DNA from: a virus
Taxonomy: Duplodnaviria; Caudoviricetes
Length of the DNA: 52,530 bases
Reading direction: 5' to 3' (one strand)
Virus record (IMG/VR): IMGVR_UViG_3300037245_003804
Coordinates: 1 to 52,530 of that record
In this document: positions 1 through 52,530 of the stretch, piece after piece
How the letters are laid out: every line of letters begins with the position of its first letter
How positions within the stretch are numbered: the stretch's first letter is position 1
The notes under the pieces: model-generated
Databases searched by the model: none
Told to the model about the DNA's origin: nothing
What the model saw: the letters and a program-made list of their open reading frames with translations, nothing else
Translations under genes and position numbers: made by a program

Positions 1-33
1 ATGCAAAATTGCAGAATATAATAAATGGAAAAG
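1..33. repeat. Terminal direct repeat, left copy (circular assembly overlap)
   Basis: atgcaaaattgcagAatataataaatggaaaag matches 52498-52530 (…gcagTatata…) at 32/33 nt. Confidence 0.9.
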
Positions 34-551
34 ATAACAATATATTAAGAGGGAAAGTAACTTACAACAATTCTAATAGATTTAATTTATATAAGATAAC
101 ATCTCAAGATAATGTATCAGCTTTTGAAGCAGGAGAAAGTACAGATCTAGATGACGTAGTTGACATAAAAGGACAAACTATTGATAACAGTATAAAAAAA
201 GGAAGACAATTAACTATTAACGCAGAAGAGGCTTATGATGAAAGTGACAGTTTTAATAGAGCAGAATGGGAAGCAAATATAAGGAAAGTACGTGGCCGTG
301 CCTATGGTGTTGATGTGGCTGGGCACGCTTATGATGGGGACTTCAATAGTGATAAGATATGGGAAATCAACAAGGTTATACCTGTTGTTGATGTTTTTTG
401 TGGTATTGATGGTAATATGTTGATAAATGATATTATGTTTCAAGTAGATTTGCAAAGAGGATCAATAACAAAAATTAATTTATTGGAAAAAAATGCGTAT
501 AGTTTGGTATTGGATGAACCTATTGTTGTTATGGATGAAAAGATTAGATAA
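9..551 (+). CDS. C-terminal half of Mu gp44-like baseplate hub protein (continues from 51939 across the circular junction)
   Basis: In frame with the open frame at 51939-52530 (…NAKLQ(Y/N)IINGK…); RAEWEANIR and WEINKVIPVVD segments; lies between gpN-like and gp45-like genes. Confidence 0.85.
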   Translation: MQNIINGKDNNILRGKVTYNNSNRFNLYKITSQDNVSAFEAGESTDLDDVVDIKGQTIDNSIKKGRQLTINAEEAYDESDSFNRAEWEANIRKVRGRAYGVDVAGHAYDGDFNSDKIWEINKVIPVVDVFCGIDGNMLINDIMFQVDLQRGSITKINLLEKNAYSLVLDEPIVVMDEKIR

Positions 552-1054
552 TGATTATATGGGCTAAAATAACACAAGCAGGAAATAGTGCAGCTAATTG
601 GTTTAGGCAGCAAATAACTTATAAGGAAAAAGTGTCAAACTGTGCTGTTATTTATCCTTATGGGTTCCATGCTAATGCAGTTCCTAATGAATCACTAGCG
701 TTAGTCTTTATGGTTGGATGTAATGCGCAAAATAAGGTAGGAATAGCCTATAATCCTAATAAGCGTCCTGATTTGAAGGAAGGTGAAGTTGCCGTATATC
801 AGCCAACCACCAACACGGAAATTAAAATAGACCAAAGTGGAAATATTATAATAACAACTGATAATGATGTGGTTTTGAATTCAGATAATATCAATATAAA
901 TTCCGGCGACATTACTTTAAATGGAAATGTTGCTATTAATGGAGATTTATCAATTACGGGGAGTGTTACTAACGATTCAACTAATATTGGTAAAGGACAT
1001 CTACATACTTTAGTCACTGAAGGAACAGATAATTCAGGACCTCCGGTACCATGA
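551..1054 (+). CDS. Baseplate spike protein (Mu gp45/P2 gpV-like)
   Basis: PYGF and RPDLKEGEVAVY motifs, beta-helix-like repeats, C-terminal H-x-H metal site (GHLHT), synteny. Confidence 0.85.
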   Translation: MIIWAKITQAGNSAANWFRQQITYKEKVSNCAVIYPYGFHANAVPNESLALVFMVGCNAQNKVGIAYNPNKRPDLKEGEVAVYQPTTNTEIKIDQSGNIIITTDNDVVLNSDNININSGDITLNGNVAINGDLSITGSVTNDSTNIGKGHLHTLVTEGTDNSGPPVP

Positions 1055-1512
1055 CAACTGATATATTAATGACACCTGATACTAATGGAGATTATGACAT
1101 TTCATTAGATGAGAGTGGCGATATTGCAAATGGTGATTTTTTTGATACATCACTTCTTTATAGTATTTTTGGAGAGCGTCGCGCGCTGTCTTCTGAAGTC
1201 CCTACCTCAAGCAGACGAGGCGGATGGATAGGTAATGAATTTGAAGACTATGAGAATGGATCGAAAATATGGTTGTATTATCAAGAATCATTAACAAGAA
1301 CGATAATCAATAAGATTGAAAGCGAGGCAATAAATTCTTTGCAATGGTTATTGGATGATGATTTTGCAGTAGGGACTATTAATGCTACTGGTACAATGAC
1401 TAATGAGTCGAGCATTTCACTCTTAATTGATATAAAAAGAACTAATTCAGAAGTTGAACAACGCTATTTTGAATTATGGAACAATACTGGAATAAACGAC
1501 AATGCCTCTTAA
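1051..1512 (+). CDS. Mu gp46-like baseplate protein
   Basis: SIFGERRA…RRGGWIG…GSKIWL…LQWLLDD pattern typical of GP46; synteny. Confidence 0.85.
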   Translation: MTTDILMTPDTNGDYDISLDESGDIANGDFFDTSLLYSIFGERRALSSEVPTSSRRGGWIGNEFEDYENGSKIWLYYQESLTRTIINKIESEAINSLQWLLDDDFAVGTINATGTMTNESSISLLIDIKRTNSEVEQRYFELWNNTGINDNAS

Positions 1513-2824
1513 TATACCTGATAATTCAGAAGAAGTAATACAAAGAGCAAAAACCGATGTAAGAAGGGCGTGGGTAGGCTCCAATCCGTTTCTAAAGAAT
1601 AGCGCTATTGCTGCTATTATAATAGGGTTTGCTAATAGGGTTTATGATTTTTATCTACAATTAAAAGAAGCTATAAAGCAAAGTTTTCCTGATACTGCAA
1701 CTGACCAATTCTTAGAAAGATGGGCAGCCATATATGGGATAAATAGGCTAGCTGCTACAAAATCAATAGGTAATGTTATAGCCACAGGTACGCTAGGGTC
1801 TACAGTACCCCTAGGGAGCGTCTATGCGGCCACTGACGGCATTTTGTACACTACCACCGATGCAATTAACATCACCAACACAGCGTTGAACATATTGTCA
1901 TTGAGCCGTGTAGGTGAGACAGCCTTTGCTGTAACCGCAGAAGACCACAATTTAGCTAGCAATGTAGTGGTAACAATATTAGGAGCCGTCGAAACAGAAT
2001 ATAATGGTGCAAAGGTAATAAAAGTAACATCGGCTAATGAGTTTACTTATGCAATAGGAGCCTCTGTAATAACGCCAGCCACGGGAACTATAACAGTAGA
2101 ATATAATACTGGCATTATTCCTATTGAATCAAGCGATTTTCAAGATTCTGAAAATGATATAAATGTCAATTTAATATTGGATACACCTATTTCTTTACAA
2201 AGTCCTTTAGCGGGAATTGATGACATAGCAAATGTGGATTTTTTTGGCATAACTGGTGGTGTTGATCAAGAAAGTAATGCAAATTTAAGGTTGAGGTTGC
2301 TAAATAGACTACATAACCCAATTTCAAATTTTAATGTTGCAGCAATTGAAGAGCAAGCAAAATTAATCAATGGTGTGACTAGGGTTTTTGTACAATCAAT
2401 AACACCTGATGTTGGTCAGGTTACTACTTACTTTATGCGTGATAATGATGAGGATCCAATACCCACACCCACGGAAGTACAAACCGTAAAAGATAGCATA
2501 TTATTAATAATGCCAGCTCAGACTATAGTTGATGATGTTATTGTAAATGCGCCTATTGCAGAGATCACTAATTATGATTTTTCAGAATTAACACCCAACA
2601 CAGTATCAATGCAAGCTGCTATAGATGCTAGTTTGGAACAATTTTATAAAGAAGATACGATAGTGGGTGTTGATATTACTTCTGAAAAATATATTGCAGC
2701 TATACAAGATTCAGTAGATAGTGGTGGGAGTAGCGTACAAACATTTACGTTATCATCTCCCGTGGGTGATATACCTATCGCCAATAATGAAATAGGTATT
2801 TTTGGAGAAACATCTTTTCCATAA
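1502..2824 (+). CDS. Baseplate J-like wedge protein (Mu gp47-like) with an inserted beta domain
   Basis: FPDTATDQFLERWA…GINRLAAT and GGVDQESNANLRLRLL motifs. Confidence 0.88.
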   Translation: MPLNIPDNSEEVIQRAKTDVRRAWVGSNPFLKNSAIAAIIIGFANRVYDFYLQLKEAIKQSFPDTATDQFLERWAAIYGINRLAATKSIGNVIATGTLGSTVPLGSVYAATDGILYTTTDAINITNTALNILSLSRVGETAFAVTAEDHNLASNVVVTILGAVETEYNGAKVIKVTSANEFTYAIGASVITPATGTITVEYNTGIIPIESSDFQDSENDINVNLILDTPISLQSPLAGIDDIANVDFFGITGGVDQESNANLRLRLLNRLHNPISNFNVAAIEEQAKLINGVTRVFVQSITPDVGQVTTYFMRDNDEDPIPTPTEVQTVKDSILLIMPAQTIVDDVIVNAPIAEITNYDFSELTPNTVSMQAAIDASLEQFYKEDTIVGVDITSEKYIAAIQDSVDSGGSSVQTFTLSSPVGDIPIANNEIGIFGETSFP

Positions 2825-3432
2825 TGAATAACTTATTCAGCCTAAGAACATTAGAGAAAATGACAGAAAGTTTGGCAAGATATTTGCCACCAGGAAGACT
2901 TTTTGCTTCTAAATTTAATAGACAAAAAGATTTATATCTGTTTTTAAGAGGGTTGGCAGGTGAGCTTCAAAGAGCAAATAATTTATTGAGAGAGTATAAT
3001 ATACAATACTATCCTGATGAGACAACAGATTTTTTAGATGAATGGGAGCAAGCGCTAGGACTGCCTGACGATTGTTTCACTTTATCAACAGAGCCTCCAT
3101 TGGTACAGCCTGACAATTCAATAGTAAGCAGGCGACGAAATATATTAATAAAATTAGCAGGAATGAATTTACAAACAGCTCAAGATTTTATAAATACAGC
3201 CGCTTTATTAGGAATGGTAGTAACTGTTGTGGGTGGATTGGACCCTTCAGTAATACCACCTATTACACCTATTAAAAGGGCAAGATTTACAATTGTTGTG
3301 ACTTTTGTTTCATTAACTTCATTCCCATTGACATTTCCTATTTTGTTTGGAAGCACTCATTTCCCTATTTTGACATGTATATTTTTAAAGGGTAAACCAG
3401 CAAATTGCGATTTAATTTTTAACACAGTTTAA
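2824..3432 (+). CDS. Mu gp48/YmfQ-like baseplate protein
   Basis: LPPG…PDETTDFLDEWEQALGLPD…KPAN motifs; follows J-like gene. Confidence 0.85.
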   Translation: MNNLFSLRTLEKMTESLARYLPPGRLFASKFNRQKDLYLFLRGLAGELQRANNLLREYNIQYYPDETTDFLDEWEQALGLPDDCFTLSTEPPLVQPDNSIVSRRRNILIKLAGMNLQTAQDFINTAALLGMVVTVVGGLDPSVIPPITPIKRARFTIVVTFVSLTSFPLTFPILFGSTHFPILTCIFLKGKPANCDLIFNTV

Positions 3433-3448
3433 TAATAGAGAATTAACT

Positions 3449-4804
3449 ATGGAATTGTTGAATAATAAAGTTACCGGGTCTCAGTTGTTAGCATCAGAAT
3501 GGAACCAGGTTCCAACCGAGTTGCAAAATATTATCACGCAAAGTGGTCAAACCCTATCTGATATTGATTTGGATCAGGTTGGAAAAGGGGTAGCGCAATA
3601 TGTTGCTAATGGTGCTTATTATGAAGATATTGGCACAGCAGATAATATAAATTTGCAGCTTATTGGTTTAAAGCAACGTACGGATTCTTTGGTTGATGGA
3701 ATGTTAATACGGTTTAAACCTGCATTTAATAATACGGGAGTCGCTAACATTACTTTTACACCCGCTGGTTTACCATCAGGATTACCTCTTTTTTATGATG
3801 ATGAGACAGTGCTAGGTGCTGATGAATTAGTTGTTGATAGGTATTCAATAGCTATTTACAAAGATTCATTAGCTGCATTTATTCTATTGAATCCTTATGG
3901 TAAGGAAGATATACCCGGAAAGGTTTCTTTAAGTGACGAGATCAATGGAATAGAGGGCGTTAATGATAAAATAGCATCTACTCCTTTAGCTCTTAGCACC
4001 GCTATTGCTACCGTTTCTTTGGCAGGACAAGGTTTATTGAAAAAGAATTGGCAAACTTTAACTTATATTAATGATCAACAATTGAATTTTAGTGCAGGTG
4101 TGATAATTAACCAAGATGCCTCAGGGAGTATGACTTCAGTAGCTACTATAAAGGAAATACAGTTACCATGGGCCCAAGGGTCTTTTGTGGGAGGGCGAGC
4201 TAGTGCGGTGCCATTAACGTCAAATACCTGGTACCATTGTTTCATTATAAGTGATGATGGTTTAGCGATTAATACTGATGCGGGATTTGATACGGATTTA
4301 AATGCTGTCAATTTATTGGCAGATACTGCCGGTTGGACAAATTATAAATGGGTAGGGGCAGTATTTACAGATTCGGTGTCAGCTATAACAGAGTTTGATC
4401 AAATAAACGATAGTTTTTATTTTAAAGATAATGATACTATATTTGGTACATCATATGCTAGCCCTGAAGATCAAACTTATTCAGTAATTTCGCATAGCCC
4501 ACTAAATTTACAAACGAATGCCATTATTCAAGCTGAGATAATTCGAAATAGTGGCAGTTCCTCTGGCTTCCATGCTTCCTTATATGTTAGGGAGACATAT
4601 AAACCGTCTGTCTATAAAGACTTAGCTTCATTATATATGAACGCTGGTGGGGTTATTGGGGTAATAAAGACTTGTGCTAGAATTTATGTAAGAACTGATA
4701 ATTCATCTACCTTTGAAGTTGATGTCCATAAAACTGATACCACAAGTAATCTTAGCGTAAATATAGAAAGATATGGCTGGGAAATTGATCGGGCTACTGT
4801 ATAA
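3449..4804 (+). CDS. Tail fibre protein
   Basis: N-terminal EWNQVPTELQNII…G…DLDQV anchor typical after gp48; last gene of the tail module. Confidence 0.75.
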   Translation: MELLNNKVTGSQLLASEWNQVPTELQNIITQSGQTLSDIDLDQVGKGVAQYVANGAYYEDIGTADNINLQLIGLKQRTDSLVDGMLIRFKPAFNNTGVANITFTPAGLPSGLPLFYDDETVLGADELVVDRYSIAIYKDSLAAFILLNPYGKEDIPGKVSLSDEINGIEGVNDKIASTPLALSTAIATVSLAGQGLLKKNWQTLTYINDQQLNFSAGVIINQDASGSMTSVATIKEIQLPWAQGSFVGGRASAVPLTSNTWYHCFIISDDGLAINTDAGFDTDLNAVNLLADTAGWTNYKWVGAVFTDSVSAITEFDQINDSFYFKDNDTIFGTSYASPEDQTYSVISHSPLNLQTNAIIQAEIIRNSGSSSGFHASLYVRETYKPSVYKDLASLYMNAGGVIGVIKTCARIYVRTDNSSTFEVDVHKTDTTSNLSVNIERYGWEIDRATV

Positions 4805-4807
4805 AAA

Positions 4808-5092
4808 CTATGGTTCTTCCTGTAGCAATGCCATTAATTCTTTTGCATAATATACAGCACTTTTTACATTACTTGCTGGTGAAAAATCACAATAACTAGG
4901 ATTAGATAATATACTTTTTAAACATTCCGATGAAAAAAATTCAATTTTTGTCATTCCTGCATATCCTTTAGTATCTGTAATATCACCATAATATGGATAT
5001 GCCGGGGAATTAGTATTTTTCACATAGTTAGGGGTTGGCATTCTTGGCTCCTGTGTAGGGTGTTTTTTTTTCATTGGTCCGATATAAACCAT
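4808..5092 (-). CDS. Conserved small phage protein
   Basis: GMTKIEFFSSECLKSIL…AVYYAKELM resembles the common phage GMTLRDYFAAKAMQ…AY..ADAM family. Confidence 0.5.
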   Translation of the reverse strand: MVYIGPMKKKHPTQEPRMPTPNYVKNTNSPAYPYYGDITDTKGYAGMTKIEFFSSECLKSILSNPSYCDFSPASNVKSAVYYAKELMALLQEEP

Positions 5093-5119
5093 TATTCATC
5101 TCCATTGTGAAATATCCTT

Positions 5120-5569
5120 TTAATAACTATTATATAAATTGATTTCAGATTCTCGACGTCTAATTAGCCCATTTAATTTTCTTCCACGTGCGTATACCCA
5201 TCGTCTGAATTGTTTAGGTACACTCTCATAATCATACCTATTAATGACTTTCCTCAAGGTTGAAGCTTGCAATGCGCCTGACCCTAAATTGAAAGTAAAC
5301 GATACTAAAGCATCATATTGGCCATCGGTGAGTGGGACATTTATCCATTTAAATACCCCTCGTTGTGCTGTTTGCAGATCATCACGCAATAGCTCGTCTG
5401 CATAATCTATGCTTATTCCATTATAGAATTTATAGGATTCTATTACTTTAACTAGGTGACCATATCCTATGGTTCTGTAACCAGCTGGACATCGATACAT
5501 TGTTGGGCTAAAGCCCTCAAAAAGCTTGATTAAATCGAGTCCTTTTTCAGTAATATTACGCATGCTCAT
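5120..5569 (-). CDS. Endolysin, GH24 phage lysozyme
   Basis: E18-x8-C27-x5-T33 catalytic triad, TIGYGH, QYDALVSFTFNLG, GLIRRRESE. Confidence 0.93.
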   Translation of the reverse strand: MSMRNITEKGLDLIKLFEGFSPTMYRCPAGYRTIGYGHLVKVIESYKFYNGISIDYADELLRDDLQTAQRGVFKWINVPLTDGQYDALVSFTFNLGSGALQASTLRKVINRYDYESVPKQFRRWVYARGRKLNGLIRRRESEINLYNSY

Positions 5570-6024
5570 CTTTTCCGTGCGCAGTTGATGGTTCTATTGC
5601 CAAACCAAAAACTAACAATAGCGGCAAATAAAGTTTGTGTTTCCACATCCCATATCTGTGGCATAGCCATGGCAAATGATAGTGATGCATCTGTCATCAA
5701 CAAATAAAGTGCACTTATTTTAACGGTGGCGAATAAAGCAAAGAAAGAGTATGTAATCAATGGCCGTACGGACGCTCTCATGCTCTCCACCCACGAGCTA
5801 CCTGTCAACTGGCTGTCATGCTTGTATAGGGCTTCGCTTTGGCTTATATCGGCTTGTACGTTGATTTCTTCTAATCGTTGTTGTGCTCCTAATCGTTGTT
5901 GCTCCATCTGACGATCAATGATAGCTAATTCCTGTTTCCTGTCTTGCTTTTCCGTCCATATTTTCAAGAACTGAGGGAATGCGCTAGAGAAAAAACCTAA
6001 TAAGCTTCCTAAAAGTGTGAACAT
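5566..6024 (-). CDS. Putative holin (3-TM, GTA-holin-like)
   Basis: Hydrophobic N-terminus, coiled coil, SVRPLITY plus TM segment, SFWFGNR end; directly upstream of the lysozyme. Confidence 0.65.
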   Translation of the reverse strand: MFTLLGSLLGFFSSAFPQFLKIWTEKQDRKQELAIIDRQMEQQRLGAQQRLEEINVQADISQSEALYKHDSQLTGSSWVESMRASVRPLITYSFFALFATVKISALYLLMTDASLSFAMAMPQIWDVETQTLFAAIVSFWFGNRTINCARKR

Positions 6025-6039
6025 ATTTTACCCCTAAAT

Positions 6040-6300
6040 TTACATACTACACATAACGAAATAATCCCAATTTTTTGTGGGTTCAGGTATCCGATCAATT
6101 AATTCTATATAATGGAGTGGATCATCAGTTGTAGAACACATAAGCTTAAAAATCTCTTCATCTCTTTTATAAATTTCACGTTCATTTTGGCAACATCGAT
6201 CATTAAGGTATTCATAATTACCAGGCAATTCAAAATAAATTATTTCCTTAATATCACAATGAATAACCATAAAGCATGTCTTCTCAATATCATCAGTCAT
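6040..6300 (-). CDS. 'PTKDWDYF' family paralog (outlying copy)
   Basis: KTCFMV…YFELPGNYEYL…EPTKNWDYFV. Confidence 0.7.
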   Translation of the reverse strand: MTDDIEKTCFMVIHCDIKEIIYFELPGNYEYLNDRCCQNEREIYKRDEEIFKLMCSTTDDPLHYIELIDRIPEPTKNWDYFVMCSM

Positions 6301-6535
6301 GCTCGATATTCTCCATTGAAAATAGCTTCAATACCTCACCACGGAATATAGAAGTGTGCCGGTTTGTTTTGTCAAGTTCTACATATAATTTATATAACCA
6401 TTGATCATATTCAATATTTGAGTTGCCAATATTATGAATATAATTACTTACAAAGTGATCAATTATCATTTTGAACTGAAATTTATTGTATTTCTTGTTT
6501 GGATCAAATGTAAAACTATCTTTATTGTCTGTCAT
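6293..6535 (-). CDS. Hypothetical protein
   Basis: ORF overlapping both neighbours in an operon-like arrangement. Confidence 0.55.
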   Translation of the reverse strand: MTDNKDSFTFDPNKKYNKFQFKMIIDHFVSNYIHNIGNSNIEYDQWLYKLYVELDKTNRHTSIFRGEVLKLFSMENIEHD

Positions 6536-6851
6536 TTTTTTCTTCCATTATTGAATTATATATAGATTCTCTATATATTTTAATTGAACAATCAAAATCA
6601 AAACCTATATTGTAATAAGATTTAACCTTTCCAAAGTAATGAATTTCTGATTGTACATTTTTAAAAAATTTATAATGATTATGTAATGGTAAAAATAAAT
6701 TATGCGATGAATATTTACCATTAGTCAAGTTAACTTGAAAAAGTATAGAATGATCATTGGCAGTTATTAAATCAAGGGATATATCTGTATTATCGGATTC
6801 ATCTATTAAGATTATTTTTTTATGTTCTTTATTAACCCCTAATACAAGCAT
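6522..6851 (-). CDS. CsrA/RsmA-like protein with internal insertion (probable start MLVL at 6851)
   Basis: Begins MLVL; ends IGFDFDCSIKIYRESIYNSIMEE, similar to CsrA [20 protein letters not shown]; AGGGG upstream of the ATG. Confidence 0.5.
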   Translation of the reverse strand: MLVLGVNKEHKKIILIDESDNTDISLDLITANDHSILFQVNLTNGKYSSHNLFLPLHNHYKFFKNVQSEIHYFGKVKSYYNIGFDFDCSIKIYRESIYNSIMEEKNDRQ

Positions 6852-6873
6852 GCTATATCCCCTGTAATAAATG

Positions 6874-7110
6874 CTAAAATTTAAAATTCCAAAATGGTGG
6901 CCTTCTCGGATTGACGACCTTTGCATTTTTCCATAAATCTAAATCTGTTTTTTTATAAAAAATAGACCTACCATCTTTCACATACTTTGGTGATATTTTT
7001 CCTCTTAAAAATACACGACTGCGTGACTGGTTAAGAGACTGCCAACCAATCCCTAAATACTTGGCAGCCTCTTTTGTATTCAATAATTCATCATCCATTA
7101 TCAGAAACAA
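6874..7110 (-). CDS. Excisionase/AlpA-like winged-HTH DNA-binding protein
   Basis: LLNTKEAAKYLG…PKYVKDGRSIFYKKTDLDLW. Confidence 0.8.
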   Translation of the reverse strand: MFLIMDDELLNTKEAAKYLGIGWQSLNQSRSRVFLRGKISPKYVKDGRSIFYKKTDLDLWKNAKVVNPRRPPFWNFKF

Positions 7111-7666
7111 TTTCCGAGTTCATTAACTGATGAAAAACATAATACAATTCATATCTTTTCAATGCCTTGGCTACTAAAGAAGAGTCTAGTGGTTCGTTTT
7201 TAACTTCTGCAATAATAGCTTTTAACTCTTGATTAGATGCGTCTTTATGACCAATCATCCATGTTAATATTTTACCGTTTTCTCCATTACCTATTAAATA
7301 CTTTTTCTTTTTAGGACGCTTAGGTAATTCGATACTATTGGTCAGTGCCCACTTATTAATATAACGATTTCCATTAAATTGATTAAATGATTTATTGAGT
7401 TGAGATAACTCATTTATCATTGCAACTACATCATCCCATGTTGATGGGTTGAAATTAACTTCATTAAGATGGTTAAAAGAAATTTCTCTTTTTTGTTGCA
7501 AAGTCAATAAATAACCTTTTTCTATTGAGATATTTTTATACAGCTTAGAAGCTTCCTTATAAGAAGCGCCCGCAGTAATTAAATCCTTACAAATATCATC
7601 CATATTTTTATTTTTATTATGCCCATCAACCACTATATTTTCAAAGTTACTCATATTAATCTCCAC
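7091..7666 (-). CDS. Hypothetical protein
   Basis: 191-aa ORF, GGAG RBS, downstream of a promoter-like site. Confidence 0.65.
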   Translation of the reverse strand: MEINMSNFENIVVDGHNKNKNMDDICKDLITAGASYKEASKLYKNISIEKGYLLTLQQKREISFNHLNEVNFNPSTWDDVVAMINELSQLNKSFNQFNGNRYINKWALTNSIELPKRPKKKKYLIGNGENGKILTWMIGHKDASNQELKAIIAEVKNEPLDSSLVAKALKRYELYYVFHQLMNSEIVSDNG

Positions 7667-7694
7667 ATCAAAGTAATGTGAACAATGTTGTTGG

Positions 7695-7853
7695 TCAATT
7701 ATATGCTAATTTTATATAATTGTCATCATTTAAATTATGTAGGTTATTTAGCCTCTCGTATGTTTCTTGTAACTCAATATCAGCGTCATAATCACAATCG
7801 TATGACTCATCAACAACCATATGATTTTCTACTAAATTTACTTCGTAACTCAT
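7695..7853 (-). CDS. Small acidic protein (52 aa, not in the ORF track)
   Basis: MSYEVNLVENHMVVDESYDCDYDADIELQETYERL…; AAGGAAG RBS; first ORF after the promoter at 7904-7931. Confidence 0.6.
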   Translation of the reverse strand: MSYEVNLVENHMVVDESYDCDYDADIELQETYERLNNLHNLNDDNYIKLAYN

Positions 7854-7903
7854 AATAACTTCCTTTTTCTTATATAGATTATTAAAATAATCAATTAATA
7901 GTA

Positions 7904-7931
7904 ATTATAGCTTGATTTAAATGTATGTCAA
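7904..7931 (-). promoter_or_regulatory. Sigma70-type promoter TTGACA-N16-TATAAT
   Basis: Perfect hexamers on the - strand in an intergenic gap. Confidence 0.75.
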
Positions 7932-7942
7932 CTACTTTATCA

Positions 7943-9556
7943 TTAAAACTCGTATTTTATTACCGTTGCATATTTTCCTGCATTATTTACAAATATTTGG
8001 GATGGTCTTGTTAAATGCTTTGCGTTGCTGGTTAATTCGTATACATTTAATGGCATTTTTTTGTCTTTATTTAACCACCTTTTTTTAACCCACTTCTTTC
8101 CTTCTCTTCCTGCCCACCCATCATGGTCATAACAAACCCACTCACTGAATTTACTTAGCCCTTCCGTGTGGTAGGTAACGCGCATAGATGTTTTTGAGCC
8201 TTTTTTATAATGCAATGAATAAGATACACCCGCAACATTTATCCATTTTTGTAATGATTTCTTTTCCATATCAGAAAAAAGCTTACTATCTGATGCGTGT
8301 TTGGTTATTTTCTCTTCGGCCTTTTTGAATAGATGATCGCAAAATATACAATTGGTTGATACGATAGGATTTAATGTTAAGCATTCTGGGCATTCTTTTA
8401 ATGGATTACTTAAACATTTAGTGTGCCCTCTCATTTCATCTTGTTTTTGGATAATGATATTATCAATTGGCCCTAATCTTTCCGTGTTTCCTGCAAAATC
8501 CATCACTAAACAAAACTTTTTACCAGGTGCTACCCGTAATCCTCTCCCAATGGCTTGTACATGCAACACGGGACTTTTAGTAGGTCTTAACATGGCTATT
8601 AAGTCAATATGAGGCGCATCAAATCCCGTGGTTAGGATGTTTATGTTAACAACGGCTTGATAACCTTTGTTTTTGATATTGTCTATGATTGATGCCCTAT
8701 CAAATTTATTCAACTTGGAGTGCACCACCACGGAATTTATACCTTTCTCCTTTAAAGTGTCATTGATGTGATTGGCATGTTCAATGTTAATAGCGAAAAT
8801 GACCCATAATTTTAAATTCTTGCCATATTGTATTATTTCATCAATAGCTTTATCGGTTATTTTTTTCCTGTCAAAGGCATCCCCTAAATCTTTAATATTA
8901 AAATCACCAGCCGTGGTGCGAATAGTGTCCAATGACAAATTGGGATTTAATTTTTGATAAGTATTCTTAGTAATAAGTTGGCTTAAATAGCCTTCTTTAA
9001 TAAGTCGCTGGTAATCATCCAATTGGTAGGCTATACAGTTGAACAGGGCGCCATTTCCCTCCGTCAATAGGCCGTGGTTAGTTCGATAAGGGGTAGCTGT
9101 CAAACCCACGTAGGATGCGTTAACGGAGCTTAGGAAGGACCGGTACATTGTGTCAGAACGCATGGGGATCAAATGGCATTCATCAATAAGGATAATAGAA
9201 AAATGCTTAAAAAGTTCTGGGCTTTTATGGACACTTTGAATGCCAGCCACAGTAATTGGAGTGATCGTGGTTGAATTTAAACCTTTACTATAAAGGCCAA
9301 TAGGATGGGGCAATTGATACTCATTAAGAGCAGCATAGTTTTGCTTTAATATTTCAAATACATGCGATAATATTAAAACATGATTATCATCATTCAATAA
9401 TCGTTTGACAAATTCACATATTATAAGAGTTTTCCCGGACCCAGTGGGAAGAACAGCCAAGGGATATTTTTTATTCTTTAATGATTCAACGAGGGCATTA
9501 ACTGCCTCAATTTGATACCATCTTAGGTTAATAGTGGGCATCCAATTATGGCGCAA
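7943..9556 (-). CDS. SF2 DNA helicase (RadD/YejH-like) with Zn finger
   Basis: LRWYQ, PTGSGKT, DECH, GLTATPYR, TTGFDAP, QAIGRGLR, CPEC…CIFC. Confidence 0.92.
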   Translation of the reverse strand: MRHNWMPTINLRWYQIEAVNALVESLKNKKYPLAVLPTGSGKTLIICEFVKRLLNDDNHVLILSHVFEILKQNYAALNEYQLPHPIGLYSKGLNSTTITPITVAGIQSVHKSPELFKHFSIILIDECHLIPMRSDTMYRSFLSSVNASYVGLTATPYRTNHGLLTEGNGALFNCIAYQLDDYQRLIKEGYLSQLITKNTYQKLNPNLSLDTIRTTAGDFNIKDLGDAFDRKKITDKAIDEIIQYGKNLKLWVIFAINIEHANHINDTLKEKGINSVVVHSKLNKFDRASIIDNIKNKGYQAVVNINILTTGFDAPHIDLIAMLRPTKSPVLHVQAIGRGLRVAPGKKFCLVMDFAGNTERLGPIDNIIIQKQDEMRGHTKCLSNPLKECPECLTLNPIVSTNCIFCDHLFKKAEEKITKHASDSKLFSDMEKKSLQKWINVAGVSYSLHYKKGSKTSMRVTYHTEGLSKFSEWVCYDHDGWAGREGKKWVKKRWLNKDKKMPLNVYELTSNAKHLTRPSQIFVNNAGKYATVIKYEF

Positions 9557-9971
9557 ACAAAGTCATTATTTTATTGTTATCAAATAACATTGTTCTTTCT
9601 TTATTGATTGTTTTCAAAATTAATATCCCTTCTTCTGAAATAGCATGTATTTTAATATATTTAATAGAGGGATATCCAGCGCCAGTTTTTCTAGTTTCAA
9701 TGCAATATATAAAATTTTCAGTAATAAAATTCATATCGACTAATGATTCAAATAGACGTACCCCTAATTTTACATATTGTTTGTATGATGATTCGATAAG
9801 ATTAAGAGGTAGTTCATTATTAAGGAAAAGATAATATGGTAAAACCTGTCTTAATTCAAATTTATATGGACCATACCATGATCTTGAATAAGTATGTATA
9901 TCAAGATAGATAGGATTGAATTTTAATTCACGCATTTTCTCACAATCGATTGATGTCATGATAAACCCCAT
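9546..9971 (-). CDS. Hypothetical protein
   Basis: ORF overlapping both neighbours. Confidence 0.5.
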   Translation of the reverse strand: MGFIMTSIDCEKMRELKFNPIYLDIHTYSRSWYGPYKFELRQVLPYYLFLNNELPLNLIESSYKQYVKLGVRLFESLVDMNFITENFIYCIETRKTGAGYPSIKYIKIHAISEEGILILKTINKERTMLFDNNKIMTLFAP

Positions 9972-10804
9972 CCCATCTCATGATTATTACATCCTTTTTT
10001 TTGCTCTTCTACAGATAGGTTTTTATTATAAAAATCACAATGCCATTTTCCATCACTAATGATTGATACATTTTTGCAAGTTCTGCAATTTTTAGATATC
10101 TTATCTTTTGAAGTATGACATATATTTTTATATTGACACCATTTACAAGCATACCATGTTGGTGAAAACTTTTTAATTGGGATTTCTTCGTGCGTGATGA
10201 TGTCATAGCATCTTTTGATTAATTCTTCACAAAAGTCCTTTTTATATTCGATCACCTCAAAATGATAATCGGAATCATTCTTACTATACCCAACATAAAG
10301 ACATTTATTTAATTTAAGATGGTGCATATAAAGCTGAACTTGCGAATAGTAAACAAAATTAGCCTTCCTCACTTTATGTTTTGTTACATCGTTAAAATTG
10401 CGTTGATTATGTGTTTTTATTTCCAATAAATATTCGCTTTCTTCATCCCCTGGAATACCTTTAATTATCCCATCAATATGACCTTCCAAGTGACCATCTA
10501 ATGTACTTAATTCTTTTTGCTGATCATAAATTTCACAACCTATCTTTTTCAAGTCATTAATTATGAATGCTTCCGAAATATGTCCGGTGAAAAATATTCT
10601 TTTTGTTCTTTCATTAAAATTGTTTTCACCCAATACATGGTGGAATGAATACCATAGCTTGCGCTCGCATTCATCCCCTACCATGCTCATCCCTAATTGA
10701 CCTTTCCGCTTAGGTTGACTCGAAATAATATCAACCAAATCATCAAGGATGGCTTCTTTATTATCAACTGCTATTGTATTTATTAAGTTTTGTATCTTTT
10801 CCAT
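9956..10804 (-). CDS. Cas4-like PD-(D/E)XK exonuclease
   Basis: C-ERKLWY, GHIDG, LLEIKT, QVQLYM, CKWCQYKNIC Cys cluster. Confidence 0.85.
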   Translation of the reverse strand: MEKIQNLINTIAVDNKEAILDDLVDIISSQPKRKGQLGMSMVGDECERKLWYSFHHVLGENNFNERTKRIFFTGHISEAFIINDLKKIGCEIYDQQKELSTLDGHLEGHIDGIIKGIPGDEESEYLLEIKTHNQRNFNDVTKHKVRKANFVYYSQVQLYMHHLKLNKCLYVGYSKNDSDYHFEVIEYKKDFCEELIKRCYDIITHEEIPIKKFSPTWYACKWCQYKNICHTSKDKISKNCRTCKNVSIISDGKWHCDFYNKNLSVEEQKKGCNNHEMGWGLS

Positions 10805-10819
10805 AACTAAATTATAACC

Positions 10820-11317
10820 TTACCATTTACTATCATCACTTAACTTTTTAGGATCAAAAGAGGTATCCATTTCCCCTTTGTAAGGTTTATAATTTTTAAT
10901 TTTATTGCGCTCTGGGTTATCACCTTCTTTTTCAGTGATAGAAACAACGATTGTCATTGGTTTATTATGGAGTTCTACAGTATTACTAATACTAACCAAT
11001 GCAACGGCTCTACAAAGTGTAGAAAGTTCTTTTTGACCTATCTCAAGCGCTATAGGATTGGGGTTTTGAATGGTAATCATTTGCCATATTGTGCCTCCTT
11101 TATATTTACCATCCATGATAACAAATTGAAGATTGGCATATTGTCCCTTAGAAGGATCATTCCCTTCTAATTCGGCTTTTTTTGTTAATTTTAGTTGACT
11201 GTCTTTAATTTCCGCATTGTATTCCCCAATAGGGAAAACTTTATATTCTCCTATTGATGCGTGATCATCTGCAACAAAGCGTTCAGTTAGGTCGGTTGAT
11301 TGTCTAGGTTGTGTCAT
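10820..11317 (-). CDS. Single-stranded DNA-binding protein (DUF669-like)
   Basis: PIGEYNAEI…G.YKG.TIW…RNKIKNY, acidic tail ending in W; between Sak4-like and Cas4-like genes. Confidence 0.75.
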   Translation of the reverse strand: MTQPRQSTDLTERFVADDHASIGEYKVFPIGEYNAEIKDSQLKLTKKAELEGNDPSKGQYANLQFVIMDGKYKGGTIWQMITIQNPNPIALEIGQKELSTLCRAVALVSISNTVELHNKPMTIVVSITEKEGDNPERNKIKNYKPYKGEMDTSFDPKKLSDDSKW

Positions 11318-12213
11318 GTTTTATCTCCTGAATAAATTTTATTATGAATCGCCTTCAACGAAGGCGCCTCCTGTTGACTTAATTTACCTGATCGGTCTTT
11401 TGCCTCATATTGACCATCACGTGTTGCTTGTATGTAATGGACGGGATTTCCATTATCATCTTTAGCAAGGCGTAAACAAAATACCTCATCAAATAAATAG
11501 GCAATATTATATGCCAACTTATTGCCTGGCATCGCTGGTAAGTAGAATGTTAAACTGGTAATATCGTCTACTATCCGTTGTTGTTTGGCTATCATCACCA
11601 CATGATAATTAGGCAAATCACGGAATCTCTTCATGATTTTAGTCATTCTGTTAAAAAGCTCACCATAAGCTTTCCTCCCATCTTTGCATTTTTCTAATTC
11701 TTCAGCTAGGACAACTTCTGCAATTTCTGTGATTGAGTCTAATATTATCCATTTAAAATTGGGCATCTTCGGCTCTTCTTTTTCGGGAATTACTGCTTTT
11801 ACATTAGAATCGGGAGGAAGAGCTATTTTGAAAGTATTATTAATCGGTGGTTCATCAGCTTTGTTTTGTTCAATTTCAGGCTCTTCCAATTCTATTTTGA
11901 TGCTATTCATTTCTAGTAATGATTCATATATGTTGGCTAATTCACCTATTGTTGATATCTCAATGACAGAACAGTGTTCTGGTGCAAAATCTTTAGATCC
12001 TTTTTTTATTAATTCTTCCTTATCTTGGTTTAATGATAACAGCCCACTTTCTGCGCTTATTATCAATGTCGGTTCATTCGTAGTTGCAGCAAGCACTGTT
12101 TTGCCGGATCCTGCTGGACCATGAATAAGTATTTTTAGACCGGAATCATGTATAACTTCTGATATCGATTTTATTTTTATAGCCATTCTTTTATTCCCCT
12201 TTTGAATTATCAT
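11314..12213 (-). CDS. AAA_24 / Sak4-like ATPase (annealase); likely start MAIKIK at 12186
   Basis: GPAGSGKT Walker A, IILDSITE Walker B, AKDRSG. Confidence 0.85.
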   Translation of the reverse strand: MIIQKGNKRMAIKIKSISEVIHDSGLKILIHGPAGSGKTVLAATTNEPTLIISAESGLLSLNQDKEELIKKGSKDFAPEHCSVIEISTIGELANIYESLLEMNSIKIELEEPEIEQNKADEPPINNTFKIALPPDSNVKAVIPEKEEPKMPNFKWIILDSITEIAEVVLAEELEKCKDGRKAYGELFNRMTKIMKRFRDLPNYHVVMIAKQQRIVDDITSLTFYLPAMPGNKLAYNIAYLFDEVFCLRLAKDDNGNPVHYIQATRDGQYEAKDRSGKLSQQEAPSLKAIHNKIYSGDKT

Positions 12214-12721
12214 CTATCATATGCGAAATTGATATGCTAGCACCTTTAATATAAGCATCAGTTAAAGGAGAATCGCTTAAATTAGCGCGGGTTAAGTCAA
12301 CACCTATCAAGTCAGCATATTTAAAATCAACTCTCCAAAAAGTAGTGTTAATACAATCCGCACCTCTCAAATCAGTGCTTCTTAAATCGGAACCTGTAAA
12401 ATTAGCGTCTCTTAATGTAGCGTGGTATAATTTAGCACCTATCAAGGTAACATTCACAATATGGGCTGCACTTAAATTAGCACAACTAAGATCAGCACCC
12501 ACCATCCATGAATCAGTTAAATCCGCATCAATCAAGTTAGCATTAGTCAAGTTAGCATGTTGAAAGTTAGCATTTCTCAAATCAGCGCTTTTTAAATAAG
12601 CCCTACTCAAGTTAACACCTCTAAAATCAGCCCTTTCGCCTTCTTTACCTTCGCTATTTAGCCATTTTTTGTGCTTTTCTAAAATTATTTTTATATCTGA
12701 TTTAGTCATATCCATCCTCAT
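12191..12721 (-). CDS. Pentapeptide-repeat protein 1
   Basis: A(D/N)Lxx repeats; ILEKHKKWL…GERADF cap. Confidence 0.92.
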   Translation of the reverse strand: MRMDMTKSDIKIILEKHKKWLNSEGKEGERADFRGVNLSRAYLKSADLRNANFQHANLTNANLIDADLTDSWMVGADLSCANLSAAHIVNVTLIGAKLYHATLRDANFTGSDLRSTDLRGADCINTTFWRVDFKYADLIGVDLTRANLSDSPLTDAYIKGASISISHMIDDNSKGE

Positions 12722-12750
12722 TTTAATCTGAATTATTTCAACTAATAGTG

Positions 12751-12778
12751 ATTATACTATAATATTTTATATTGTCAA
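12751..12778 (-). promoter_or_regulatory. Sigma70-type promoter TTGACA-N16-TATAAT
   Basis: Perfect hexamers upstream of the pentapeptide/recombination genes. Confidence 0.75.
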
Positions 12779-12792
12779 CTTTTTAAAAGTTA

Positions 12793-13380
12793 CTATCTGT
12801 TTTCTATTTCTCTATTTTTCATGGTATGTATATAGTGTTCTATGGGGAACCCATCGAAACCAATCTGCGCTCCATATTCCCACTCATATATACTTTTGTA
12901 AGGAAGAAAAGAGCATTTTGGATAATTAATCATAGGATCATTATCATGAATATGTTGTGTAATAGGAAGGTTTTTAAAGCGCTTAATTGACCATTTAAGC
13001 ACGCAACGGGGAGCACCAAATGTAATAACCTTAACTATTTCATATCCTCTTAATTCGAGCATCCGGGCTATTAACAATGCAACGGAGCCTCCTAATGAAT
13101 GGCCCGCTATTGTTATTTTATGTGTCTTTAATGTGCAAGCTCTATCTACCTTAGGAAATAGACGTTCTGCTAAAACTAAAGTTGATTTGTTACAGAATCC
13201 AATACCTGGTCTATACCACGGCATGCATTTTAAACTATTAATAGTTGCCAAAATACGGTCAACATTTTTAAATAAAAGCGTAGTAGTGTCAACAGGTCCA
13301 TAAAAAGCAGTGAAATACTCATTAGGTTTATTTATATAAAATTCTTTTATCATTTCAGCTAATTCAAGATCAGGTACCAT
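12793..13380 (-). CDS. Class 3 lipase-like alpha/beta hydrolase
   Basis: GHSLGG nucleophile elbow, ITFGAPR, HDNDP. Confidence 0.8.
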   Translation of the reverse strand: MVPDLELAEMIKEFYINKPNEYFTAFYGPVDTTTLLFKNVDRILATINSLKCMPWYRPGIGFCNKSTLVLAERLFPKVDRACTLKTHKITIAGHSLGGSVALLIARMLELRGYEIVKVITFGAPRCVLKWSIKRFKNLPITQHIHDNDPMINYPKCSFLPYKSIYEWEYGAQIGFDGFPIEHYIHTMKNREIENR

Positions 13381-13563
13381 AGTTCACCCCCACGAAAGTA
13401 TTGAGAATCAATCCCGTTTATCAAAAATATTTTATTAATCCCCTTGCGGGGTGCTCTTTCAATATGTTGATCAGACCATTAAACAACATAAAGAAAGAGC
13501 AGACCTAGCAATAAACAACATCATTCACAAATTAATTGGAATAAATCATTGCTAAGCAAAACC

Positions 13564-13592
13564 AATATACACCACAAATACTCAAATGTCAA
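13564..13592 (-). promoter_or_regulatory. Sigma70-type promoter TTGACA-N17-TATATT
   Basis: Upstream of a hairpin-rich leader and the lipase gene. Confidence 0.55.
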
Positions 13593-14014
13593 CCGAAAGT
13601 AAGCAATGGTTCTTCTTCTTTTTTTATTTCAATAGTTGGAGCGGCGGGAGATTCACTAATACATTCCCAAAAGATATGGTTTTCATCTAATTTATTCATA
13701 GCACTTTTAGAAAGGCTCGGTTTATACCTAACACAATCTAAAGCCAAATCATTATCATCAAAATTTTCTTTTAATTCAATCCATTTTGATTCATCAAGTT
13801 TGTAGGATGTGTTGTATTTTAATTTCAAATCTTTATATTGAGAATTAGATTTCCCGATCTGTTCTCCCATAATCTCTTGACATATTTCTTTTCTTAGTCG
13901 CATTTCTTCGGATTTTGCATCATCTAGCTTTTGTTTTTGAAAAGCCCAATCTCGGATTTTAATTTCTAAACTTTCTTTGTACTGAAAACCAGGCTTTATA
14001 GTATTTACTTTCAT
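13589..14014 (-). CDS. Conserved phage protein (start revised to MKVNT at 14014)
   Basis: GAGG RBS before ATG 14014; coiled coil KSEEMRLRKEI and C-terminal PAAPTIEI. Confidence 0.65.
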   Translation of the reverse strand: MKVNTIKPGFQYKESLEIKIRDWAFQKQKLDDAKSEEMRLRKEICQEIMGEQIGKSNSQYKDLKLKYNTSYKLDESKWIELKENFDDNDLALDCVRYKPSLSKSAMNKLDENHIFWECISESPAAPTIEIKKEEEPLLTFG

Positions 14015-14108
14015 TTTACATCCTCGTAATAAGGCGCCCCTGCCAATGCCGGATGGGGACAAAGACATAGTAGGAAAGGAAGGAAACCTACGTTAGGGCG
14101 CGTAATAG

Positions 14109-14684
14109 TGCAGTTGATTCGTATAACCCGCGCTATACTGGCTCAACTGCTAGGCCGTAGTGTTGAATGCAGTTGATTTTGCGCACCAGGAGGCTTATAA
14201 GACCAAAGGCACACACGGCTCAACTGCTAAGCCGTATTATTAGCATGTTAGTGTTCTGACCAACGGAACTACCACCCCATTGGGCATGACCCCATCAAGG
14301 ACGGGCAGGAGTCGAACCCGCGACCTCTAACATGCTAACAATATTCAATGCAGTTGATTCGTAGGACAGACGACCGGGGCTGCCTACCGGCTCAACTGCT
14401 AAGCCGTAAAGTGACGGCACCCCAAGGTTACCGCCCTCTTTAATAGTGTGCAGCTGATTCATAGGATAGACGACGGAGGCTACCTATCGGCTCAACTGCT
14501 AAGCCGTAGGGCAACGGCATCCCAGCGCGCTGCCGCCCTTATTGAAACAGTGTGCAGTTGATTTAACATGCCATCATATGACCTTATAAAGCTTAGGCAT
14601 GCAAGGCTCAACTGCTAAGCCATATTTGTGCAGTTGATTTGCATGATCTCGGAGATCACGTACGGCTCAACTGCGGAAGCCGTA
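14109..14684 (-). ncRNA. Array of six structured-RNA modules (+ strand TGCAGYTGATT-[variable hairpin]-GGCTCAACTGC(TA/GGA)RGCCRTA)
   Basis: Units at 14109-14159, 14168-14236, 14349-14408, 14449-14508, 14553-14624, 14629-14684; complementary flanks; compensatory changes in the inserts; no ORF in the track. Confidence 0.75.
14235..14343 (-). ncRNA. Circularly permuted, anticodon-less tRNA-like element
   Basis: On the - strand the 3' half (AGGTC, GCGGG-TTCGACT-CCTGC, CCGTCCT) precedes the 5' half (GGGGTGG-TA-GTTC-CGTTGGTCA-GAAC-A-CTAAC); the anticodon stem is extended into a 17-bp closing helix. Confidence 0.75.
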
Positions 14685-14742
14685 TGGTTTAGCCGGGCGG
14701 GAAGTGCTCTTGCCACACTGAATTGCCGGCCTCCAATAGGGG

Positions 14743-15354
14743 TTAATCTAATAGCTTAATAGTCATATAATTGGTTAAGGTTCTTAAATTGGCCATAAAA
14801 GGTCTACAGCTTTGATTAAAATCCCAATCCATATAAGGTGAAAAGTCCGTAGTGTTCGCCGGAGTTTGGATTGTTTTAGCATCACAATCCAGTTTACTTC
14901 TCAATATGAACGCATTATTACCATTAATTATTCTTAGATTCAACTCAGTATGAGAGTAAAGGTGTAAATCTGAATATTCACCCACATTCTCCACATCAAA
15001 TCCAATCGTAACTAATTGTTCACCACCCCCCCTTAAACTGTCAAATTTTGAGTTATAAAGTAGCGTATTTTTTGCGCTAATATAAGCCGGAACATTTTGC
15101 GTGTCATAGGCCGCATAACCAAACTCAAAGCCTTCGACAACACCTAGTGGCACTGGGTGCACAATCACATAGCGATTCCTGCCGTTCTTGGGTGCCCAAG
15201 GTATCCCTACCATTATATAGTCGAGGCCACCCACGGTTATAATATCACCTACATTAGAAGGGATATGCTTATAAGTATAGGTTGTGCCAGAAAATACCAT
15301 TGCGCTGCATAAAACCAAACTTAACGCTATTAATGCTTTTATTGATTTCTTCAT
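14743..15354 (-). CDS. Secreted/periplasmic protein (moron-like)
   Basis: Sec signal peptide MKKSIKALIALSLVLCSAMVFS; GAGAGG RBS; own promoter at 15427-15454. Confidence 0.75.
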   Translation of the reverse strand: MKKSIKALIALSLVLCSAMVFSGTTYTYKHIPSNVGDIITVGGLDYIMVGIPWAPKNGRNRYVIVHPVPLGVVEGFEFGYAAYDTQNVPAYISAKNTLLYNSKFDSLRGGGEQLVTIGFDVENVGEYSDLHLYSHTELNLRIINGNNAFILRSKLDCDAKTIQTPANTTDFSPYMDWDFNQSCRPFMANLRTLTNYMTIKLLD

Positions 15355-15426
15355 TATATTCCTCTCATTTTTGAAATAAAATAAAGTCCTTTTTAAGAAT
15401 TACTCATATCCTATGAATAAAGTACT

Positions 15427-15454
15427 ATTGTACGCGTAAATTACTTTATGTCAA
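15427..15454 (-). promoter_or_regulatory. Sigma70-type promoter TTGACA-N16-TACAAT
   Basis: Intergenic; upstream of the secreted-protein gene and the RNA array. Confidence 0.65.
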
Positions 15455-15475
15455 CTATTAAATGATATTATATTG

Positions 15476-15691
15476 CTATAGTTCTTCGGATGAATTTTTC
15501 ATCGATTTACTATATTTGTCAATCCACTCTTCTATTGCTTTTTTATCATAAAGGACTGATCGCCCTAACTTGATATATATTGGGGAAGGGTAGCCATATA
15601 GGGTTCCCATCACTCGTGAGGTTCTTAATGTGAATTGAGAGCAACCAATGTATTGTGCAGCTTCTTTTGTTTTTAGTCTTTTTATGAGCAT
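15476..15691 (-). CDS. Excisionase/AlpA-like HTH protein (paralog of 6874-7110)
   Basis: LKTKEAAQYIG…PIYIKLGRSVLYDKKAIEEWI. Confidence 0.82.
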   Translation of the reverse strand: MLIKRLKTKEAAQYIGCSQFTLRTSRVMGTLYGYPSPIYIKLGRSVLYDKKAIEEWIDKYSKSMKNSSEEL

Positions 15692-15697
15692 AATTTG

Positions 15698-15997
15698 TTA
15701 TTTTCCTTTAATTAAATTCCTATTATCTTCCCCCATAGATCCACAAAATAAATCTGACCATAAATTAAAATGAAGATTTGTTGTGCTTTCAGAAGTCCAT
15801 AATTTTTTAAATATAATCAGATTATGTACAATGCTATCGTTATCATAAACCCACCCTGGTATATCAAGTCTATACTTATGGTAGTATACCTCTAATATAT
15901 GAAATACCTCTATGAAGTTATTAATATACATACCGTCGTAGTTTACCCTTAATAATGCACATATATTCCTTACTATTAATTCATTATTTCTAGTCAT
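15698..15997 (-). CDS. Hypothetical protein (possible paralog of 16011-16280)
   Basis: INNFIEVF…IVHNLIIFKKL…FNLWSDLF aligns by eye with the neighbour. Confidence 0.55.
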   Translation of the reverse strand: MTRNNELIVRNICALLRVNYDGMYINNFIEVFHILEVYYHKYRLDIPGWVYDNDSIVHNLIIFKKLWTSESTTNLHFNLWSDLFCGSMGEDNRNLIKGK

Positions 15998-16010
15998 TTA
16001 AATCCCCTAG

Positions 16011-16280
16011 TTATATTTCTAAAAAGCGCATATACTCATGAAACTGATTCTTCCAACAATAAAAAGAAAAAGTCTGATCATTTTTATAAGTCTTTAATTC
16101 TTTAAATCGCAAAAGATCAGTAATAATGTCATTATGATTGCGACCTTTAAGCTTATATACATAATAGAGAAGATATATTTTTATAAAATCATCAATATTG
16201 ACATCTTTATATTCTATCCCACAACTCGAATATAGTTGTTTTATTTTTGCGTTATCTAATGAACGACGCCTTTTTTTCAA
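16011..16280 (-). CDS. Hypothetical protein
   Basis: IDDFIKIY…IITDLLRFKEL…FYCWKNQF. Confidence 0.55.
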   Translation of the reverse strand: MKKRRRSLDNAKIKQLYSSCGIEYKDVNIDDFIKIYLLYYVYKLKGRNHNDIITDLLRFKELKTYKNDQTFSFYCWKNQFHEYMRFLEI

Positions 16281-16291
16281 TTCTTCATCAT

Positions 16292-16864
16292 TTATGGCTC
16301 ATAATCCTCAGGAAATTTAGTGCCTTCCAAATAGCAATGGCTCAAGTTAGAAAACCTAAAATTTACCATGCGGAAGTCAGCACGCCTTAAATCAGAACCG
16401 TACAAGTTAGCACCAGTCAAGTTAGAATACCTGAAATCTGCATTATTTAAATTAGAAAAGCTCAAGTTAGAATAACTTAAATCAACACGCATTAAATCAG
16501 CTCCCCATAACGTAGCTCCTGTAAAGTCAGTATTTTCTAAATCGGAAAACTGTAAATTAGCATTTTTTAACCAAGCACCTCTAAAATCAACACCTATCAT
16601 CTTGGCACGTTTTAAACAAGTATCTGTCAAATCAGCACGGCTTAAATTAGCAGCCATTAAGTTAGCATCAGTAAAAATAGTATGTCTTAATCTGCAAAAA
16701 TTTAAATCAATACCTATCAGTATAGATTCTCTTAAATCAACACCATCCAAATCCTCACCTGTTAGTACTTGATGACTTAAATCAGCTTGCTCACCTTTTT
16801 TGCATTTACTTTCCAACCATTCTTTATGCTTTTCCAAAATAATATATAAATCTGATTTTTTCAT
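16292..16864 (-). CDS. Pentapeptide-repeat protein 2
   Basis: A(D/N)Lxx repeats; ILEKHKEWL…GEQADL cap; FPEDYEP end. Confidence 0.92.
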   Translation of the reverse strand: MKKSDLYIILEKHKEWLESKCKKGEQADLSHQVLTGEDLDGVDLRESILIGIDLNFCRLRHTIFTDANLMAANLSRADLTDTCLKRAKMIGVDFRGAWLKNANLQFSDLENTDFTGATLWGADLMRVDLSYSNLSFSNLNNADFRYSNLTGANLYGSDLRRADFRMVNFRFSNLSHCYLEGTKFPEDYEP

Positions 16865-17685
16865 GGTTTATAATCCTTAGGAAAGATAATAGTATGATCT
16901 AAATAGCATTTTTCCATGTTGATATTTTTAAGATTTGCTGTACTAAAGTCGGCATTTTTTAATGTAACTCCCCTTAATTTAGCGTTACTTAAATTAGTAT
17001 ACAGAAAACTGACATAGCTCAAGTCCGCATCAGTCAAGTCAACACCAGTCAAGTCAGCGCCATTCAAGCTAGAGCCTATCAATTTAGCGCCATATAACTC
17101 AGCATTTACCAAGCGAGCATCCCATAAAGAAGCCCCTAAAAAATCAACTTCTTGTAAGTTAGCATTCATTAAGTTAGCTTCTTTTAAATCAGAACAATTT
17201 AAGCTAGCGCGAGTCAAGTCAGCTTTACTTAAATTAGTATTTCTCAATTTAGAATAATTTAAATTAGCGCCACTTAAATTAGCTTCACTCAAGTCAGCTT
17301 CACTTAAATCATAACCGACTAAGTCAGCGTTACTTAAATCAGCTCTTTCGCCACTTTCTCCTTTGGTATGCAACCATTCCCTATGTTTTTCTAATATGAT
17401 TTGTAATTCTGTTTTATTTATTGTTGTATGTTCATATCCTTTTAATAATGTACATGTAACAAAATAATCCCAATCTGTGGTAGGTTTATATAATTTTTTA
17501 AAAAACGGCTCGCATCTCATAATAAACGAAAGTTCTTTATTTCTTTTATCAGTTTGAAATGTATCTTCACAATTTGAATCATCTAAATGTTTATAGTTGC
17601 CCTTTAATTCAAAAAAATAAAAACTATCAATTGATTCGCGTTCATTATAGGTATGTCTTACCATAAAGCATGTGTATGTAATCAT
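16861..17685 (-). CDS. PTKDWDYF-domain plus pentapeptide-repeat fusion protein
   Basis: N-terminal FFELKGNYKHL…KPTTDWDYFV, then ILEKHREWL…GERADL and pentapeptide repeats. Confidence 0.88.
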   Translation of the reverse strand: MITYTCFMVRHTYNERESIDSFYFFELKGNYKHLDDSNCEDTFQTDKRNKELSFIMRCEPFFKKLYKPTTDWDYFVTCTLLKGYEHTTINKTELQIILEKHREWLHTKGESGERADLSNADLVGYDLSEADLSEANLSGANLNYSKLRNTNLSKADLTRASLNCSDLKEANLMNANLQEVDFLGASLWDARLVNAELYGAKLIGSSLNGADLTGVDLTDADLSYVSFLYTNLSNAKLRGVTLKNADFSTANLKNINMEKCYLDHTIIFPKDYKP

Positions 17686-17701
17686 CGTACTTTTCTCCTT
17701 T

Positions 17702-17980
17702 TTATAATCTATAATCTATCGTAACGAAATAATCCCAGTCCTTAGTGGGTTTCTCTAATACAGTTACTTCCCATGAAAAATCTTCGTTGTTTTCTTTATT
17801 AACATTTTCGCCATGAATTAAGGCTAATATTTCTTTGCTATGAAATACATTATTTACGTGAAGTTCATCTAGGTGACTATAATCACCTTCTTTCTCAAAA
17901 AAAACAACGTCACGATTAGTGTATTTGTCGGTTACAAACTCACTGATATGAACCATAAAACATGTTTTTTTAGTCATCAT
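17702..17980 (-). CDS. PTKDWDYF family paralog
   Basis: FFEKEGDYSHL…KPTKDWDYFV. Confidence 0.75.
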   Translation of the reverse strand: MMTKKTCFMVHISEFVTDKYTNRDVVFFEKEGDYSHLDELHVNNVFHSKEILALIHGENVNKENNEDFSWEVTVLEKPTKDWDYFVTIDYRL

Positions 17981-18017
17981 AAATTCCTCTAATATATTAA
18001 GTTGAAATCCGACTTAA

Positions 18018-18725
18018 CTACCCTGAATAACATACCTCTTTGACTAATAACCCTGACTGTCCACTCATAGTTAATAAGAGGGAAAGAGTTACAATCCATG
18101 CTTTATTGAAGGTTTTCTCCATCTCAAGCATTACTGTAGCTAATTGGAAGCTTTCCGGGGCAATGGCGAACAGCAATAGTGGTGTTACCAATGGTGTCAG
18201 TAATAACAGGCTATAAAACATCATTTTTGTTTTATACCAACTTATTGGCTCCATACCCCTTTCGTTTAATTTTTGGTTATCTAGTGCCATTTCCATCATA
18301 GTTCTTGTGATATTGATGGTTGATAACCCGATAGCAGCAATCAATAGTGTTGTGGCTAGTGGGCCAGAAAGAAAATGGATACTAACTAGCATCAAAAAGG
18401 CTAATAACGTAGCCGTTATGCGCACTGCTTTCCCCGCGCTTGTGTCACGCTTAGTGAATAATGCCAATGGCTTCACAAGGCTTTGTATGCATCCTATCAC
18501 TCCCGTAAGCGTTGGGGTGGGGCTGGTTTCAGAAGAATGGAATGTATAAGCTACTTCTGGCGTTGGACTGATATTGCATGACAACCGTCGGTTTTTTTCC
18601 ACTCCTTCTTTGTTTTCTTGTGAAATTGGGGAAGTAGATGGAATAAGGGGCTTGTCATCCACCACGGGAGAAAGCGGTTTAGTCCATACTGTTTTAAAAT
18701 TATCGGTTGGAGCGTCCAGTGCCAT
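18018..18725 (-). CDS. Membrane protein with Ser/Pro-rich disordered N-terminus (effector-like moron)
   Basis: About 75 aa low-complexity N-terminus followed by two pairs of hydrophobic helices; GAGG RBS. Confidence 0.65.
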   Translation of the reverse strand: MALDAPTDNFKTVWTKPLSPVVDDKPLIPSTSPISQENKEGVEKNRRLSCNISPTPEVAYTFHSSETSPTPTLTGVIGCIQSLVKPLALFTKRDTSAGKAVRITATLLAFLMLVSIHFLSGPLATTLLIAAIGLSTINITRTMMEMALDNQKLNERGMEPISWYKTKMMFYSLLLLTPLVTPLLLFAIAPESFQLATVMLEMEKTFNKAWIVTLSLLLTMSGQSGLLVKEVCYSG

Positions 18726-18771
18726 AATTGCCTCTTATTAAAGTAGGGACAGCTGGAATATCCAGCTGTAT

Positions 18772-19020
18772 TTAAGGTATACACCCTACTTTAACAAAAT
18801 AATCCCAATCTTTCGTAGGTTCTTTTAAAACGGCAATAATAGATTCACTATCATAAACAATATTATCAATAAGATCGTATAGTTCATCTTGGAGGCGTTG
18901 TGGGCTATTTTCATGGTTTAGGTTTATTGTTACGTCATTTAAATGGCGATAATCACCTTCTAATTGAAAAAACATTGAAGGTTCGTTCCCATAAAATTCC
19001 ATTTCAAATAATGTCTTCAT
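18772..19020 (-). CDS. PTKDWDYF family paralog
   Basis: MKTLF…FFQLEGDYRHL…EPTKDWDYFVKVG. Confidence 0.8.
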   Translation of the reverse strand: MKTLFEMEFYGNEPSMFFQLEGDYRHLNDVTINLNHENSPQRLQDELYDLIDNIVYDSESIIAVLKEPTKDWDYFVKVGCIP

Positions 19021-19275
19021 TTAAGGTATAACCCCTACTTTCACAAAGTGATCCCAATCTTTCGTAGGTTTTTTTAAAGTGGTTATAATGTAATAAAAAT
19101 TAGGAAAAGGATCTGAATCATTACCGTAAAGTAGTCCCATTAATTCATTTTGTTGCTCCTCTGTACTTTCATAACCATTTATTTCCACTTCATTTAAATA
19201 ACTATAATCACCTTCCAATTCAAAAAACAGTGAAGGTGCTTTTCCATGTAGTTCCAATAAAAACAGTGTTTTCAT
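19021..19275 (-). CDS. PTKDWDYF family paralog
   Basis: MKTLF…FFELEGDYSYL…PTKDWDHFVKVG. Confidence 0.8.
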   Translation of the reverse strand: MKTLFLLELHGKAPSLFFELEGDYSYLNEVEINGYESTEEQQNELMGLLYGNDSDPFPNFYYIITTLKKPTKDWDHFVKVGVIP

Positions 19276-19286
19276 TTATCCCCCGT

Positions 19287-19523
19287 TTAAGGTAAAAACC
19301 CTACTTTAACAAAGTAATCCCAATCTTTCGTAGGTTCTTTTAAAGGGGTTATAATTAATTCGCCACCTTCTTTGTAAACAAGATCATACAATTCATCTTC
19401 AATGTTTTGTGGGTCCTCTCCCTCGTTTATATTTATTCCATTAAAATGTCTATAATCACCCTCTAATTCGAAAAATATTAAAGGGCCAGCTCCATAAAAC
19501 TCCATAGCAAATAGCGTTTTCAT
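19287..19523 (-). CDS. PTKDWDYF family paralog (start revised to MKTLF)
   Basis: AGGAG RBS; FFELEGDYRHF…EPTKDWDYFVKVG. Confidence 0.8.
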   Translation of the reverse strand: MKTLFAMEFYGAGPLIFFELEGDYRHFNGININEGEDPQNIEDELYDLVYKEGGELIITPLKEPTKDWDYFVKVGFLP

Positions 19524-19534
19524 TTCTTCTCCTT

Positions 19535-19765
19535 TTAAGGTATGAAACCTACTTTTATAAAGAAATCCCAATCTCTTGTGGGCTCTATTAAAGGGGTTAT
19601 AATATAATTATGGCCAGAACAATAAATCAGATCAATTAATTCATCACTATGCAAAGGGTTATCACCATTTATCTGGGCTCCCTTTAAATGACGATAATCA
19701 CCATCCAATTCAAAAAATATTGCATCGTCTTGCCCGTAGTGTTCAAGTAAAAACAGTGTTTTCAT
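19535..19765 (-). CDS. PTKDWDYF family paralog
   Basis: FFELDGDYRHL…EPTRDWDFFIKVG. Confidence 0.8.
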   Translation of the reverse strand: MKTLFLLEHYGQDDAIFFELDGDYRHLKGAQINGDNPLHSDELIDLIYCSGHNYIITPLIEPTRDWDFFIKVGFIP

Positions 19766-20034
19766 TTCTTTTCACTCCAAAATCTATAATGAATTATAGT
19801 AAAATAGTCCCAATTTTTCGTGGGTTCCTTTAATTCTGTTACTATCAATGACCAATCTTTGTTGTTCTTTTTGTTGATTTTATCTCCATAAATAAGTGCC
19901 AATACTTCTTTGCCATGCTCTATGTTATTAATGTTAGAGTTATTTAAATGGCTATAATTACCTTCCTTTTCAAAAAAAGCAGTTTCTAGCAATCCGTTAT
20001 CTTTATACATATAAACCATAAAGCATGTTTTCAT
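19762..20034 (-). CDS. PTKDWDYF family paralog (start revised to MKTCF)
   Basis: FFEKEGNYSHL…EPTKNWDYF; closest to 17702-17980. Confidence 0.78.
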   Translation of the reverse strand: MKTCFMVYMYKDNGLLETAFFEKEGNYSHLNNSNINNIEHGKEVLALIYGDKINKKNNKDWSLIVTELKEPTKNWDYFTIIHYRFWSEKK

Positions 20035-20039
20035 GGCAT

Positions 20040-20546
20040 TTACTCCACTGTACATGTAACAAAATAATCCCATTCCTTTGGAGGCTCAAATAACTCTTTG
20101 TGAAGAGGGATATCATTTTTGTTATACATAAGGATTTCAAGCTGTTCGTTTCTTTCCTTTCTTAAATCAACTATCAAATCATCATTGTTAGTGAATTTAG
20201 AATCATCAAAATACCTATAGTCACCTTTTAATTTAAAAAAAGTAATTTCATGTCCAAGATTATCTTGCTTATTACAATCTATCACTAAAAATAATGTATA
20301 TACATCGCTATCATTCATTGGTTTCATCTTCCTTGGGTATGTGATATATCCTGCTAAGTAATCAACACTTACGCAAAAGTAATTAGCAAATTTCATTAGC
20401 AATTTAATAGAAGGGCTTTTAATAATCTTTTTTTCTATTTTCCATACATGCGATTTATGAGTATTCACGGCATTGGCAACAACCTCAAGTGTAACGCCTT
20501 TTTTTGCGCGTAACTCTTTTAATTTTATTCCTAATGACTTAGGCAT
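20040..20546 (-). CDS. XRE-family HTH fused to a PTKDWDYF domain
   Basis: LGIKLKELRAKKGVTLEVVA…PSIKLLMKFANYFCVSVDYL plus FFKLKGDYRYF…EPPKEWDYFV. Confidence 0.82.
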   Translation of the reverse strand: MPKSLGIKLKELRAKKGVTLEVVANAVNTHKSHVWKIEKKIIKSPSIKLLMKFANYFCVSVDYLAGYITYPRKMKPMNDSDVYTLFLVIDCNKQDNLGHEITFFKLKGDYRYFDDSKFTNNDDLIVDLRKERNEQLEILMYNKNDIPLHKELFEPPKEWDYFVTCTVE

Positions 20547-20558
20547 ATGCCCTCCCTT

Positions 20559-20792
20559 TTAAGGTTCAAAACTTATTTTAACAAAGTAATCCCAATCCTT
20601 TGTCGGTTCATACAATTGATTTATAATATAATTACCATCTTTATCAAAAATAAGATCGTATAATTTTTTTTGAATAGAAAGTGGTAAATCGTCATCAGCA
20701 AAATTAATGCCATCCAATTTCCTATAATCACCCTCTAATTCAAAAAATATCAAAGCACCTTCATAGTATTCCATTAAAAATAATGTTTTCAT
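20559..20792 (-). CDS. PTKDWDYF family paralog
   Basis: MKTLF…FFELEGDYRKL…EPTKDWDYFVK. Confidence 0.8.
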   Translation of the reverse strand: MKTLFLMEYYEGALIFFELEGDYRKLDGINFADDDLPLSIQKKLYDLIFDKDGNYIINQLYEPTKDWDYFVKISFEP

Positions 20793-21095
20793 TTATCCTT
20801 CAAAGACATAAAATGCATCATCACAGTTCGCACGCTCATCTTCATTATTTTCCATATATATTATCTTTTCCATTTGATGTTTTCGAACGGAAACATATCT
20901 TTCAAGGCTTGATATAAAAATCGAATAATCAAGCGTCTCTGAAAATTTATTTTCTTTTACCAATGATTTCATGGCTGCTTCAAAAGATGATCGTGGGGTG
21001 TTTAATAAATGGTTCACCATCTCTGTTCTGATTATTTTTTCTACTTTAATTGCTTCAATTTTACTATTTTTGTTTTCTGAAGTTTTCATTAACAT
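20793..21095 (-). CDS. Hypothetical protein
   Basis: Tightly packed ORF in the - strand operon. Confidence 0.55.
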   Translation of the reverse strand: MLMKTSENKNSKIEAIKVEKIIRTEMVNHLLNTPRSSFEAAMKSLVKENKFSETLDYSIFISSLERYVSVRKHQMEKIIYMENNEDERANCDDAFYVFEG

Positions 21096-21532
21096 AAATC
21101 TCCTTTCATAGATGTAATGTACTTTTTTGCTTTATCTATATAAATACCGATATAAGGATAATAGCGTGGCCCATTTTCTATTTGTACAATTTCAACAAGC
21201 ATCTTAAAAAGATTAAAAAATTGCCCTTCAGTTTGCCGTTCCCTGATGTATAAACAATCTTTAGTTTTTGTATTCTTGCAAGTAAGAAAAGTAGCTGTTG
21301 CAAATTCAATATAAATATCGTCTATTTTATTCATATGTTTTTTTTTCATTTTGTGTGTCATGTCGACACCCTCAACTCTTGCATATTGTTCTTTTAACTT
21401 TTTATGTGCTATGCAGGAATGTAGCTGAAAATAAGCAATAGCGTTTTCTAAATCTGATTTTTCTATTTCGCAGTGAAAAAATGGCCTAAATACATTAAAC
21501 GTATGTATTTTAGCTATTGCAGCGCCATCCAT
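21089..21532 (-). CDS. Hypothetical protein (tandem paralog of 21532-22008)
   Basis: Shared EIEK.DL.NAI.YF, KID.IYIEFA, QF.NLF.MLV. Confidence 0.7.
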   Translation of the reverse strand: MDGAAIAKIHTFNVFRPFFHCEIEKSDLENAIAYFQLHSCIAHKKLKEQYARVEGVDMTHKMKKKHMNKIDDIYIEFATATFLTCKNTKTKDCLYIRERQTEGQFFNLFKMLVEIVQIENGPRYYPYIGIYIDKAKKYITSMKGDLC

Positions 21533-22008
21533 TATGAAGCTCCTACCATATATGAAATATGTTTTTTTGCTTTTTTTATATAAATACCTATATGTTTTGG
21601 TGGATTTTCTATTTTAACCATTCCAACAAGCATATTAAAAAGATTTAAAAATTGTGCATCAGTTTGGTATAGCCCATTAAATGAACAATCCTTAGTTTGC
21701 GCATTCTTATAAGTAAATAAGCTGGCTACTGCAAATTCAATATAAATATTGTCTATTTTTTCATTATGTTTTTTTTGTATTTTTCTCGTCATTCCGTTAT
21801 ATTCCTTTTCTTTTATATGATTAGCCCATAACTTTTGATGCGCCACACGGCAATGTATCTCAAAATAATCAATGGCATTTAATAAATCTAATTTTTCTAT
21901 TTCATAATCAAAATATGGTCGCCACCCCGGTAGGGCGTCAATACGAGAATTTATGGTTTGTAGGCTATAAACATAATCCTCTATTTTACCTTCCATAAAA
22001 TGAAACAT
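21532..22008 (-). CDS. Hypothetical protein (tandem paralog of 21089-21532)
   Basis: Same shared motifs; first gene after the promoter at 22042-22069. Confidence 0.7.
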   Translation of the reverse strand: MFHFMEGKIEDYVYSLQTINSRIDALPGWRPYFDYEIEKLDLLNAIDYFEIHCRVAHQKLWANHIKEKEYNGMTRKIQKKHNEKIDNIYIEFAVASLFTYKNAQTKDCSFNGLYQTDAQFLNLFNMLVGMVKIENPPKHIGIYIKKAKKHISYMVGAS

Positions 22009-22041
22009 CCTTATTAAGATTATTTAATCCAACTAAAACCA

Positions 22042-22115
22042 ATAATACACTAATATTCTGCTATGTCAAACATTTTATCGATTCATTTGATTGACTAAGT
22101 GTTTTCACCTATAAT
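22042..22115. promoter_or_regulatory. Divergent promoters: - strand TTGACA-N16-TATTAT (22069-22042) and + strand TTGATT-N17-TATAAT (22087-22115)
   Basis: Hexamer matches in the gap between divergent genes. Confidence 0.6.
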
Positions 22116-22220
22116 ATCAAAAGTTGGGAGTAGCTATCTCAACTATTCCTTAGCCGCTTTTTTGAGCATTCCCCCTAATGTCCAATCAAGCGGCTTTTTA
22201 TCCTAAATTAAGGGGCATAA

Positions 22221-24413
22221 ATGGATAAATTACCAGTTACTTGCGCCGCTCTAGTAAAAGTAAAGGCTAACGAAAAAAACCCATTCCTTAAAAAATGGCC
22301 AAATCTAGTTCATGAAGAAAAAGACCTTTTGTCTCACCATAATAGTGGTGGCAATTTAGGCATAAAAACAAAATTTCACCCCGCTTTTGACATTGATATC
22401 GATGATAATCCCGAACTATGCCACGAAATCTCTACATTCATACAAGAACGGCATTCTCCGTGGTGTGTGCGGAAGCGCTCCAATTCAGCACGCTTTTTAA
22501 TAGCTTTCGAACTGAAAAAGGGTAGTGAACCTTTCAAAAAGCAAGTAATCCCTGTTGATAATGGAAAAATAGAGTTGCTGGCTAATGGTCAACAGTTTGT
22601 AGCGTGGGGTAATCATGATAGTGGGGTACCCTATGAAACCACGATATTTGAGGATAGCGACCCATTAACATCAGAACAATGCCGTGATTTGTTTAACGAT
22701 ATCACCCTTAACTTTGGAATCAATAAGCAAAGATCAGTCATTGACTTAAATACAGCCGATATCCACACCCACGCTGATGTCGTTAAAACTATTATTGATT
22801 GGGATAAAAAGGGCTGTCGTTATGACATGCTCAAAAAGTTAGCCTATATGAATAATAAAGAGGGGGTATCGGATAACTATAATATCAATGCCTTACAAGC
22901 TCTTATGTGGTCAGTACCCGAAGATAAGAGGGATGACGAGTGGCAACTATACATGAAGGAAAATGGGCGCTTAGAACGTCTTGTGACCGATTTAAGCAGA
23001 CTAAAGAAACCCACCATTCCTATCCCATCCAACCCTTTAGAATCCACTACCCCCATTTTCCCCGGCGATACTATTAATGAATGGCCAGAGCCATGGCCAA
23101 TGATATGGGCGGAATGGAAGAAATTCCCCCTGGATTTAAACGAAACCTTGTTATTCCCTACCATGCTTTGTGCGCATGCTTATCTTCTCCGTGGGAACTA
23201 TTTGACTGAATATGGTCGCCGTCCTAACTTTTTCTTCCTTAATTTAGCGCCAAGTACTGCGGGGAAAGACATCAACAGCACGGATGTTATTGCAGATATT
23301 GACGATTATATGAAGTTAAAAGGGGCTATTAACACTCCTTTTACTGAAATGAGAAGCCGAGGCATGAACATTACGGCTGATACCTCATTTTTAGAATCTA
23401 TTGTGGATAACCAATTGTTTTGGATTCACACTGAAGCATCCAATATTTTCAGGCAACTCAAAAATAGTGCCAATAATAGCCACGTAGCGGCTTTATCAGA
23501 TAAAATGATTGAGGTGGTTGATGGGAAAATGATTTCTGGCAAAGCCAAAGCAGGCAAAAAAATCAATAACATCCATGATCCTAACGTACAGATTTTATTC
23601 TATGCTCAGCCTGAAACCATTGAAGATACCATTGATATCCATATGGTGGATAGCGGCTTGTTTGGTCGTTCCATCATCTCTATATTGCCAGAAATTGACC
23701 TTAATATTGATAAATTTGCTTTATTCCAAAGAGAAAGAAAGCATAAACCTGCCCTTTCTGATGAGTTGAGGAATTTTTATATACAAAAATTGAACCACCC
23801 CCAACAAGCATCTAAAACGAGAATTTGTATCCCTGAACATGAAAAAGAAGAAATGGACAAGGAATGGTCAAAAACTAAAATAGCACAATTATTGATAAGT
23901 CATAAACATGATGATTCTATTACAAAATTATTGCTTAGAATGGGTAACCTGGGGGAACAAATCTATACCGTGATTTGCGGGGTCTCTCAGCTGTGGTCCA
24001 TTCTCCACGATAAATTTTACGATCCCATTGAAATAAAGAAATTAATCCCCATCCTTGATTATTGGGTTGATTGTAAAATGTATGCCGTAAAACATCTGAT
24101 AAACTCCGCTATTGATCCACTAAGTGATATCTATCTTGCTGCGATTGCCTCTCTTTTAGAAAGGGGATCGTTTTATAGGAGGCATGCCAACCCATCCCAA
24201 AAAGAGATGTTAGAAGAGGGCTATGTTTCTCGCGCAAAATTAAAGCATCATTTATCAAAAAGTAAGCGGTTGATCCGTTTGTGCTGTAAAGAAACCCATA
24301 AAGGCGACATTTCCGTGCGGTTTGATTCTATCCATCGATCATTAATCTTAAATGGGATAGTTGTTGAAAAGGCATTGAATGAAACGCCTTATGTTGCTAT
24401 TTTAGCGTCTTGA
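22221..24413 (+). CDS. Bifunctional primase-polymerase with C-terminal helicase-like domain
   Basis: K.P…W, NLGI, FDIDID, IELLANGQQFVAWG.H.SG.PY (prim-pol); APSTAGKD P-loop-like motif and DSGLFGR. Confidence 0.82.
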   Translation: MDKLPVTCAALVKVKANEKNPFLKKWPNLVHEEKDLLSHHNSGGNLGIKTKFHPAFDIDIDDNPELCHEISTFIQERHSPWCVRKRSNSARFLIAFELKKGSEPFKKQVIPVDNGKIELLANGQQFVAWGNHDSGVPYETTIFEDSDPLTSEQCRDLFNDITLNFGINKQRSVIDLNTADIHTHADVVKTIIDWDKKGCRYDMLKKLAYMNNKEGVSDNYNINALQALMWSVPEDKRDDEWQLYMKENGRLERLVTDLSRLKKPTIPIPSNPLESTTPIFPGDTINEWPEPWPMIWAEWKKFPLDLNETLLFPTMLCAHAYLLRGNYLTEYGRRPNFFFLNLAPSTAGKDINSTDVIADIDDYMKLKGAINTPFTEMRSRGMNITADTSFLESIVDNQLFWIHTEASNIFRQLKNSANNSHVAALSDKMIEVVDGKMISGKAKAGKKINNIHDPNVQILFYAQPETIEDTIDIHMVDSGLFGRSIISILPEIDLNIDKFALFQRERKHKPALSDELRNFYIQKLNHPQQASKTRICIPEHEKEEMDKEWSKTKIAQLLISHKHDDSITKLLLRMGNLGEQIYTVICGVSQLWSILHDKFYDPIEIKKLIPILDYWVDCKMYAVKHLINSAIDPLSDIYLAAIASLLERGSFYRRHANPSQKEMLEEGYVSRAKLKHHLSKSKRLIRLCCKETHKGDISVRFDSIHRSLILNGIVVEKALNETPYVAILAS

Positions 24414-24414
24414 T

Positions 24415-24423
24415 TGGTATAAT
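24415..24423 (+). promoter_or_regulatory. Extended -10 promoter (TGnTATAAT) upstream of a hairpin and the tRNA
   Basis: TGGTATAAT right after the primase stop codon. Confidence 0.55.
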
Positions 24424-24523
24424 AAGCTTAACATAGCCCCCTCGCCTCTGTGCACATCGAAAGACTCACCATGGTTTTTCGAAAACTCGAGCAGTGCACG
24501 CGCAACTTGGGGGCTATTCTCTA

Positions 24524-24600
24524 CGGGGTATAGCGCAGCCTGGTAGCGCATCCGCTTTGGGAGTGGAGGGCCGGGAGTTCAAATCTCCCTACCCCGACCA
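24524..24600 (+). tRNA. trnP: tRNA-Pro(UGG)
   Basis: 77-nt cloverleaf: CGGGGTA/TACCCCG acceptor, TCCGC-TTTGGGA-GTGGA anticodon arm, GTTCAAATC T loop, encoded ACCA. Confidence 0.95.
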
Positions 24601-24630
24601 ATCAATAGAACTACATTAAAACACATAAAA

Positions 24631-25098
24631 TCAATTCTTTTTGAGGGGATTATGGTTTTTAGCATAGCTCTTCTCCCTTATGCCACTTTCATTCATTAAA
24701 CTATAAATCTGTTCCTCATACATTCGTTTGCTTATTAAACATTCATATATGGACTCTTTAGAACGATATAGATCGCCTTCAATTAGGACATAGGAATCGC
24801 ATATTTTTTTGTGGGGGTTGGTAATTGTAAATAAACCATATCGTCTTTCTATTTCTTTGGCAATGTTATGGAGCTCAAAAAAACGCTCTAGTTTATCAGT
24901 GTTAACTATGCACGCATCACGTACATTGCGCAATCTATTCAAATAATCAATAGATATTCTACTTATTTCTGCTATGTTTTTATAATTCAAGTTGATCGCG
25001 TATTTTATTAACGTGCATGCGTCATCCATACACATTATAAAGACTTTAGTATCAATCATTATCCGAACCATCCCCATCCACACACCTAGAGGTGTCAA
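24631..25098 (-). CDS. HTH-like protein (paralog of the C-terminal part of 25052-25633)
   Basis: LNYKNIAEISRIS and KESIYECLIS shared with the neighbour. Confidence 0.65.
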   Translation of the reverse strand: MTPLGVWMGMVRIMIDTKVFIMCMDDACTLIKYAINLNYKNIAEISRISIDYLNRLRNVRDACIVNTDKLERFFELHNIAKEIERRYGLFTITNPHKKICDSYVLIEGDLYRSKESIYECLISKRMYEEQIYSLMNESGIREKSYAKNHNPLKKN

Positions 25099-25633
25099 TA
25101 TCAGTATTTATATCTATTATGTTATAAATCTTTTCATCGTCCATTGGATCGCTTATTAAACACTCATATATGGATTCCTTGAATGAGTGATATCGCACCC
25201 TCATGTGGGGGTTAATAGGTGTATAATCTTTATAACGTCTTAGTATTTCTTGTGCTATATCATAAAGCTGGATAAAACGAGTTAGCTGATCGGCGTACAA
25301 TGTGTAGTCGTCGCGCGTCGTATATTTCTTACGCCAGCTAGATAGGCAGCTAACAGATATTCTACTTATTTCAGCTATGTTTTTATAATTCAAACTAAGT
25401 TCTTGTTTTATTAGGTCGCATGCACTGTCTATTTCATGACATTTCATATTTATTTTATCCCATATGCAGTATTTTTCATCCACAATATAACAAAGTGTAT
25501 TTACTGAAATCTTTATGTTTTTTTCTTTTGCTAATGTTTTGCATTCTTCCCATAGCGTTACGCTCTTCCGATGGTCAACATGGTCTGTTATTCCTTTCAT
25601 AATGTCATTCATTGTCAATCTCCTCACTTCCAA
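25052..25633 (-). CDS. WEECK domain plus HTH-like fusion protein
   Basis: LWEECKTLAKEKNIKISVN followed by LNYKNIAEISRIS. Confidence 0.7.
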   Translation of the reverse strand: MEVRRLTMNDIMKGITDHVDHRKSVTLWEECKTLAKEKNIKISVNTLCYIVDEKYCIWDKINMKCHEIDSACDLIKQELSLNYKNIAEISRISVSCLSSWRKKYTTRDDYTLYADQLTRFIQLYDIAQEILRRYKDYTPINPHMRVRYHSFKESIYECLISDPMDDEKIYNIIDINTDIDTSRCVDGDGSDND

Positions 25634-26024
25634 AGCCCATAAGCTCGTTTACCTTTTTTGAGCTTCCTGTTAGTAACTCCCCTAACTCCTGGGGTGTTAA
25701 TCGTTTGCTCACTCTTTTATCATACTTGGCTGTACATAGACAATCTTTCAAGTTATGAAAATTCTTTACATCCCTTTCAAGAATATCTACAAAGATAGAT
25801 GGTAAATCTTGGTTTTCTTCGTCAATTTTAGTCATTTCACGCCTTTCCTCGTTTGTTTTAGATATCACATAACTTAAATGTTTGTACTTTAATATAACGT
25901 CTCCTTCAATCCCATAACCATCATTATTTTTATTTGATGATAGTTTATACCCTTTTTTTTTCGCAAATTCTATACACGTTTCCCATAGTGTGGGGCGTCT
26001 GTTTTCTTCTATGATTTCAGTCAT
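25605..26024 (-). CDS. WEECK family paralog
   Basis: LWETCIEFAKKKGYKLS. Confidence 0.65.
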   Translation of the reverse strand: MTEIIEENRRPTLWETCIEFAKKKGYKLSSNKNNDGYGIEGDVILKYKHLSYVISKTNEERREMTKIDEENQDLPSIFVDILERDVKNFHNLKDCLCTAKYDKRVSKRLTPQELGELLTGSSKKVNELMGFGSEEIDNE

Positions 26025-26430
26025 TTACACACATTCCTTTTAAACTTCCAATAGTCTTCGCTTCCAAAAACATATATACATCACGAAAACAATCAAAATC
26101 ACATGTAATGCAGCCAAAAACTATCTTATAACTCTCATCATCGTCATTACATGATAGTTTGTACATTCTTTCCTCTGCTATATTTTTATAGTATTCCCAC
26201 TCCAGTATTATGGATCGTACTTTTTCTTCTTCTTCTTTATTTATCTCTTCTGGAATATCCATCATTGTAAATTCTGTTTCATTGCACATTTCCAACCTAG
26301 CTATTCCCCACGTCTGATCATTTGTTGATACTTTGTATCCTCTTTTCTCCGCTGTTTTTTTATAGTGCTCCCACCAACGTATAACGCGTTGTATTTCTTT
26401 TTCTTGTTTGTCAATTTTATTCATCGCCAT
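26017..26430 (-). CDS. WEECK family paralog (two domain copies)
   Basis: WEHYKKTAEKRGYKVS and WEYYKNIAEERMYKLS. Confidence 0.68.
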   Translation of the reverse strand: MAMNKIDKQEKEIQRVIRWWEHYKKTAEKRGYKVSTNDQTWGIARLEMCNETEFTMMDIPEEINKEEEEKVRSIILEWEYYKNIAEERMYKLSCNDDDESYKIVFGCITCDFDCFRDVYMFLEAKTIGSLKGMCVND

Positions 26431-26773
26431 ACCCTTTTAAGAAAGCATATAGCTTATATATGCTATGGAAGCCGTGGCATTCATGTCCGTTATCCGCAAC
26501 AAAACAAAGTGGGTTTACTGAAAGATCTATATTTTTTTCTTTCGCTAATGTTTTGCATTCTTCAAATAGTGTTATTCTATGCCGGTGATCACCATACTCC
26601 TTCAAAAAAGCATATAATTCTTGGAGATCGGTGAACATGCAACCTTTATCGATATCATAACCCCGGTCACTAACTGATAGCGTTATATCTTTATTGCATG
26701 CTATTCCTTTGCATCTATCCCATAGGAGTATGTCAAATAGCGTATTTTCCCTTTCGTCAATTTTATTCATCAT
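26417..26773 (-). CDS. WEECK family paralog (two domain copies)
   Basis: LWDRCKGIACNKDITLS and LFEECKTLAKEKNIDLS. Confidence 0.68.
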   Translation of the reverse strand: MMNKIDERENTLFDILLWDRCKGIACNKDITLSVSDRGYDIDKGCMFTDLQELYAFLKEYGDHRHRITLFEECKTLAKEKNIDLSVNPLCFVADNGHECHGFHSIYKLYAFLKGYGDE

Positions 26774-27239
26774 CCATACCTTTTAAGAAATCACATAGTT
26801 TATATATGCTGCTAAAGCAGTAGACATGATATTCTTTATTGATCAAATAATCTTGGCGTTCAAAAAGGATGGGGATCTTATCTTTTTCCGTGAGCTTATA
26901 ACCCTGATCATTCGCCGATAGTTCATATCCTCGTTTAACTGCTATTTCTTTGTATTCTTCCCATGTAAGTACAACGGATAGTGTATCGTCGGGTATGTTA
27001 GCTGACTTTTTAATTTGTTTATCACTGATATGATTATGGACTCTTGCGCATAAGTAAAGATATGGAGAATGTAAACTTGTAAAATTTTGCGTACCCCCAT
27101 ACTCATCAATAATTTTATATTGATAATCCCCACCACTTTCATTTGTTGATATATTTATATTTGTTACGTACGACAATTCCTTACACTCTTCCCATAAACG
27201 TATAATATCTAGTGTGGTTTTTTCATCAATTTTATTCAT
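26763..27239 (-). CDS. WEECK family paralog (two domain copies; start revised to MNKIDE)
   Basis: LWEECKELS and TWEEYKEIAVKRGYELS. Confidence 0.68.
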   Translation of the reverse strand: MNKIDEKTTLDIIRLWEECKELSYVTNINISTNESGGDYQYKIIDEYGGTQNFTSLHSPYLYLCARVHNHISDKQIKKSANIPDDTLSVVLTWEEYKEIAVKRGYELSANDQGYKLTEKDKIPILFERQDYLINKEYHVYCFSSIYKLCDFLKGMDDE

Positions 27240-27423
27240 CGTGCCACCCATCTAAAAAACAACACAAGTCATGGAGATTAATGAATCTGTAACGTTTATC
27301 GACATCATAACCATCTGAACTCACTGATATCTTAATATCTTCATCGCATGCTATTTTTCGGCAGCGCTCCCATAATTTTACATCGTGTAGTACCTTTTTG
27401 TCTTCTCTGGTTATGTTAAGCAT
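27232..27423 (-). CDS. WEECK family paralog
   Basis: LWERCRKIACDEDIKIS; AGGAG RBS. Confidence 0.65.
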   Translation of the reverse strand: MLNITREDKKVLHDVKLWERCRKIACDEDIKISVSSDGYDVDKRYRFINLHDLCCFLDGWHDE

Positions 27424-27449
27424 CGTCCTACTCCTTTAAGAAAACATAA

Positions 27450-27683
27450 TCACTTATCTGGGTTAAAGTTCCACACCACTTCTTTTAAGTGACGATATAA
27501 ATCACCTAAATATCTGAACTCGTGTATAACGTCTTTCCACGTATCAATTATCTTATAACTATTCTTATCATTCATATTTATTGATAGTTTATGTCCTTTT
27601 GTATCTGCTATTTCTTCTAATTCTTTCCACGTAAGAAGAACACTTAGTGTTGTCCATTCGCTCTCTGTTTTTTCGTCAGTCAT
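27450..27683 (-). CDS. WEECK family paralog
   Basis: TWKELEEIADTKGHKLS. Confidence 0.65.
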   Translation of the reverse strand: MTDEKTESEWTTLSVLLTWKELEEIADTKGHKLSINMNDKNSYKIIDTWKDVIHEFRYLGDLYRHLKEVVWNFNPDK

Positions 27684-27895
27684 TGTAAGACCTCCGTTGC
27701 GCTAAGTAAAAAAAGGTATATTTCCCTTAATTTCATGAATTTGTGATTAATGCCATCAATAATTACTTCATAATCATCATAACTTATTGATAGCTTATAT
27801 TTTTTTTCGAATGCTATGTTTTCGCATCTTTTCCATATAAGTACAATGTATCGCTCCATTTCTGCGCTTTCTTTTTCTTCGTTAGTCATTATCAA
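27680..27895 (-). CDS. WEECK family paralog
   Basis: IWKRCENIAFEKKYKLS. Confidence 0.65.
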   Translation of the reverse strand: MIMTNEEKESAEMERYIVLIWKRCENIAFEKKYKLSISYDDYEVIIDGINHKFMKLREIYLFLLSATEVLQ

Positions 27896-28109
27896 ACTCC
27901 TTTTGTTTGTCAGCCTCTCTTTGCATTAACAAGTAACAATGTAGTTTATTTAATTGTCTGAATTTGTATGTAACACCATCTTTAGTTAATTCATAATCCC
28001 ATATAATTGACAGTTTATATCCTTTTTCTTCCACTATTCTTTCGCATTCTTTCCATATCAATATACGGTATTGTGCATTTTCTTCGCTTTCCATTTCTTC
28101 GTTATTCAT
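27882..28109 (-). CDS. WEECK family paralog (start revised to MNNEEM)
   Basis: IWKECERIVEEKGYKLS. Confidence 0.65.
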   Translation of the reverse strand: MNNEEMESEENAQYRILIWKECERIVEEKGYKLSIIWDYELTKDGVTYKFRQLNKLHCYLLMQREADKQKEFDND

Positions 28110-28368
28110 CGTCCCACTCCCCCATTTGCAGTAAAATAAAAACATCATATACATGCTTGAACGTGTGTGTAATGCCACCATTAACAAGCTGATAGCCGTT
28201 TTCATTTATTGATATTTTTACGTTCCTTTCTTTAGATAACCTTTTACACTGCTCCCACATTATTCCACTCATCTCTAATCGCCTTCTTATTATAGTTTTT
28301 CTCTCATTCTCCATCATGAAGCATTCCTGACGAGCCATACGCGCCGTTATGCTTTCCATGTTACTCAT
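28102..28368 (-). CDS. WEECK family paralog
   Basis: MWEQCKRLSKERNVKISINEN…HTFKH. Confidence 0.65.
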   Translation of the reverse strand: MSNMESITARMARQECFMMENERKTIIRRRLEMSGIMWEQCKRLSKERNVKISINENGYQLVNGGITHTFKHVYDVFILLQMGEWDDE

Positions 28369-28600
28369 CTCCCCAATAACCTATTGTTAATAAAATATGC
28401 ACGCTCTCTGCATGTTTGAAGGTATGTTGATACCCTTCTTTACTGCTTAAAAATTGATAATCAATAACCGTGTAGATATTTTCATTTATTGATAACTCTA
28501 TATTTTTTCCTTTTGCTAATTTTAAGCATTCTTCCCATATAATTTCTTTATTATCTGTTCGTGGTCCGCTGTAACAATGCACTATGTCGCAATCACTCAT
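28361..28600 (-). CDS. WEECK family paralog (start revised to MSDCD)
   Basis: IWEECLKLAKGKNIELSINEN…HTFKH. Confidence 0.65.
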   Translation of the reverse strand: MSDCDIVHCYSGPRTDNKEIIWEECLKLAKGKNIELSINENIYTVIDYQFLSSKEGYQHTFKHAESVHILLTIGYWGDE

Positions 28601-28917
28601 TACCCAAATTCCCCCCATTTTATTTCAATCGCGTTATGTAAAGGATGATTTTCTATTTTATTCAAGTTTGGTGATTTATTGAACGTCATAGAGCTATCGG
28701 GATTCCGTTCGACAAAGGCAATCCATTCCTCGTCTTCGTGGTGGAACATTGAAAAATAGACATAATCAGTGGTCCATATTACAAAGTCACACAAATCTTC
28801 ACTTAATTGCTTTATTTCTTCCCTGCTATAATTGGAGCCAACTACATGATTTTTCCAACTTTCGTTGTTTTGTGCAAGTGATAAATCTATAGATTTTAAC
28901 CAGTCCATACCATTCAT
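28600..28917 (-). CDS. 'DWLK' family paralog
   Basis: DWLKSIDLSL..NNESW…YVYF…WIAFV. Confidence 0.65.
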   Translation of the reverse strand: MNGMDWLKSIDLSLAQNNESWKNHVVGSNYSREEIKQLSEDLCDFVIWTTDYVYFSMFHHEDEEWIAFVERNPDSSMTFNKSPNLNKIENHPLHNAIEIKWGEFG

Positions 28918-28937
28918 TTATAGATTCTCCCGTTTTA

Positions 28938-29165
28938 TCAAAGATTTCGAGGTAAAAAAGAAATCCATTGTTTTCCTTTTTCACAAGATGAAAAATAAAT
29001 ATAATTATAAGTTATTAGTAAAATTTCCCTACTAACTCCTTTTCCCATACAATATTCTTTCATTGCTTCCCTATCATACATATAGCCCACAACATAATTA
29101 TCCCAACTCTCACCATTAACCCAAAGTGCTAAATCCAATTCTTTCAACCAGTCCATTTTTTTCAT
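28938..29165 (-). CDS. 'DWLK' family paralog
   Basis: DWLKELDLAL..NGESW…YIYF…WISFL. Confidence 0.65.
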   Translation of the reverse strand: MKKMDWLKELDLALWVNGESWDNYVVGYMYDREAMKEYCMGKGVSREILLITYNYIYFSSCEKGKQWISFLPRNL

Positions 29166-29181
29166 TCATAGATACTCATGT

Positions 29182-29502
29182 TTAATAGGGATAAGAAGAA
29201 ACCCATTCATATCCTTTCAAGCAATTTGCAAAATAGCCATACTTACGGGTTATTAGTAAAACGCTACTTTTCCTTTGCATGCGATATTTTTTCATTTCTT
29301 CCCTGGAATGCCACGTTACCAATACATCATCTTCCCAGTTTTCATTATTTTTACTAAGCTCTAAATCCAATGCTTTTAGCCAGTTTATTTCAACAGTACT
29401 ATCGCTTACTTGATTTTTGTTAGGGATAGGTTTTTCTTCAATCAATCTTGAATGTTTCTTTTTTGAATTATTTAAGAAATGCTTACTATTATCCATTTTC
29501 AA
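29182..29502 (-). CDS. 'DWLK' family paralog
   Basis: NWLKALDLEL..NNENW…YGYF…WVSSY. Confidence 0.62.
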   Translation of the reverse strand: MKMDNSKHFLNNSKKKHSRLIEEKPIPNKNQVSDSTVEINWLKALDLELSKNNENWEDDVLVTWHSREEMKKYRMQRKSSVLLITRKYGYFANCLKGYEWVSSYPY

Positions 29503-29517
29503 ATCTCCAAAGAATGA

Positions 29518-29736
29518 TCATGCCATAACTCTAAATACAAAATAAGGTCCGAACGCAATTATTGAAAGTGCCATCCCTAGCAAAAATACACATATTGCAG
29601 GCCATAAGTTAGGATGATGGTAAAGTGTCGAAATAGCAGACCCACACCAACGTAACAACTTATACCAATGACGACGGCTAGATATAAGTAAAAACAAACC
29701 AATTATACCGTATAATAAAGAAGTAAAAGTAATCAT
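29518..29736 (-). CDS. Small membrane protein
   Basis: Two hydrophobic segments. Confidence 0.55.
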   Translation of the reverse strand: MITFTSLLYGIIGLFLLISSRRHWYKLLRWCGSAISTLYHHPNLWPAICVFLLGMALSIIAFGPYFVFRVMA

Positions 29737-29737
29737 T

Positions 29738-30130
29738 TTATAAATACCCCATCGCCACGTATGAAACCCATAATCCTGATAACACTAGCACTATTGAATA
29801 TAGGCTGTAACATAAATATTCATTATTAAAATCATGTTTCCTCTTCATGCAATCAACCCACTCACAAATATAAGCTACAGTAAATATTAAAAAATATGCC
29901 GAAAATAGTAGAGTCACTGCGATTAACGTGTATAGGAACCATTTAGGGTTGGTTAAATAGGTTGTTGTCATTAATGCTAGGCTTATTAATAATGTGATTA
30001 ACGTCCCTATTAAAGGAGAATCACCCATACCGTGCCACTTTAGCCAATCCATGAAAAAACTAATACTGGTTAGTAGGATAATAATCGATGTTGCGTGGAC
30101 TATAAGGTAAATAAAAACAAGTATTGTCAT
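29738..30130 (-). CDS. Membrane protein (about 4 TM)
   Basis: Four hydrophobic stretches; AGGAGG RBS. Confidence 0.65.
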   Translation of the reverse strand: MTILVFIYLIVHATSIIILLTSISFFMDWLKWHGMGDSPLIGTLITLLISLALMTTTYLTNPKWFLYTLIAVTLLFSAYFLIFTVAYICEWVDCMKRKHDFNNEYLCYSLYSIVLVLSGLWVSYVAMGYL

Positions 30131-30443
30131 TCTATTGCCTCCTTTATAAATTCAATTACCCATGTAATTAACCCTATAATAGCACAATGAAATCATCAAA
30201 TCAACTCTTTTTGCATTTAAATATGGTAAATCTATTATTGCTTAAATATTGACCAAACTGGGAAAATATCCCGTTTCTATTTAACAAATAATAATCCCCC
30301 AAAGGTTGTATAAAACAGCCTCTACTGTATAAACATACATAAGCCGCAAAAAAAAGCGGATAGGTCAATATGGAATAAATGCATGCCAACTCAGGATAAA
30401 AATAGACCGATTTAGACTAAAATAGGCCGAAATTGTCCCGTTT

Positions 30444-30743
30444 TGCGGCACACTGCGGCATTGTGCGGCATCATTTGCGGCACACCTTTTTCCGTTATAG
30501 ATCAATGAGTTAAGGTGCTTTTAGGGGGGGTAGTGCCGCAAATGCCGCAGGGGGGGCACACACACCCTCCCCCACACCTCCCCAGAAGGGGGTATTCTCA
30601 AAAGTGCTATTTTTCGCTGCGGCATTCTCTCTAAATATAAATAAATATATATATATATATGTGTATATACTTGTAATACAATGATTTTTTCAGGTGCCCA
30701 AGGAGTGCCGCAAATAGGGCCGCACGGGTGCCGCAATGCGGCA
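30444..30743. repeat. TGCGGCA iteron-like cluster around an AT-rich core (candidate replication origin or packaging site)
   Basis: Six direct and four inverted exact TGCGGCA copies, (TA)n tract at about 30633-30670, G/C homopolymer runs, at a divergent intergenic position. Confidence 0.65.
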
Positions 30744-30805
30744 TTATGATTTTTGTGCTAATAATAAGCGTTATAAGGATTAAATTAAACTGTTAGAGGT
30801 TATTT

Positions 30806-31234
30806 ATGAAGATTTCTATGTCTCTCCCCACTGCGTTCGCCCAACGGGTCATGGCAACGGTTGATTTGTACATTACTGACTTTACATATGACAGTACTCA
30901 AGCACGGGAAAATGCAGATATTTTAAAAAAGTACCTTTGTGAATTTCAACAAATGATTTCCGGCGGGTGCTCTTTTGAAGATGCCATTATTGCCTACCAC
31001 GGAATTGATTTAAGTGATGAGCAAAAAGAAGCGTTACGTGTTGTTGAGAAATCGACTTACCCGTGGTTGAAGGGTCACGTGGTAGGTGTGTTAGCTGATA
31101 AATTAGAGGAAGAGCAGGGAAAAAGCTTTTTAGAGGCTGCAAATTTACTGTTGCATGAGATAGGCGGCACGGAAAAGACCAGTAAATCTTCGGGAATCCA
31201 TGTTCACCTTGATTATGAGGATAGGAACGCTTAG
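30806..31234 (+). CDS. Hypothetical protein, possibly terminase small subunit
   Basis: 142-aa helical protein, GAGG RBS, first + strand gene ahead of the late module; short beta-like C-terminus IHVHLDYED. Confidence 0.4.
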   Translation: MKISMSLPTAFAQRVMATVDLYITDFTYDSTQARENADILKKYLCEFQQMISGGCSFEDAIIAYHGIDLSDEQKEALRVVEKSTYPWLKGHVVGVLADKLEEEQGKSFLEAANLLLHEIGGTEKTSKSSGIHVHLDYEDRNA

Positions 31235-31325
31235 GAGCTAATGTGGGGCTGCTAGGGAGATTTGAATCAATAACCTATATGATTGGGTTAAGATGATAAT
31301 TAAATTGCTTAGGCGCCCATTGAGA

Positions 31326-31431
31326 GGGGTGCGCGCGTAAAGAGGCATCTCAATACAGGCGCGCGTTAAAAATGGCATTTTGATGGGGGTACGTGCTTAG
31401 AATGGCATTAATAGGGTGCGCGCTAACGCAT
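31326..31431. repeat. Four degenerate repeats (GG(G)Y-GCGCG…GGCATT-like)
   Basis: gggtgcgcgcgtaaagaggcat / aggcgcgcgttaaaaatggcatt / gggtacgtgcttagaatggcatt / gggtgcgcgctaacgcatt. Confidence 0.5.
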
Positions 31432-31448
31432 TAAGATGGGTTGTTTTG

Positions 31449-31631
31449 TTATTTTCCACTGAAAGTCAACTCCATTGTGAATTTTCTCGGCTCATCCTCT
31501 GGGTTTAATCTTAACAAATATCTGATTGTATCAATATTATTACTATCAACAACAACATTATCAATCATAATAGACTCTATTTTACAATCATAAAGTTTGC
31601 AGAAGTCATCCAGTAAATGTTTCATACGCAT
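31449..31631 (-). CDS. Hypothetical protein
   Basis: Short ORF coupled to the upstream gene. Confidence 0.5.
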   Translation of the reverse strand: MRMKHLLDDFCKLYDCKIESIMIDNVVVDSNNIDTIRYLLRLNPEDEPRKFTMELTFSGK

Positions 31632-32017
31632 TTTACCATCGGCATTTTATAATTTTTTACATAGTCATTGAATTCATCATTCTGACATACCATTGTTATT
31701 AGAGAATCAACGGTTTTATTGAACTCCTTTAAAATATCAGCATTTCCTTCTATAAATCTTATTACTTGATTTTTTCCATCTTTCGTCTCATGAGATGTCA
31801 TCTCAAACATAAAATCTTTTACATGATCCTTTATTTCAAAAGGGCATAAATTTTGACTTATAATATTTCTGACTATCCATTGTATAAGTGTATATCCGGC
31901 TATTTCCCCTTCGATTGTATATTCATTAGGTCTGGTATTATTTTCTTTGATATTTCTCAATGCATTGTCTATATCTTCGTTTGTTTTTAGTACTATCATT
32001 CTATACATCCCCCCCAT
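31622..32017 (-). CDS. Hypothetical protein
   Basis: 131-aa ORF in the - strand cassette. Confidence 0.55.
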   Translation of the reverse strand: MGGMYRMIVLKTNEDIDNALRNIKENNTRPNEYTIEGEIAGYTLIQWIVRNIISQNLCPFEIKDHVKDFMFEMTSHETKDGKNQVIRFIEGNADILKEFNKTVDSLITMVCQNDEFNDYVKNYKMPMVKCV

Positions 32018-32153
32018 TAAGGACGAATTTTAATCTTTTAAGATATAAATCTTTAATATCTTGCATGGTAGGCTCTCTATTAGTTGGTATTAAGTTTTCT
32101 TCATCGTTATATTTTATAGCTTCTAATGTTCTTAATATCTGTTTCTTATTCAT
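32001..32153 (-). CDS. Small hypothetical protein (50 aa, not in the ORF track)
   Basis: MNKKQILRTLEAIKYNDEENL…GGDV*; AAGGA RBS; first ORF after the promoter at 32225-32252. Confidence 0.5.
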   Translation of the reverse strand: MNKKQILRTLEAIKYNDEENLIPTNREPTMQDIKDLYLKRLKFVLNGGDV

Positions 32154-32224
32154 TTTATATTCCTTTTTATATTATTTGGTTGATTGTGATCTATAATCAA
32201 CAATATGCTGATTAACTAGTAGTA

Positions 32225-32252
32225 ATTATAGCATATATTTATTTAATGTCAA
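32225..32252 (-). promoter_or_regulatory. Sigma70-type promoter TTGACA-N16-TATAAT
   Basis: Perfect hexamers. Confidence 0.75.
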
Positions 32253-32289
32253 CCTTTATTTTGAATAAAAGTGGTTTTATTGTCATTTA

Positions 32290-32778
32290 TTAGATATCCA
32301 GCCTCCACAATATATGGGCTTTATAATGTTTTGTGGGCCTATTTATTTTTTCTATGAATTTGCTATCAGTGGAACCACAATTGATTAATCTGGTGATTGT
32401 ATTGAACTGACTTTCTGGCCGAATTGTTATTGTGTGAGTCAAATAAATACACTCGTTATCTTCTTTAATGACTGTGCCTTTTATTACCCATCCTGCGACA
32501 ACGATTACAATTTCATTGATTTTGCCATTGTCAAGCTTGGGGTACATTTCATTGAAAATCTCATCTTGTTGTGTTTTTTGACGGTCAATAAGTTCCTTTT
32601 CATCATTACCGCCAACCTTTACCCATACTCCATTATCATGATCCCATTTATGTTTTTTTTCTTGTTTATGTTTTTTGACGGTCAATTTCCTTATTGTTTC
32701 TCTTATCTCTCTGGTCATATTGTCCATTATTGCTTGAAACTGGTCAATTTCATCTTGTATGCTCATAAAATTCTCCAA
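32290..32778 (-). CDS. Hypothetical protein (tandem paralog of 32787-33281)
   Basis: MSIQDEIDQFQ…YPKLDN…GWVIKG.VIKED..CIYL. Confidence 0.65.
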   Translation of the reverse strand: MENFMSIQDEIDQFQAIMDNMTREIRETIRKLTVKKHKQEKKHKWDHDNGVWVKVGGNDEKELIDRQKTQQDEIFNEMYPKLDNGKINEIVIVVAGWVIKGTVIKEDNECIYLTHTITIRPESQFNTITRLINCGSTDSKFIEKINRPTKHYKAHILWRLDI

Positions 32779-32786
32779 TAGTGGTT

Positions 32787-33281
32787 CTAGGTATTAAATC
32801 TAAACACTATGTGCGCTACATAATGAACGGTGGCGTTTTTTATTCTTCCTATACTATAACTACACTTCTCGTCTAATGTTAATTGGTGTATTACATTTGT
32901 GTCACTATCTATTTGCATAGACGTTGTATTGTTTAAATAAATGCATTTCTCGTCCTCTTTAATAACTATACCTTTGAATACCCATCCAGGCGTACCAATT
33001 ATAATTTGATTATTGTCGAGTTTAGGATATAATTTGTTGAAAAGTTCATCTTGTGTTATTTGATCGTCAATGAGGTCACTTTCACGTTTATTTTTTTCTT
33101 CTTGTTCCTTTTCTATTCTTTCTCTTAGATCTTTTGATTCTTTAGAGATGGAGGCATTATAAATGGCGCGCTCTTCATCGCTCATATGGTCAATATAAAT
33201 ATCAAACTCTTTCTGTGTCATAATGCTGATCATTTCTTGAAAACGGTCAATATCATCTTCCATGCTCATAAACTGCTCCAA
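32787..33281 (-). CDS. Hypothetical protein (tandem paralog of 32290-32778)
   Basis: MSMEDDIDRFQ…YPKLDN…GWVFKG.VIKED..CIYL. Confidence 0.65.
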   Translation of the reverse strand: MEQFMSMEDDIDRFQEMISIMTQKEFDIYIDHMSDEERAIYNASISKESKDLRERIEKEQEEKNKRESDLIDDQITQDELFNKLYPKLDNNQIIIGTPGWVFKGIVIKEDEKCIYLNNTTSMQIDSDTNVIHQLTLDEKCSYSIGRIKNATVHYVAHIVFRFNT

Positions 33282-33369
33282 TATTAGTTAAAATTAATAA
33301 ACAACACTACATCGAATATTATCATGCAGTTTTTTAATTGTCAACATTTATTTTAAATAAGAGTGGTTT

Positions 33370-33744
33370 ATGCCTAATAAGATTAACTCTATGAGAAAAG
33401 GTAAGGCAGGAGAAGTGGAGTTTTGCAAGTGGTTGGATAAATATTTGCCAGACTTGTCATATGACAAGAAAACAGAGCGTAATTATAACCAATCAGATGG
33501 CCACAGCGCTGATGTCATTACTAGCGTCTTTATATTTGAAGTGAAAAGATGTCAAAAGCTATTATTAAGTCAATGGTGGGATCAAGTATCAAAAGCACAA
33601 GCCCACAATCCCTCATTAATTCCAATAGTTGCTTTTAGACAAAATAGAATGGACTGGAAATTCATGGTGCCATTTTTAGAAGACTATTATTGTATAATAG
33701 AATATGATGCATTCTTAGAATATGCGAAGAATATCATCAACTAA
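33370..33744 (+). CDS. PD-(D/E)XK endonuclease (Holliday-junction-resolvase-like)
   Basis: KGKAGE.E, ADV, FEVKR, WWDQ, PIVAFRQNR. Confidence 0.75.
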   Translation: MPNKINSMRKGKAGEVEFCKWLDKYLPDLSYDKKTERNYNQSDGHSADVITSVFIFEVKRCQKLLLSQWWDQVSKAQAHNPSLIPIVAFRQNRMDWKFMVPFLEDYYCIIEYDAFLEYAKNIIN

Positions 33745-33746
33745 TT

Positions 33747-34997
33747 ATGTTTATAAAAACAAAAGATCAGATAAATGCTTGTAAAATTCTCAACCAATAC
33801 AAACATGTTTTTTTATATGGAGGAGCAAGATCAGGAAAGACTTTTTTAATAATCAGAAATATCATTTTACGTGCGCTTAAAACACCTAGCAATCATTTAA
33901 TATGTAGATACAGGTTTAACCATGCTAAAAATTCATTATGGTATGGAACTATTCCACAAGTTTTAAAAATATGCTTCCCCGGATTGAAAGTAAAATTTGA
34001 TAAAGTCGATTGGTATATGCAAATTGACTTAGGAAATAATAATTTTAGTAGAATTTGGTTAGGTGGTATTGATGATAAAGACAGAGTAGAAAAAATACTA
34101 GGAAATGAATATTCAACTATTTACGCCAATGAATGCTCTCAAATAAATTATGGAGGTATTACCACATTAAGGACGAGATTAGCAGAGAAGACTATTTTAC
34201 AAAATAAGTTTTTTTATGATTGCAATCCTCCCTCACAAAAGCATTGGTGCTATCAAGAATTAATACTAAAGATTATTCCTTTCACGCATGATAAATCAAT
34301 CCTTAACATTGGCAGCATGCTAATGAACCCCACGGGTAATCTTGATAATTTACCCAGTGATTACATAGAAGAACTACAATCATTACCTGAAAGAGAAAAG
34401 CAACGTTTCTTATATGGTAAATTTTTGCTTGATATTGCAGGTGCACTATGGACATATGAAATGATATCATGGGCGAATGCCAAAGAAAAAACAGAAGCTA
34501 TAAAAACGATAGTTGCGGTTGACCCATCAACAACAAGCAACCCTGGCAACGATGAATGCGGCATAGTGGTCTGTTCTATTGATGATAATGGTAATGGTAT
34601 CGTTGAGGCCGATCGTACGCCTACGGGCTCTGTGAGGCCAAAAGAATGGGCAAAGGCAGTCATTAAGGCTTATCATGACTATGATGCAAACTATATAGTA
34701 GCTGAGTCTAATCAAGGCGGGGAGATGGTTAGGGAAGTTATAGAGAAATATCAAGGCAATAGTCATATGAAAATAAAATTAGTTCATGCATCCAAAGGAA
34801 AATTTGCACGTGCTGAGCCTATAAGCGTTTTATATGAAAAAGGAATGGTAGCGCATAGAAAACCATTACTTGATTTAGAGCAAGAGTTGACAGAAACTAT
34901 ATTTCATAAAGAAAAATCATCCCCTAATAGGATGGACGCTTTAGTGTGGGGATTTACAGAATTATTTAAAATTGGTCACAAAATTCATTTGGGATGA
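33747..34997 (+). CDS. terL: Terminase large subunit
   Basis: GGARSGKT Walker A, IYANEC Walker B variant, DCNPP coupling motif, VAVDP…PNRMDALVW nuclease domain. Confidence 0.93.
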   Translation: MFIKTKDQINACKILNQYKHVFLYGGARSGKTFLIIRNIILRALKTPSNHLICRYRFNHAKNSLWYGTIPQVLKICFPGLKVKFDKVDWYMQIDLGNNNFSRIWLGGIDDKDRVEKILGNEYSTIYANECSQINYGGITTLRTRLAEKTILQNKFFYDCNPPSQKHWCYQELILKIIPFTHDKSILNIGSMLMNPTGNLDNLPSDYIEELQSLPEREKQRFLYGKFLLDIAGALWTYEMISWANAKEKTEAIKTIVAVDPSTTSNPGNDECGIVVCSIDDNGNGIVEADRTPTGSVRPKEWAKAVIKAYHDYDANYIVAESNQGGEMVREVIEKYQGNSHMKIKLVHASKGKFARAEPISVLYEKGMVAHRKPLLDLEQELTETIFHKEKSSPNRMDALVWGFTELFKIGHKIHLG

Positions 34998-35000
34998 AAT

Positions 35001-36302
35001 ATGGGTATCTTTAATAAAATTTTTCATGTTTTTGGTCCTTCCAAAAAAGACACAAAATCAATAGTATTAGGCACGTCGCCAGCGCTTGGTTCATTCTTAC
35101 TTTTAGGTAATCAAGGTAGCGCGGTTACTGCCTCTTCTGCATTATCTCTATATGATATGTCCTCTGCTGTTTCTATTCCAGTTAATCGGATTGCTACGGC
35201 TATTGCTGATATGAAAATGGTATTGGAAACTGAAAAAGGCACCGTTGAGTCTAAAAGTCCAGTATTAGAATTTCTTAGGAAACCATCACCCTATTTAACA
35301 AAAAATCTTCTAATGGAAACAATTTCAAAAAATTATTTGATTACTGGTGAATTTCAAATTGTAGCGATTGGTTCCTTAAATTCCCCACCAATAGAATTGC
35401 AACCCATAAGCCCTTCTCAAATAACAGTACCACAAGCTAGTAATGGATTGCCATCTAGCATAGAAGTTACAGGGATTACAATGAATGGGCCATATATACC
35501 TAGGGTTAAGAACAATACTGTCCGATATATACGAGATTCATTGACTGAAGTCCACATGACACGGAATTTCTCAACAAGGCTTAATTCTTTGTTAAGAGGT
35601 CAATCGTTATTGGTTTCAGCTAGTAAGGAAGTAAGACAAAATATTTTAGGTGCCCAGCATAATGTTAGTTTATTAGAAAAAGGTGGAAATGTTAGCGTAG
35701 TATTTAATTTCAAACAGGGCATGAGTGATGATGAATTTGAAACAGTTAAGCAACAAGTTAATATGCAATATGGAGGCGCTGACAACGCAGGAAAGATAGG
35801 TGTTACTAGTGGAGGTGGTGATTTAGAAATAAAAAACATTGGATCAGCCAATAAAGATATGGACTTTTTCAATCTTCAGCAAATGGCAAAAGTAGCCATT
35901 GCCAACCAATACGGATTTCCTCTTATATTTTTAGATAATTCAGCTGCCACTTTCAATAATTATGAGAAGGCAAAAGAGGCTCTATATGACGATGCTGCGT
36001 TACCTTTTGCAAAAGTAATAATGAAAGGATTAAGTAACTTTTTACTACCAAGGTTTGGCATTGATCCAGCCAACAACACTATCATTCCTGATTTGGATTC
36101 TATACCAGCATTGGCCACGAGAAGAAATAATGAGCTGAAAGTGAGAAAAGAGATAGGAATTGAGAGCATTAATGAATTAAGAGAGTTTTTGCCCAATAGA
36201 GATGATGTGACGGATGGTGACGAAATTTATATACCTGCTAATTTAATACCTATCGGAACTAACCCACAAGACATGTTTCGCAATCGATCATTTATAGATT
36301 AG
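35001..36302 (+). CDS. Portal protein (HK97-type)
   Basis: Follows terL; LRGQS, GADNAGK, KDMDF, TFNNY, INELRE motifs. Confidence 0.9.
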   Translation: MGIFNKIFHVFGPSKKDTKSIVLGTSPALGSFLLLGNQGSAVTASSALSLYDMSSAVSIPVNRIATAIADMKMVLETEKGTVESKSPVLEFLRKPSPYLTKNLLMETISKNYLITGEFQIVAIGSLNSPPIELQPISPSQITVPQASNGLPSSIEVTGITMNGPYIPRVKNNTVRYIRDSLTEVHMTRNFSTRLNSLLRGQSLLVSASKEVRQNILGAQHNVSLLEKGGNVSVVFNFKQGMSDDEFETVKQQVNMQYGGADNAGKIGVTSGGGDLEIKNIGSANKDMDFFNLQQMAKVAIANQYGFPLIFLDNSAATFNNYEKAKEALYDDAALPFAKVIMKGLSNFLLPRFGIDPANNTIIPDLDSIPALATRRNNELKVRKEIGIESINELREFLPNRDDVTDGDEIYIPANLIPIGTNPQDMFRNRSFID

Positions 36303-36305
36303 ATT

Positions 36306-37196
36306 ATGGCTAATGAAGCTACAGCTGATTTAAAGGAAAAAATCAGATTAGAAATAAAATTTAAAAAGGAAATAAATACTTTTTTTAAAAAAGTACTTTC
36401 CTATTTTTCTGAGTCAATTTTAAATAATGTGCCGTTCAATATACCGGCAAAGTTCAATGAAGAGCTGGAAAAAATACTATTAAACCAGTATGTAATAGTA
36501 CAAAACTCGTTTGGAAGTGAGATAAGGGAAGATTTACCGCAAGAAATACAATCGAGTTTTTTAGAGGATGATTTAATAAATGACTCCTTTCAATCCTTTA
36601 ATATTGAAAGATCAAAAAATATAGCCAATGAGATAAATGAAACAACACAAGCACAAGCAAAAGAATCATTGTTTCTTGCAAGGACATTTGATACCACGAC
36701 TGAGGAGGAAGTGGACGGTAAAATAGTTGAAAAAAAAAATCTTTTAGTAGGCTTTGAGCTATTATTAGTTGCACAAAATATATTTTCACGTAAAATATTA
36801 GATAGAATACCTGCTATAGTTACTACTGAGACAGAAGTATCAGCAGAAACAGCGAAATTAACTGAAGTAGAGGTGTTAAGCACCCAGACTTCATCTATAC
36901 TAGCCGGTACTCCCATAGAAAGTACCGTTGATAAAACGTGGGTTTCGCAAGGTGACAGTTTAGTAAGAGAAACTCATTTAAGAGCTGATGGGCAAACGGT
37001 ACCATCGAATAAGCCATTTTCTGTAGGCGATAGTTTGTTGATGGTACCCGGTGATACATCATTGGGTGCATCTTTAAATGAAATAATAAATTGCCGATGT
37101 GCAGCTCAGTATGATGATAGCAAAGTGATTGCTATTCGATGGGAAAAATTCAATAATGAAGAAAGTGAGCAAGTTATGAGGGTAGGATTCCTTTGA
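36306..37196 (+). CDS. Minor head protein (Mu gpF / SPP1 gp7-like)
   Basis: KTW…D..VRETH..ADGQ…F.VG…PGD…EIINCRC. Confidence 0.85.
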   Translation: MANEATADLKEKIRLEIKFKKEINTFFKKVLSYFSESILNNVPFNIPAKFNEELEKILLNQYVIVQNSFGSEIREDLPQEIQSSFLEDDLINDSFQSFNIERSKNIANEINETTQAQAKESLFLARTFDTTTEEEVDGKIVEKKNLLVGFELLLVAQNIFSRKILDRIPAIVTTETEVSAETAKLTEVEVLSTQTSSILAGTPIESTVDKTWVSQGDSLVRETHLRADGQTVPSNKPFSVGDSLLMVPGDTSLGASLNEIINCRCAAQYDDSKVIAIRWEKFNNEESEQVMRVGFL

Positions 37197-38266
37197 CAAG
37201 TGAATATAAGATAGAAAATAAGGTTTTCAGAAAAGTAGAGCTTTCTTATAAAGGAATAGAAGACCGTAACGGTATTCCTGTGGGAATTGTTGAGGGATAT
37301 ATAGCAACATGGGATGTGGATAGGGGCGATGGTTGGGGCGTTAGTGATCAATTTGTTAAAGGATGTTTTAAGGAATCAATACAAGACCATGTAAAAGAAG
37401 GGCGCCCAGTTAGACTAAAAGACCACCATTCACGTACCATTGGCGGTTTCCCTGCTGAAACAGTAGTAGAGGACGATAGAGGGCTATTTGCGCGCGGTGA
37501 AGTAAATTTAGAAGTCCAGCAAGGAAAAGAGATATATATGCTGGCAAAGCAAGGGGTTATTACCGACTTTTCTATAGGATTTACTTCTTTGGAAGATTCC
37601 GAAAGTGATGGTATACGGCAAATAACAAAGGCTATTATATGGGAGGGATCAATGGTTGATGAGCCCATGAATCCGCACGCGAATATAATTAACGTTAAGA
37701 AAGCGGTACCATTTCAAGATTTACCATTGGCATCTAAAGACGTAGAGTGGAATGCTGAGCAAGCGGATGGCCGTGTGCGTGGTTGGGCTGCTTCTAAAGA
37801 CGCCCCCACGGAAGAATATAAAAATGCATTTTTGTGTCATAATGAAGATGTTTTTAGCGATAATAAATTATTGATAGCGGATATTATTGACGGTGAGTTG
37901 AAAGCAATTCCTGCTGCTATTATTTCTGCTGCTGCTTACCTTAGCGATTTGAATGGGGAACGTGGTAGTGTTAATATTTCTGATGTCGAAAGAAAAACAG
38001 TTATAAATTCTATCAATAATTATTATAGCAAGATGGATATGGATAGTCCTTTTGAGTTTAAAATAACTAGCAGCACTGTTAATAAATTGACAAAAAGAGA
38101 GCTGGAAAAGATTTTACAAAATGGCAACCAATTTACAAGGAAAGGAGCGAAAATAGTAGCTTCATTCTTTGAAGTTGAAAGCGAAAAAGATGAGATTGGT
38201 TATAAGGAAGTTGCTTTAAAATTAAACGAATTAACAGACTATGTAAAAAGATTGAAAGATTTGTAA
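37193..38266 (+). CDS. Prohead protease (HK97-type) with C-terminal extension
   Basis: DHH..TIG, DDRGLF, FSIGF, WEGSMVDEPMNP. Confidence 0.88.
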   Translation: MTSEYKIENKVFRKVELSYKGIEDRNGIPVGIVEGYIATWDVDRGDGWGVSDQFVKGCFKESIQDHVKEGRPVRLKDHHSRTIGGFPAETVVEDDRGLFARGEVNLEVQQGKEIYMLAKQGVITDFSIGFTSLEDSESDGIRQITKAIIWEGSMVDEPMNPHANIINVKKAVPFQDLPLASKDVEWNAEQADGRVRGWAASKDAPTEEYKNAFLCHNEDVFSDNKLLIADIIDGELKAIPAAIISAAAYLSDLNGERGSVNISDVERKTVINSINNYYSKMDMDSPFEFKITSSTVNKLTKRELEKILQNGNQFTRKGAKIVASFFEVESEKDEIGYKEVALKLNELTDYVKRLKDL

Positions 38267-38367
38267 TGCCGAGATGACATTGCATTTTACAACGTAATTC
38301 TTGTTAATGGTGGGACGCTATTAACTTTGAATATATTTAATACTAAATATACTTTGAGGTTATTATC

Positions 38368-39549
38368 ATGAGCGTCGAACAAAATGAGCTAGAAAAAGTT
38401 ATAAAAAGCGTAGAAGCATTGAGAGAAGAAGTTACAAAAACTCTCCCTGATTATTCTAAAATAGAAATTATCCAAAAATCTTTAGATAAAATGGAAAAGG
38501 AAAGTGCAAAGCTAGTTGCTGAAAAAGCACAAGATAGACAAAAGCAAATAGAGTTGGAAGAAAAAATAGCAAACTTAGAAGTGACATTGTCAAGATCAAC
38601 TAAAATAGATGTCCACTATAAAGAAACTGAAACTTACAAAAATTTTCATCAGTTCTGTATGTACGGTGAAAAAGCCCTTCCTATCGAAACTAAACAAACG
38701 CTACGGACCGATATTGATCCGCAAGGTGGGTATTTAGTTCCTGTTGAGCTTGACAATATTCTTGTTAAGAAAATAGTTGAAATTAGCCCAATTCGGTCAG
38801 TCTCCCGAGTACGGACTACTTCAGCAAAAACATTAATTATCCCAATTCGTAACACTATCCCTACCGCTGAGTTTGAAGGTGAAGCCGAGGAAGGCATCGA
38901 AAGTAATTCAACCTACCAGGCTGAATCTTTCACCCCTTATCGCTTAACTTTTACCTCACCCATTACTAGAGATATGTTAATGGATGCTGATTTCAATATG
39001 GAAACTGAAATTTTTGGTGATGGTGCTGAAGCTTTTGCGTTCAAAGAAGGTAACCGGTTTGTATTGGGGACAGGAGTTAAACAACCTTCTGGTTTTCTTG
39101 CAGATACAAGGGTAACAGATTCGTTTAGAGATTCTGAAGTAACGGGAACATTAACCGCTACGGATATGCTGAGAGTAACAGGAGACCTAAAAGAAGGTTA
39201 CACACCTACCTATGTTTTAAATCGCCGTACATTAGCTGTTCTACGCACTGAGAAGTCCACTACTGGGCAATTCATATGGCTACCAGGTATTAATGGAGTT
39301 GTTGAAAATACATTGGCTGGTCATCCATATATTATTGCTAATGATATGCCTGACATTGCTACTGATTCATTCCCTGTTGCATTTGGTGATTTCATGCGAG
39401 GATATTTGATTCTTGATAGAACTGGTCTTAATATTATTCGTGATGATGTCACGCAGAAAAGGAAGGCTATTGTTGAGTTTACAATGATGCGATGGCTCAC
39501 AGGGCAAGTTGTACTTCCTGAAGCAATTACTGGTATCAAAATAACATAA
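38368..39549 (+). CDS. Major capsid protein (HK97 fold with delta domain)
   Basis: Coiled-coil N-terminus, GGYLVP, G.G..QP.G, AFGDF..GY.I.DR. Confidence 0.93.
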   Translation: MSVEQNELEKVIKSVEALREEVTKTLPDYSKIEIIQKSLDKMEKESAKLVAEKAQDRQKQIELEEKIANLEVTLSRSTKIDVHYKETETYKNFHQFCMYGEKALPIETKQTLRTDIDPQGGYLVPVELDNILVKKIVEISPIRSVSRVRTTSAKTLIIPIRNTIPTAEFEGEAEEGIESNSTYQAESFTPYRLTFTSPITRDMLMDADFNMETEIFGDGAEAFAFKEGNRFVLGTGVKQPSGFLADTRVTDSFRDSEVTGTLTATDMLRVTGDLKEGYTPTYVLNRRTLAVLRTEKSTTGQFIWLPGINGVVENTLAGHPYIIANDMPDIATDSFPVAFGDFMRGYLILDRTGLNIIRDDVTQKRKAIVEFTMMRWLTGQVVLPEAITGIKIT

Positions 39550-39585
39550 AGATTAATTTATTAATAATTTTTAGGAGAATTAAAT

Positions 39586-40005
39586 ATGGAATATGACTTT
39601 CATAATGATATTTCGCAGACTCTAGCTATAATTTGGAACACTCATACACAGACAGTTAGTTATGGGCGTACAATTGATACTAAGGGGTTTAATGCTCTCG
39701 AGTATATTGTCACTTCTGGTGCAATTACAGCAGGGGATTTTGCTGGCATTTTGCAAGAAAGTGATACAGGGGATTTTACAGGTGAAGAAGTTGCTGTTGA
39801 TCCTGAGCTAGTGCTAGGAAGTGTTAATTTTATTGCGACTACCAATAACAATGAAGTGCAACGCATGGGTTCAGTAGGTAAGAAGCGATATCAAAGAATA
39901 GGACTTAGCACGGCAGGTGGCGCTAGTGGACAATTTACAGCATCAGCTGTCCTAAGTGTAGCCCAGTCAATGCCTACTCCATTAACTGCGGGAATCCCTG
40001 CTTAA
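39586..40005 (+). CDS. Putative capsid decoration/cement protein, copy 1
   Basis: Follows MCP; IDTKGF..L, LQESD, KRY.R motifs. Confidence 0.6.
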   Translation: MEYDFHNDISQTLAIIWNTHTQTVSYGRTIDTKGFNALEYIVTSGAITAGDFAGILQESDTGDFTGEEVAVDPELVLGSVNFIATTNNNEVQRMGSVGKKRYQRIGLSTAGGASGQFTASAVLSVAQSMPTPLTAGIPA

Positions 40006-40020
40006 TATTAGCAAATTACC

Positions 40021-40052
40021 ATATCCCCTCTATTATTTATTAGTAGAGGGGG
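40021..40052 (+). terminator. Hairpin (terminator-like), copy 1
   Basis: CCCCTCTATT…AGTAGAGGGG. Confidence 0.5.
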
Positions 40053-40080
40053 TTAATAATTGATTGGAGATTTGTTAGAT

Positions 40081-40491
40081 ATGGAATATGATTTACATAA
40101 CAATATCAAACAGGTATTAGCATTAGATTTTGATACTCATGGTTTTACTAGCCTTGGATATACTATTGATACCGATAATTTTGGATCGCTTGAATATATT
40201 GTTCATTCTGGGCTACTCACTGAAGGTAGTTGGACTGTTAGGCTTGAACAAAGCAATACAGGAGCTTTTGCAGGTGAAGAAGTTACTGTTGATCCTGAAT
40301 TAGTATTAGGAAGCGTTAGTTTTGTTACCCCTACAAATAGTTATCAAGCACAACGCATTGGATCAATAAGTAAGGCGCGTTATGAAAGAATAGTTTTTGT
40401 TGGTAGTGACTTTCCTAACGGACAATTGGGCGCTGTAGCTGTTCTTGGGCTTCCTATATCCAGCCCTACAGGTGATGGTATTCCTATTTAA
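40081..40491 (+). CDS. Putative capsid decoration/cement protein, copy 2 (start MEYDL)
   Basis: Paralog of 39586-40005 (GEEV.VDPELVLGSV shared). Confidence 0.6.
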   Translation: MEYDLHNNIKQVLALDFDTHGFTSLGYTIDTDNFGSLEYIVHSGLLTEGSWTVRLEQSNTGAFAGEEVTVDPELVLGSVSFVTPTNSYQAQRIGSISKARYERIVFVGSDFPNGQLGAVAVLGLPISSPTGDGIPI

Positions 40492-40506
40492 TTTTATCAA
40501 ATAACG

Positions 40507-40543
40507 ATATCCCCTTTATTATTTATTAGTAGAGGGGAATTTT
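40507..40543 (+). terminator. Hairpin (terminator-like), copy 2
   Basis: CCCCTTTATT…AGTAGAGGGG followed by AATTTT. Confidence 0.5.
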
Positions 40544-40569
40544 CATAATCAAATAGAGATTTATTAGAT

Positions 40570-41025
40570 ATGGATAATGTATCTGTTAAATTTTACGATG
40601 ACAGAAGGTGGTCTATTGATATAGAGCATCAAATACAAGTATCAAAAAATGAAATAGTACATAATCTTAGCCGTAAATTTGCGTTGAGAGTAGTAGAAAA
40701 AAAGGCAGGAGAAATAATAACATTAGATAAATCTGTGTATTCTTTCAATGAATTGAATAGATTGGATATGGATGAGTTGCGTAACATAGCATCATCTTAT
40801 AATGTGAAAGCAAGATCAAAAGATAAAATAATTGAAAAGATTATAAAAAATCAGATATATAATAAAGATTACTTAACAAAAGATATTGATTCCACAGCAA
40901 AGCAAGAAGAGATAATTTATATATCCGAGTGCAAAGAAATAAAGACCAACCACGAATATGATTCATTGCTGGAAATTGTTGAGTTAATAATTGATGAAAA
41001 TGAGATTAATGAAGTTCAGGAATAA
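40570..41025 (+). CDS. Hypothetical head-region protein with HeH/Rho-N-like motif
   Basis: LNRLDMDELRNIASSYNVKARSKDKIIEKI. Confidence 0.55.
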   Translation: MDNVSVKFYDDRRWSIDIEHQIQVSKNEIVHNLSRKFALRVVEKKAGEIITLDKSVYSFNELNRLDMDELRNIASSYNVKARSKDKIIEKIIKNQIYNKDYLTKDIDSTAKQEEIIYISECKEIKTNHEYDSLLEIVELIIDENEINEVQE

Positions 41026-41093
41026 GGAAGAAATTCCCTACTTGAAAGATAAAAGAAAATCCAAACGCAGAACTAAATCACAAAAAGTGGAAT

Positions 41094-41735
41094 ATGTGGA
41101 CTCATTCAACGAATTTGTTTCCGGGCCAATTCGAACAAACAAGCGATAATAATACGCTACAAAACTATCAACTATATGATGTTATAAGTTTAGGGCCATC
41201 GCCTGTATCATTAGAAGATATGAAGCTTTACTTGAGCGTAACAAATTCCGTCAATGATGTTTTAATACAACAATTAATTAATGCATGCACAAGTTGGGGC
41301 GAGCTTTATACTGCGCGTGATTTTAGAGCAAACAACTATAATTTATATCTTGATTTGTTTGCAACAAGAATAGAGTTAAGAAAAAACCCAATATCAATCA
41401 TAAATTCTATAGATTATTATGTTGATAACAACTTTGTAACAATAGATTCAGATATATACTATTTAAAAAATGGATTTCAAATATCAGAAATTTTGCTAAT
41501 AGATTCTGAACAGTGGCCCACTAATGGAGACACTATAGAACAAGCTATAAAAATTGATTTTACAACTAAAGCTGTAGATGAAAGGAAACTACAAATAGCT
41601 GAAGATGCAATAAAGAGACATGTAGCATATATGTTCGAGAATAGGGGCGATTGTGTTGAGTGCTCAGGATGCGCTGGTAGTGATGCTGCGAATGTTAAAG
41701 TATTATATGATATGTTGAGAATACCGAGGTTTTAA
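41094..41735 (+). CDS. Head-tail connector (gp6/gp15-like)
   Basis: PVSLEDMKLYL…D.LI..LI.A…E.YT.R, VAYMFENRG. Confidence 0.82.
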   Translation: MWTHSTNLFPGQFEQTSDNNTLQNYQLYDVISLGPSPVSLEDMKLYLSVTNSVNDVLIQQLINACTSWGELYTARDFRANNYNLYLDLFATRIELRKNPISIINSIDYYVDNNFVTIDSDIYYLKNGFQISEILLIDSEQWPTNGDTIEQAIKIDFTTKAVDERKLQIAEDAIKRHVAYMFENRGDCVECSGCAGSDAANVKVLYDMLRIPRF

Positions 41736-41736
41736 A

Positions 41737-42027
41737 ATGACAATTTTATTTCTTGATAGAACATTTGGTGGGCCAAGTCTTAATACACATAGTAGCCGTG
41801 GAGGCATGCATATTTATAGTGTGCGGGGTAACTTTGATGGTGCATCAGTAACACTTCAACTTTTAAATCCTGACGATCCTAATGTTCAATATACAAATGT
41901 TGAAAACTCAACTGTAACTGAGCCTATTGATAAGTCAGTTGAATATATACCGAATGGGTGGACTGTAAGGGCAGTTATTGCAGGAGCAGGAGACACCACG
42001 AATATATTTGCTAGTATTTCCACATGA
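41737..42027 (+). CDS. Hypothetical virion protein
   Basis: Beta-rich (GNFDGASVTLQ) ORF in the neck region. Confidence 0.55.
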   Translation: MTILFLDRTFGGPSLNTHSSRGGMHIYSVRGNFDGASVTLQLLNPDDPNVQYTNVENSTVTEPIDKSVEYIPNGWTVRAVIAGAGDTTNIFASIST

Positions 42028-42176
42028 TAAATGAAATGGGAAGGGCGCTTATTAGGAATGGCGACAATAATTTAGGTTATGATTTAATAGCACAAGGTCA
42101 AGAATCGGATGAATTTTTGTTACAAGAAGATGATTCCCTATTATTGCAAGAAAATTTTGATGGTATATTACTGTAA
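42024..42176 (+). CDS. Small acidic virion protein (50 aa, not in the ORF track)
   Basis: ATGA and TAATG overlaps with both neighbours; LLQEDDSLLLQE motif. Confidence 0.5.
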   Translation: MINEMGRALIRNGDNNLGYDLIAQGQESDEFLLQEDDSLLLQENFDGILL

Positions 42177-44083
42177 TGGCTGATAAAAAAATAAGTGAAT
42201 TAAGTTCTGCCACCACACCATTAAGTGGTATTGAAGTTATCCCATTAGTTCAAACTAATGAAACTAGAAAAGTCACAGTTAATGATTTAGTGGCTTCTCT
42301 AGTTATAACTATTAGTTGGGGAGAGATTCAAGGATCAAGTGTTTACGATCAAGGTGATTTAGGGATTATATTAAACGAGAAGTATGATAAAACTGGTGGC
42401 AATATAACCGGACCAATGATATCTTCATCAACGATAGTGGCTTCTTCTTTCAATGGATTGGTTCCAGTAATTTCTGGTCCAGGGACTAACGCTTTATTTG
42501 ATGATGGGGTTTATAAAGCAATACCTAGCCCTATTGATGGTTTGCAAGATGGCCAAGTTGTTGTAGCGGATGGCGATGACGATGTGAAAACAACAGGTAC
42601 TACTGTTTTCAATGTCAGCAATGCGATTATAACAACACAACATTTAGCGCAAGAAAAGACATTGAAGGTGTCAGCGTCTCGTAATTGGACACACATTGAC
42701 GTCGCAGGAAACCCTTCATTTTCATGTGCCATCTACAATCAGGAATCATTCATTGCTGCGGGTAACAACACCACTAACGTATACCGTAGCGTTGATGACG
42801 GGCTTACCTGGGCAACGGTAGCAACAGGTGTAAATGAGACATGGTCTGGAGCAACTTACAATTCAGAAACCAATACAACCGTATTAGCAGGCACTAATGC
42901 TAGCATCATTACATCGGAAAATGGCGGCCTTACCTGGGCACAACAAACCACACCTATTATCGTCCCCACCCCTAATTGGCAGGATGTAACCTATGCCAAT
43001 GGTCGCTATATCAGTGTGGGAGGGACTGGTACAGTTGGTAGCATCCTCTGGTCAAACGATAAAATAACTTGGAATATTGCCACTCACCCAGCTGTAGAGG
43101 TTCTTGATTCTGTAGCTTTTGGAAACGATGTATGGGTTGCGGTTGGTGGTAATACTGGCAGCGCATTGCTTGTTTCGTTTGATAATGGTGAGAATTGGAC
43201 TACCCAAACTATAACCTCCGGTTCTATTCAAAGTATAACTTTTGGTCAAGATATATTTTTATTAGCAGACACTGTAGGTGACCTCTACACTTCTCGAAAT
43301 GGACTAAGTGGAACGTGGGTTCAGGTTGGCAATTTTGGTGGTGGTGACACCGGCGCCACTTATTACGCATTGGGTCAATTTATTGTAGCTGGTGGCGGCA
43401 GTGCTATCCGTACATCATGGGATGCTCTCAATTGGACTTTACAAGTTACCTCCCCTGCTACGGCTAATCTGACCTATATTGCTGCCAGCGATAAATCTTT
43501 TATAGCCACATCGTCAAGCCCTTTTCAGGATATATACCGCTCCACTACGCCTGTCACTTCAATCAACGACATGTTCGAGTCTGACGGTGAGAGCGATTTT
43601 TCAGTGATACCTACTATCGGTCTCGCTTCGGCTAGAGCGGTCGCTAATGCCCAGGATGCTTCCGCAGCTCCAACTATAACAGTAATTAATACCGTCAATG
43701 TACCCGAAGAGATTACGGGTAGGATTGTTCTTGCGTCTAGCTTGAATAATTTATTCAATGTGACTAATGACGGTGCGCCTGCCACCAAACCCATGCTAAC
43801 TTATGTTGGGTTTAACCCAGGTATATTTTTATTAAATGGTTCAGCGGCTATTGATAACGTGGGTGGTGCGTCTGTTGGGGGTGCTATGGGATTCTTTTTG
43901 AATGGCATACCACTATTAGATTCATATATTGCTAATATGAATATTATAGAGCATATGAGCATTTCAAGATCAATCATTGAGTTAAATACTAATGATGAAG
44001 TAACATTTGGGGTGATAAATGAAACCAATATCGGCGACATGAATGTAAGTACGCTTTCAGTAACTATTGTTCAAATTGGTTGA
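42176..44083 (+). CDS. Neck/head fibre with Asp-box (BNR) beta-propeller and C-terminal beta-sandwich
   Basis: MADKKISEL N-terminal fibre motif; repeated S.D.G.TW boxes; located between the connector and head-closure genes. Confidence 0.7.
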   Translation: MADKKISELSSATTPLSGIEVIPLVQTNETRKVTVNDLVASLVITISWGEIQGSSVYDQGDLGIILNEKYDKTGGNITGPMISSSTIVASSFNGLVPVISGPGTNALFDDGVYKAIPSPIDGLQDGQVVVADGDDDVKTTGTTVFNVSNAIITTQHLAQEKTLKVSASRNWTHIDVAGNPSFSCAIYNQESFIAAGNNTTNVYRSVDDGLTWATVATGVNETWSGATYNSETNTTVLAGTNASIITSENGGLTWAQQTTPIIVPTPNWQDVTYANGRYISVGGTGTVGSILWSNDKITWNIATHPAVEVLDSVAFGNDVWVAVGGNTGSALLVSFDNGENWTTQTITSGSIQSITFGQDIFLLADTVGDLYTSRNGLSGTWVQVGNFGGGDTGATYYALGQFIVAGGGSAIRTSWDALNWTLQVTSPATANLTYIAASDKSFIATSSSPFQDIYRSTTPVTSINDMFESDGESDFSVIPTIGLASARAVANAQDASAAPTITVINTVNVPEEITGRIVLASSLNNLFNVTNDGAPATKPMLTYVGFNPGIFLLNGSAAIDNVGGASVGGAMGFFLNGIPLLDSYIANMNIIEHMSISRSIIELNTNDEVTFGVINETNIGDMNVSTLSVTIVQIG

Positions 44084-44100
44084 ATTTAAAATAATTAGCT

Positions 44101-44385
44101 ATGGAATGGAAAAAGCTATCAATTATATTTGCCGTGATTGTGGGTATTTCCACATTAATCAATATTGTTTTATCTATAATTGTCCCGAGATCAGAAATAA
44201 AATCAATGGAGCATGACATTTATTTGGAAATCAATAGAATTGAAATAAAAATGATGGAAAATGATATTGTAAGAAGAGAAGAGCAAAAATGCTCATTATT
44301 ACATAATGATATAACAGAGTTTAGGGAATGTATTTCATTGATAAAGCATAACGAAGCTCTTAGGTATATGAGCAGGAATAAGTAA
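44101..44385 (+). CDS. Single-TM coiled-coil protein
   Basis: N-terminal hydrophobic helix followed by a coiled coil. Confidence 0.5.
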   Translation: MEWKKLSIIFAVIVGISTLINIVLSIIVPRSEIKSMEHDIYLEINRIEIKMMENDIVRREEQKCSLLHNDITEFRECISLIKHNEALRYMSRNK

Positions 44386-44387
44386 AG

Positions 44388-44777
44388 ATGCCACCTCAAT
44401 GTTTTAAAATAAGAAAGAAAAAAAGACAATATTGCATTGGTGATTTGAGGGATGAGATTATATTGCAAAATAGAGCAATAACACCTCCATTTAATGGTAT
44501 TGGGTTTTCTGAAACATTCACCAATCAAATAACTATATTATCAGCGATTGAGACTATAAGAGGAAAAGTATATTTTGATGGTGTTGGAACAGAAACACCT
44601 ATAACACATGAAATAGGGTTTAGGTTTATTGAAGGAATTACTGCCGAAACATGGATATTATACGATGAGAGGCGTTTAGATATATTGAATCTTGAAGATT
44701 TAGACGAAAGACATGGCTGGTTGTTGGCGCAATGCACGGATAGAGGGCTAGAAGTTAGAGAAGCATCACAACTATGA
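44388..44777 (+). CDS. Head closure / head-tail adaptor (SPP1 gp16-like)
   Basis: IGDLR..I.LQ, THEI..RF..GIT, D.DER..WL. Confidence 0.82.
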   Translation: MPPQCFKIRKKKRQYCIGDLRDEIILQNRAITPPFNGIGFSETFTNQITILSAIETIRGKVYFDGVGTETPITHEIGFRFIEGITAETWILYDERRLDILNLEDLDERHGWLLAQCTDRGLEVREASQL

Positions 44778-45268
44778 AAGTTAAGGTTTTACAAGATCCT
44801 GAAAATTTTAAGGTGTACCATAAATTGAATGGTATAGAAAAAATGACAAAACGTGCCGTTCGTCAAGGGATGTTCAGATGGGCTAAAGATTTAAAAATAG
44901 TAGCGAACAAAGCTATATTAGCTAAAGATAAAACGGGAAGAATTTATAAAATAAGAACAAAATCAGGAAGAATGAGAACACATCAATCATCTGCTCCAGG
45001 ACAAAGCCATGCTAATTTATCAGGCGATTTAAGAAAAAGTATAGGGTGGAATGTTATAGGTAGTGATAGATTAGAATTTGGGTATGGATTAGATAAAGTA
45101 AAGAAAGCGCCAGAATATGCGCAATGGATAGAATTTGGAACTGAGGCCAATGAAGCTGGCCATGTAAGGTTAAAACCCAGACCAAGTATACAAAATGCTA
45201 TCACAAAAACACAAGGAACTGCGGAAACTTATTTTAATGATGAAATTAAAAAAATAAATGAAAGCTGA
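44774..45268 (+). CDS. HK97 gp10-like neck protein
   Basis: HQSSAPGQ…SGDLRKSI…YAQWIEFGT…PRP. Confidence 0.82.
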   Translation: MKVKVLQDPENFKVYHKLNGIEKMTKRAVRQGMFRWAKDLKIVANKAILAKDKTGRIYKIRTKSGRMRTHQSSAPGQSHANLSGDLRKSIGWNVIGSDRLEFGYGLDKVKKAPEYAQWIEFGTEANEAGHVRLKPRPSIQNAITKTQGTAETYFNDEIKKINES

Positions 45269-46355
45269 AGAAGTAATAACATTATTGCAAGCATCATTAC
45301 CTACTATCAATAATTCATTTAGTGATAATTTTGTTATTTCATCTATAGAAAATAACACAGGAACTACCGTCACAGTTATTACATTAGACGACAATGGATT
45401 TTCATTGGGACAAATGGTATTAATATCAGGGGTTAACTCTAATGTTGTTATAGATAGTTTAACTAGGTTACAAGACGTTGGAACACTTATAACAAATACA
45501 GATCATGATGTAACGAATGGTTTAAAAATTATAGAAATAAGCGGCTCTATAGAACCTGAATTTAATGGAACTTTTACTATAATAAATGTACAAAATAGAA
45601 GAACGATAACTTTTCAAATGATAAATTCCGGTCCAACGGTTAGTACAGGATTTCCTATTTTAGTTAATGGGGAATCGATTTTCAGGGGATATAATGGAAT
45701 CCAAACAATTTCTAATATTGTAAATACAACAACATTTGAATACGAAATAACACAAACAGGATTACAGCCAGGAACAGGTAGCGATATGTTAGCTATTCAA
45801 GGCGTTAGGATAGTCGGAGGCGCCACAGTAGAAAGATGTGTGGAGGCTTATACAAAACAAGAAACATTACAAAATTGGTTGTTTGTAGTGTTGGGTGATG
45901 TGACAGCATCAAAAAGCAGACATATATCTGAAGATGGTGTTTCAAATCAACAACGTGGTCAACAAAACATAGGATTTTATCAGCAAATAATACAAACACT
46001 TTCTATTTATGTTTTTTTACCTACGGCAGATCAACTTTCAGGAAGAGCGGCGCGGGATGAATCAGAGGAAATTTTCAGAGACATATGCAGGTCAATTTTG
46101 TTTTATAAATTTGATTCTAATTTGTATGATAAAAGCAAAGGTTCATTAGCAGTTGAAAACCACGGATTATATGCTTATAATTCTGCATACTATGTGCATC
46201 AATATAATTTTGAGCAGACAGTTGATTTGACCTATGAAGATACGGTAGGTGCTAACGTAGACGTTGCTTTCAGGGATATAGAATTAATACTTAACCAAAC
46301 AACCGGGAATGAGCCTTTCACAGCAAAAATTAATTTGGACGAAATACCACTATGA
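45258..46355 (+). CDS. Tail completion/terminator protein with inserted beta domains
   Basis: Position before gp38-like and sheath genes; C-terminal VAFRDI; two G.FNG/YNG…I….TF domains. Confidence 0.55.
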   Translation: MKAEEVITLLQASLPTINNSFSDNFVISSIENNTGTTVTVITLDDNGFSLGQMVLISGVNSNVVIDSLTRLQDVGTLITNTDHDVTNGLKIIEISGSIEPEFNGTFTIINVQNRRTITFQMINSGPTVSTGFPILVNGESIFRGYNGIQTISNIVNTTTFEYEITQTGLQPGTGSDMLAIQGVRIVGGATVERCVEAYTKQETLQNWLFVVLGDVTASKSRHISEDGVSNQQRGQQNIGFYQQIIQTLSIYVFLPTADQLSGRAARDESEEIFRDICRSILFYKFDSNLYDKSKGSLAVENHGLYAYNSAYYVHQYNFEQTVDLTYEDTVGANVDVAFRDIELILNQTTGNEPFTAKINLDEIPL

Positions 46356-46552
46356 AGCAAATAAAAATAAATAAAGATTTCCTAAATTATAAGAAAGGAC
46401 AACTAATCAATGTGGAAGTTGATAGCTCTGGAATTGTATTGGAAAAGTACTGGAGAAGTAGATTAAAAGATTCTCATTATGATAATTGTTGCGAACTAGT
46501 AAGTGAAAGTAAAAAAAAATTAAAGGAGAAAGATAATGACTCAAATATCTGA
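46352..46552 (+). CDS. Mu gp38/DUF2635-like small protein
   Basis: YWRSRLKD motif immediately before the sheath gene. Confidence 0.65.
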   Translation: MKQIKINKDFLNYKKGQLINVEVDSSGIVLEKYWRSRLKDSHYDNCCELVSESKKKLKEKDNDSNI

Positions 46553-48086
46553 GCCCGAAGTAACAGTAAGTATAATTAATGCCAATGTTATTTCTCAAAA
46601 TGATGCACAAAAACTGCTATTTGTTGGTCAAAAAACTTCTGCTGGTACTGCTACTTCGGGAGAATTAATCCAAAATATATTGAATGATGGGGCTGAAGAT
46701 ACGCTTTTTGGTGAAGATTCAATGCTTGCCGCTATGATAAGAAGCGCCAGGAAATTAAATAAAATTGTTCAATTCGATGCAATACCACTTGATGATAATG
46801 GAGCGTCCGCACCCTCTATAGGTGATTTTGAGATTACCGGTTCACCTGAAGAAGCAGGAACTATAACATTTAGTATTGGATCATTATTGAATAACAGTTA
46901 TACCGTTAGTGTCTCAGCTTCAGACACACCGGTAATCATAGCCGTTGCTTTAGTAACACTAATTCTTGATGATCCAACATGCCCTGTGGAAGCTGGAAAT
47001 ACTGTCGGTACTGTTATTATGACTGCGGTTAATGAAGGAAGTTATGGTGATGGCTTGGGGTTGGCTGTTGATATTAATGTCCCCGGAATTAGCGTTGGCC
47101 TTGTTGGAATGGCAGGGGGCGGTGCAGATCCGGTAGTAACCAATGTATTTGATGTGGTTGGTAACAATAGGTATCAAGGTGTAGTTTGGCCTTATACAGA
47201 TGTATCTGTTTTAACGACATTTTTAGATGAAAGGTTCAATGTTGATGATGACGTTTTGGATGGAGCGGGTTTTGTTTCTGTAACTGATCTATTATCTAAT
47301 CATTTAACCAGGTTGCTCCCTTTAAATAGTGAAAATCTTGTAGAGATATGTGATAAATTTGAGAACACTGCTACATTGGTTGGCCCTTCAATGCTAGAAA
47401 TTCCCGTCGTCAAAGCCGCTCAGTTGGCTTCTATACGATCTTTGAGGCTGACCCCTGACGCTAGCATTGCCAACTTCGTTATAAGCGCTAACGGCGCGCT
47501 GGATGCCTTTGGTGGCCCTGCGTTGGCTAGTAAGCCTTATGCAAATACACCCTTCACTAATTTACCTTTGATTCCAGTCAATTTGGGTTTCACTGATACA
47601 TTAGAGGTTAAGCAAATTCAAGAATTTGGTGGCGCTGTATTAGGAAACAACACCGCACGAACAAGCGTTATTATAGGAAGAGTCCCAACGACTTATAAAA
47701 CAGATGCTGCTGGAAATGCTGATTTGACTTTTGCCTTTCTTAACTATCGGGATACCGCATCAGGAATAAGAGAATATTTTTTCAATAATCTAAAAAGTAG
47801 ATTTGGTCAATCAAGATTAACTGAAGGGAATGCTATCCCTGGCAGAGACCAAGTAAATGCCAATACTGTTAGAGCATTTATAGAAAGACTATACCTAGAT
47901 TTATCTGGTGTAAATTTTGTCTTAGTGCAAAACGGTGATACGGCTATTCAATATTTCAAAGATAATTTGAGTGTTACCTTGGTGCTTTCTACTGGATCAG
48001 TAACCATACAAGCTAAAACTCCTATAATTACTCAATTGAGAAGAATTATATTTCCTATGCAAATTTCATTTTCAACCGGAGGATAA
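46536..48086 (+). CDS. Tail sheath protein (Mu gpL-like)
   Basis: LFVGQK, LFGEDSMLA.M, GGGADP, TTYKTDAAG..D. Confidence 0.88.
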   Translation: MTQISEPEVTVSIINANVISQNDAQKLLFVGQKTSAGTATSGELIQNILNDGAEDTLFGEDSMLAAMIRSARKLNKIVQFDAIPLDDNGASAPSIGDFEITGSPEEAGTITFSIGSLLNNSYTVSVSASDTPVIIAVALVTLILDDPTCPVEAGNTVGTVIMTAVNEGSYGDGLGLAVDINVPGISVGLVGMAGGGADPVVTNVFDVVGNNRYQGVVWPYTDVSVLTTFLDERFNVDDDVLDGAGFVSVTDLLSNHLTRLLPLNSENLVEICDKFENTATLVGPSMLEIPVVKAAQLASIRSLRLTPDASIANFVISANGALDAFGGPALASKPYANTPFTNLPLIPVNLGFTDTLEVKQIQEFGGAVLGNNTARTSVIIGRVPTTYKTDAAGNADLTFAFLNYRDTASGIREYFFNNLKSRFGQSRLTEGNAIPGRDQVNANTVRAFIERLYLDLSGVNFVLVQNGDTAIQYFKDNLSVTLVLSTGSVTIQAKTPIITQLRRIIFPMQISFSTGG

Positions 48087-48089
48087 ACC

Positions 48090-48482
48090 ATGGGCACTCG
48101 TATAGCTGATGCTGAAGTTAGAGTAAATAACGAAATATGGCCTATTGTGCCAGGATCAGTGGAGTTCACAGAAGGGCAAGGTGAGCAATCTATTGAGGCT
48201 GCGTCCACAGGTGGTGGTGGTGTTGAACAAATTTACACTTATGATGTTACTACTAATTTTTCAATGGTGAAGTTTGATGTTTTTCCAACTCCTCAAACAT
48301 TGAAAGATTCAAAAATCATCAAATCTAATAGAAATAATAATGTTGTGGAGCTTGCCGCTTCTACTGTAGATGGGAACTTCACACGGACATTTACACAAGC
48401 CGCTGTGTTGAATGATCCAGAAAAAAAACTAGGCGTGGATGGAACTTTTAGTATGGAATTTAAAGCCAATCCTGCCATTTAA
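48090..48482 (+). CDS. Tail tube protein (Mu gpM-like)
   Basis: 130 aa after the sheath; DGTFSMEF end. Confidence 0.75.
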   Translation: MGTRIADAEVRVNNEIWPIVPGSVEFTEGQGEQSIEAASTGGGGVEQIYTYDVTTNFSMVKFDVFPTPQTLKDSKIIKSNRNNNVVELAASTVDGNFTRTFTQAAVLNDPEKKLGVDGTFSMEFKANPAI

Positions 48483-48496
48483 TATGAGGTTAATTT

Positions 48497-48940
48497 ATGT
48501 CAGATCATCGTTATATGCTTGTCGGTGAATTAGATTATGCATTCAAAGGGAATATGGAAAAAGCACAATTTATAGATTTATCAATGCCAAGCGCTAAATT
48601 TTTAACTAATCTCGCACCTATTAGATGTGAGGTTATGAAAGCTATTCAATGGTCTCAAGAACAAAACAGTGTTACGCAGCAATCGTCGACTCAAGATAGT
48701 GAAAGCGAAGAAGATAGTGGGCTTGATCCAGTTGCCATGATCACAACACTTGAATTAGCAAAAGGTGTGGATATTGTAAAAGTATTATTGAATGTTAAAG
48801 CAATAATCATATCTAAAGGAATGGCGAAAATTGATGGTGAAATTAATTTAAATAATTCTGTATATGATAAAATGTCATTGAAAGATATTTATGGAATAAC
48901 GGGTAAATTTATTGTTGATTTTACTATACCTTCTCTTTAA
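48497..48940 (+). CDS. Tail assembly chaperone
   Basis: Between tube and tape measure; DKMSLKD motif. Confidence 0.65.
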   Translation: MSDHRYMLVGELDYAFKGNMEKAQFIDLSMPSAKFLTNLAPIRCEVMKAIQWSQEQNSVTQQSSTQDSESEEDSGLDPVAMITTLELAKGVDIVKVLLNVKAIIISKGMAKIDGEINLNNSVYDKMSLKDIYGITGKFIVDFTIPSL

Positions 48941-48969
48941 TAAAAGAAGAGAAGGATTTCATAAAAGAA

Positions 48970-49098
48970 ATGCTATGGATAGTTAAGTTTTACGAGGGCG
49001 GTTTATCATTAACAGAATTGCTTGACATGTCTTTTGATAAGCTATTGATTGTTATAGAAGAAACAGAACAAATAGCGAATCATGTAAATGGCAAATAA
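48970..49098 (+). CDS. Second chaperone segment (GT/GpE'-like; own ATG or -1 frameshift extension)
   Basis: -1 frame reads …KEMLWIVKFYEGGLSLTELLDMSFDKL…; fills the gap up to the tape measure gene. Confidence 0.55.
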   Translation: MLWIVKFYEGGLSLTELLDMSFDKLLIVIEETEQIANHVNGK

Positions 49099-50716
49099 GA
49101 TATCGTTCGTTGTTATTGCAAAGGATGCTTTTAGCAGTGTATCGCAAAAAGTATCCCTAAGCACTAAAAGAATGACAAAAACTTTCGATTCTTTAGGTAG
49201 CAAACTAAAGGTTGTTAGTTCTAAATTTGGTGCTCTCGCTACTGCTGCCTTAGGTTTTGTTGGGATAAGAAAGTTTTTTAGCCAAGGCATTAAATTTCAA
49301 GATTCAATGGCGGATTTAGCGTCTATAACCGGATCAACAGGAAAAGAATTAAAATTCTATTCCGATGAATCGTTAAGATTATCTAAAAAAGCCAACATTT
49401 CAGCAGCCGAAATAGCTATGGCTTTCAAGCTTGTAGCTTCCGCAAAAGCAGAACTATTAAAAGACCCCAAAGCATTATCCAATATCACGGAACAAACGCT
49501 ACTCTTGGCTAATGCGTCAGGGATATCACTAGCCGAATCCGCACAGATAGTAACAGAATCTTTGAATCAATTTGGTGCTTCTGCTAAAGAAACAGCAAGA
49601 TTTGTCAATGTATTGGCAGCAGGATCAAAATTTGGTGCTTCTGAGGTAGCGCAAACCGGTGTTGCTGTTGTGCGTGCAGGTGTTGCAGCTAAATTTGCAG
49701 GGGTAGGATTTGAGAAAGTTAATGCGGTTCTGCAAGTTTTATCATTGCAAGGTGAAAAGGGCCAAAGAGCTGGCACAGCTTTAAGAAGCGTATTTCTTAG
49801 GCTTGAATCTTTGTCAAAGAAATTTGATAAATTAAAACCTTCCGTTGTTGGTTTGGATACTGCTTTAGAAAATTTACATAAAAGAAATTTGTCCACAAAG
49901 AAGAAAACAGAACTATTTGGTCAAATGGCTGTTGCAGTTGGCAGCATGATGGTGGACAGCAGAGAAAAAATAAAAGAAATGAATAGTTCCATTTCTGATA
50001 CTTCTATTGCTTCTCAACAAGCAGGAATAAGGTTAGGAACGCTTGGTTCTAAAATTAAAGCAGTAGAAATAGCTATTAACAATGCATTAATAAAAACATT
50101 TTTAAAATTAAGTGAAAGCGATGTTTTTGAAAAAATTGCTGATGATACAGTAAAATGGATTGAGTCATTTGATGAAAAAGATATGGAACAGGTTGCAGAA
50201 TCAATAAAAGACATCGCTGCAGCAATGCAGCTTTTAGGTCAAAGCTTTGCCTTTGGATCAAGTAAAATACTTACTGTAAAGGATTTATTATTAGATGTAG
50301 GGGATGCGTTGTTTGGTATTGATGATGGATTTGAGAGAATTAGAAAAAGATTTGCTGGTAAGAGCGGCGTTGATGTGAATAAACCTATTTTCAGTGACGA
50401 TGTTTATCATGTTACAGGAAGAGATCATATAACATCAGGAAGAGAATTAAAACTATTTTACATGAATCGCCGTAAACAAGCAGCGATGGACAAAAAGTTA
50501 AACGATAAACTAATATCAATGGGTTTACCTTTAGACTTTTTTCCTGAACACGTATCACGACCTATGAGAGAAATTATGTCATTAACAAAAGAAATGAAAG
50601 TTCATTTAGATATAAATATATCTAATGAATCAAATTCAAAGGTACATACAATGGTAACAAGTGAGGAAGATAACGACTTCAATATTGGAGTTAATATGGT
50701 GCCTTATTCTCTATGA
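49088..50716 (+). CDS. Tape measure protein (TP901-type core)
   Basis: Ala-rich helical protein; LNQFG…NVLAAGSKFG…G..AGTALRSV. Confidence 0.88.
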   Translation: MANKISFVVIAKDAFSSVSQKVSLSTKRMTKTFDSLGSKLKVVSSKFGALATAALGFVGIRKFFSQGIKFQDSMADLASITGSTGKELKFYSDESLRLSKKANISAAEIAMAFKLVASAKAELLKDPKALSNITEQTLLLANASGISLAESAQIVTESLNQFGASAKETARFVNVLAAGSKFGASEVAQTGVAVVRAGVAAKFAGVGFEKVNAVLQVLSLQGEKGQRAGTALRSVFLRLESLSKKFDKLKPSVVGLDTALENLHKRNLSTKKKTELFGQMAVAVGSMMVDSREKIKEMNSSISDTSIASQQAGIRLGTLGSKIKAVEIAINNALIKTFLKLSESDVFEKIADDTVKWIESFDEKDMEQVAESIKDIAAAMQLLGQSFAFGSSKILTVKDLLLDVGDALFGIDDGFERIRKRFAGKSGVDVNKPIFSDDVYHVTGRDHITSGRELKLFYMNRRKQAAMDKKLNDKLISMGLPLDFFPEHVSRPMREIMSLTKEMKVHLDINISNESNSKVHTMVTSEEDNDFNIGVNMVPYSL

Positions 50717-51942
50717 ACCTTCTCGAAACAGCATTTCCTGCATCTTATAAAGAAGTTGGTTTTTCAGTAGACGGAACAACCACTACTGGTGGAATTAAAA
50801 ACGTTAAACATGTTTTTGTTAATAGTGACAATCAAAATATAGAACTGTTAGGTGTTAAACTAAAAAGCTACCCAGTAAGAGCATTTATAAATAATACCAA
50901 GGATGAAGCTTATAAGTTAAAAAGAGACAATTTAGTAAAAGTTCTTGATGATCAAGAAAGTGGAAAATTAGTTCATCCATTTTTAGGAATAATTGACAAT
51001 GTTATAGCAACAGAATGGACTTTAACTGAAGATTTCAGACAATTTGGAAAAGCAAGGTTTACTATTCAATTTGAATCAACGTTGCCACAAAGTGTTCCCG
51101 AGGTAGCATCCAATTCATTAAGTCAAGTGCAAGAAAAAGAAAAAGATGTAGCAGATGGGACGAAAAAGGACACTGAAGAAAATTTCTTAATTACATTCAG
51201 CAAAAATATAAATGACTCGATATCTCAAGTTAATTCAATAGTTGAAGAAATAAATAATAATTCCAATCTATTTTCTATAACAGAAGACCAGGTAAATATT
51301 TTCAATAATCAAGTGGGACAGTTGAGTGCTAATGCTGCAAATTTAGTAAGAGACCCCGTGGCGTTAGCATCATCATTAAATAACGTTTTTTCTACTATTT
51401 CAGGAATGTACGTTACTGTTGAAGCTGCCTTAGGTGTTATGGCTAATTTCTTTAATTTTGGTGCTGATGATATACCTATTGATGATAACACAATTTCTAA
51501 TATTGAAAGAAAAAAGAATAGAAAAATATTAAACGATAATATCAATGCTTATTCTTTGGCTCATGCTTATACATTAGCAAGTCAATTAGACTTCACTACT
51601 ATAGAACAACAAAACGAAATAGCTGACGTTCTTGAGGAACAATATCAATTTATTATTAAGGATGATGTTATAGAAAATCTTAGTGGTGTTGATGAGTTAA
51701 TAGGTATATCAACTGATACTAAGTTGGAAATAACCGATCAAAGAGGAGCGGTTGAGAATCTTTTTGATGATAATAGAATAATACTTGGACAAATAATAGA
51801 AATCATTACAACAGAGATAAGCACTAGATTATTATCTTATCAATATTATGGTGATTCGGAATTGGGAGAAGATATTGCAAATCTAAATAATATAAGTGAC
51901 TCATCTTTCGCTAATGGAACTATAAAAATAATTTCATCATGA
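50713..51942 (+). CDS. Mu gpN-like DNA-circulation/tail protein
   Basis: ASYK.V.F, GKLVHPFLG, F.IQF.E, C-terminal LSYQYYGD…I..LN.I. Confidence 0.82.
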   Translation: MNLLETAFPASYKEVGFSVDGTTTTGGIKNVKHVFVNSDNQNIELLGVKLKSYPVRAFINNTKDEAYKLKRDNLVKVLDDQESGKLVHPFLGIIDNVIATEWTLTEDFRQFGKARFTIQFESTLPQSVPEVASNSLSQVQEKEKDVADGTKKDTEENFLITFSKNINDSISQVNSIVEEINNNSNLFSITEDQVNIFNNQVGQLSANAANLVRDPVALASSLNNVFSTISGMYVTVEAALGVMANFFNFGADDIPIDDNTISNIERKKNRKILNDNINAYSLAHAYTLASQLDFTTIEQQNEIADVLEEQYQFIIKDDVIENLSGVDELIGISTDTKLEITDQRGAVENLFDDNRIILGQIIEIITTEISTRLLSYQYYGDSELGEDIANLNNISDSSFANGTIKIISS

Positions 51943-52530
51943 GTATTATTATTGAAGTAAATGGAGTTCCATATAATAATTTCCTAAAAGGAAGAGTCAA
52001 TATACGTTTGGACTCGTTGTGCAATACTTTTCATTTTATTATAGCGAAAAACGATAATTCTGTTTTACCATTTTCTGTTAGTGACAAATGTAAAGTACTT
52101 GTAAATAATGTATTGGTATTGACTGGGGTTATTGAGGTATTAGAAGTTACATATGATAAAGATAGTCATACTTTAGATATTTCAGGAAGGGATAATACAT
52201 CAGATATAGTTGACTCGTATATTGATAATTTATCCGATATAGGAAAAGGTGTTAGTTTAAAAAACATTATTGAAAAAATTATAGAAGATATTGGATCTGA
52301 CGTAAAAGTATTGGAAGGCACTGAAATAAATGAAACAAGCAGGAATGAATTTGACACAAATGATGTTGCTTCCCCAGAACCCGGGTCTAGTGCTTTTGAA
52401 TTTATAGAGCATTTAGCAAGACAACGACAAGTTCTTTTAACGTCAAATGGAGATGGGAATATTGTTATAACACAAGGGAGTCAAGAAAAGTTAGGTAATG
52501 CAAAATTGCAGTATATAATAAATGGAAAAG
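51939..52530 (+). CDS. N-terminal half of Mu gp44-like baseplate hub (continues at 1-551)
   Basis: ATGA overlap with the gpN-like gene; MSIIIEVNG…LTGVIE…ISGRDNTSDIVDS; open to the window end. Confidence 0.85.
   Translation, partial: MSIIIEVNGVPYNNFLKGRVNIRLDSLCNTFHFIIAKNDNSVLPFSVSDKCKVLVNNVLVLTGVIEVLEVTYDKDSHTLDISGRDNTSDIVDSYIDNLSDIGKGVSLKNIIEKIIEDIGSDVKVLEGTEINETSRNEFDTNDVASPEPGSSAFEFIEHLARQRQVLLTSNGDGNIVITQGSQEKLGNAKLQYIINGK
52498..52530. repeat. Terminal direct repeat, right copy
   Basis: 32/33 identity to positions 1-33. Confidence 0.9.

Follow-up and report, generated by a model that had tools for sequence, protein, structure and literature searches.

An ORF-free, GC-rich island of 674 nt (positions 14069-14742, minus strand, delimited by an ORF and GC scan) most likely encodes, as judged from its sequence, six small folded RNAs in which a near-invariant scaffold surrounds different hairpins, plus one tRNA look-alike. 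The reading that we prefer, and to which we assign a probability of roughly 0.4, is an array of handle-and-cargo RNAs transcribed together, which would function in the manner of Y RNAs with a predicted protein partner. By analogy, the most informative hint at the type of system comes from the tRNA mimic inside the array, which points to a Y-RNA-like one.

The window, i.e. the whole 52,530-nt stretch of viral DNA that was analysed, contains six runs of at least 200 nt lacking a 60-aa ORF, and the island is the longest of them. Its GC content is 0.51 overall and 0.48-0.53 locally, as compared to 0.35 for the genome and 0.30-0.38 for most of the flanks, and its top 9-mer is present in 6 copies. 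A search for an ORF across the region, the coding explanation considered in a preliminary description of this DNA, found none of 60 aa or more within 14069-14742. Upstream of the island lies a minus-strand gene for a 203-aa protein (14743-15354) that has no match in any library and for which an Atlas search also returned nothing. This gene is preceded by a promoter-like site (15454-15427, minus strand; TTGACA, 16-nt spacer, TACAAT; 11/12 positions), and terminator-like sites were absent from 13500-15600. The downstream gene (13589-14068, minus strand) matches family DUF7173. Only 3 relatives were found, which begin at M19, and therefore the true start is probably at 14014; the AlphaFold model of the protein is poor (pLDDT 48) and unfit for structure search. 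Locus searches using the flank proteins detected nothing similar, and the Sak4 query gave one locus. The array locus itself is small (0.67 kb) and self-contained, and the minus-strand gene block around it includes Sak4, SSB, exonuclease and helicase genes, i.e. functions in replication and recombination. Cumulative GC skew has its turning points near 5 kb and 33 kb, away from the array.

All six units were recovered within 14109-14684 on the minus strand, at the coordinates first noted and with the common ends and different middles that had been described. In the order of the RNA, each consists of the tail UAYGGC, a linker (UUA, CUA or UUCC), GCAGUUGAGCC, an insert of 20-41 nt and AAUCARCUGCA. 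Unit u1 (14629-14684; MFE -20.3 kcal/mol, z -3.49) starts with the tail UACGGC (14684-14679) and the linker UUCC, followed by the 5' strand of the handle (14674-14667), GCC plus an insert hairpin (8 bp, loop CCG), AA, the 3' strand of the handle (14637-14630) and A 14629. Unit u2 (14553-14624; z -2.37) carries the tail UAUGGC, the linker UUA and handle strands at 14615-14608 (5') and 14561-14554 (3'), and its 41-nt insert comprises a 7-bp stem with a large loop containing AAGCUU and UUAUAA. In u3 (14449-14508; z -2.24) the handle strands are at 14499-14492 and 14457-14450, the latter with an A-to-G variant that gives U-G on the minus strand; the wobble noticed earlier is thus confirmed, and it lies in u3. 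Unit u4 (14349-14408; z -2.21) has its handle strands at 14399-14392 and 14357-14350, and its insert is a paralog of the u3 insert. Similarly, u5 (14168-14236; z -3.75; handle strands 14227-14220 and 14176-14169) has an insert paralogous to that of u2, in which three stem pairs are G-U on the minus strand. Unit u6 (14109-14159; z -3.97) has the linker CUA, handle strands at 14150-14143 and 14117-14110, A 14109 and an insert forming a 7-bp hairpin with the loop GCGG. Two small hairpins lie in the linkers on the minus strand: H1 between u2 and u3 (14513-14537; GGCGGCA/UGCCGUU, 7 bp), which alone is not significant (z +0.42), and its paralog H2 between u3 and u4 (14413-14435; z -1.50).

The repeats are far from chance expectation. 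The 11-nt scaffold motif GGCTCAACTGC, allowing at most one mismatch, occurs 6 times in the window and always inside the array (0.26 expected), a count reached in 0/100 shuffles. TGCAGYTGATT is present in 6 exact copies in the array plus 3 one-mismatch copies elsewhere (2.8 expected), and one 8-mer recurs across the array in twelve copies of alternating orientation. Start-to-start spacings are irregular (59, 116, 100, 172 and 77 nt), with inter-unit linkers of 14-122 nt that provide an A/U-rich, single-stranded stretch after every handle. Over 28 positions, mean pairwise identity of the scaffold is 97.6% (minimum 92.9%), whereas the inserts are 34-59% identical by optimal global alignment, with the exception of u3/u4 (79%) and u2/u5 (63%). 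The proposed modular design, a constant scaffold with a swappable hairpin, is borne out by these figures. Moreover, recent duplication alone cannot account for a 97.6% identical scaffold combined with divergent inserts, which requires selective maintenance of the scaffold or exchange of cargo; gene conversion could inflate the identity of the scaffold.

The units share one fold. The 8-bp pairing GCAGUUGA/UCARCUGC is present in 6/6 units, and in all of them the MFE as well as the centroid structure is of the same type, consisting of the 8-bp stem, a GCCN/NAA internal loop and the variable hairpin. As had been claimed, the inserts fold on themselves: each of the six is a hairpin, with energies between -5.8 and -12.8 kcal/mol. 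Whole units reach an MFE of -19.7 to -26.9 kcal/mol with z between -2.2 and -4.0, and only 0-6/200 shuffles fold as well. Leader and trailer of the array do not fold significantly.

Several lines of evidence indicate that the minus strand, which has the same orientation as the flanking genes, is likely the transcribed strand, as the preliminary description had assumed. The whole array folds with -232.8 kcal/mol on the minus strand versus -212.3 kcal/mol on the plus strand, and for u5 the values are -27.1 and -13.1 kcal/mol, respectively. Unit cores are more stable on the minus strand in 6/6 cases; when the tails are included this holds for 5/6, u4 being 0.6 kcal/mol better on the plus strand. 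Comparison of the paralogous stems (u3/u4, u2/u5 and H1/H2; 47 pairs scored, 2 cells unpaired) revealed 3 pairs that changed on both sides with pairing retained. The two compensatory changes reported between u3 and u4 are real (A-U/G-C and U-A/C-G). The one-sided changes, two of which distinguish H2 from H1, all give G-U on the minus strand, where the plus strand would have A-C instead (7/7; sign test 1/128). Shuffle controls with two rows per alignment were uninformative (119/500 and 228/500). Better folding, the G-U-only one-sided changes and the GC-rich, ORF-free nature of the island together make the minus strand the likely RNA strand.

It had also been proposed that each unit forms a pseudoknot, with the 5' GGC pairing with GCC. 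One half of this proposal, the 8-bp pairing, stands in every unit. For the other half, GGC/GCC pairing is feasible in 6/6 units and the loop lengths permit a pseudoknot, in which the free 5' tail could form 3-4 bp with the junction at a marginal predicted strength of -4.9 to -6.7 kcal/mol. GGC/GCC never varies, and the fourth pair (C-G) fails in 2/6 units, being U-U in u2 and C-A in u6; the pseudoknot is therefore without covariation support. Variation in the 8-bp stem amounts to a single variant, U-A to U-G. In addition, the 5' tail could alternatively form a local hairpin of 7 bp, absent from the preliminary description, which competes with the pseudoknot, and in u1, u3, u4 and u5 the energies of two mutually exclusive folds differ by no more than ~4 kcal/mol. 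A pseudoknot in the units is possible.

Between u4 and u5, at 14235-14343 on the minus strand, the island carries an acceptor-closed, circularly permuted tRNA mimic that sits on a 17-bp stem and is built like the Rfam family YrlA (RF02553); its final base is shared with the tail of u5. On the RNA, its 5' half consists of the stem, AGGUC, the T arm GCGGG-UUCGACU-CCUGC, CCGUCCU and a linker of ~19 nt, while its 3' half reads GGGGUGG, UA, the D arm GUUC-CGUUGGUCA-GAAC, A and the stem. It thus possesses a T arm, a closed 7-bp acceptor, a D arm and AGGUC as a 5-nt variable loop. The tRNA shape exists on the minus strand only, and the element folds with -44.4 kcal/mol on this strand and -34.0 kcal/mol on the plus strand (z -4.65). 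The match to RF02553 aligns model positions 1-114 at 36.5 bits (E 1.1e-5) and does not reach the gathering cut-off of 69. Of 14 control genomes, 9-13 likewise gave matches to this model below the cut-off, including some without a TROVE match, and therefore the YrlA score of the mimic alone proves little. ARAGORN called no tRNA or tmRNA over the mimic at default, relaxed or -ps settings; calls at -ps70 were mutually overlapping, inconsistent and devoid of a recognisable tag. None of the six units contains a tRNA-like domain.

Homologs of the scaffold were sought in a number of collections. Rfam covariance models, applied to 13000-16000 at E<=10, detected no family for the six units, which was the database check suggested at the outset. 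An exact-pattern scan of viral contigs gave no two-part unit pattern among at least 119 single matches listed; a second scan gave 11 matches, none of which was a unit and one of which was a tRNA, and a third gave 2 matches. Among 83 single matches in metagenome contigs there was no array, and the four with GGC 3-4 nt upstream were all single-copy. A scan of genome contigs yielded 112 matches; of 114 pattern matches, the 3' strand was found within 110 nt in 0 and partially in 6. A unit model, R1, scored at best 26.2 bits in 96 pattern-selected loci (inside a 198-aa ORF), as compared to 64.8-67.8 bits for the real units. It gave 4 matches at E<=1 in 50 TerL-related and other records (best 16.5 bits), a single match of 25.7 bits inside a 180-aa ORF in 3 cyanobacterial genomes and 0 matches in 151 further cyanobacterial genomes. 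With default filters R1 recovers only 4/6 of its own units, and variants with long inserts would therefore be missed. Searches by blastn of 50,697 phage records produced nothing at E<=1e-5 and only short chance pieces at E<=10, and RF02553 had 0 matches in 3 records and subsequently in 50 related records. A full-text literature search found no description of an array of such design, the phage YrlA loci tabulated in the supplement of PMC4201824 being outside its scope. A search of sequencing runs listed one DNA run, probably from the source sample, and no RNA run. Since scaffold homologs are absent from the collections searched, our inferences rest on six paralogs from one genome.

According to the preferred reading, the 0.67-kb island would be transcribed together with the two flanking minus-strand genes to yield the six paralogous modules, each with handle and cargo, along with both small hairpins of the linkers and the tRNA mimic of YrlA type. 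The handle, comprising the 8-bp helix GCAGUUGA/UCAACUGC, the GCCN/NAA internal loop and the 5' tail UAYGGC-UUA, would serve as docking site for one RNA-binding partner, while the apical hairpin would be free to vary. Units would be released by cuts in the A/U-rich single-stranded linkers behind each handle, and RNase P would cut at the 7-bp acceptor stem of the mimic. The resulting particle would display the variable hairpins and the tRNA mimic, and the array might work like YrlA/YrlB in tethering a protein to other factors, or as a sponge for such a protein.

Candidates for this partner were searched for in the phage itself. TROVE, DUF2828 and DUF7788 (PF05731, PF11443, PF25043) are absent at E<=1, as is RtcB, and tblastn with ORF86 of Felix O1 gave no match. 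Both contig ends carry pieces of one Mu GpP-like gene; the genome therefore looks complete, which makes a missing partner gene unlikely. In the absence of a Ro60-like gene in the phage, the partner probably comes from the host or is a phage protein that escaped recognition, and Ro60 may be encoded by the host. Neither of the Ro60-contact motifs GNCGAAN0-1G and GGUCCGA occurs on either strand of 14010-14750, whereas the minus strand has two copies of bare CGAA, which fall in the 3' junctions of u4 and u6. A protein encoded at 6522-6926 was considered as CsrA-like and this identity was rejected, as no CsrA match was obtained in Pfam, PHROGs, NCBIfam or PADLOC.

Should the units be made and bound by protein, they would represent a Y-RNA-like array with a handle unrelated to known Ro60-binding motifs in a phage that lacks a Ro60-like gene, and tethering or decoy RNAs of handle-and-cargo design would then not be tied to Ro60. 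The locus would also offer a clean case for asking how phages use non-decoding tRNA mimics, a case limited to one environmental genome without relatives.

The best placed of the alternatives, which we nevertheless consider unlikely, is that the units act without any partner as intercistronic stabiliser or punctuation elements that block exonucleases or direct endonuclease cuts and thereby set the half-lives of the flanking messages. REP/BIME elements and exonuclease-resistant RNAs are models for such a role, and the geometry of a tail entering the fold recalls the latter. The genes on either side of the island share its orientation, no terminator-like site occurs in the vicinity, the modules are stable, and the 5' tail is able to reach into the fold and pair with the junction. 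However, stabilisation would need neither a 28-nt scaffold kept at 97.6% identity beside freely varying hairpins, nor six copies, nor a tRNA mimic, and a comparable ORF-free island was present in 0/10 TerL-related records inspected with an ORF mask that is crude in GC-rich genomes.

We regard it as less probable still that the units and the mimic form a decoy array that sequesters a defence protein of the host directed at RNA, for instance a nuclease or modifier of tRNA ends or bodies or a type III toxin. Pseudo-ToxI provides the precedent for this mode of action, and the array would offer many copies of one putative binding surface next to an anticodon-less tRNA look-alike in the same predicted transcript, within a minus-strand block that holds replication and recombination genes. 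On the other hand, the array has no linked toxin or defence gene: PADLOC gave one weak match to mad1 (E 0.0035) in 1/8 neighbouring proteins and none, of ToxN type or otherwise, for the flanking genes. The units also lack the fixed period of ToxI-type arrays and their near-identity across whole repeats. The ToxI-like decoy array suggested earlier accordingly finds no backing in these data.

Two further readings appear improbable to the same degree. The first places the function in DNA, the repeats being sites for a replication initiator, a recombinase or a packaging protein (iterons, attC-like or REP-like), or hairpins in single-stranded DNA. The twelve 8-mer copies in alternating orientation would suit this, as would their location in the block with Sak4, SSB, exonuclease and helicase genes, and GTTGAGC and GCTCAAC fit the integron core consensus GTTRRRY/RYYYAAC. 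Yet the spacing is irregular (59-172 bp), and the turning points of the cumulative GC skew near 5 kb and 33 kb do not fall at the array. Double-stranded sites also need neither one-sided changes that favour one strand in 7/7 cases nor 3 compensatory ones, and the embedded element takes a tRNA shape solely on the minus strand. Between attC-like cores, the "cassettes" would be just 20-50 bp long, and no integrase was found among the ORFs scanned. The second takes each unit as a pseudoknotted mimic of a tRNA acceptor/T-arm minihelix, in which stacking of a 4-bp CGGC/GCCG stem on the 8-bp handle would produce 12 bp that end in an unpaired A. Together with the tRNA mimic, the units would make up a battery of tRNA-end look-alikes capturing or diverting tRNA-end enzymes and defence toxins (RNase P, CCA-adding enzyme, tRNA-end-modifying toxins); if true, neither the RNA family nor the counter-defence principle would have a described relative.

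Very unlikely, in our view, is a new self-cleaving or conformation-switching RNA, whose units would toggle between two states, one being the 7-bp hairpin at the 5' end, the other the 8-bp handle or the pseudoknot, and would cut themselves out of the precursor. The competing folds of four units could be read in this way, the conserved junction nucleotides GCC, AA and UUA are otherwise unexplained, and a tandem layout suits self-processing. Against this, no ribozyme family (HDV-like, pistol, twister, hammerhead, hatchet) matched within 13000-16000 at E<=10; moreover, we take the units to lack the P3/L3 of HDV-like ribozymes and the pistol fold not to fit. Least probable are non-functional remains of a tandem duplication kept uniform by gene conversion, for although the array is known from one genome and has no homologs in the collections searched, gene conversion should have homogenised the inserts as well, while in fact scaffolds are identical and inserts unrelated, every insert keeps a hairpin and the stem changes preserve pairing.

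We finally compared the preferred reading, the Y-RNA-like array, with known systems. From the preliminary description, the modular RNA survives, whereas the guide, ToxI-like and anti-CRISPR roles remain unsupported. Matches or complementarity of the inserts to the phage's own genome extend over 8-12 nt, no longer than those of shuffled inserts, which leaves a guide-like array directed against this genome without support. A CRISPR array was rejected, and with it an RNA anti-CRISPR: no CRISPR-DR family matched at E<=10; the "repeats" between units, made up of the linkers (14-122 nt) and 16 nt from the handle strands, would range in length over 30-138 nt; and the "spacers" form self-complementary hairpins, two pairs of which are paralogous. 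ToxI, CptI, TenpI and pseudo-ToxI likewise are tandem RNA arrays directly upstream of a small gene. Their units fold as pseudoknots that bind a protein; for the units described here, a pseudoknot is possible and protein binding is predicted. ToxI-type repeats are near-identical throughout and have a fixed period of 34-45 nt; the array differs by its period of 59-172 nt, its unrelated middles and a downstream gene, DUF7173, that is not ToxN-like.

In tmRNA and at the 3' ends of plant viruses, a tRNA-like domain lies next to a row of pseudoknots, and the tRNA-like domain of the array is flanked by several candidate H-type pseudoknots as well. Two-piece (permuted) tmRNA genes even share with the mimic the order of T arm, acceptor 3' strand, loop and acceptor 5' strand. 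In contrast to tmRNA, pair 3-70 of the mimic is G-C rather than G-U, it has a full D arm and a variable loop, and no convincing tag reading frame was found at it.

Closer in design are the handle RNAs of Felix O1 (AF320576), where four units of a stem plus UUACAGCAA, with varied cargo and one of them tRNA-like, lie just downstream of the DUF2828/DUF7788 gene. With these and with the Class I RNAs of Dictyostelium (RF01414; PMC7919456) the array has in common a handle with swappable cargo, a permuted tRNA mimic among the cargo, as in Felix O1-type RNAs, and an 11-nt conserved motif adjoining a short GC-rich stem; UUA-CAG occurs in both UUACAGCAA and UUAGCAGUUGA of the array. In Felix O1, however, an AGACC/GGUCU stem encloses motif and cargo, whereas in the array only the motif is closed by the short stem, which leaves the cargo outside, and the motif is itself paired to a 3' strand. 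CAGCAA, typical of such handle RNAs, is absent from both strands of the locus, which also has no DUF2828 neighbour. RF01414 did not match within 13000-16000 at E<=10, and R1 detected nothing in 45 kb of Felix O1 including its tRNA array.

The Y RNAs provide the nearest parallel. In M. smegmatis, YrlA and YrlB are reported as parts of one precursor, and YrlA, which has a 7-bp acceptor stem, as being cut by RNase P; the same report places the Ro60-contact motif GNCGAAN0-1G (or GGUCCGA) in the 5' strand of the basal stem of Y RNAs (Chen et al. 2014, PMC4201824). For the Thermus phage phiLo, two Y-like RNAs, Yrl1 and Yrl2, are described that adjoin its Ro60 gene (PMC12135203). Like YrlA/YrlB and Yrl1/Yrl2, the array comprises several small structured RNAs in a row, which would likewise derive from one precursor; one of them carries, mounted on a stem, a tRNA-like domain with a closed acceptor, and the remaining ones are hairpins of the type stem, internal loop, stem. 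In both cases a constant part docks the protein and a variable part is displayed, as we predict for the array. The array phage differs in that its apparently complete genome lacks a Ro60/TROVE or DUF2828 gene as well as GNCGAAN0-1G, and its units carry another handle, in which a conserved single-stranded motif capable of pseudoknot formation lies outside the terminal stem.

Six repeat units lie on the minus strand between 14684 and 14109 (u1, 14629-14684; u2, 14553-14624; u3, 14449-14508; u4, 14349-14408; u5, 14168-14236; u6, 14109-14159), each reading in order UAYGGC, a linker of 3-4 nt (UUA, CUA or UUCC), GCAGUUGAGCC, an insert 20-41 nt long and AAUCARCUGCA. The 11-mer of the 5' block is found in 6 copies in the 52.5 kb, with 0.26 expected by chance and six copies reached in 0 of 100 shuffles, and the 3' block is present in six exact copies. 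Over the 28 positions of the scaffold the mean identity between units is 97.6%. Insert identity is 34-59%, i.e. the level expected when unrelated short sequences are optimally aligned, apart from the pairs u3/u4 (79%) and u2/u5 (63%). The six units as re-read, the block counts and the scaffold identity therefore show that the coordinates and consensus in the preliminary description, a sequence-only proposal of six modular pseudoknot RNAs, were right. A conserved ORF across the region was named there as refuting an RNA, and no ORF of 60 aa or more was detected within 14069-14742; this stretch of 674 nt, which the array occupies, is the longest such run in the window, and its GC content is 51% compared to 35% for the genome. 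Another run lacking a 60-aa ORF, at 31235-31448, likewise has raised GC (0.45) and contains one 9-mer twice.

In each unit the minimum free energy fold equals the centroid fold, and its shape is the same in all six. The predicted fold consists of an 8-bp helix, GCAGUUGA/UCARCUGC, surrounding an internal loop (5' side GCCN, 3' side NAA or NAAA) and an apical hairpin of 7-8 bp, while the 5' tail of 12 nt stays unpaired. With z-scores of -2.2 to -4.0, this shared fold is well supported. The large loop of the u2 insert (within 14562-14607, minus strand) holds the short palindromes AAGCUU and UUAUAA, and that of the u5 insert (within 14177-14219, minus strand) holds CUUAUAAG; these could serve for contacts between loops, either from unit to unit or from one molecule to another.

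Folding of the whole array yields -232.8 kcal/mol for the minus strand versus -212.3 kcal/mol for the plus strand. The minus strand is the stabler one for all six unit cores and for five of the six units with tails, u4 favoring plus by 0.6 kcal/mol. In a comparison of limited size, covering two paralogous insert pairs and one linker-hairpin pair, 3 of the 47 pairs scored were altered on both sides with pairing kept, and two cells of the paralog comparison were unpaired. One-sided changes numbered seven, all of which yield a G-U pair on minus and would be A-C on plus; the chance of this is 1/128, assuming that transitions at paired sites equally give G-U or A-C. A shuffle control with two alignment rows was non-discriminating (119/500 and 228/500) and no weight was placed on it. 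Folding energies, G-U bias, compensatory changes and a tRNA-shaped element that looks tRNA-like on the minus strand only make a minus-strand RNA the best reading of the array, which is probably transcribed.

The pseudoknot of the preliminary description is geometrically feasible: (C)GGC of the tail can pair with GCC(G) directly 3' of the helix's 5' strand, resulting in an H-type pseudoknot with a first loop of 3 nt, no second loop and a third loop formed by the insert hairpin plus AA. Pseudoknots of this type typically have an A-rich third loop beside a G-C stem. However, the GGC/GCC pairing is invariant across the units, the fourth pair is broken in u2 (U-U) and u6 (C-A), and the pairing energy is just -4.9 to -6.7 kcal/mol with the insert hairpin kept closed. 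Hence, evidence for the pseudoknot is weak, unlike that for the unit fold. A further pairing, absent from that description, is a 7-bp hairpin, CGGCUUA/UGAGCCG with loop GCAGU, which excludes the 8-bp helix and lies ~4 kcal/mol (1.6-4.2) above the helix fold in u1, u3, u4 and u5. Co-transcriptionally it would form first, and the 3' strand, made later, could invade the hairpin's loop, which is how pseudoknots usually arise. The earlier observation of better plus-strand pairing in one unit is consistent with u6, whose CUA linker places a C-A in this hairpin. Pairing between units is also possible, since all twelve helix strands are interchangeable and a 3' strand can base-pair to the 5' strand in the unit that follows; for u4/u5 this would lengthen the stem of the tRNA-shaped element. 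Nevertheless, pairing within each unit is favored, because the array begins with a 5' strand and finishes with a 3' strand and because within-unit pairing would form first.

This tRNA mimic is located between u4 and u5 (14235-14343, minus strand). It comprises, in order, one strand of a 17-bp stem, AGGUC, a T arm, CCGUCCU, a linker of ~19 nt, GGGGUGG, UA, a D arm with GG, A and the second stem strand. It amounts to a complete tRNA body whose acceptor end is sealed and whose anticodon arm is replaced by an open stem. The Rfam YrlA model (RF02553) aligns across all its 114 positions with 36.5 bits (E 1.1e-5; cut-off 69 bits), but in 9-13 of 14 control genomes this model also gives matches short of its cut-off, so the score alone is weak. 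The identification rests on two features seen in the sequence itself, namely acceptor strands that are complementary and the stem that closes the element. The fold has a z-score of -4.65, and ARAGORN made no call at this site. The array of modular, probably transcribed RNAs is real, and a tRNA mimic is set within it.

The phage is of myovirus type, encoding sheath, tape-measure and Mu-like baseplate proteins, and the sole sequencing run containing its DNA is a marine sediment metagenome. CheckV puts completeness at 70%. At the two record ends lie parts of a single Mu GpP-like baseplate hub protein (first and second domains, 51939-52529; fourth domain, 3-551), and therefore the record is probably a complete, circularly permuted genome instead. 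The array is flanked by a gene for a 203-aa protein without match in any collection searched, upstream of which there is a promoter-like site, and by a gene for a DUF7173 protein, which has three relatives. Onward, in the same orientation, follow genes for a lipase-like and a pentapeptide-repeat protein, Sak4, SSB, a Cas4-type exonuclease and a helicase. A scan of 13500-15600 gave no terminator-like site. Between u6 and the start of DUF7173, the trailer (14010-14108, minus strand) may adopt a two-hairpin fold closed by GCGCCCU/AGGGGCGC, just upstream of the ribosome-binding region; this fold is not significant (z -1.26). The nearest cultured terminases belong to two Synechococcus phages (40% identity). 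Pentapeptide-repeat proteins are common in cyanobacteria, and the three encoded near the array (12191-12721, 16292-16864 and 16861-17685, all minus strand) fit this kinship. Elsewhere, for a proposed CsrA-like protein encoded at 6522-6926 (minus strand), Pfam, PHROGs, NCBIfam and PADLOC gave no match to CsrA; the sole match was a weak, sub-threshold one to Staphostatin_A.

So far the array is known from a single genome. Exact-pattern scans of IMG/VR, JGI metagenomes and genomes (one per species, 185,579 species) returned isolated chance matches only, among the matches listed, and blastn against 50,697 phage records revealed no relative. A covariance model of the unit, which itself misses two of the six, identified no further unit in 50 terminase-related viral records or in 45 kb of phage Felix O1, and in 154 cyanobacterial genomes it gave a single chance match, inside a 180-aa ORF. 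The YrlA model likewise found nothing in the 50 related viral records.

As to function, we infer protein docking and display, at a probability of about 0.4. Of described systems, published Y RNAs come closest. YrlA is described as having a tRNA-like domain and YrlB as a hairpin; in M. smegmatis both derive from one precursor and RNase P cuts YrlA, and GNCGAAN0-1G is the proposed contact site of Ro60 (PMC4201824). Thermus phage phiLo is described as carrying two such RNAs adjoining its Ro60 gene (PMC12135203). Membership failed, as no TROVE, DUF2828, DUF7788 or RtcB gene was found in our phage, hence no Ro60-like gene, the array lacks a CGAA-type motif and the units match no Rfam model. A further parallel is with the handle RNAs of Felix O1 (AF320576), where 23850-24700 holds, among tRNA genes, four small units of AGACC, NNUUACAGCAA, cargo and GGUCU, the fourth with a tRNA-like cargo, T arm first; the YrlA model has no match there at E up to 0.1. 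The gene directly upstream (22118-23533) encodes DUF2828 plus DUF7788. A handle with swappable cargo is common to both phages, but the parts differ: our array has no CAGCAA motif, and its short stem closes around the motif with the cargo outside, so that, together with the missing model match, membership among Class I-like handle RNAs failed as well. ToxI-type antitoxins, CRISPR repeats, tmRNA and known ribozymes were also rejected. Taken together, differences in gene, motif, wiring and model match speak against membership, and the array, which most resembles Y RNAs in its probable mode of working, is rated as Y-RNA-like in kind, with a shared design built from different parts.

Follow-up and report, generated by a model that had tools for sequence, protein, structure and literature searches.

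What does a tRNA-like element with no anticodon loop represent when it is found within a repeat RNA of a phage, and does this design occur elsewhere? The window analysed here is a whole stretch of 52,530 nucleotides, a 52.5-kb phage record of marine sediment origin that is about 70% complete. An earlier note had described in it, on the minus strand at 14235–14343, a tRNA mimic with swapped halves embedded in an RNA array. All eleven pieces named there were found in the order given, and the swapped halves, the absence of an anticodon loop and of CCA, and the array setting were borne out by the individual parts and by their rejoining with ARAGORN.

Read along the minus strand, the element begins with the 5′ strand of a stalk (14327–14343), which forms 17 pairs, one of them G-U, with the stalk 3′ strand at 14235–14251; the helix proposed to replace the anticodon loop is therefore present. 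The stalk 5′ strand stands where the 3′ side of an anticodon stem would be, with 12 extra pairs. There follow the variable loop AGGUC (14322–14326, tRNA positions 44–48), the T arm (14305–14321; GCGGG, loop UUCGACU, CCUGC), which aligns to the T arm of the Rfam YrlA model and of our model R1 (see below), and the acceptor 3′ strand CCGUCCU (14298–14304), which pairs at seven of seven positions, including three G-U pairs, with the acceptor 5′ strand GGGGUGG (14272–14278). The U and the 18-nt linker originally listed apart make up a single acceptor-closing loop of 19 nt (14279–14297), within which a 4-bp UGGG/CCCA extension capped by a hexaloop is possible; the discriminator U of the element has no CCA after it. 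The remaining part before the stalk 3′ strand (14252–14271) consists of U8-A9 (14271–14270), the D arm (14269–14253; GUUC, loop CGUUGGUCA, GAAC) and A26 (14252). The base at 14235 is both the 3′ end of the stalk and the first base of pseudoknot module 5.

The claim that all determinants of the tRNA elbow are present held for G18 and G19, the UUCGA sequence of the T loop, G53:C61, U8-A9 and G15:C48 (a candidate Levitt pair, judged from sequence), and failed at position 14, which is C. In tRNAs this position is a near-universal A that pairs with U8, and the U8-A14 contact is therefore lost in the element. Five of its 37 proposed pairs are G-U; read from the plus strand they would become A-C mismatches, which indicates that the minus strand is the functional one.

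In its native order the element was not called as a tRNA by ARAGORN, and the Rfam tRNA model was likewise silent. The check that the earlier note had suggested, rejoining the halves in silico, was carried out by a script, which put a 7-nt dummy loop between them and appended GCCA as a tail. ARAGORN then called a canonical 77-nt cloverleaf at default thresholds with all four dummy loops, and none of 500 shuffled versions was called. The tRNA-like secondary structure has an energy of -41.7 kcal/mol, 3.8 kcal/mol above the minimum (MFE) of -45.5 kcal/mol; the MFE structure is a different fold that retains the stalk. Folding of the 126-nt and of the 730-nt RNA kept the stalk, whether the MFE or the centroid structure was taken, and the stalk was the sole inverted repeat reported by an inverted-repeat search in 13900–14800. 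A mobile element with the stalk as terminal inverted repeats was also considered and rejected, as there was no flanking target duplication and no second copy in the window.

A GC-rich array of about 700 nt houses the element, as an insert in the linker that joins modules 4 and 5. The whole structured intercistronic region (14016–14742, minus strand) is located between an upstream ORF of 203 aa (14743–15354, minus strand), which has a hydrophobic N-terminus and no family match, and a downstream DUF7173 (PF23791) ORF (13589–14014, minus strand), whose true start is likely the ATG at 14014 with GAGGA before it. Six pseudoknot modules were delineated on the minus strand of 14109–14683: m1 (14629–14683), m2 (14553–14623), m3 (14449–14507), m4 (14349–14407), m5 (14168–14235) and m6 (14109–14158). 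Each of them contains a short stem, a loop with GCAGUUGA, a variable hairpin and then UCAACUGC. The sequence GCAGTTGAGCC occurs in six copies, every one of them on the minus strand, and none of 100 shuffles matched that count. As read from the module sequences, pairing of the variable hairpin is possible in each module despite the differing sequences. For the 730-nt fold the z-score is -4.78; none of 20 shuffles folded equally well. A promoter-like site upstream of the 203-aa ORF (TTGACA, 16 nt, TACAAT; 15427–15454, minus strand), recognised by its 11/12 consensus match only, is the likely start of the transcript bearing the array; no terminator-like site was found in 13400–15800. The array RNA would probably be co-transcribed with the flanking early-region genes.

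The element falls in an accessory part of the early region, with three pentapeptide-repeat proteins encoded alongside, and genes for Sak4, an SSB-like DUF669 protein, a Cas4-type exonuclease and a helicase lie nearby. One 8-bp site adjoins those replication genes in twelve copies of alternating orientation, and the repeats of the array might be DNA-level protein sites of a replication module, such as origin iterons or a recombination site, with the tRNA-like piece being incidental. We consider this highly improbable. The structures are strand-specific through their G-U pairs, the variable hairpins keep their pairing while their sequences differ, and a complete cloverleaf-compatible element has no rationale at the DNA level. 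Moreover, the GC content of 51.5% in 14069–14742, against 34.7% in the window, is typical of structured RNA.

Comparison with known RNAs revealed that the layout of the element has already been described: it is the tRNA-mimic architecture of YrlA (Y RNA-like A, Rfam RF02553), the tRNA-like effector domain in Y RNAs of bacteria and mycobacteriophages. The same topology is given for the tRNA-like domain of bacterial and phage YrlA RNAs in Chen 2014 (PMC4201824), and Wang 2018 (bioRxiv 10.1101/312249) is a further source on it. Like the element, YrlA is composed of a variable region, a T arm, a loop-closed acceptor-like stem, UA and a D arm, placed on a stem made by the flanks, without anticodon loop or CCA; the acceptor of Mycobacterium smegmatis YrlA has 7 bp, as in the element. 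The order shown by YrlA's tRNA-like domain (T arm, acceptor stem-loop, UA linker, D arm) was found in full, C14 excepted, and includes the possible Levitt pair. In Chen 2014 (PMC4201824) the D- and T-stem sequences of YrlA are described as nearly invariant. The 5′ strand of the T stem of the element, GCGGG, equals the YrlA consensus, while its D stem, GUUC/GAAC, differs from GCUC/GAGC of YrlA by a compensated change; the GUUC variant is shared with a TROVE-linked phage locus, L202.

The Rfam YrlA model aligned with the element over model positions 1–114 of 114, at 36.5 bits (E 1.5e-5), and YrlA was the sole Rfam family with E below 1 in 13000–17000. This score is below the Rfam gathering cut-off of 69 bits. 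Phage records with elements of the same design score 27.8–56 bits, and the element thus falls within their range; the cut-off misses the phage members examined, as none of the 31 records listed reached it. Junctions between tandem tRNA genes score up to 33.5 bits on the same model (36 of 40 records match). Thus, the YrlA score neither includes nor excludes the element.

At least 33 closed-acceptor elements of the same kind were found in other IMG/VR phage contigs (e.g., L108, L172, L176, L201 and L202) by a pattern search that allowed an acceptor gap of up to 24 nt and so excluded acceptor arms as long as that of the window. Features in common with the element are U8-A9, the G18 G19 loop and an invariant C-G pair that closes the acceptor on its T-arm side. 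Among the matches listed, 17 of 33 relatives have the variable loop AGGUC, 31 of 33 a closed acceptor hairpin and all 33 A14, where the window element has C14. The acceptor segment of the relatives, within the gap limit of 24 nt, measures 16–22 nt versus 33 nt in the element. L108 has in common with the element an exact 20-nt stretch that begins in the stalk and reaches the T loop. The GCAGUUGA pseudoknot modules were present in none of the relatives listed. In alignment A2, both partners vary in six of the seven pairs of the family acceptor helix, and pairing holds in 97.2% of cells, a percentage slightly inflated by the omission of L128 and L197, whose inter-arm segment does not fold. The covariation score of the acceptor was 0.710, compared with 0.169 for shuffled alignments (none of 500 as high) and 0.064–0.141 for slid ones. 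The analysis thus shows the architecture of the element, the strand on which it lies and a design akin to that of many phage YrlA-like elements.

Model R1 was built from 31 phage elements of this design with the window excluded. Its match to the element scored 49.0 bits (E 1.2e-12), against 8.7 bits for the second-best match in the window. R1 was rejected as a membership test, since tandem tRNA junctions, which score up to 62.3 bits on it, equal or exceed the score of the element. Such junctions consist, like the element, of a 3′ tRNA half, a spacer and a 5′ tRNA half, with similar YrlA-type scores, and the covariance models fail to separate the two, so that what carries the case is the closed acceptor, together with the stalk and the missing outer halves. 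Tandem junctions keep their outer halves, and ARAGORN called two tRNAs in 71 of 82 and in 82 of 129 pattern matches listed. In the element, by contrast, no tRNA was called, each acceptor strand has the other as its partner and the flanks form a helix of 17 bp.

Both halves of the element are tRNA-Asp-like (26/32 and 27/34 identities). The first value refers to the 5′ half and a variant Escherichia coli tRNA-Asp, which has A14. With E of 0.3 and 1, the corresponding matches in BLAST are weak. The element may have originated from a tandem tRNA duplication that lost its outer halves. If so, it could be no more than the functionless, decaying relic of a tandem pair of tRNA-Asp genes, or a recombined tRNA fragment, as the identities, the similar model scores of tandem junctions and the defect at position 14 would allow. 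This seems to us most improbable. The outer halves are not merely degraded: strands that pair over 17 bp have replaced them. In addition, the acceptor is paired at seven of seven positions and all stems are intact, with differences taken up by G-U pairs and not by mismatches, and the closed design recurs, with covariation, in 31 of the 33 phage elements among the matches listed. A search with a tRNA-Asp-type D arm pattern yielded 82 matches, 71 of which were tandem tRNAs; inspection by eye showed the other 11 to be intron-containing, cut by a contig end or odd, and neither the long stalk nor C14 occurred in any of them.

No homologue of this particular element or of its array was found, so that the element itself, a single sequence, offers no covariation. 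Among the sequencing runs listed for it none is of RNA; the single DNA run, probably its source, has an identical contig. Scans for the array motif, exact and gapped, in viral, genome and metagenome contigs gave single-copy matches in coding-like sequence, none with the 5′ stem. The 661-nt array had no blastn match in phages or plasmids, and one module compared with phages by blastn gave only matches with E of at least 2, within CDSs. The flanking proteins had no relative in viral contigs; Sak4 matched one viral contig at 38% identity and annotated phages at no more than 38%. Homologues of the DUF7173 protein are encoded in Vibrio phage VpKK5, where the upstream gap is only 176 nt, and in Alteromonas phage R7M, where the annotated CDS overlaps the end of the upstream gene with zero gap; neither phage therefore has room for the array.

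YrlA-type tRNA mimics have so far been understood as partners of Ro60/Rsr proteins, and the element could accordingly belong to a classical Y RNA, with the stalk or the modules binding a Ro60/Rsr-type protein of the host or of the missing part of the genome and the tRNA-like domain tethering an effector such as PNPase. Its architecture equals that of YrlA, about 30% of the genome is missing from the record, and a Ro-type gene (TROVE or DUF2828) is encoded in 27 of 31 related records among the matches listed (L129 being outside this count). In several of these Ro-linked loci a short motif also recurs, in three copies or more, close to the tRNA-like element. We nevertheless regard this reading as unlikely. 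TROVE had no match anywhere in the 52.5-kb record, nor did DUF2828 and DUF7788, even at E up to 1. Chen 2014 (PMC4201824) gives as a YrlA criterion a TROVE-domain (Ro60/Rsr) gene within about 4 kb on the same strand, and in the Ro-linked records whose coordinates were compared the Ro-type gene is about 1–2 kb from the element, on the same strand; in the window, 14 kb on one side and 38 kb on the other are Ro-free. The same source describes a GNCGAAN0-1G motif near the YrlA 5′ end as the presumed Ro60/Rsr contact. This motif had no match in 14016–14745, the nearest being at 15131–15138 within the upstream CDS, and its counts across the window showed no excess over shuffles. Finally, the stalk is an unbroken 17-bp helix, whereas the Ro-binding YrlA stem is bulged and has internal loops.

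The element is thus unlike its YrlA relatives: both a Ro-type gene and a Ro motif are absent, its stalk is unbroken and its acceptor arm long, and it has C14; it also sits within a larger repeat RNA, while YrlA is a free RNA of about 110 nt. In Chen 2014 (PMC4201824), phage YrlAs and long-acceptor variants are listed in the supplement (Fig. S1, Tables S1 and S2), which may already include elements of this sort. A tRNA mimic with neither Ro-type gene nor Ro motif, wired into a repeat RNA, departs from the Ro-partner picture. It can be imagined that the whole array is a Ro-independent, RNA-only analogue of a Y RNA cluster, in which the six pseudoknots, their cores being identical, bind or titrate one protein and the tRNA module on its rigid 17-bp stalk recruits a tRNA-recognising enzyme into that particle, so that host RNA processing is rewired or a defence factor neutralised without a Ro protein; this we hold to be distinctly unlikely. 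Candidate recruits under such a scheme are RNase P, the CCA-adding enzyme and an exoribonuclease.

The order of the parts along the gene also recalls another RNA. In two-piece tmRNA a permuted tRNA-like domain stands on a stem with pseudoknots flanking it, and the succession found here (pseudoknots, stalk, T arm, acceptor strands around a spacer, stalk, pseudoknots) would fit a permuted RNA of tmRNA type with the modules as its pseudoknots. We find this barely credible. ARAGORN made no tmRNA call at default, 90% or 80% thresholds and only incoherent calls on both strands at 70%, and on these runs the tmRNA identity was rejected; no Rfam tmRNA family matched at E up to 10. The alanine identity pair is G3:U70, whereas the third acceptor pair of the element is G3:C70. 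In contrast to tmRNA, the element has a full D arm, and it has neither CCA nor a credible tag frame.

The earlier note had offered two functions, a built-in processing site for the array and an uncleavable decoy for tRNA-targeting nucleases. PrrC, RloC and AriB act on the anticodon loop, which the element does not have, and a decoy for these nucleases specifically is weakly grounded. More broadly, the RNA could act as a decoy or sponge that titrates a host anti-phage factor binding or cutting tRNA, which would suit its accessory early-region setting next to three pentapeptide-repeat proteins. Phage tRNAs are known to counter tRNA-targeting defences (PMC10264068, PMC11555353). Such a role is nonetheless very unlikely in our view: sponges are usually multi-copy or highly expressed, and the element is present in one copy only.

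A built-in processing site is plausible by analogy. We consider it rather probable that the element is a genuine tRNA-shaped module of YrlA architecture, likely an elbow and acceptor handle for host tRNA-binding factors and possibly an RNase P site. With its T arm, loop-closed acceptor stem and D arm borne by a long stem in place of an anticodon arm, it cannot decode, and it would most likely offer its elbow and acceptor to host proteins that sense tRNA shape. We infer that it folds in this way in vivo, that it is recognised by RNase P, TruB or Dus, and that it has some role in the array. According to Chen 2014 (PMC4201824), TruB and DusA modify the YrlA of Salmonella Typhimurium, and M. smegmatis YrlA, with its 7-bp acceptor, is cleaved by RNase P and receives CCA; cleavage was not seen in that work for the Salmonella and Deinococcus RNAs. 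At the sequence level, the 7-bp acceptor with the 5-bp T stem, the U at -1 and the G at +1 are compatible with RNase P, which would be expected to cut between 14279 (U, -1) and 14278 (G, +1). Such a cut would open the acceptor loop and leave the array RNA as two pieces joined by 24 base pairs, similarly to M. smegmatis YrlA. In most relatives among the matches listed the acceptor is capped by a tight loop, and RNase P cleavage is therefore not suggested as a general feature of the design. If the element does direct cleavage, it would be a case, in a bacterial virus, of tRNA-like punctuation within a long noncoding transcript.

It should be mentioned that DUF2828 proteins adjoin YrlA-like RNAs in phage records; a full-text literature search turned up no paper that connects DUF2828 with RNAs of this kind. 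Four related records among the matches listed have no Ro-type gene, and in three of them the element lies within a cluster of phage tRNA genes. Taken with the element of the window, these three point to the tRNA-shaped module as something portable, reused by phages in other RNAs.

All the pieces of the permuted tRNA mimic described in the earlier note were found on the minus strand at 14235–14343, in the order it had stated. They comprise a 17 bp stalk with one G-U pair (14327–14343 with 14235–14251), the variable loop AGGUC, the T arm GCGGG-UUCGACU-CCUGC, the acceptor 3' strand CCGUCCU, a 19 nt loop closing the acceptor (with a possible 4 bp extension), the acceptor 5' strand GGGGUGG, U8-A9, the D arm GUUC-CGUUGGUCA-GAAC and A26. 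Since five of the 37 pairs of the element are G-U, the fold is possible on the minus strand only. In its native order the element was called a tRNA by neither ARAGORN nor Rfam. After a script had joined the two halves through a dummy anticodon loop and appended a GCCA tail, a canonical 77 nt tRNA was called by ARAGORN at default thresholds for all four dummy loops (shuffled halves, 0 of 500). The earlier note has all elbow determinants in place; this holds except at position 14, which is C and not A. The energy of the cloverleaf-type structure is −41.7 kcal/mol vs. −45.5 kcal/mol for the MFE fold, which retains the stalk; the stalk is also kept in the fold of the whole 730 nt region (z −4.78). 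The stalk contains internal repeats (GUUAG-CAU-GUUAG paired to CUAAC-AUG-CUAAU), and it looks as if a 5 bp anticodon stem had been duplicated for lengthening.

The observation is real and its structural interpretation was right, but it amounts to a rediscovery of YrlA (Y RNA-like A). A permissive Rfam scan of 13000–17000 gave one meaningful match, YrlA (RF02553), at 14223–14349 on the minus strand (36.5 bits, E 1.5e-5, model positions 1–114; the cut-off of 69 bits was not reached). YrlA is described as a Y RNA of bacteria and mycobacteriophage whose effector domain mimics tRNA and which contains a T arm, a loop-closed acceptor-like stem, a UA linker and a D arm; a stem formed by its 5' and 3' ends carries the presumed Ro60/Rsr contact GNCGAAN0-1G, and the YrlA gene lies on the same strand as rsr at a distance of at most about 4 kb (PMC4201824; bioRxiv 10.1101/312249). 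The element similarly has a T arm, a loop-closed acceptor stem, UA and a D arm on a stem formed by both flanks. A tRNA mimic that is circularly permuted and has no anticodon is therefore not new as a design.

Chen 2014 cautions that dimeric tRNAs may be scored as false positives (PMC4201824). With the Rfam YrlA model, 36 out of 40 tRNA-rich phage records were matched at E ≤0.01, and full-length alignments in them reached at most 33.5 bits. The same model gave 27.8–56 bits on 31 phage records with closed-acceptor elements (mostly Ro-linked); none attained 69 bits, and 22 of these IMG/VR records carry TROVE. The RF02553 gathering score of 69 bits misses the phage members examined here. A covariance model built from 31 such phage elements, with the window element left out (R1), gave 49.0 bits for the element, 8.7 bits for the next match in the window and up to 62.3 bits for tandem tRNA junctions. 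Because such junctions score comparably under both models, model scores cannot settle membership. The element differs from a tandem-tRNA junction in that it has no outer halves, its acceptor strands pair mutually and its flanks pair over 17 bp.

A 20 nt string at the stalk/T-arm junction matched one other contig, the IMG/VR phage contig L108, whose element (closed acceptor of 6 bp with a UUCG loop; YrlA core 47.2 bits) is located 90 nt downstream of a gene for a DUF2828+DUF7788 protein. A degenerate pattern (T loop, 10–24 nt gap, D arm) revealed at least 129 matches in at least 120 stretches; among the matches listed, both halves fell in ARAGORN-called tRNAs in at least 82 and neither half in at least 33. 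The intervening 16–22 nt form a hairpin of 5–9 bp in 31 out of 33 listed elements, and the hairpin sequences differ. In the 31-element alignment, from which two non-folding rows had been removed before covariation and pairing were counted, six of the seven acceptor pairs changed on both sides and 97.2% of cells were paired; the acceptor covariation score was 0.710, vs. 0.169 in shuffles (0 of 500 as high) and 0.064–0.141 when slid. In common with this family, the window element has the AGGUC loop (17 of 33 listed), UA, the G18 G19 loop and the invariant C-G pair beside the T arm. Its differences are C14 (A14 in all 33 listed relatives) and an acceptor segment of 33 nt (16–22 nt in relatives), a length that the gap of the pattern excludes; its D stem GUUC recurs in a single listed relative, L202. 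Another contig, L061, has a T arm and a D arm at 850–920 (plus strand), with no tRNA call for either and with spacer ends that seem partly complementary, which may represent a further long-acceptor mimic.

As to function, which we infer from the observed architecture, the element would offer a tRNA elbow and a 7+5 bp acceptor/T stack at the tip of a rigid stalk, while decoding would be impossible. By analogy with YrlA, which is reported to be modified by TruB and DusA and, in one species, the one with a 7 bp acceptor, to be cleaved by RNase P and have CCA added (PMC4201824), host tRNA-handling proteins should recognize it. Most specifically, RNase P would be predicted to cleave between U14279 and G14278, leaving the array RNA as two pieces joined by base pairing. 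The tight acceptor caps in most listed relatives and C14, which weakens the core, speak against a general occurrence of RNase P cleavage; its generality is also countered by the Salmonella and Deinococcus YrlA RNAs, for which Chen 2014 reports no cleavage seen (PMC4201824).

The alternative of greatest weight is a Ro-dependent Y RNA with its partner elsewhere. Among the 31 records searched, DUF2828 was found in five (four above cut-off) besides the 22 with TROVE, and four had neither; in the window, no match to TROVE, DUF2828 or DUF7788 was found anywhere, and the array contains no GNCGAAN0-1G motif. The elements of three of the four records without a Ro-type gene sit within phage tRNA gene clusters (L212, 8195–8257; L217, 7553–7616; L123, 221–283); two of these three are complete genomes, and one record without a Ro-type gene is 20% complete. 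The clusters of L212 and L217 also include tmRNA. A tmRNA-like RNA, the alternative of least weight, is opposed by the lack of an ARAGORN call at thresholds of at least 80%. No tRNA cluster surrounds the window element; the single tRNA of the window, a real tRNA-Pro 10 kb off (24524–24600), has an encoded CCA, unlike the mimic. The copy in the window, a singleton, represents a new variant that lacks both a Ro-type gene and the motif, has a long acceptor and C14, and lies inside a pseudoknot array. DUF2828(+DUF7788) occurs in place of TROVE beside the mimics of L108 (5552–7200), L156, L197, L228 and, weakly, L111 (5 of 31), with a CAGCAA motif upstream in DUF2828-linked loci (three copies each: ACAGCAATT in L108, ACAGCAATG in L197). 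Full-text search found no paper linking DUF2828 to YrlA-like RNAs; DUF2828 proteins and closed-acceptor mimics may constitute another pairing of a Ro-like protein with a Y RNA.

The 52,530 bp IMG/VR virus record (completeness estimate ~70%, GC 34.7%) has as its closest annotated phages Queuovirinae-type siphoviruses of Vibrio, Pseudomonas and Alteromonas (identity ≤38%), and a marine sediment metagenome, the single public run with window DNA, is its probable source. Second in weight is a decoy for tRNA-targeting defence. Three pentapeptide-repeat proteins flanking the array region on the minus strand (12191–12721, 16292–16864 and 16861–17685) could act as DNA mimics or in anti-defence; RNA-repair or tRNA enzymes were absent from the 30 ORFs scanned in the window. 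Also on the minus strand near the element are a 203-aa ORF (14743–15354), a DUF7173 ORF (likely start 14014), a lipase-like ORF and genes for a Sak4-like annealing protein, a DUF669 protein (ssDNA-binding by annotation in phage VpKK5), a Cas4-type exonuclease and a helicase.

The 5' half of the element agrees with a variant E. coli tRNA-Asp at 26 of 32 positions and the 3' half with tRNA-Asp of Salmonella phage SPAsTU at 27 of 34; with weak BLAST E-values (0.3 and 1), this is resemblance, not proof. The order seen in the element is what would result if a tRNA-Asp-type gene had been duplicated in tandem and the outer halves then lost. A tRNA remnant without function is the alternative third in weight.

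Six pseudoknot modules (m1–m6) are located at 14109–14683 on the minus strand, and the element forms a 113 nt linker separating modules 4 and 5. Each is composed of a short stem, a loop holding GCAGUUGA, a variable hairpin and then UCAACUGC; the core motif occurs six times, a number attained in 0 of 100 shuffles. Such repeats could also be DNA-level iterons, the fourth alternative in weight. As the 203-aa ORF is preceded by a promoter-like site and the search around the array gave no terminator-like site, co-transcription of the array with flanking genes is likely. The modules match no Rfam family, searches of viral, genome and metagenome contigs, phages and plasmids gave no homologues, and the novelty of the array may exceed that of the tRNA mimic. 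GC content is 51.5% over the 674 bases 14069–14742, and the m2–m3 and m3–m4 linkers contain related GC-rich hairpins (14508–14552 and 14408–14448, minus strand) as part of a 76 nt repeat (84% identical). While the core is invariant, the variable hairpins are of three kinds (m1/m6 short, m3/m4 alike, m2/m5 alike), and on visual comparison of m3 with m4, and of m2 with m5, some of the differing pairs show compensation. On the minus strand, the linkers UUGAA (14344–14348, before the stalk) and UUCAA (14163–14167, after m5) are complementary and their pairing would enclose the mimic and m5; as the MFE fold does not use it, the complementarity may be due to chance. A 55-aa ORF (14295–14462, minus strand) lies entirely within the array, spanning module 4 and half of the mimic, and is most likely not a gene.
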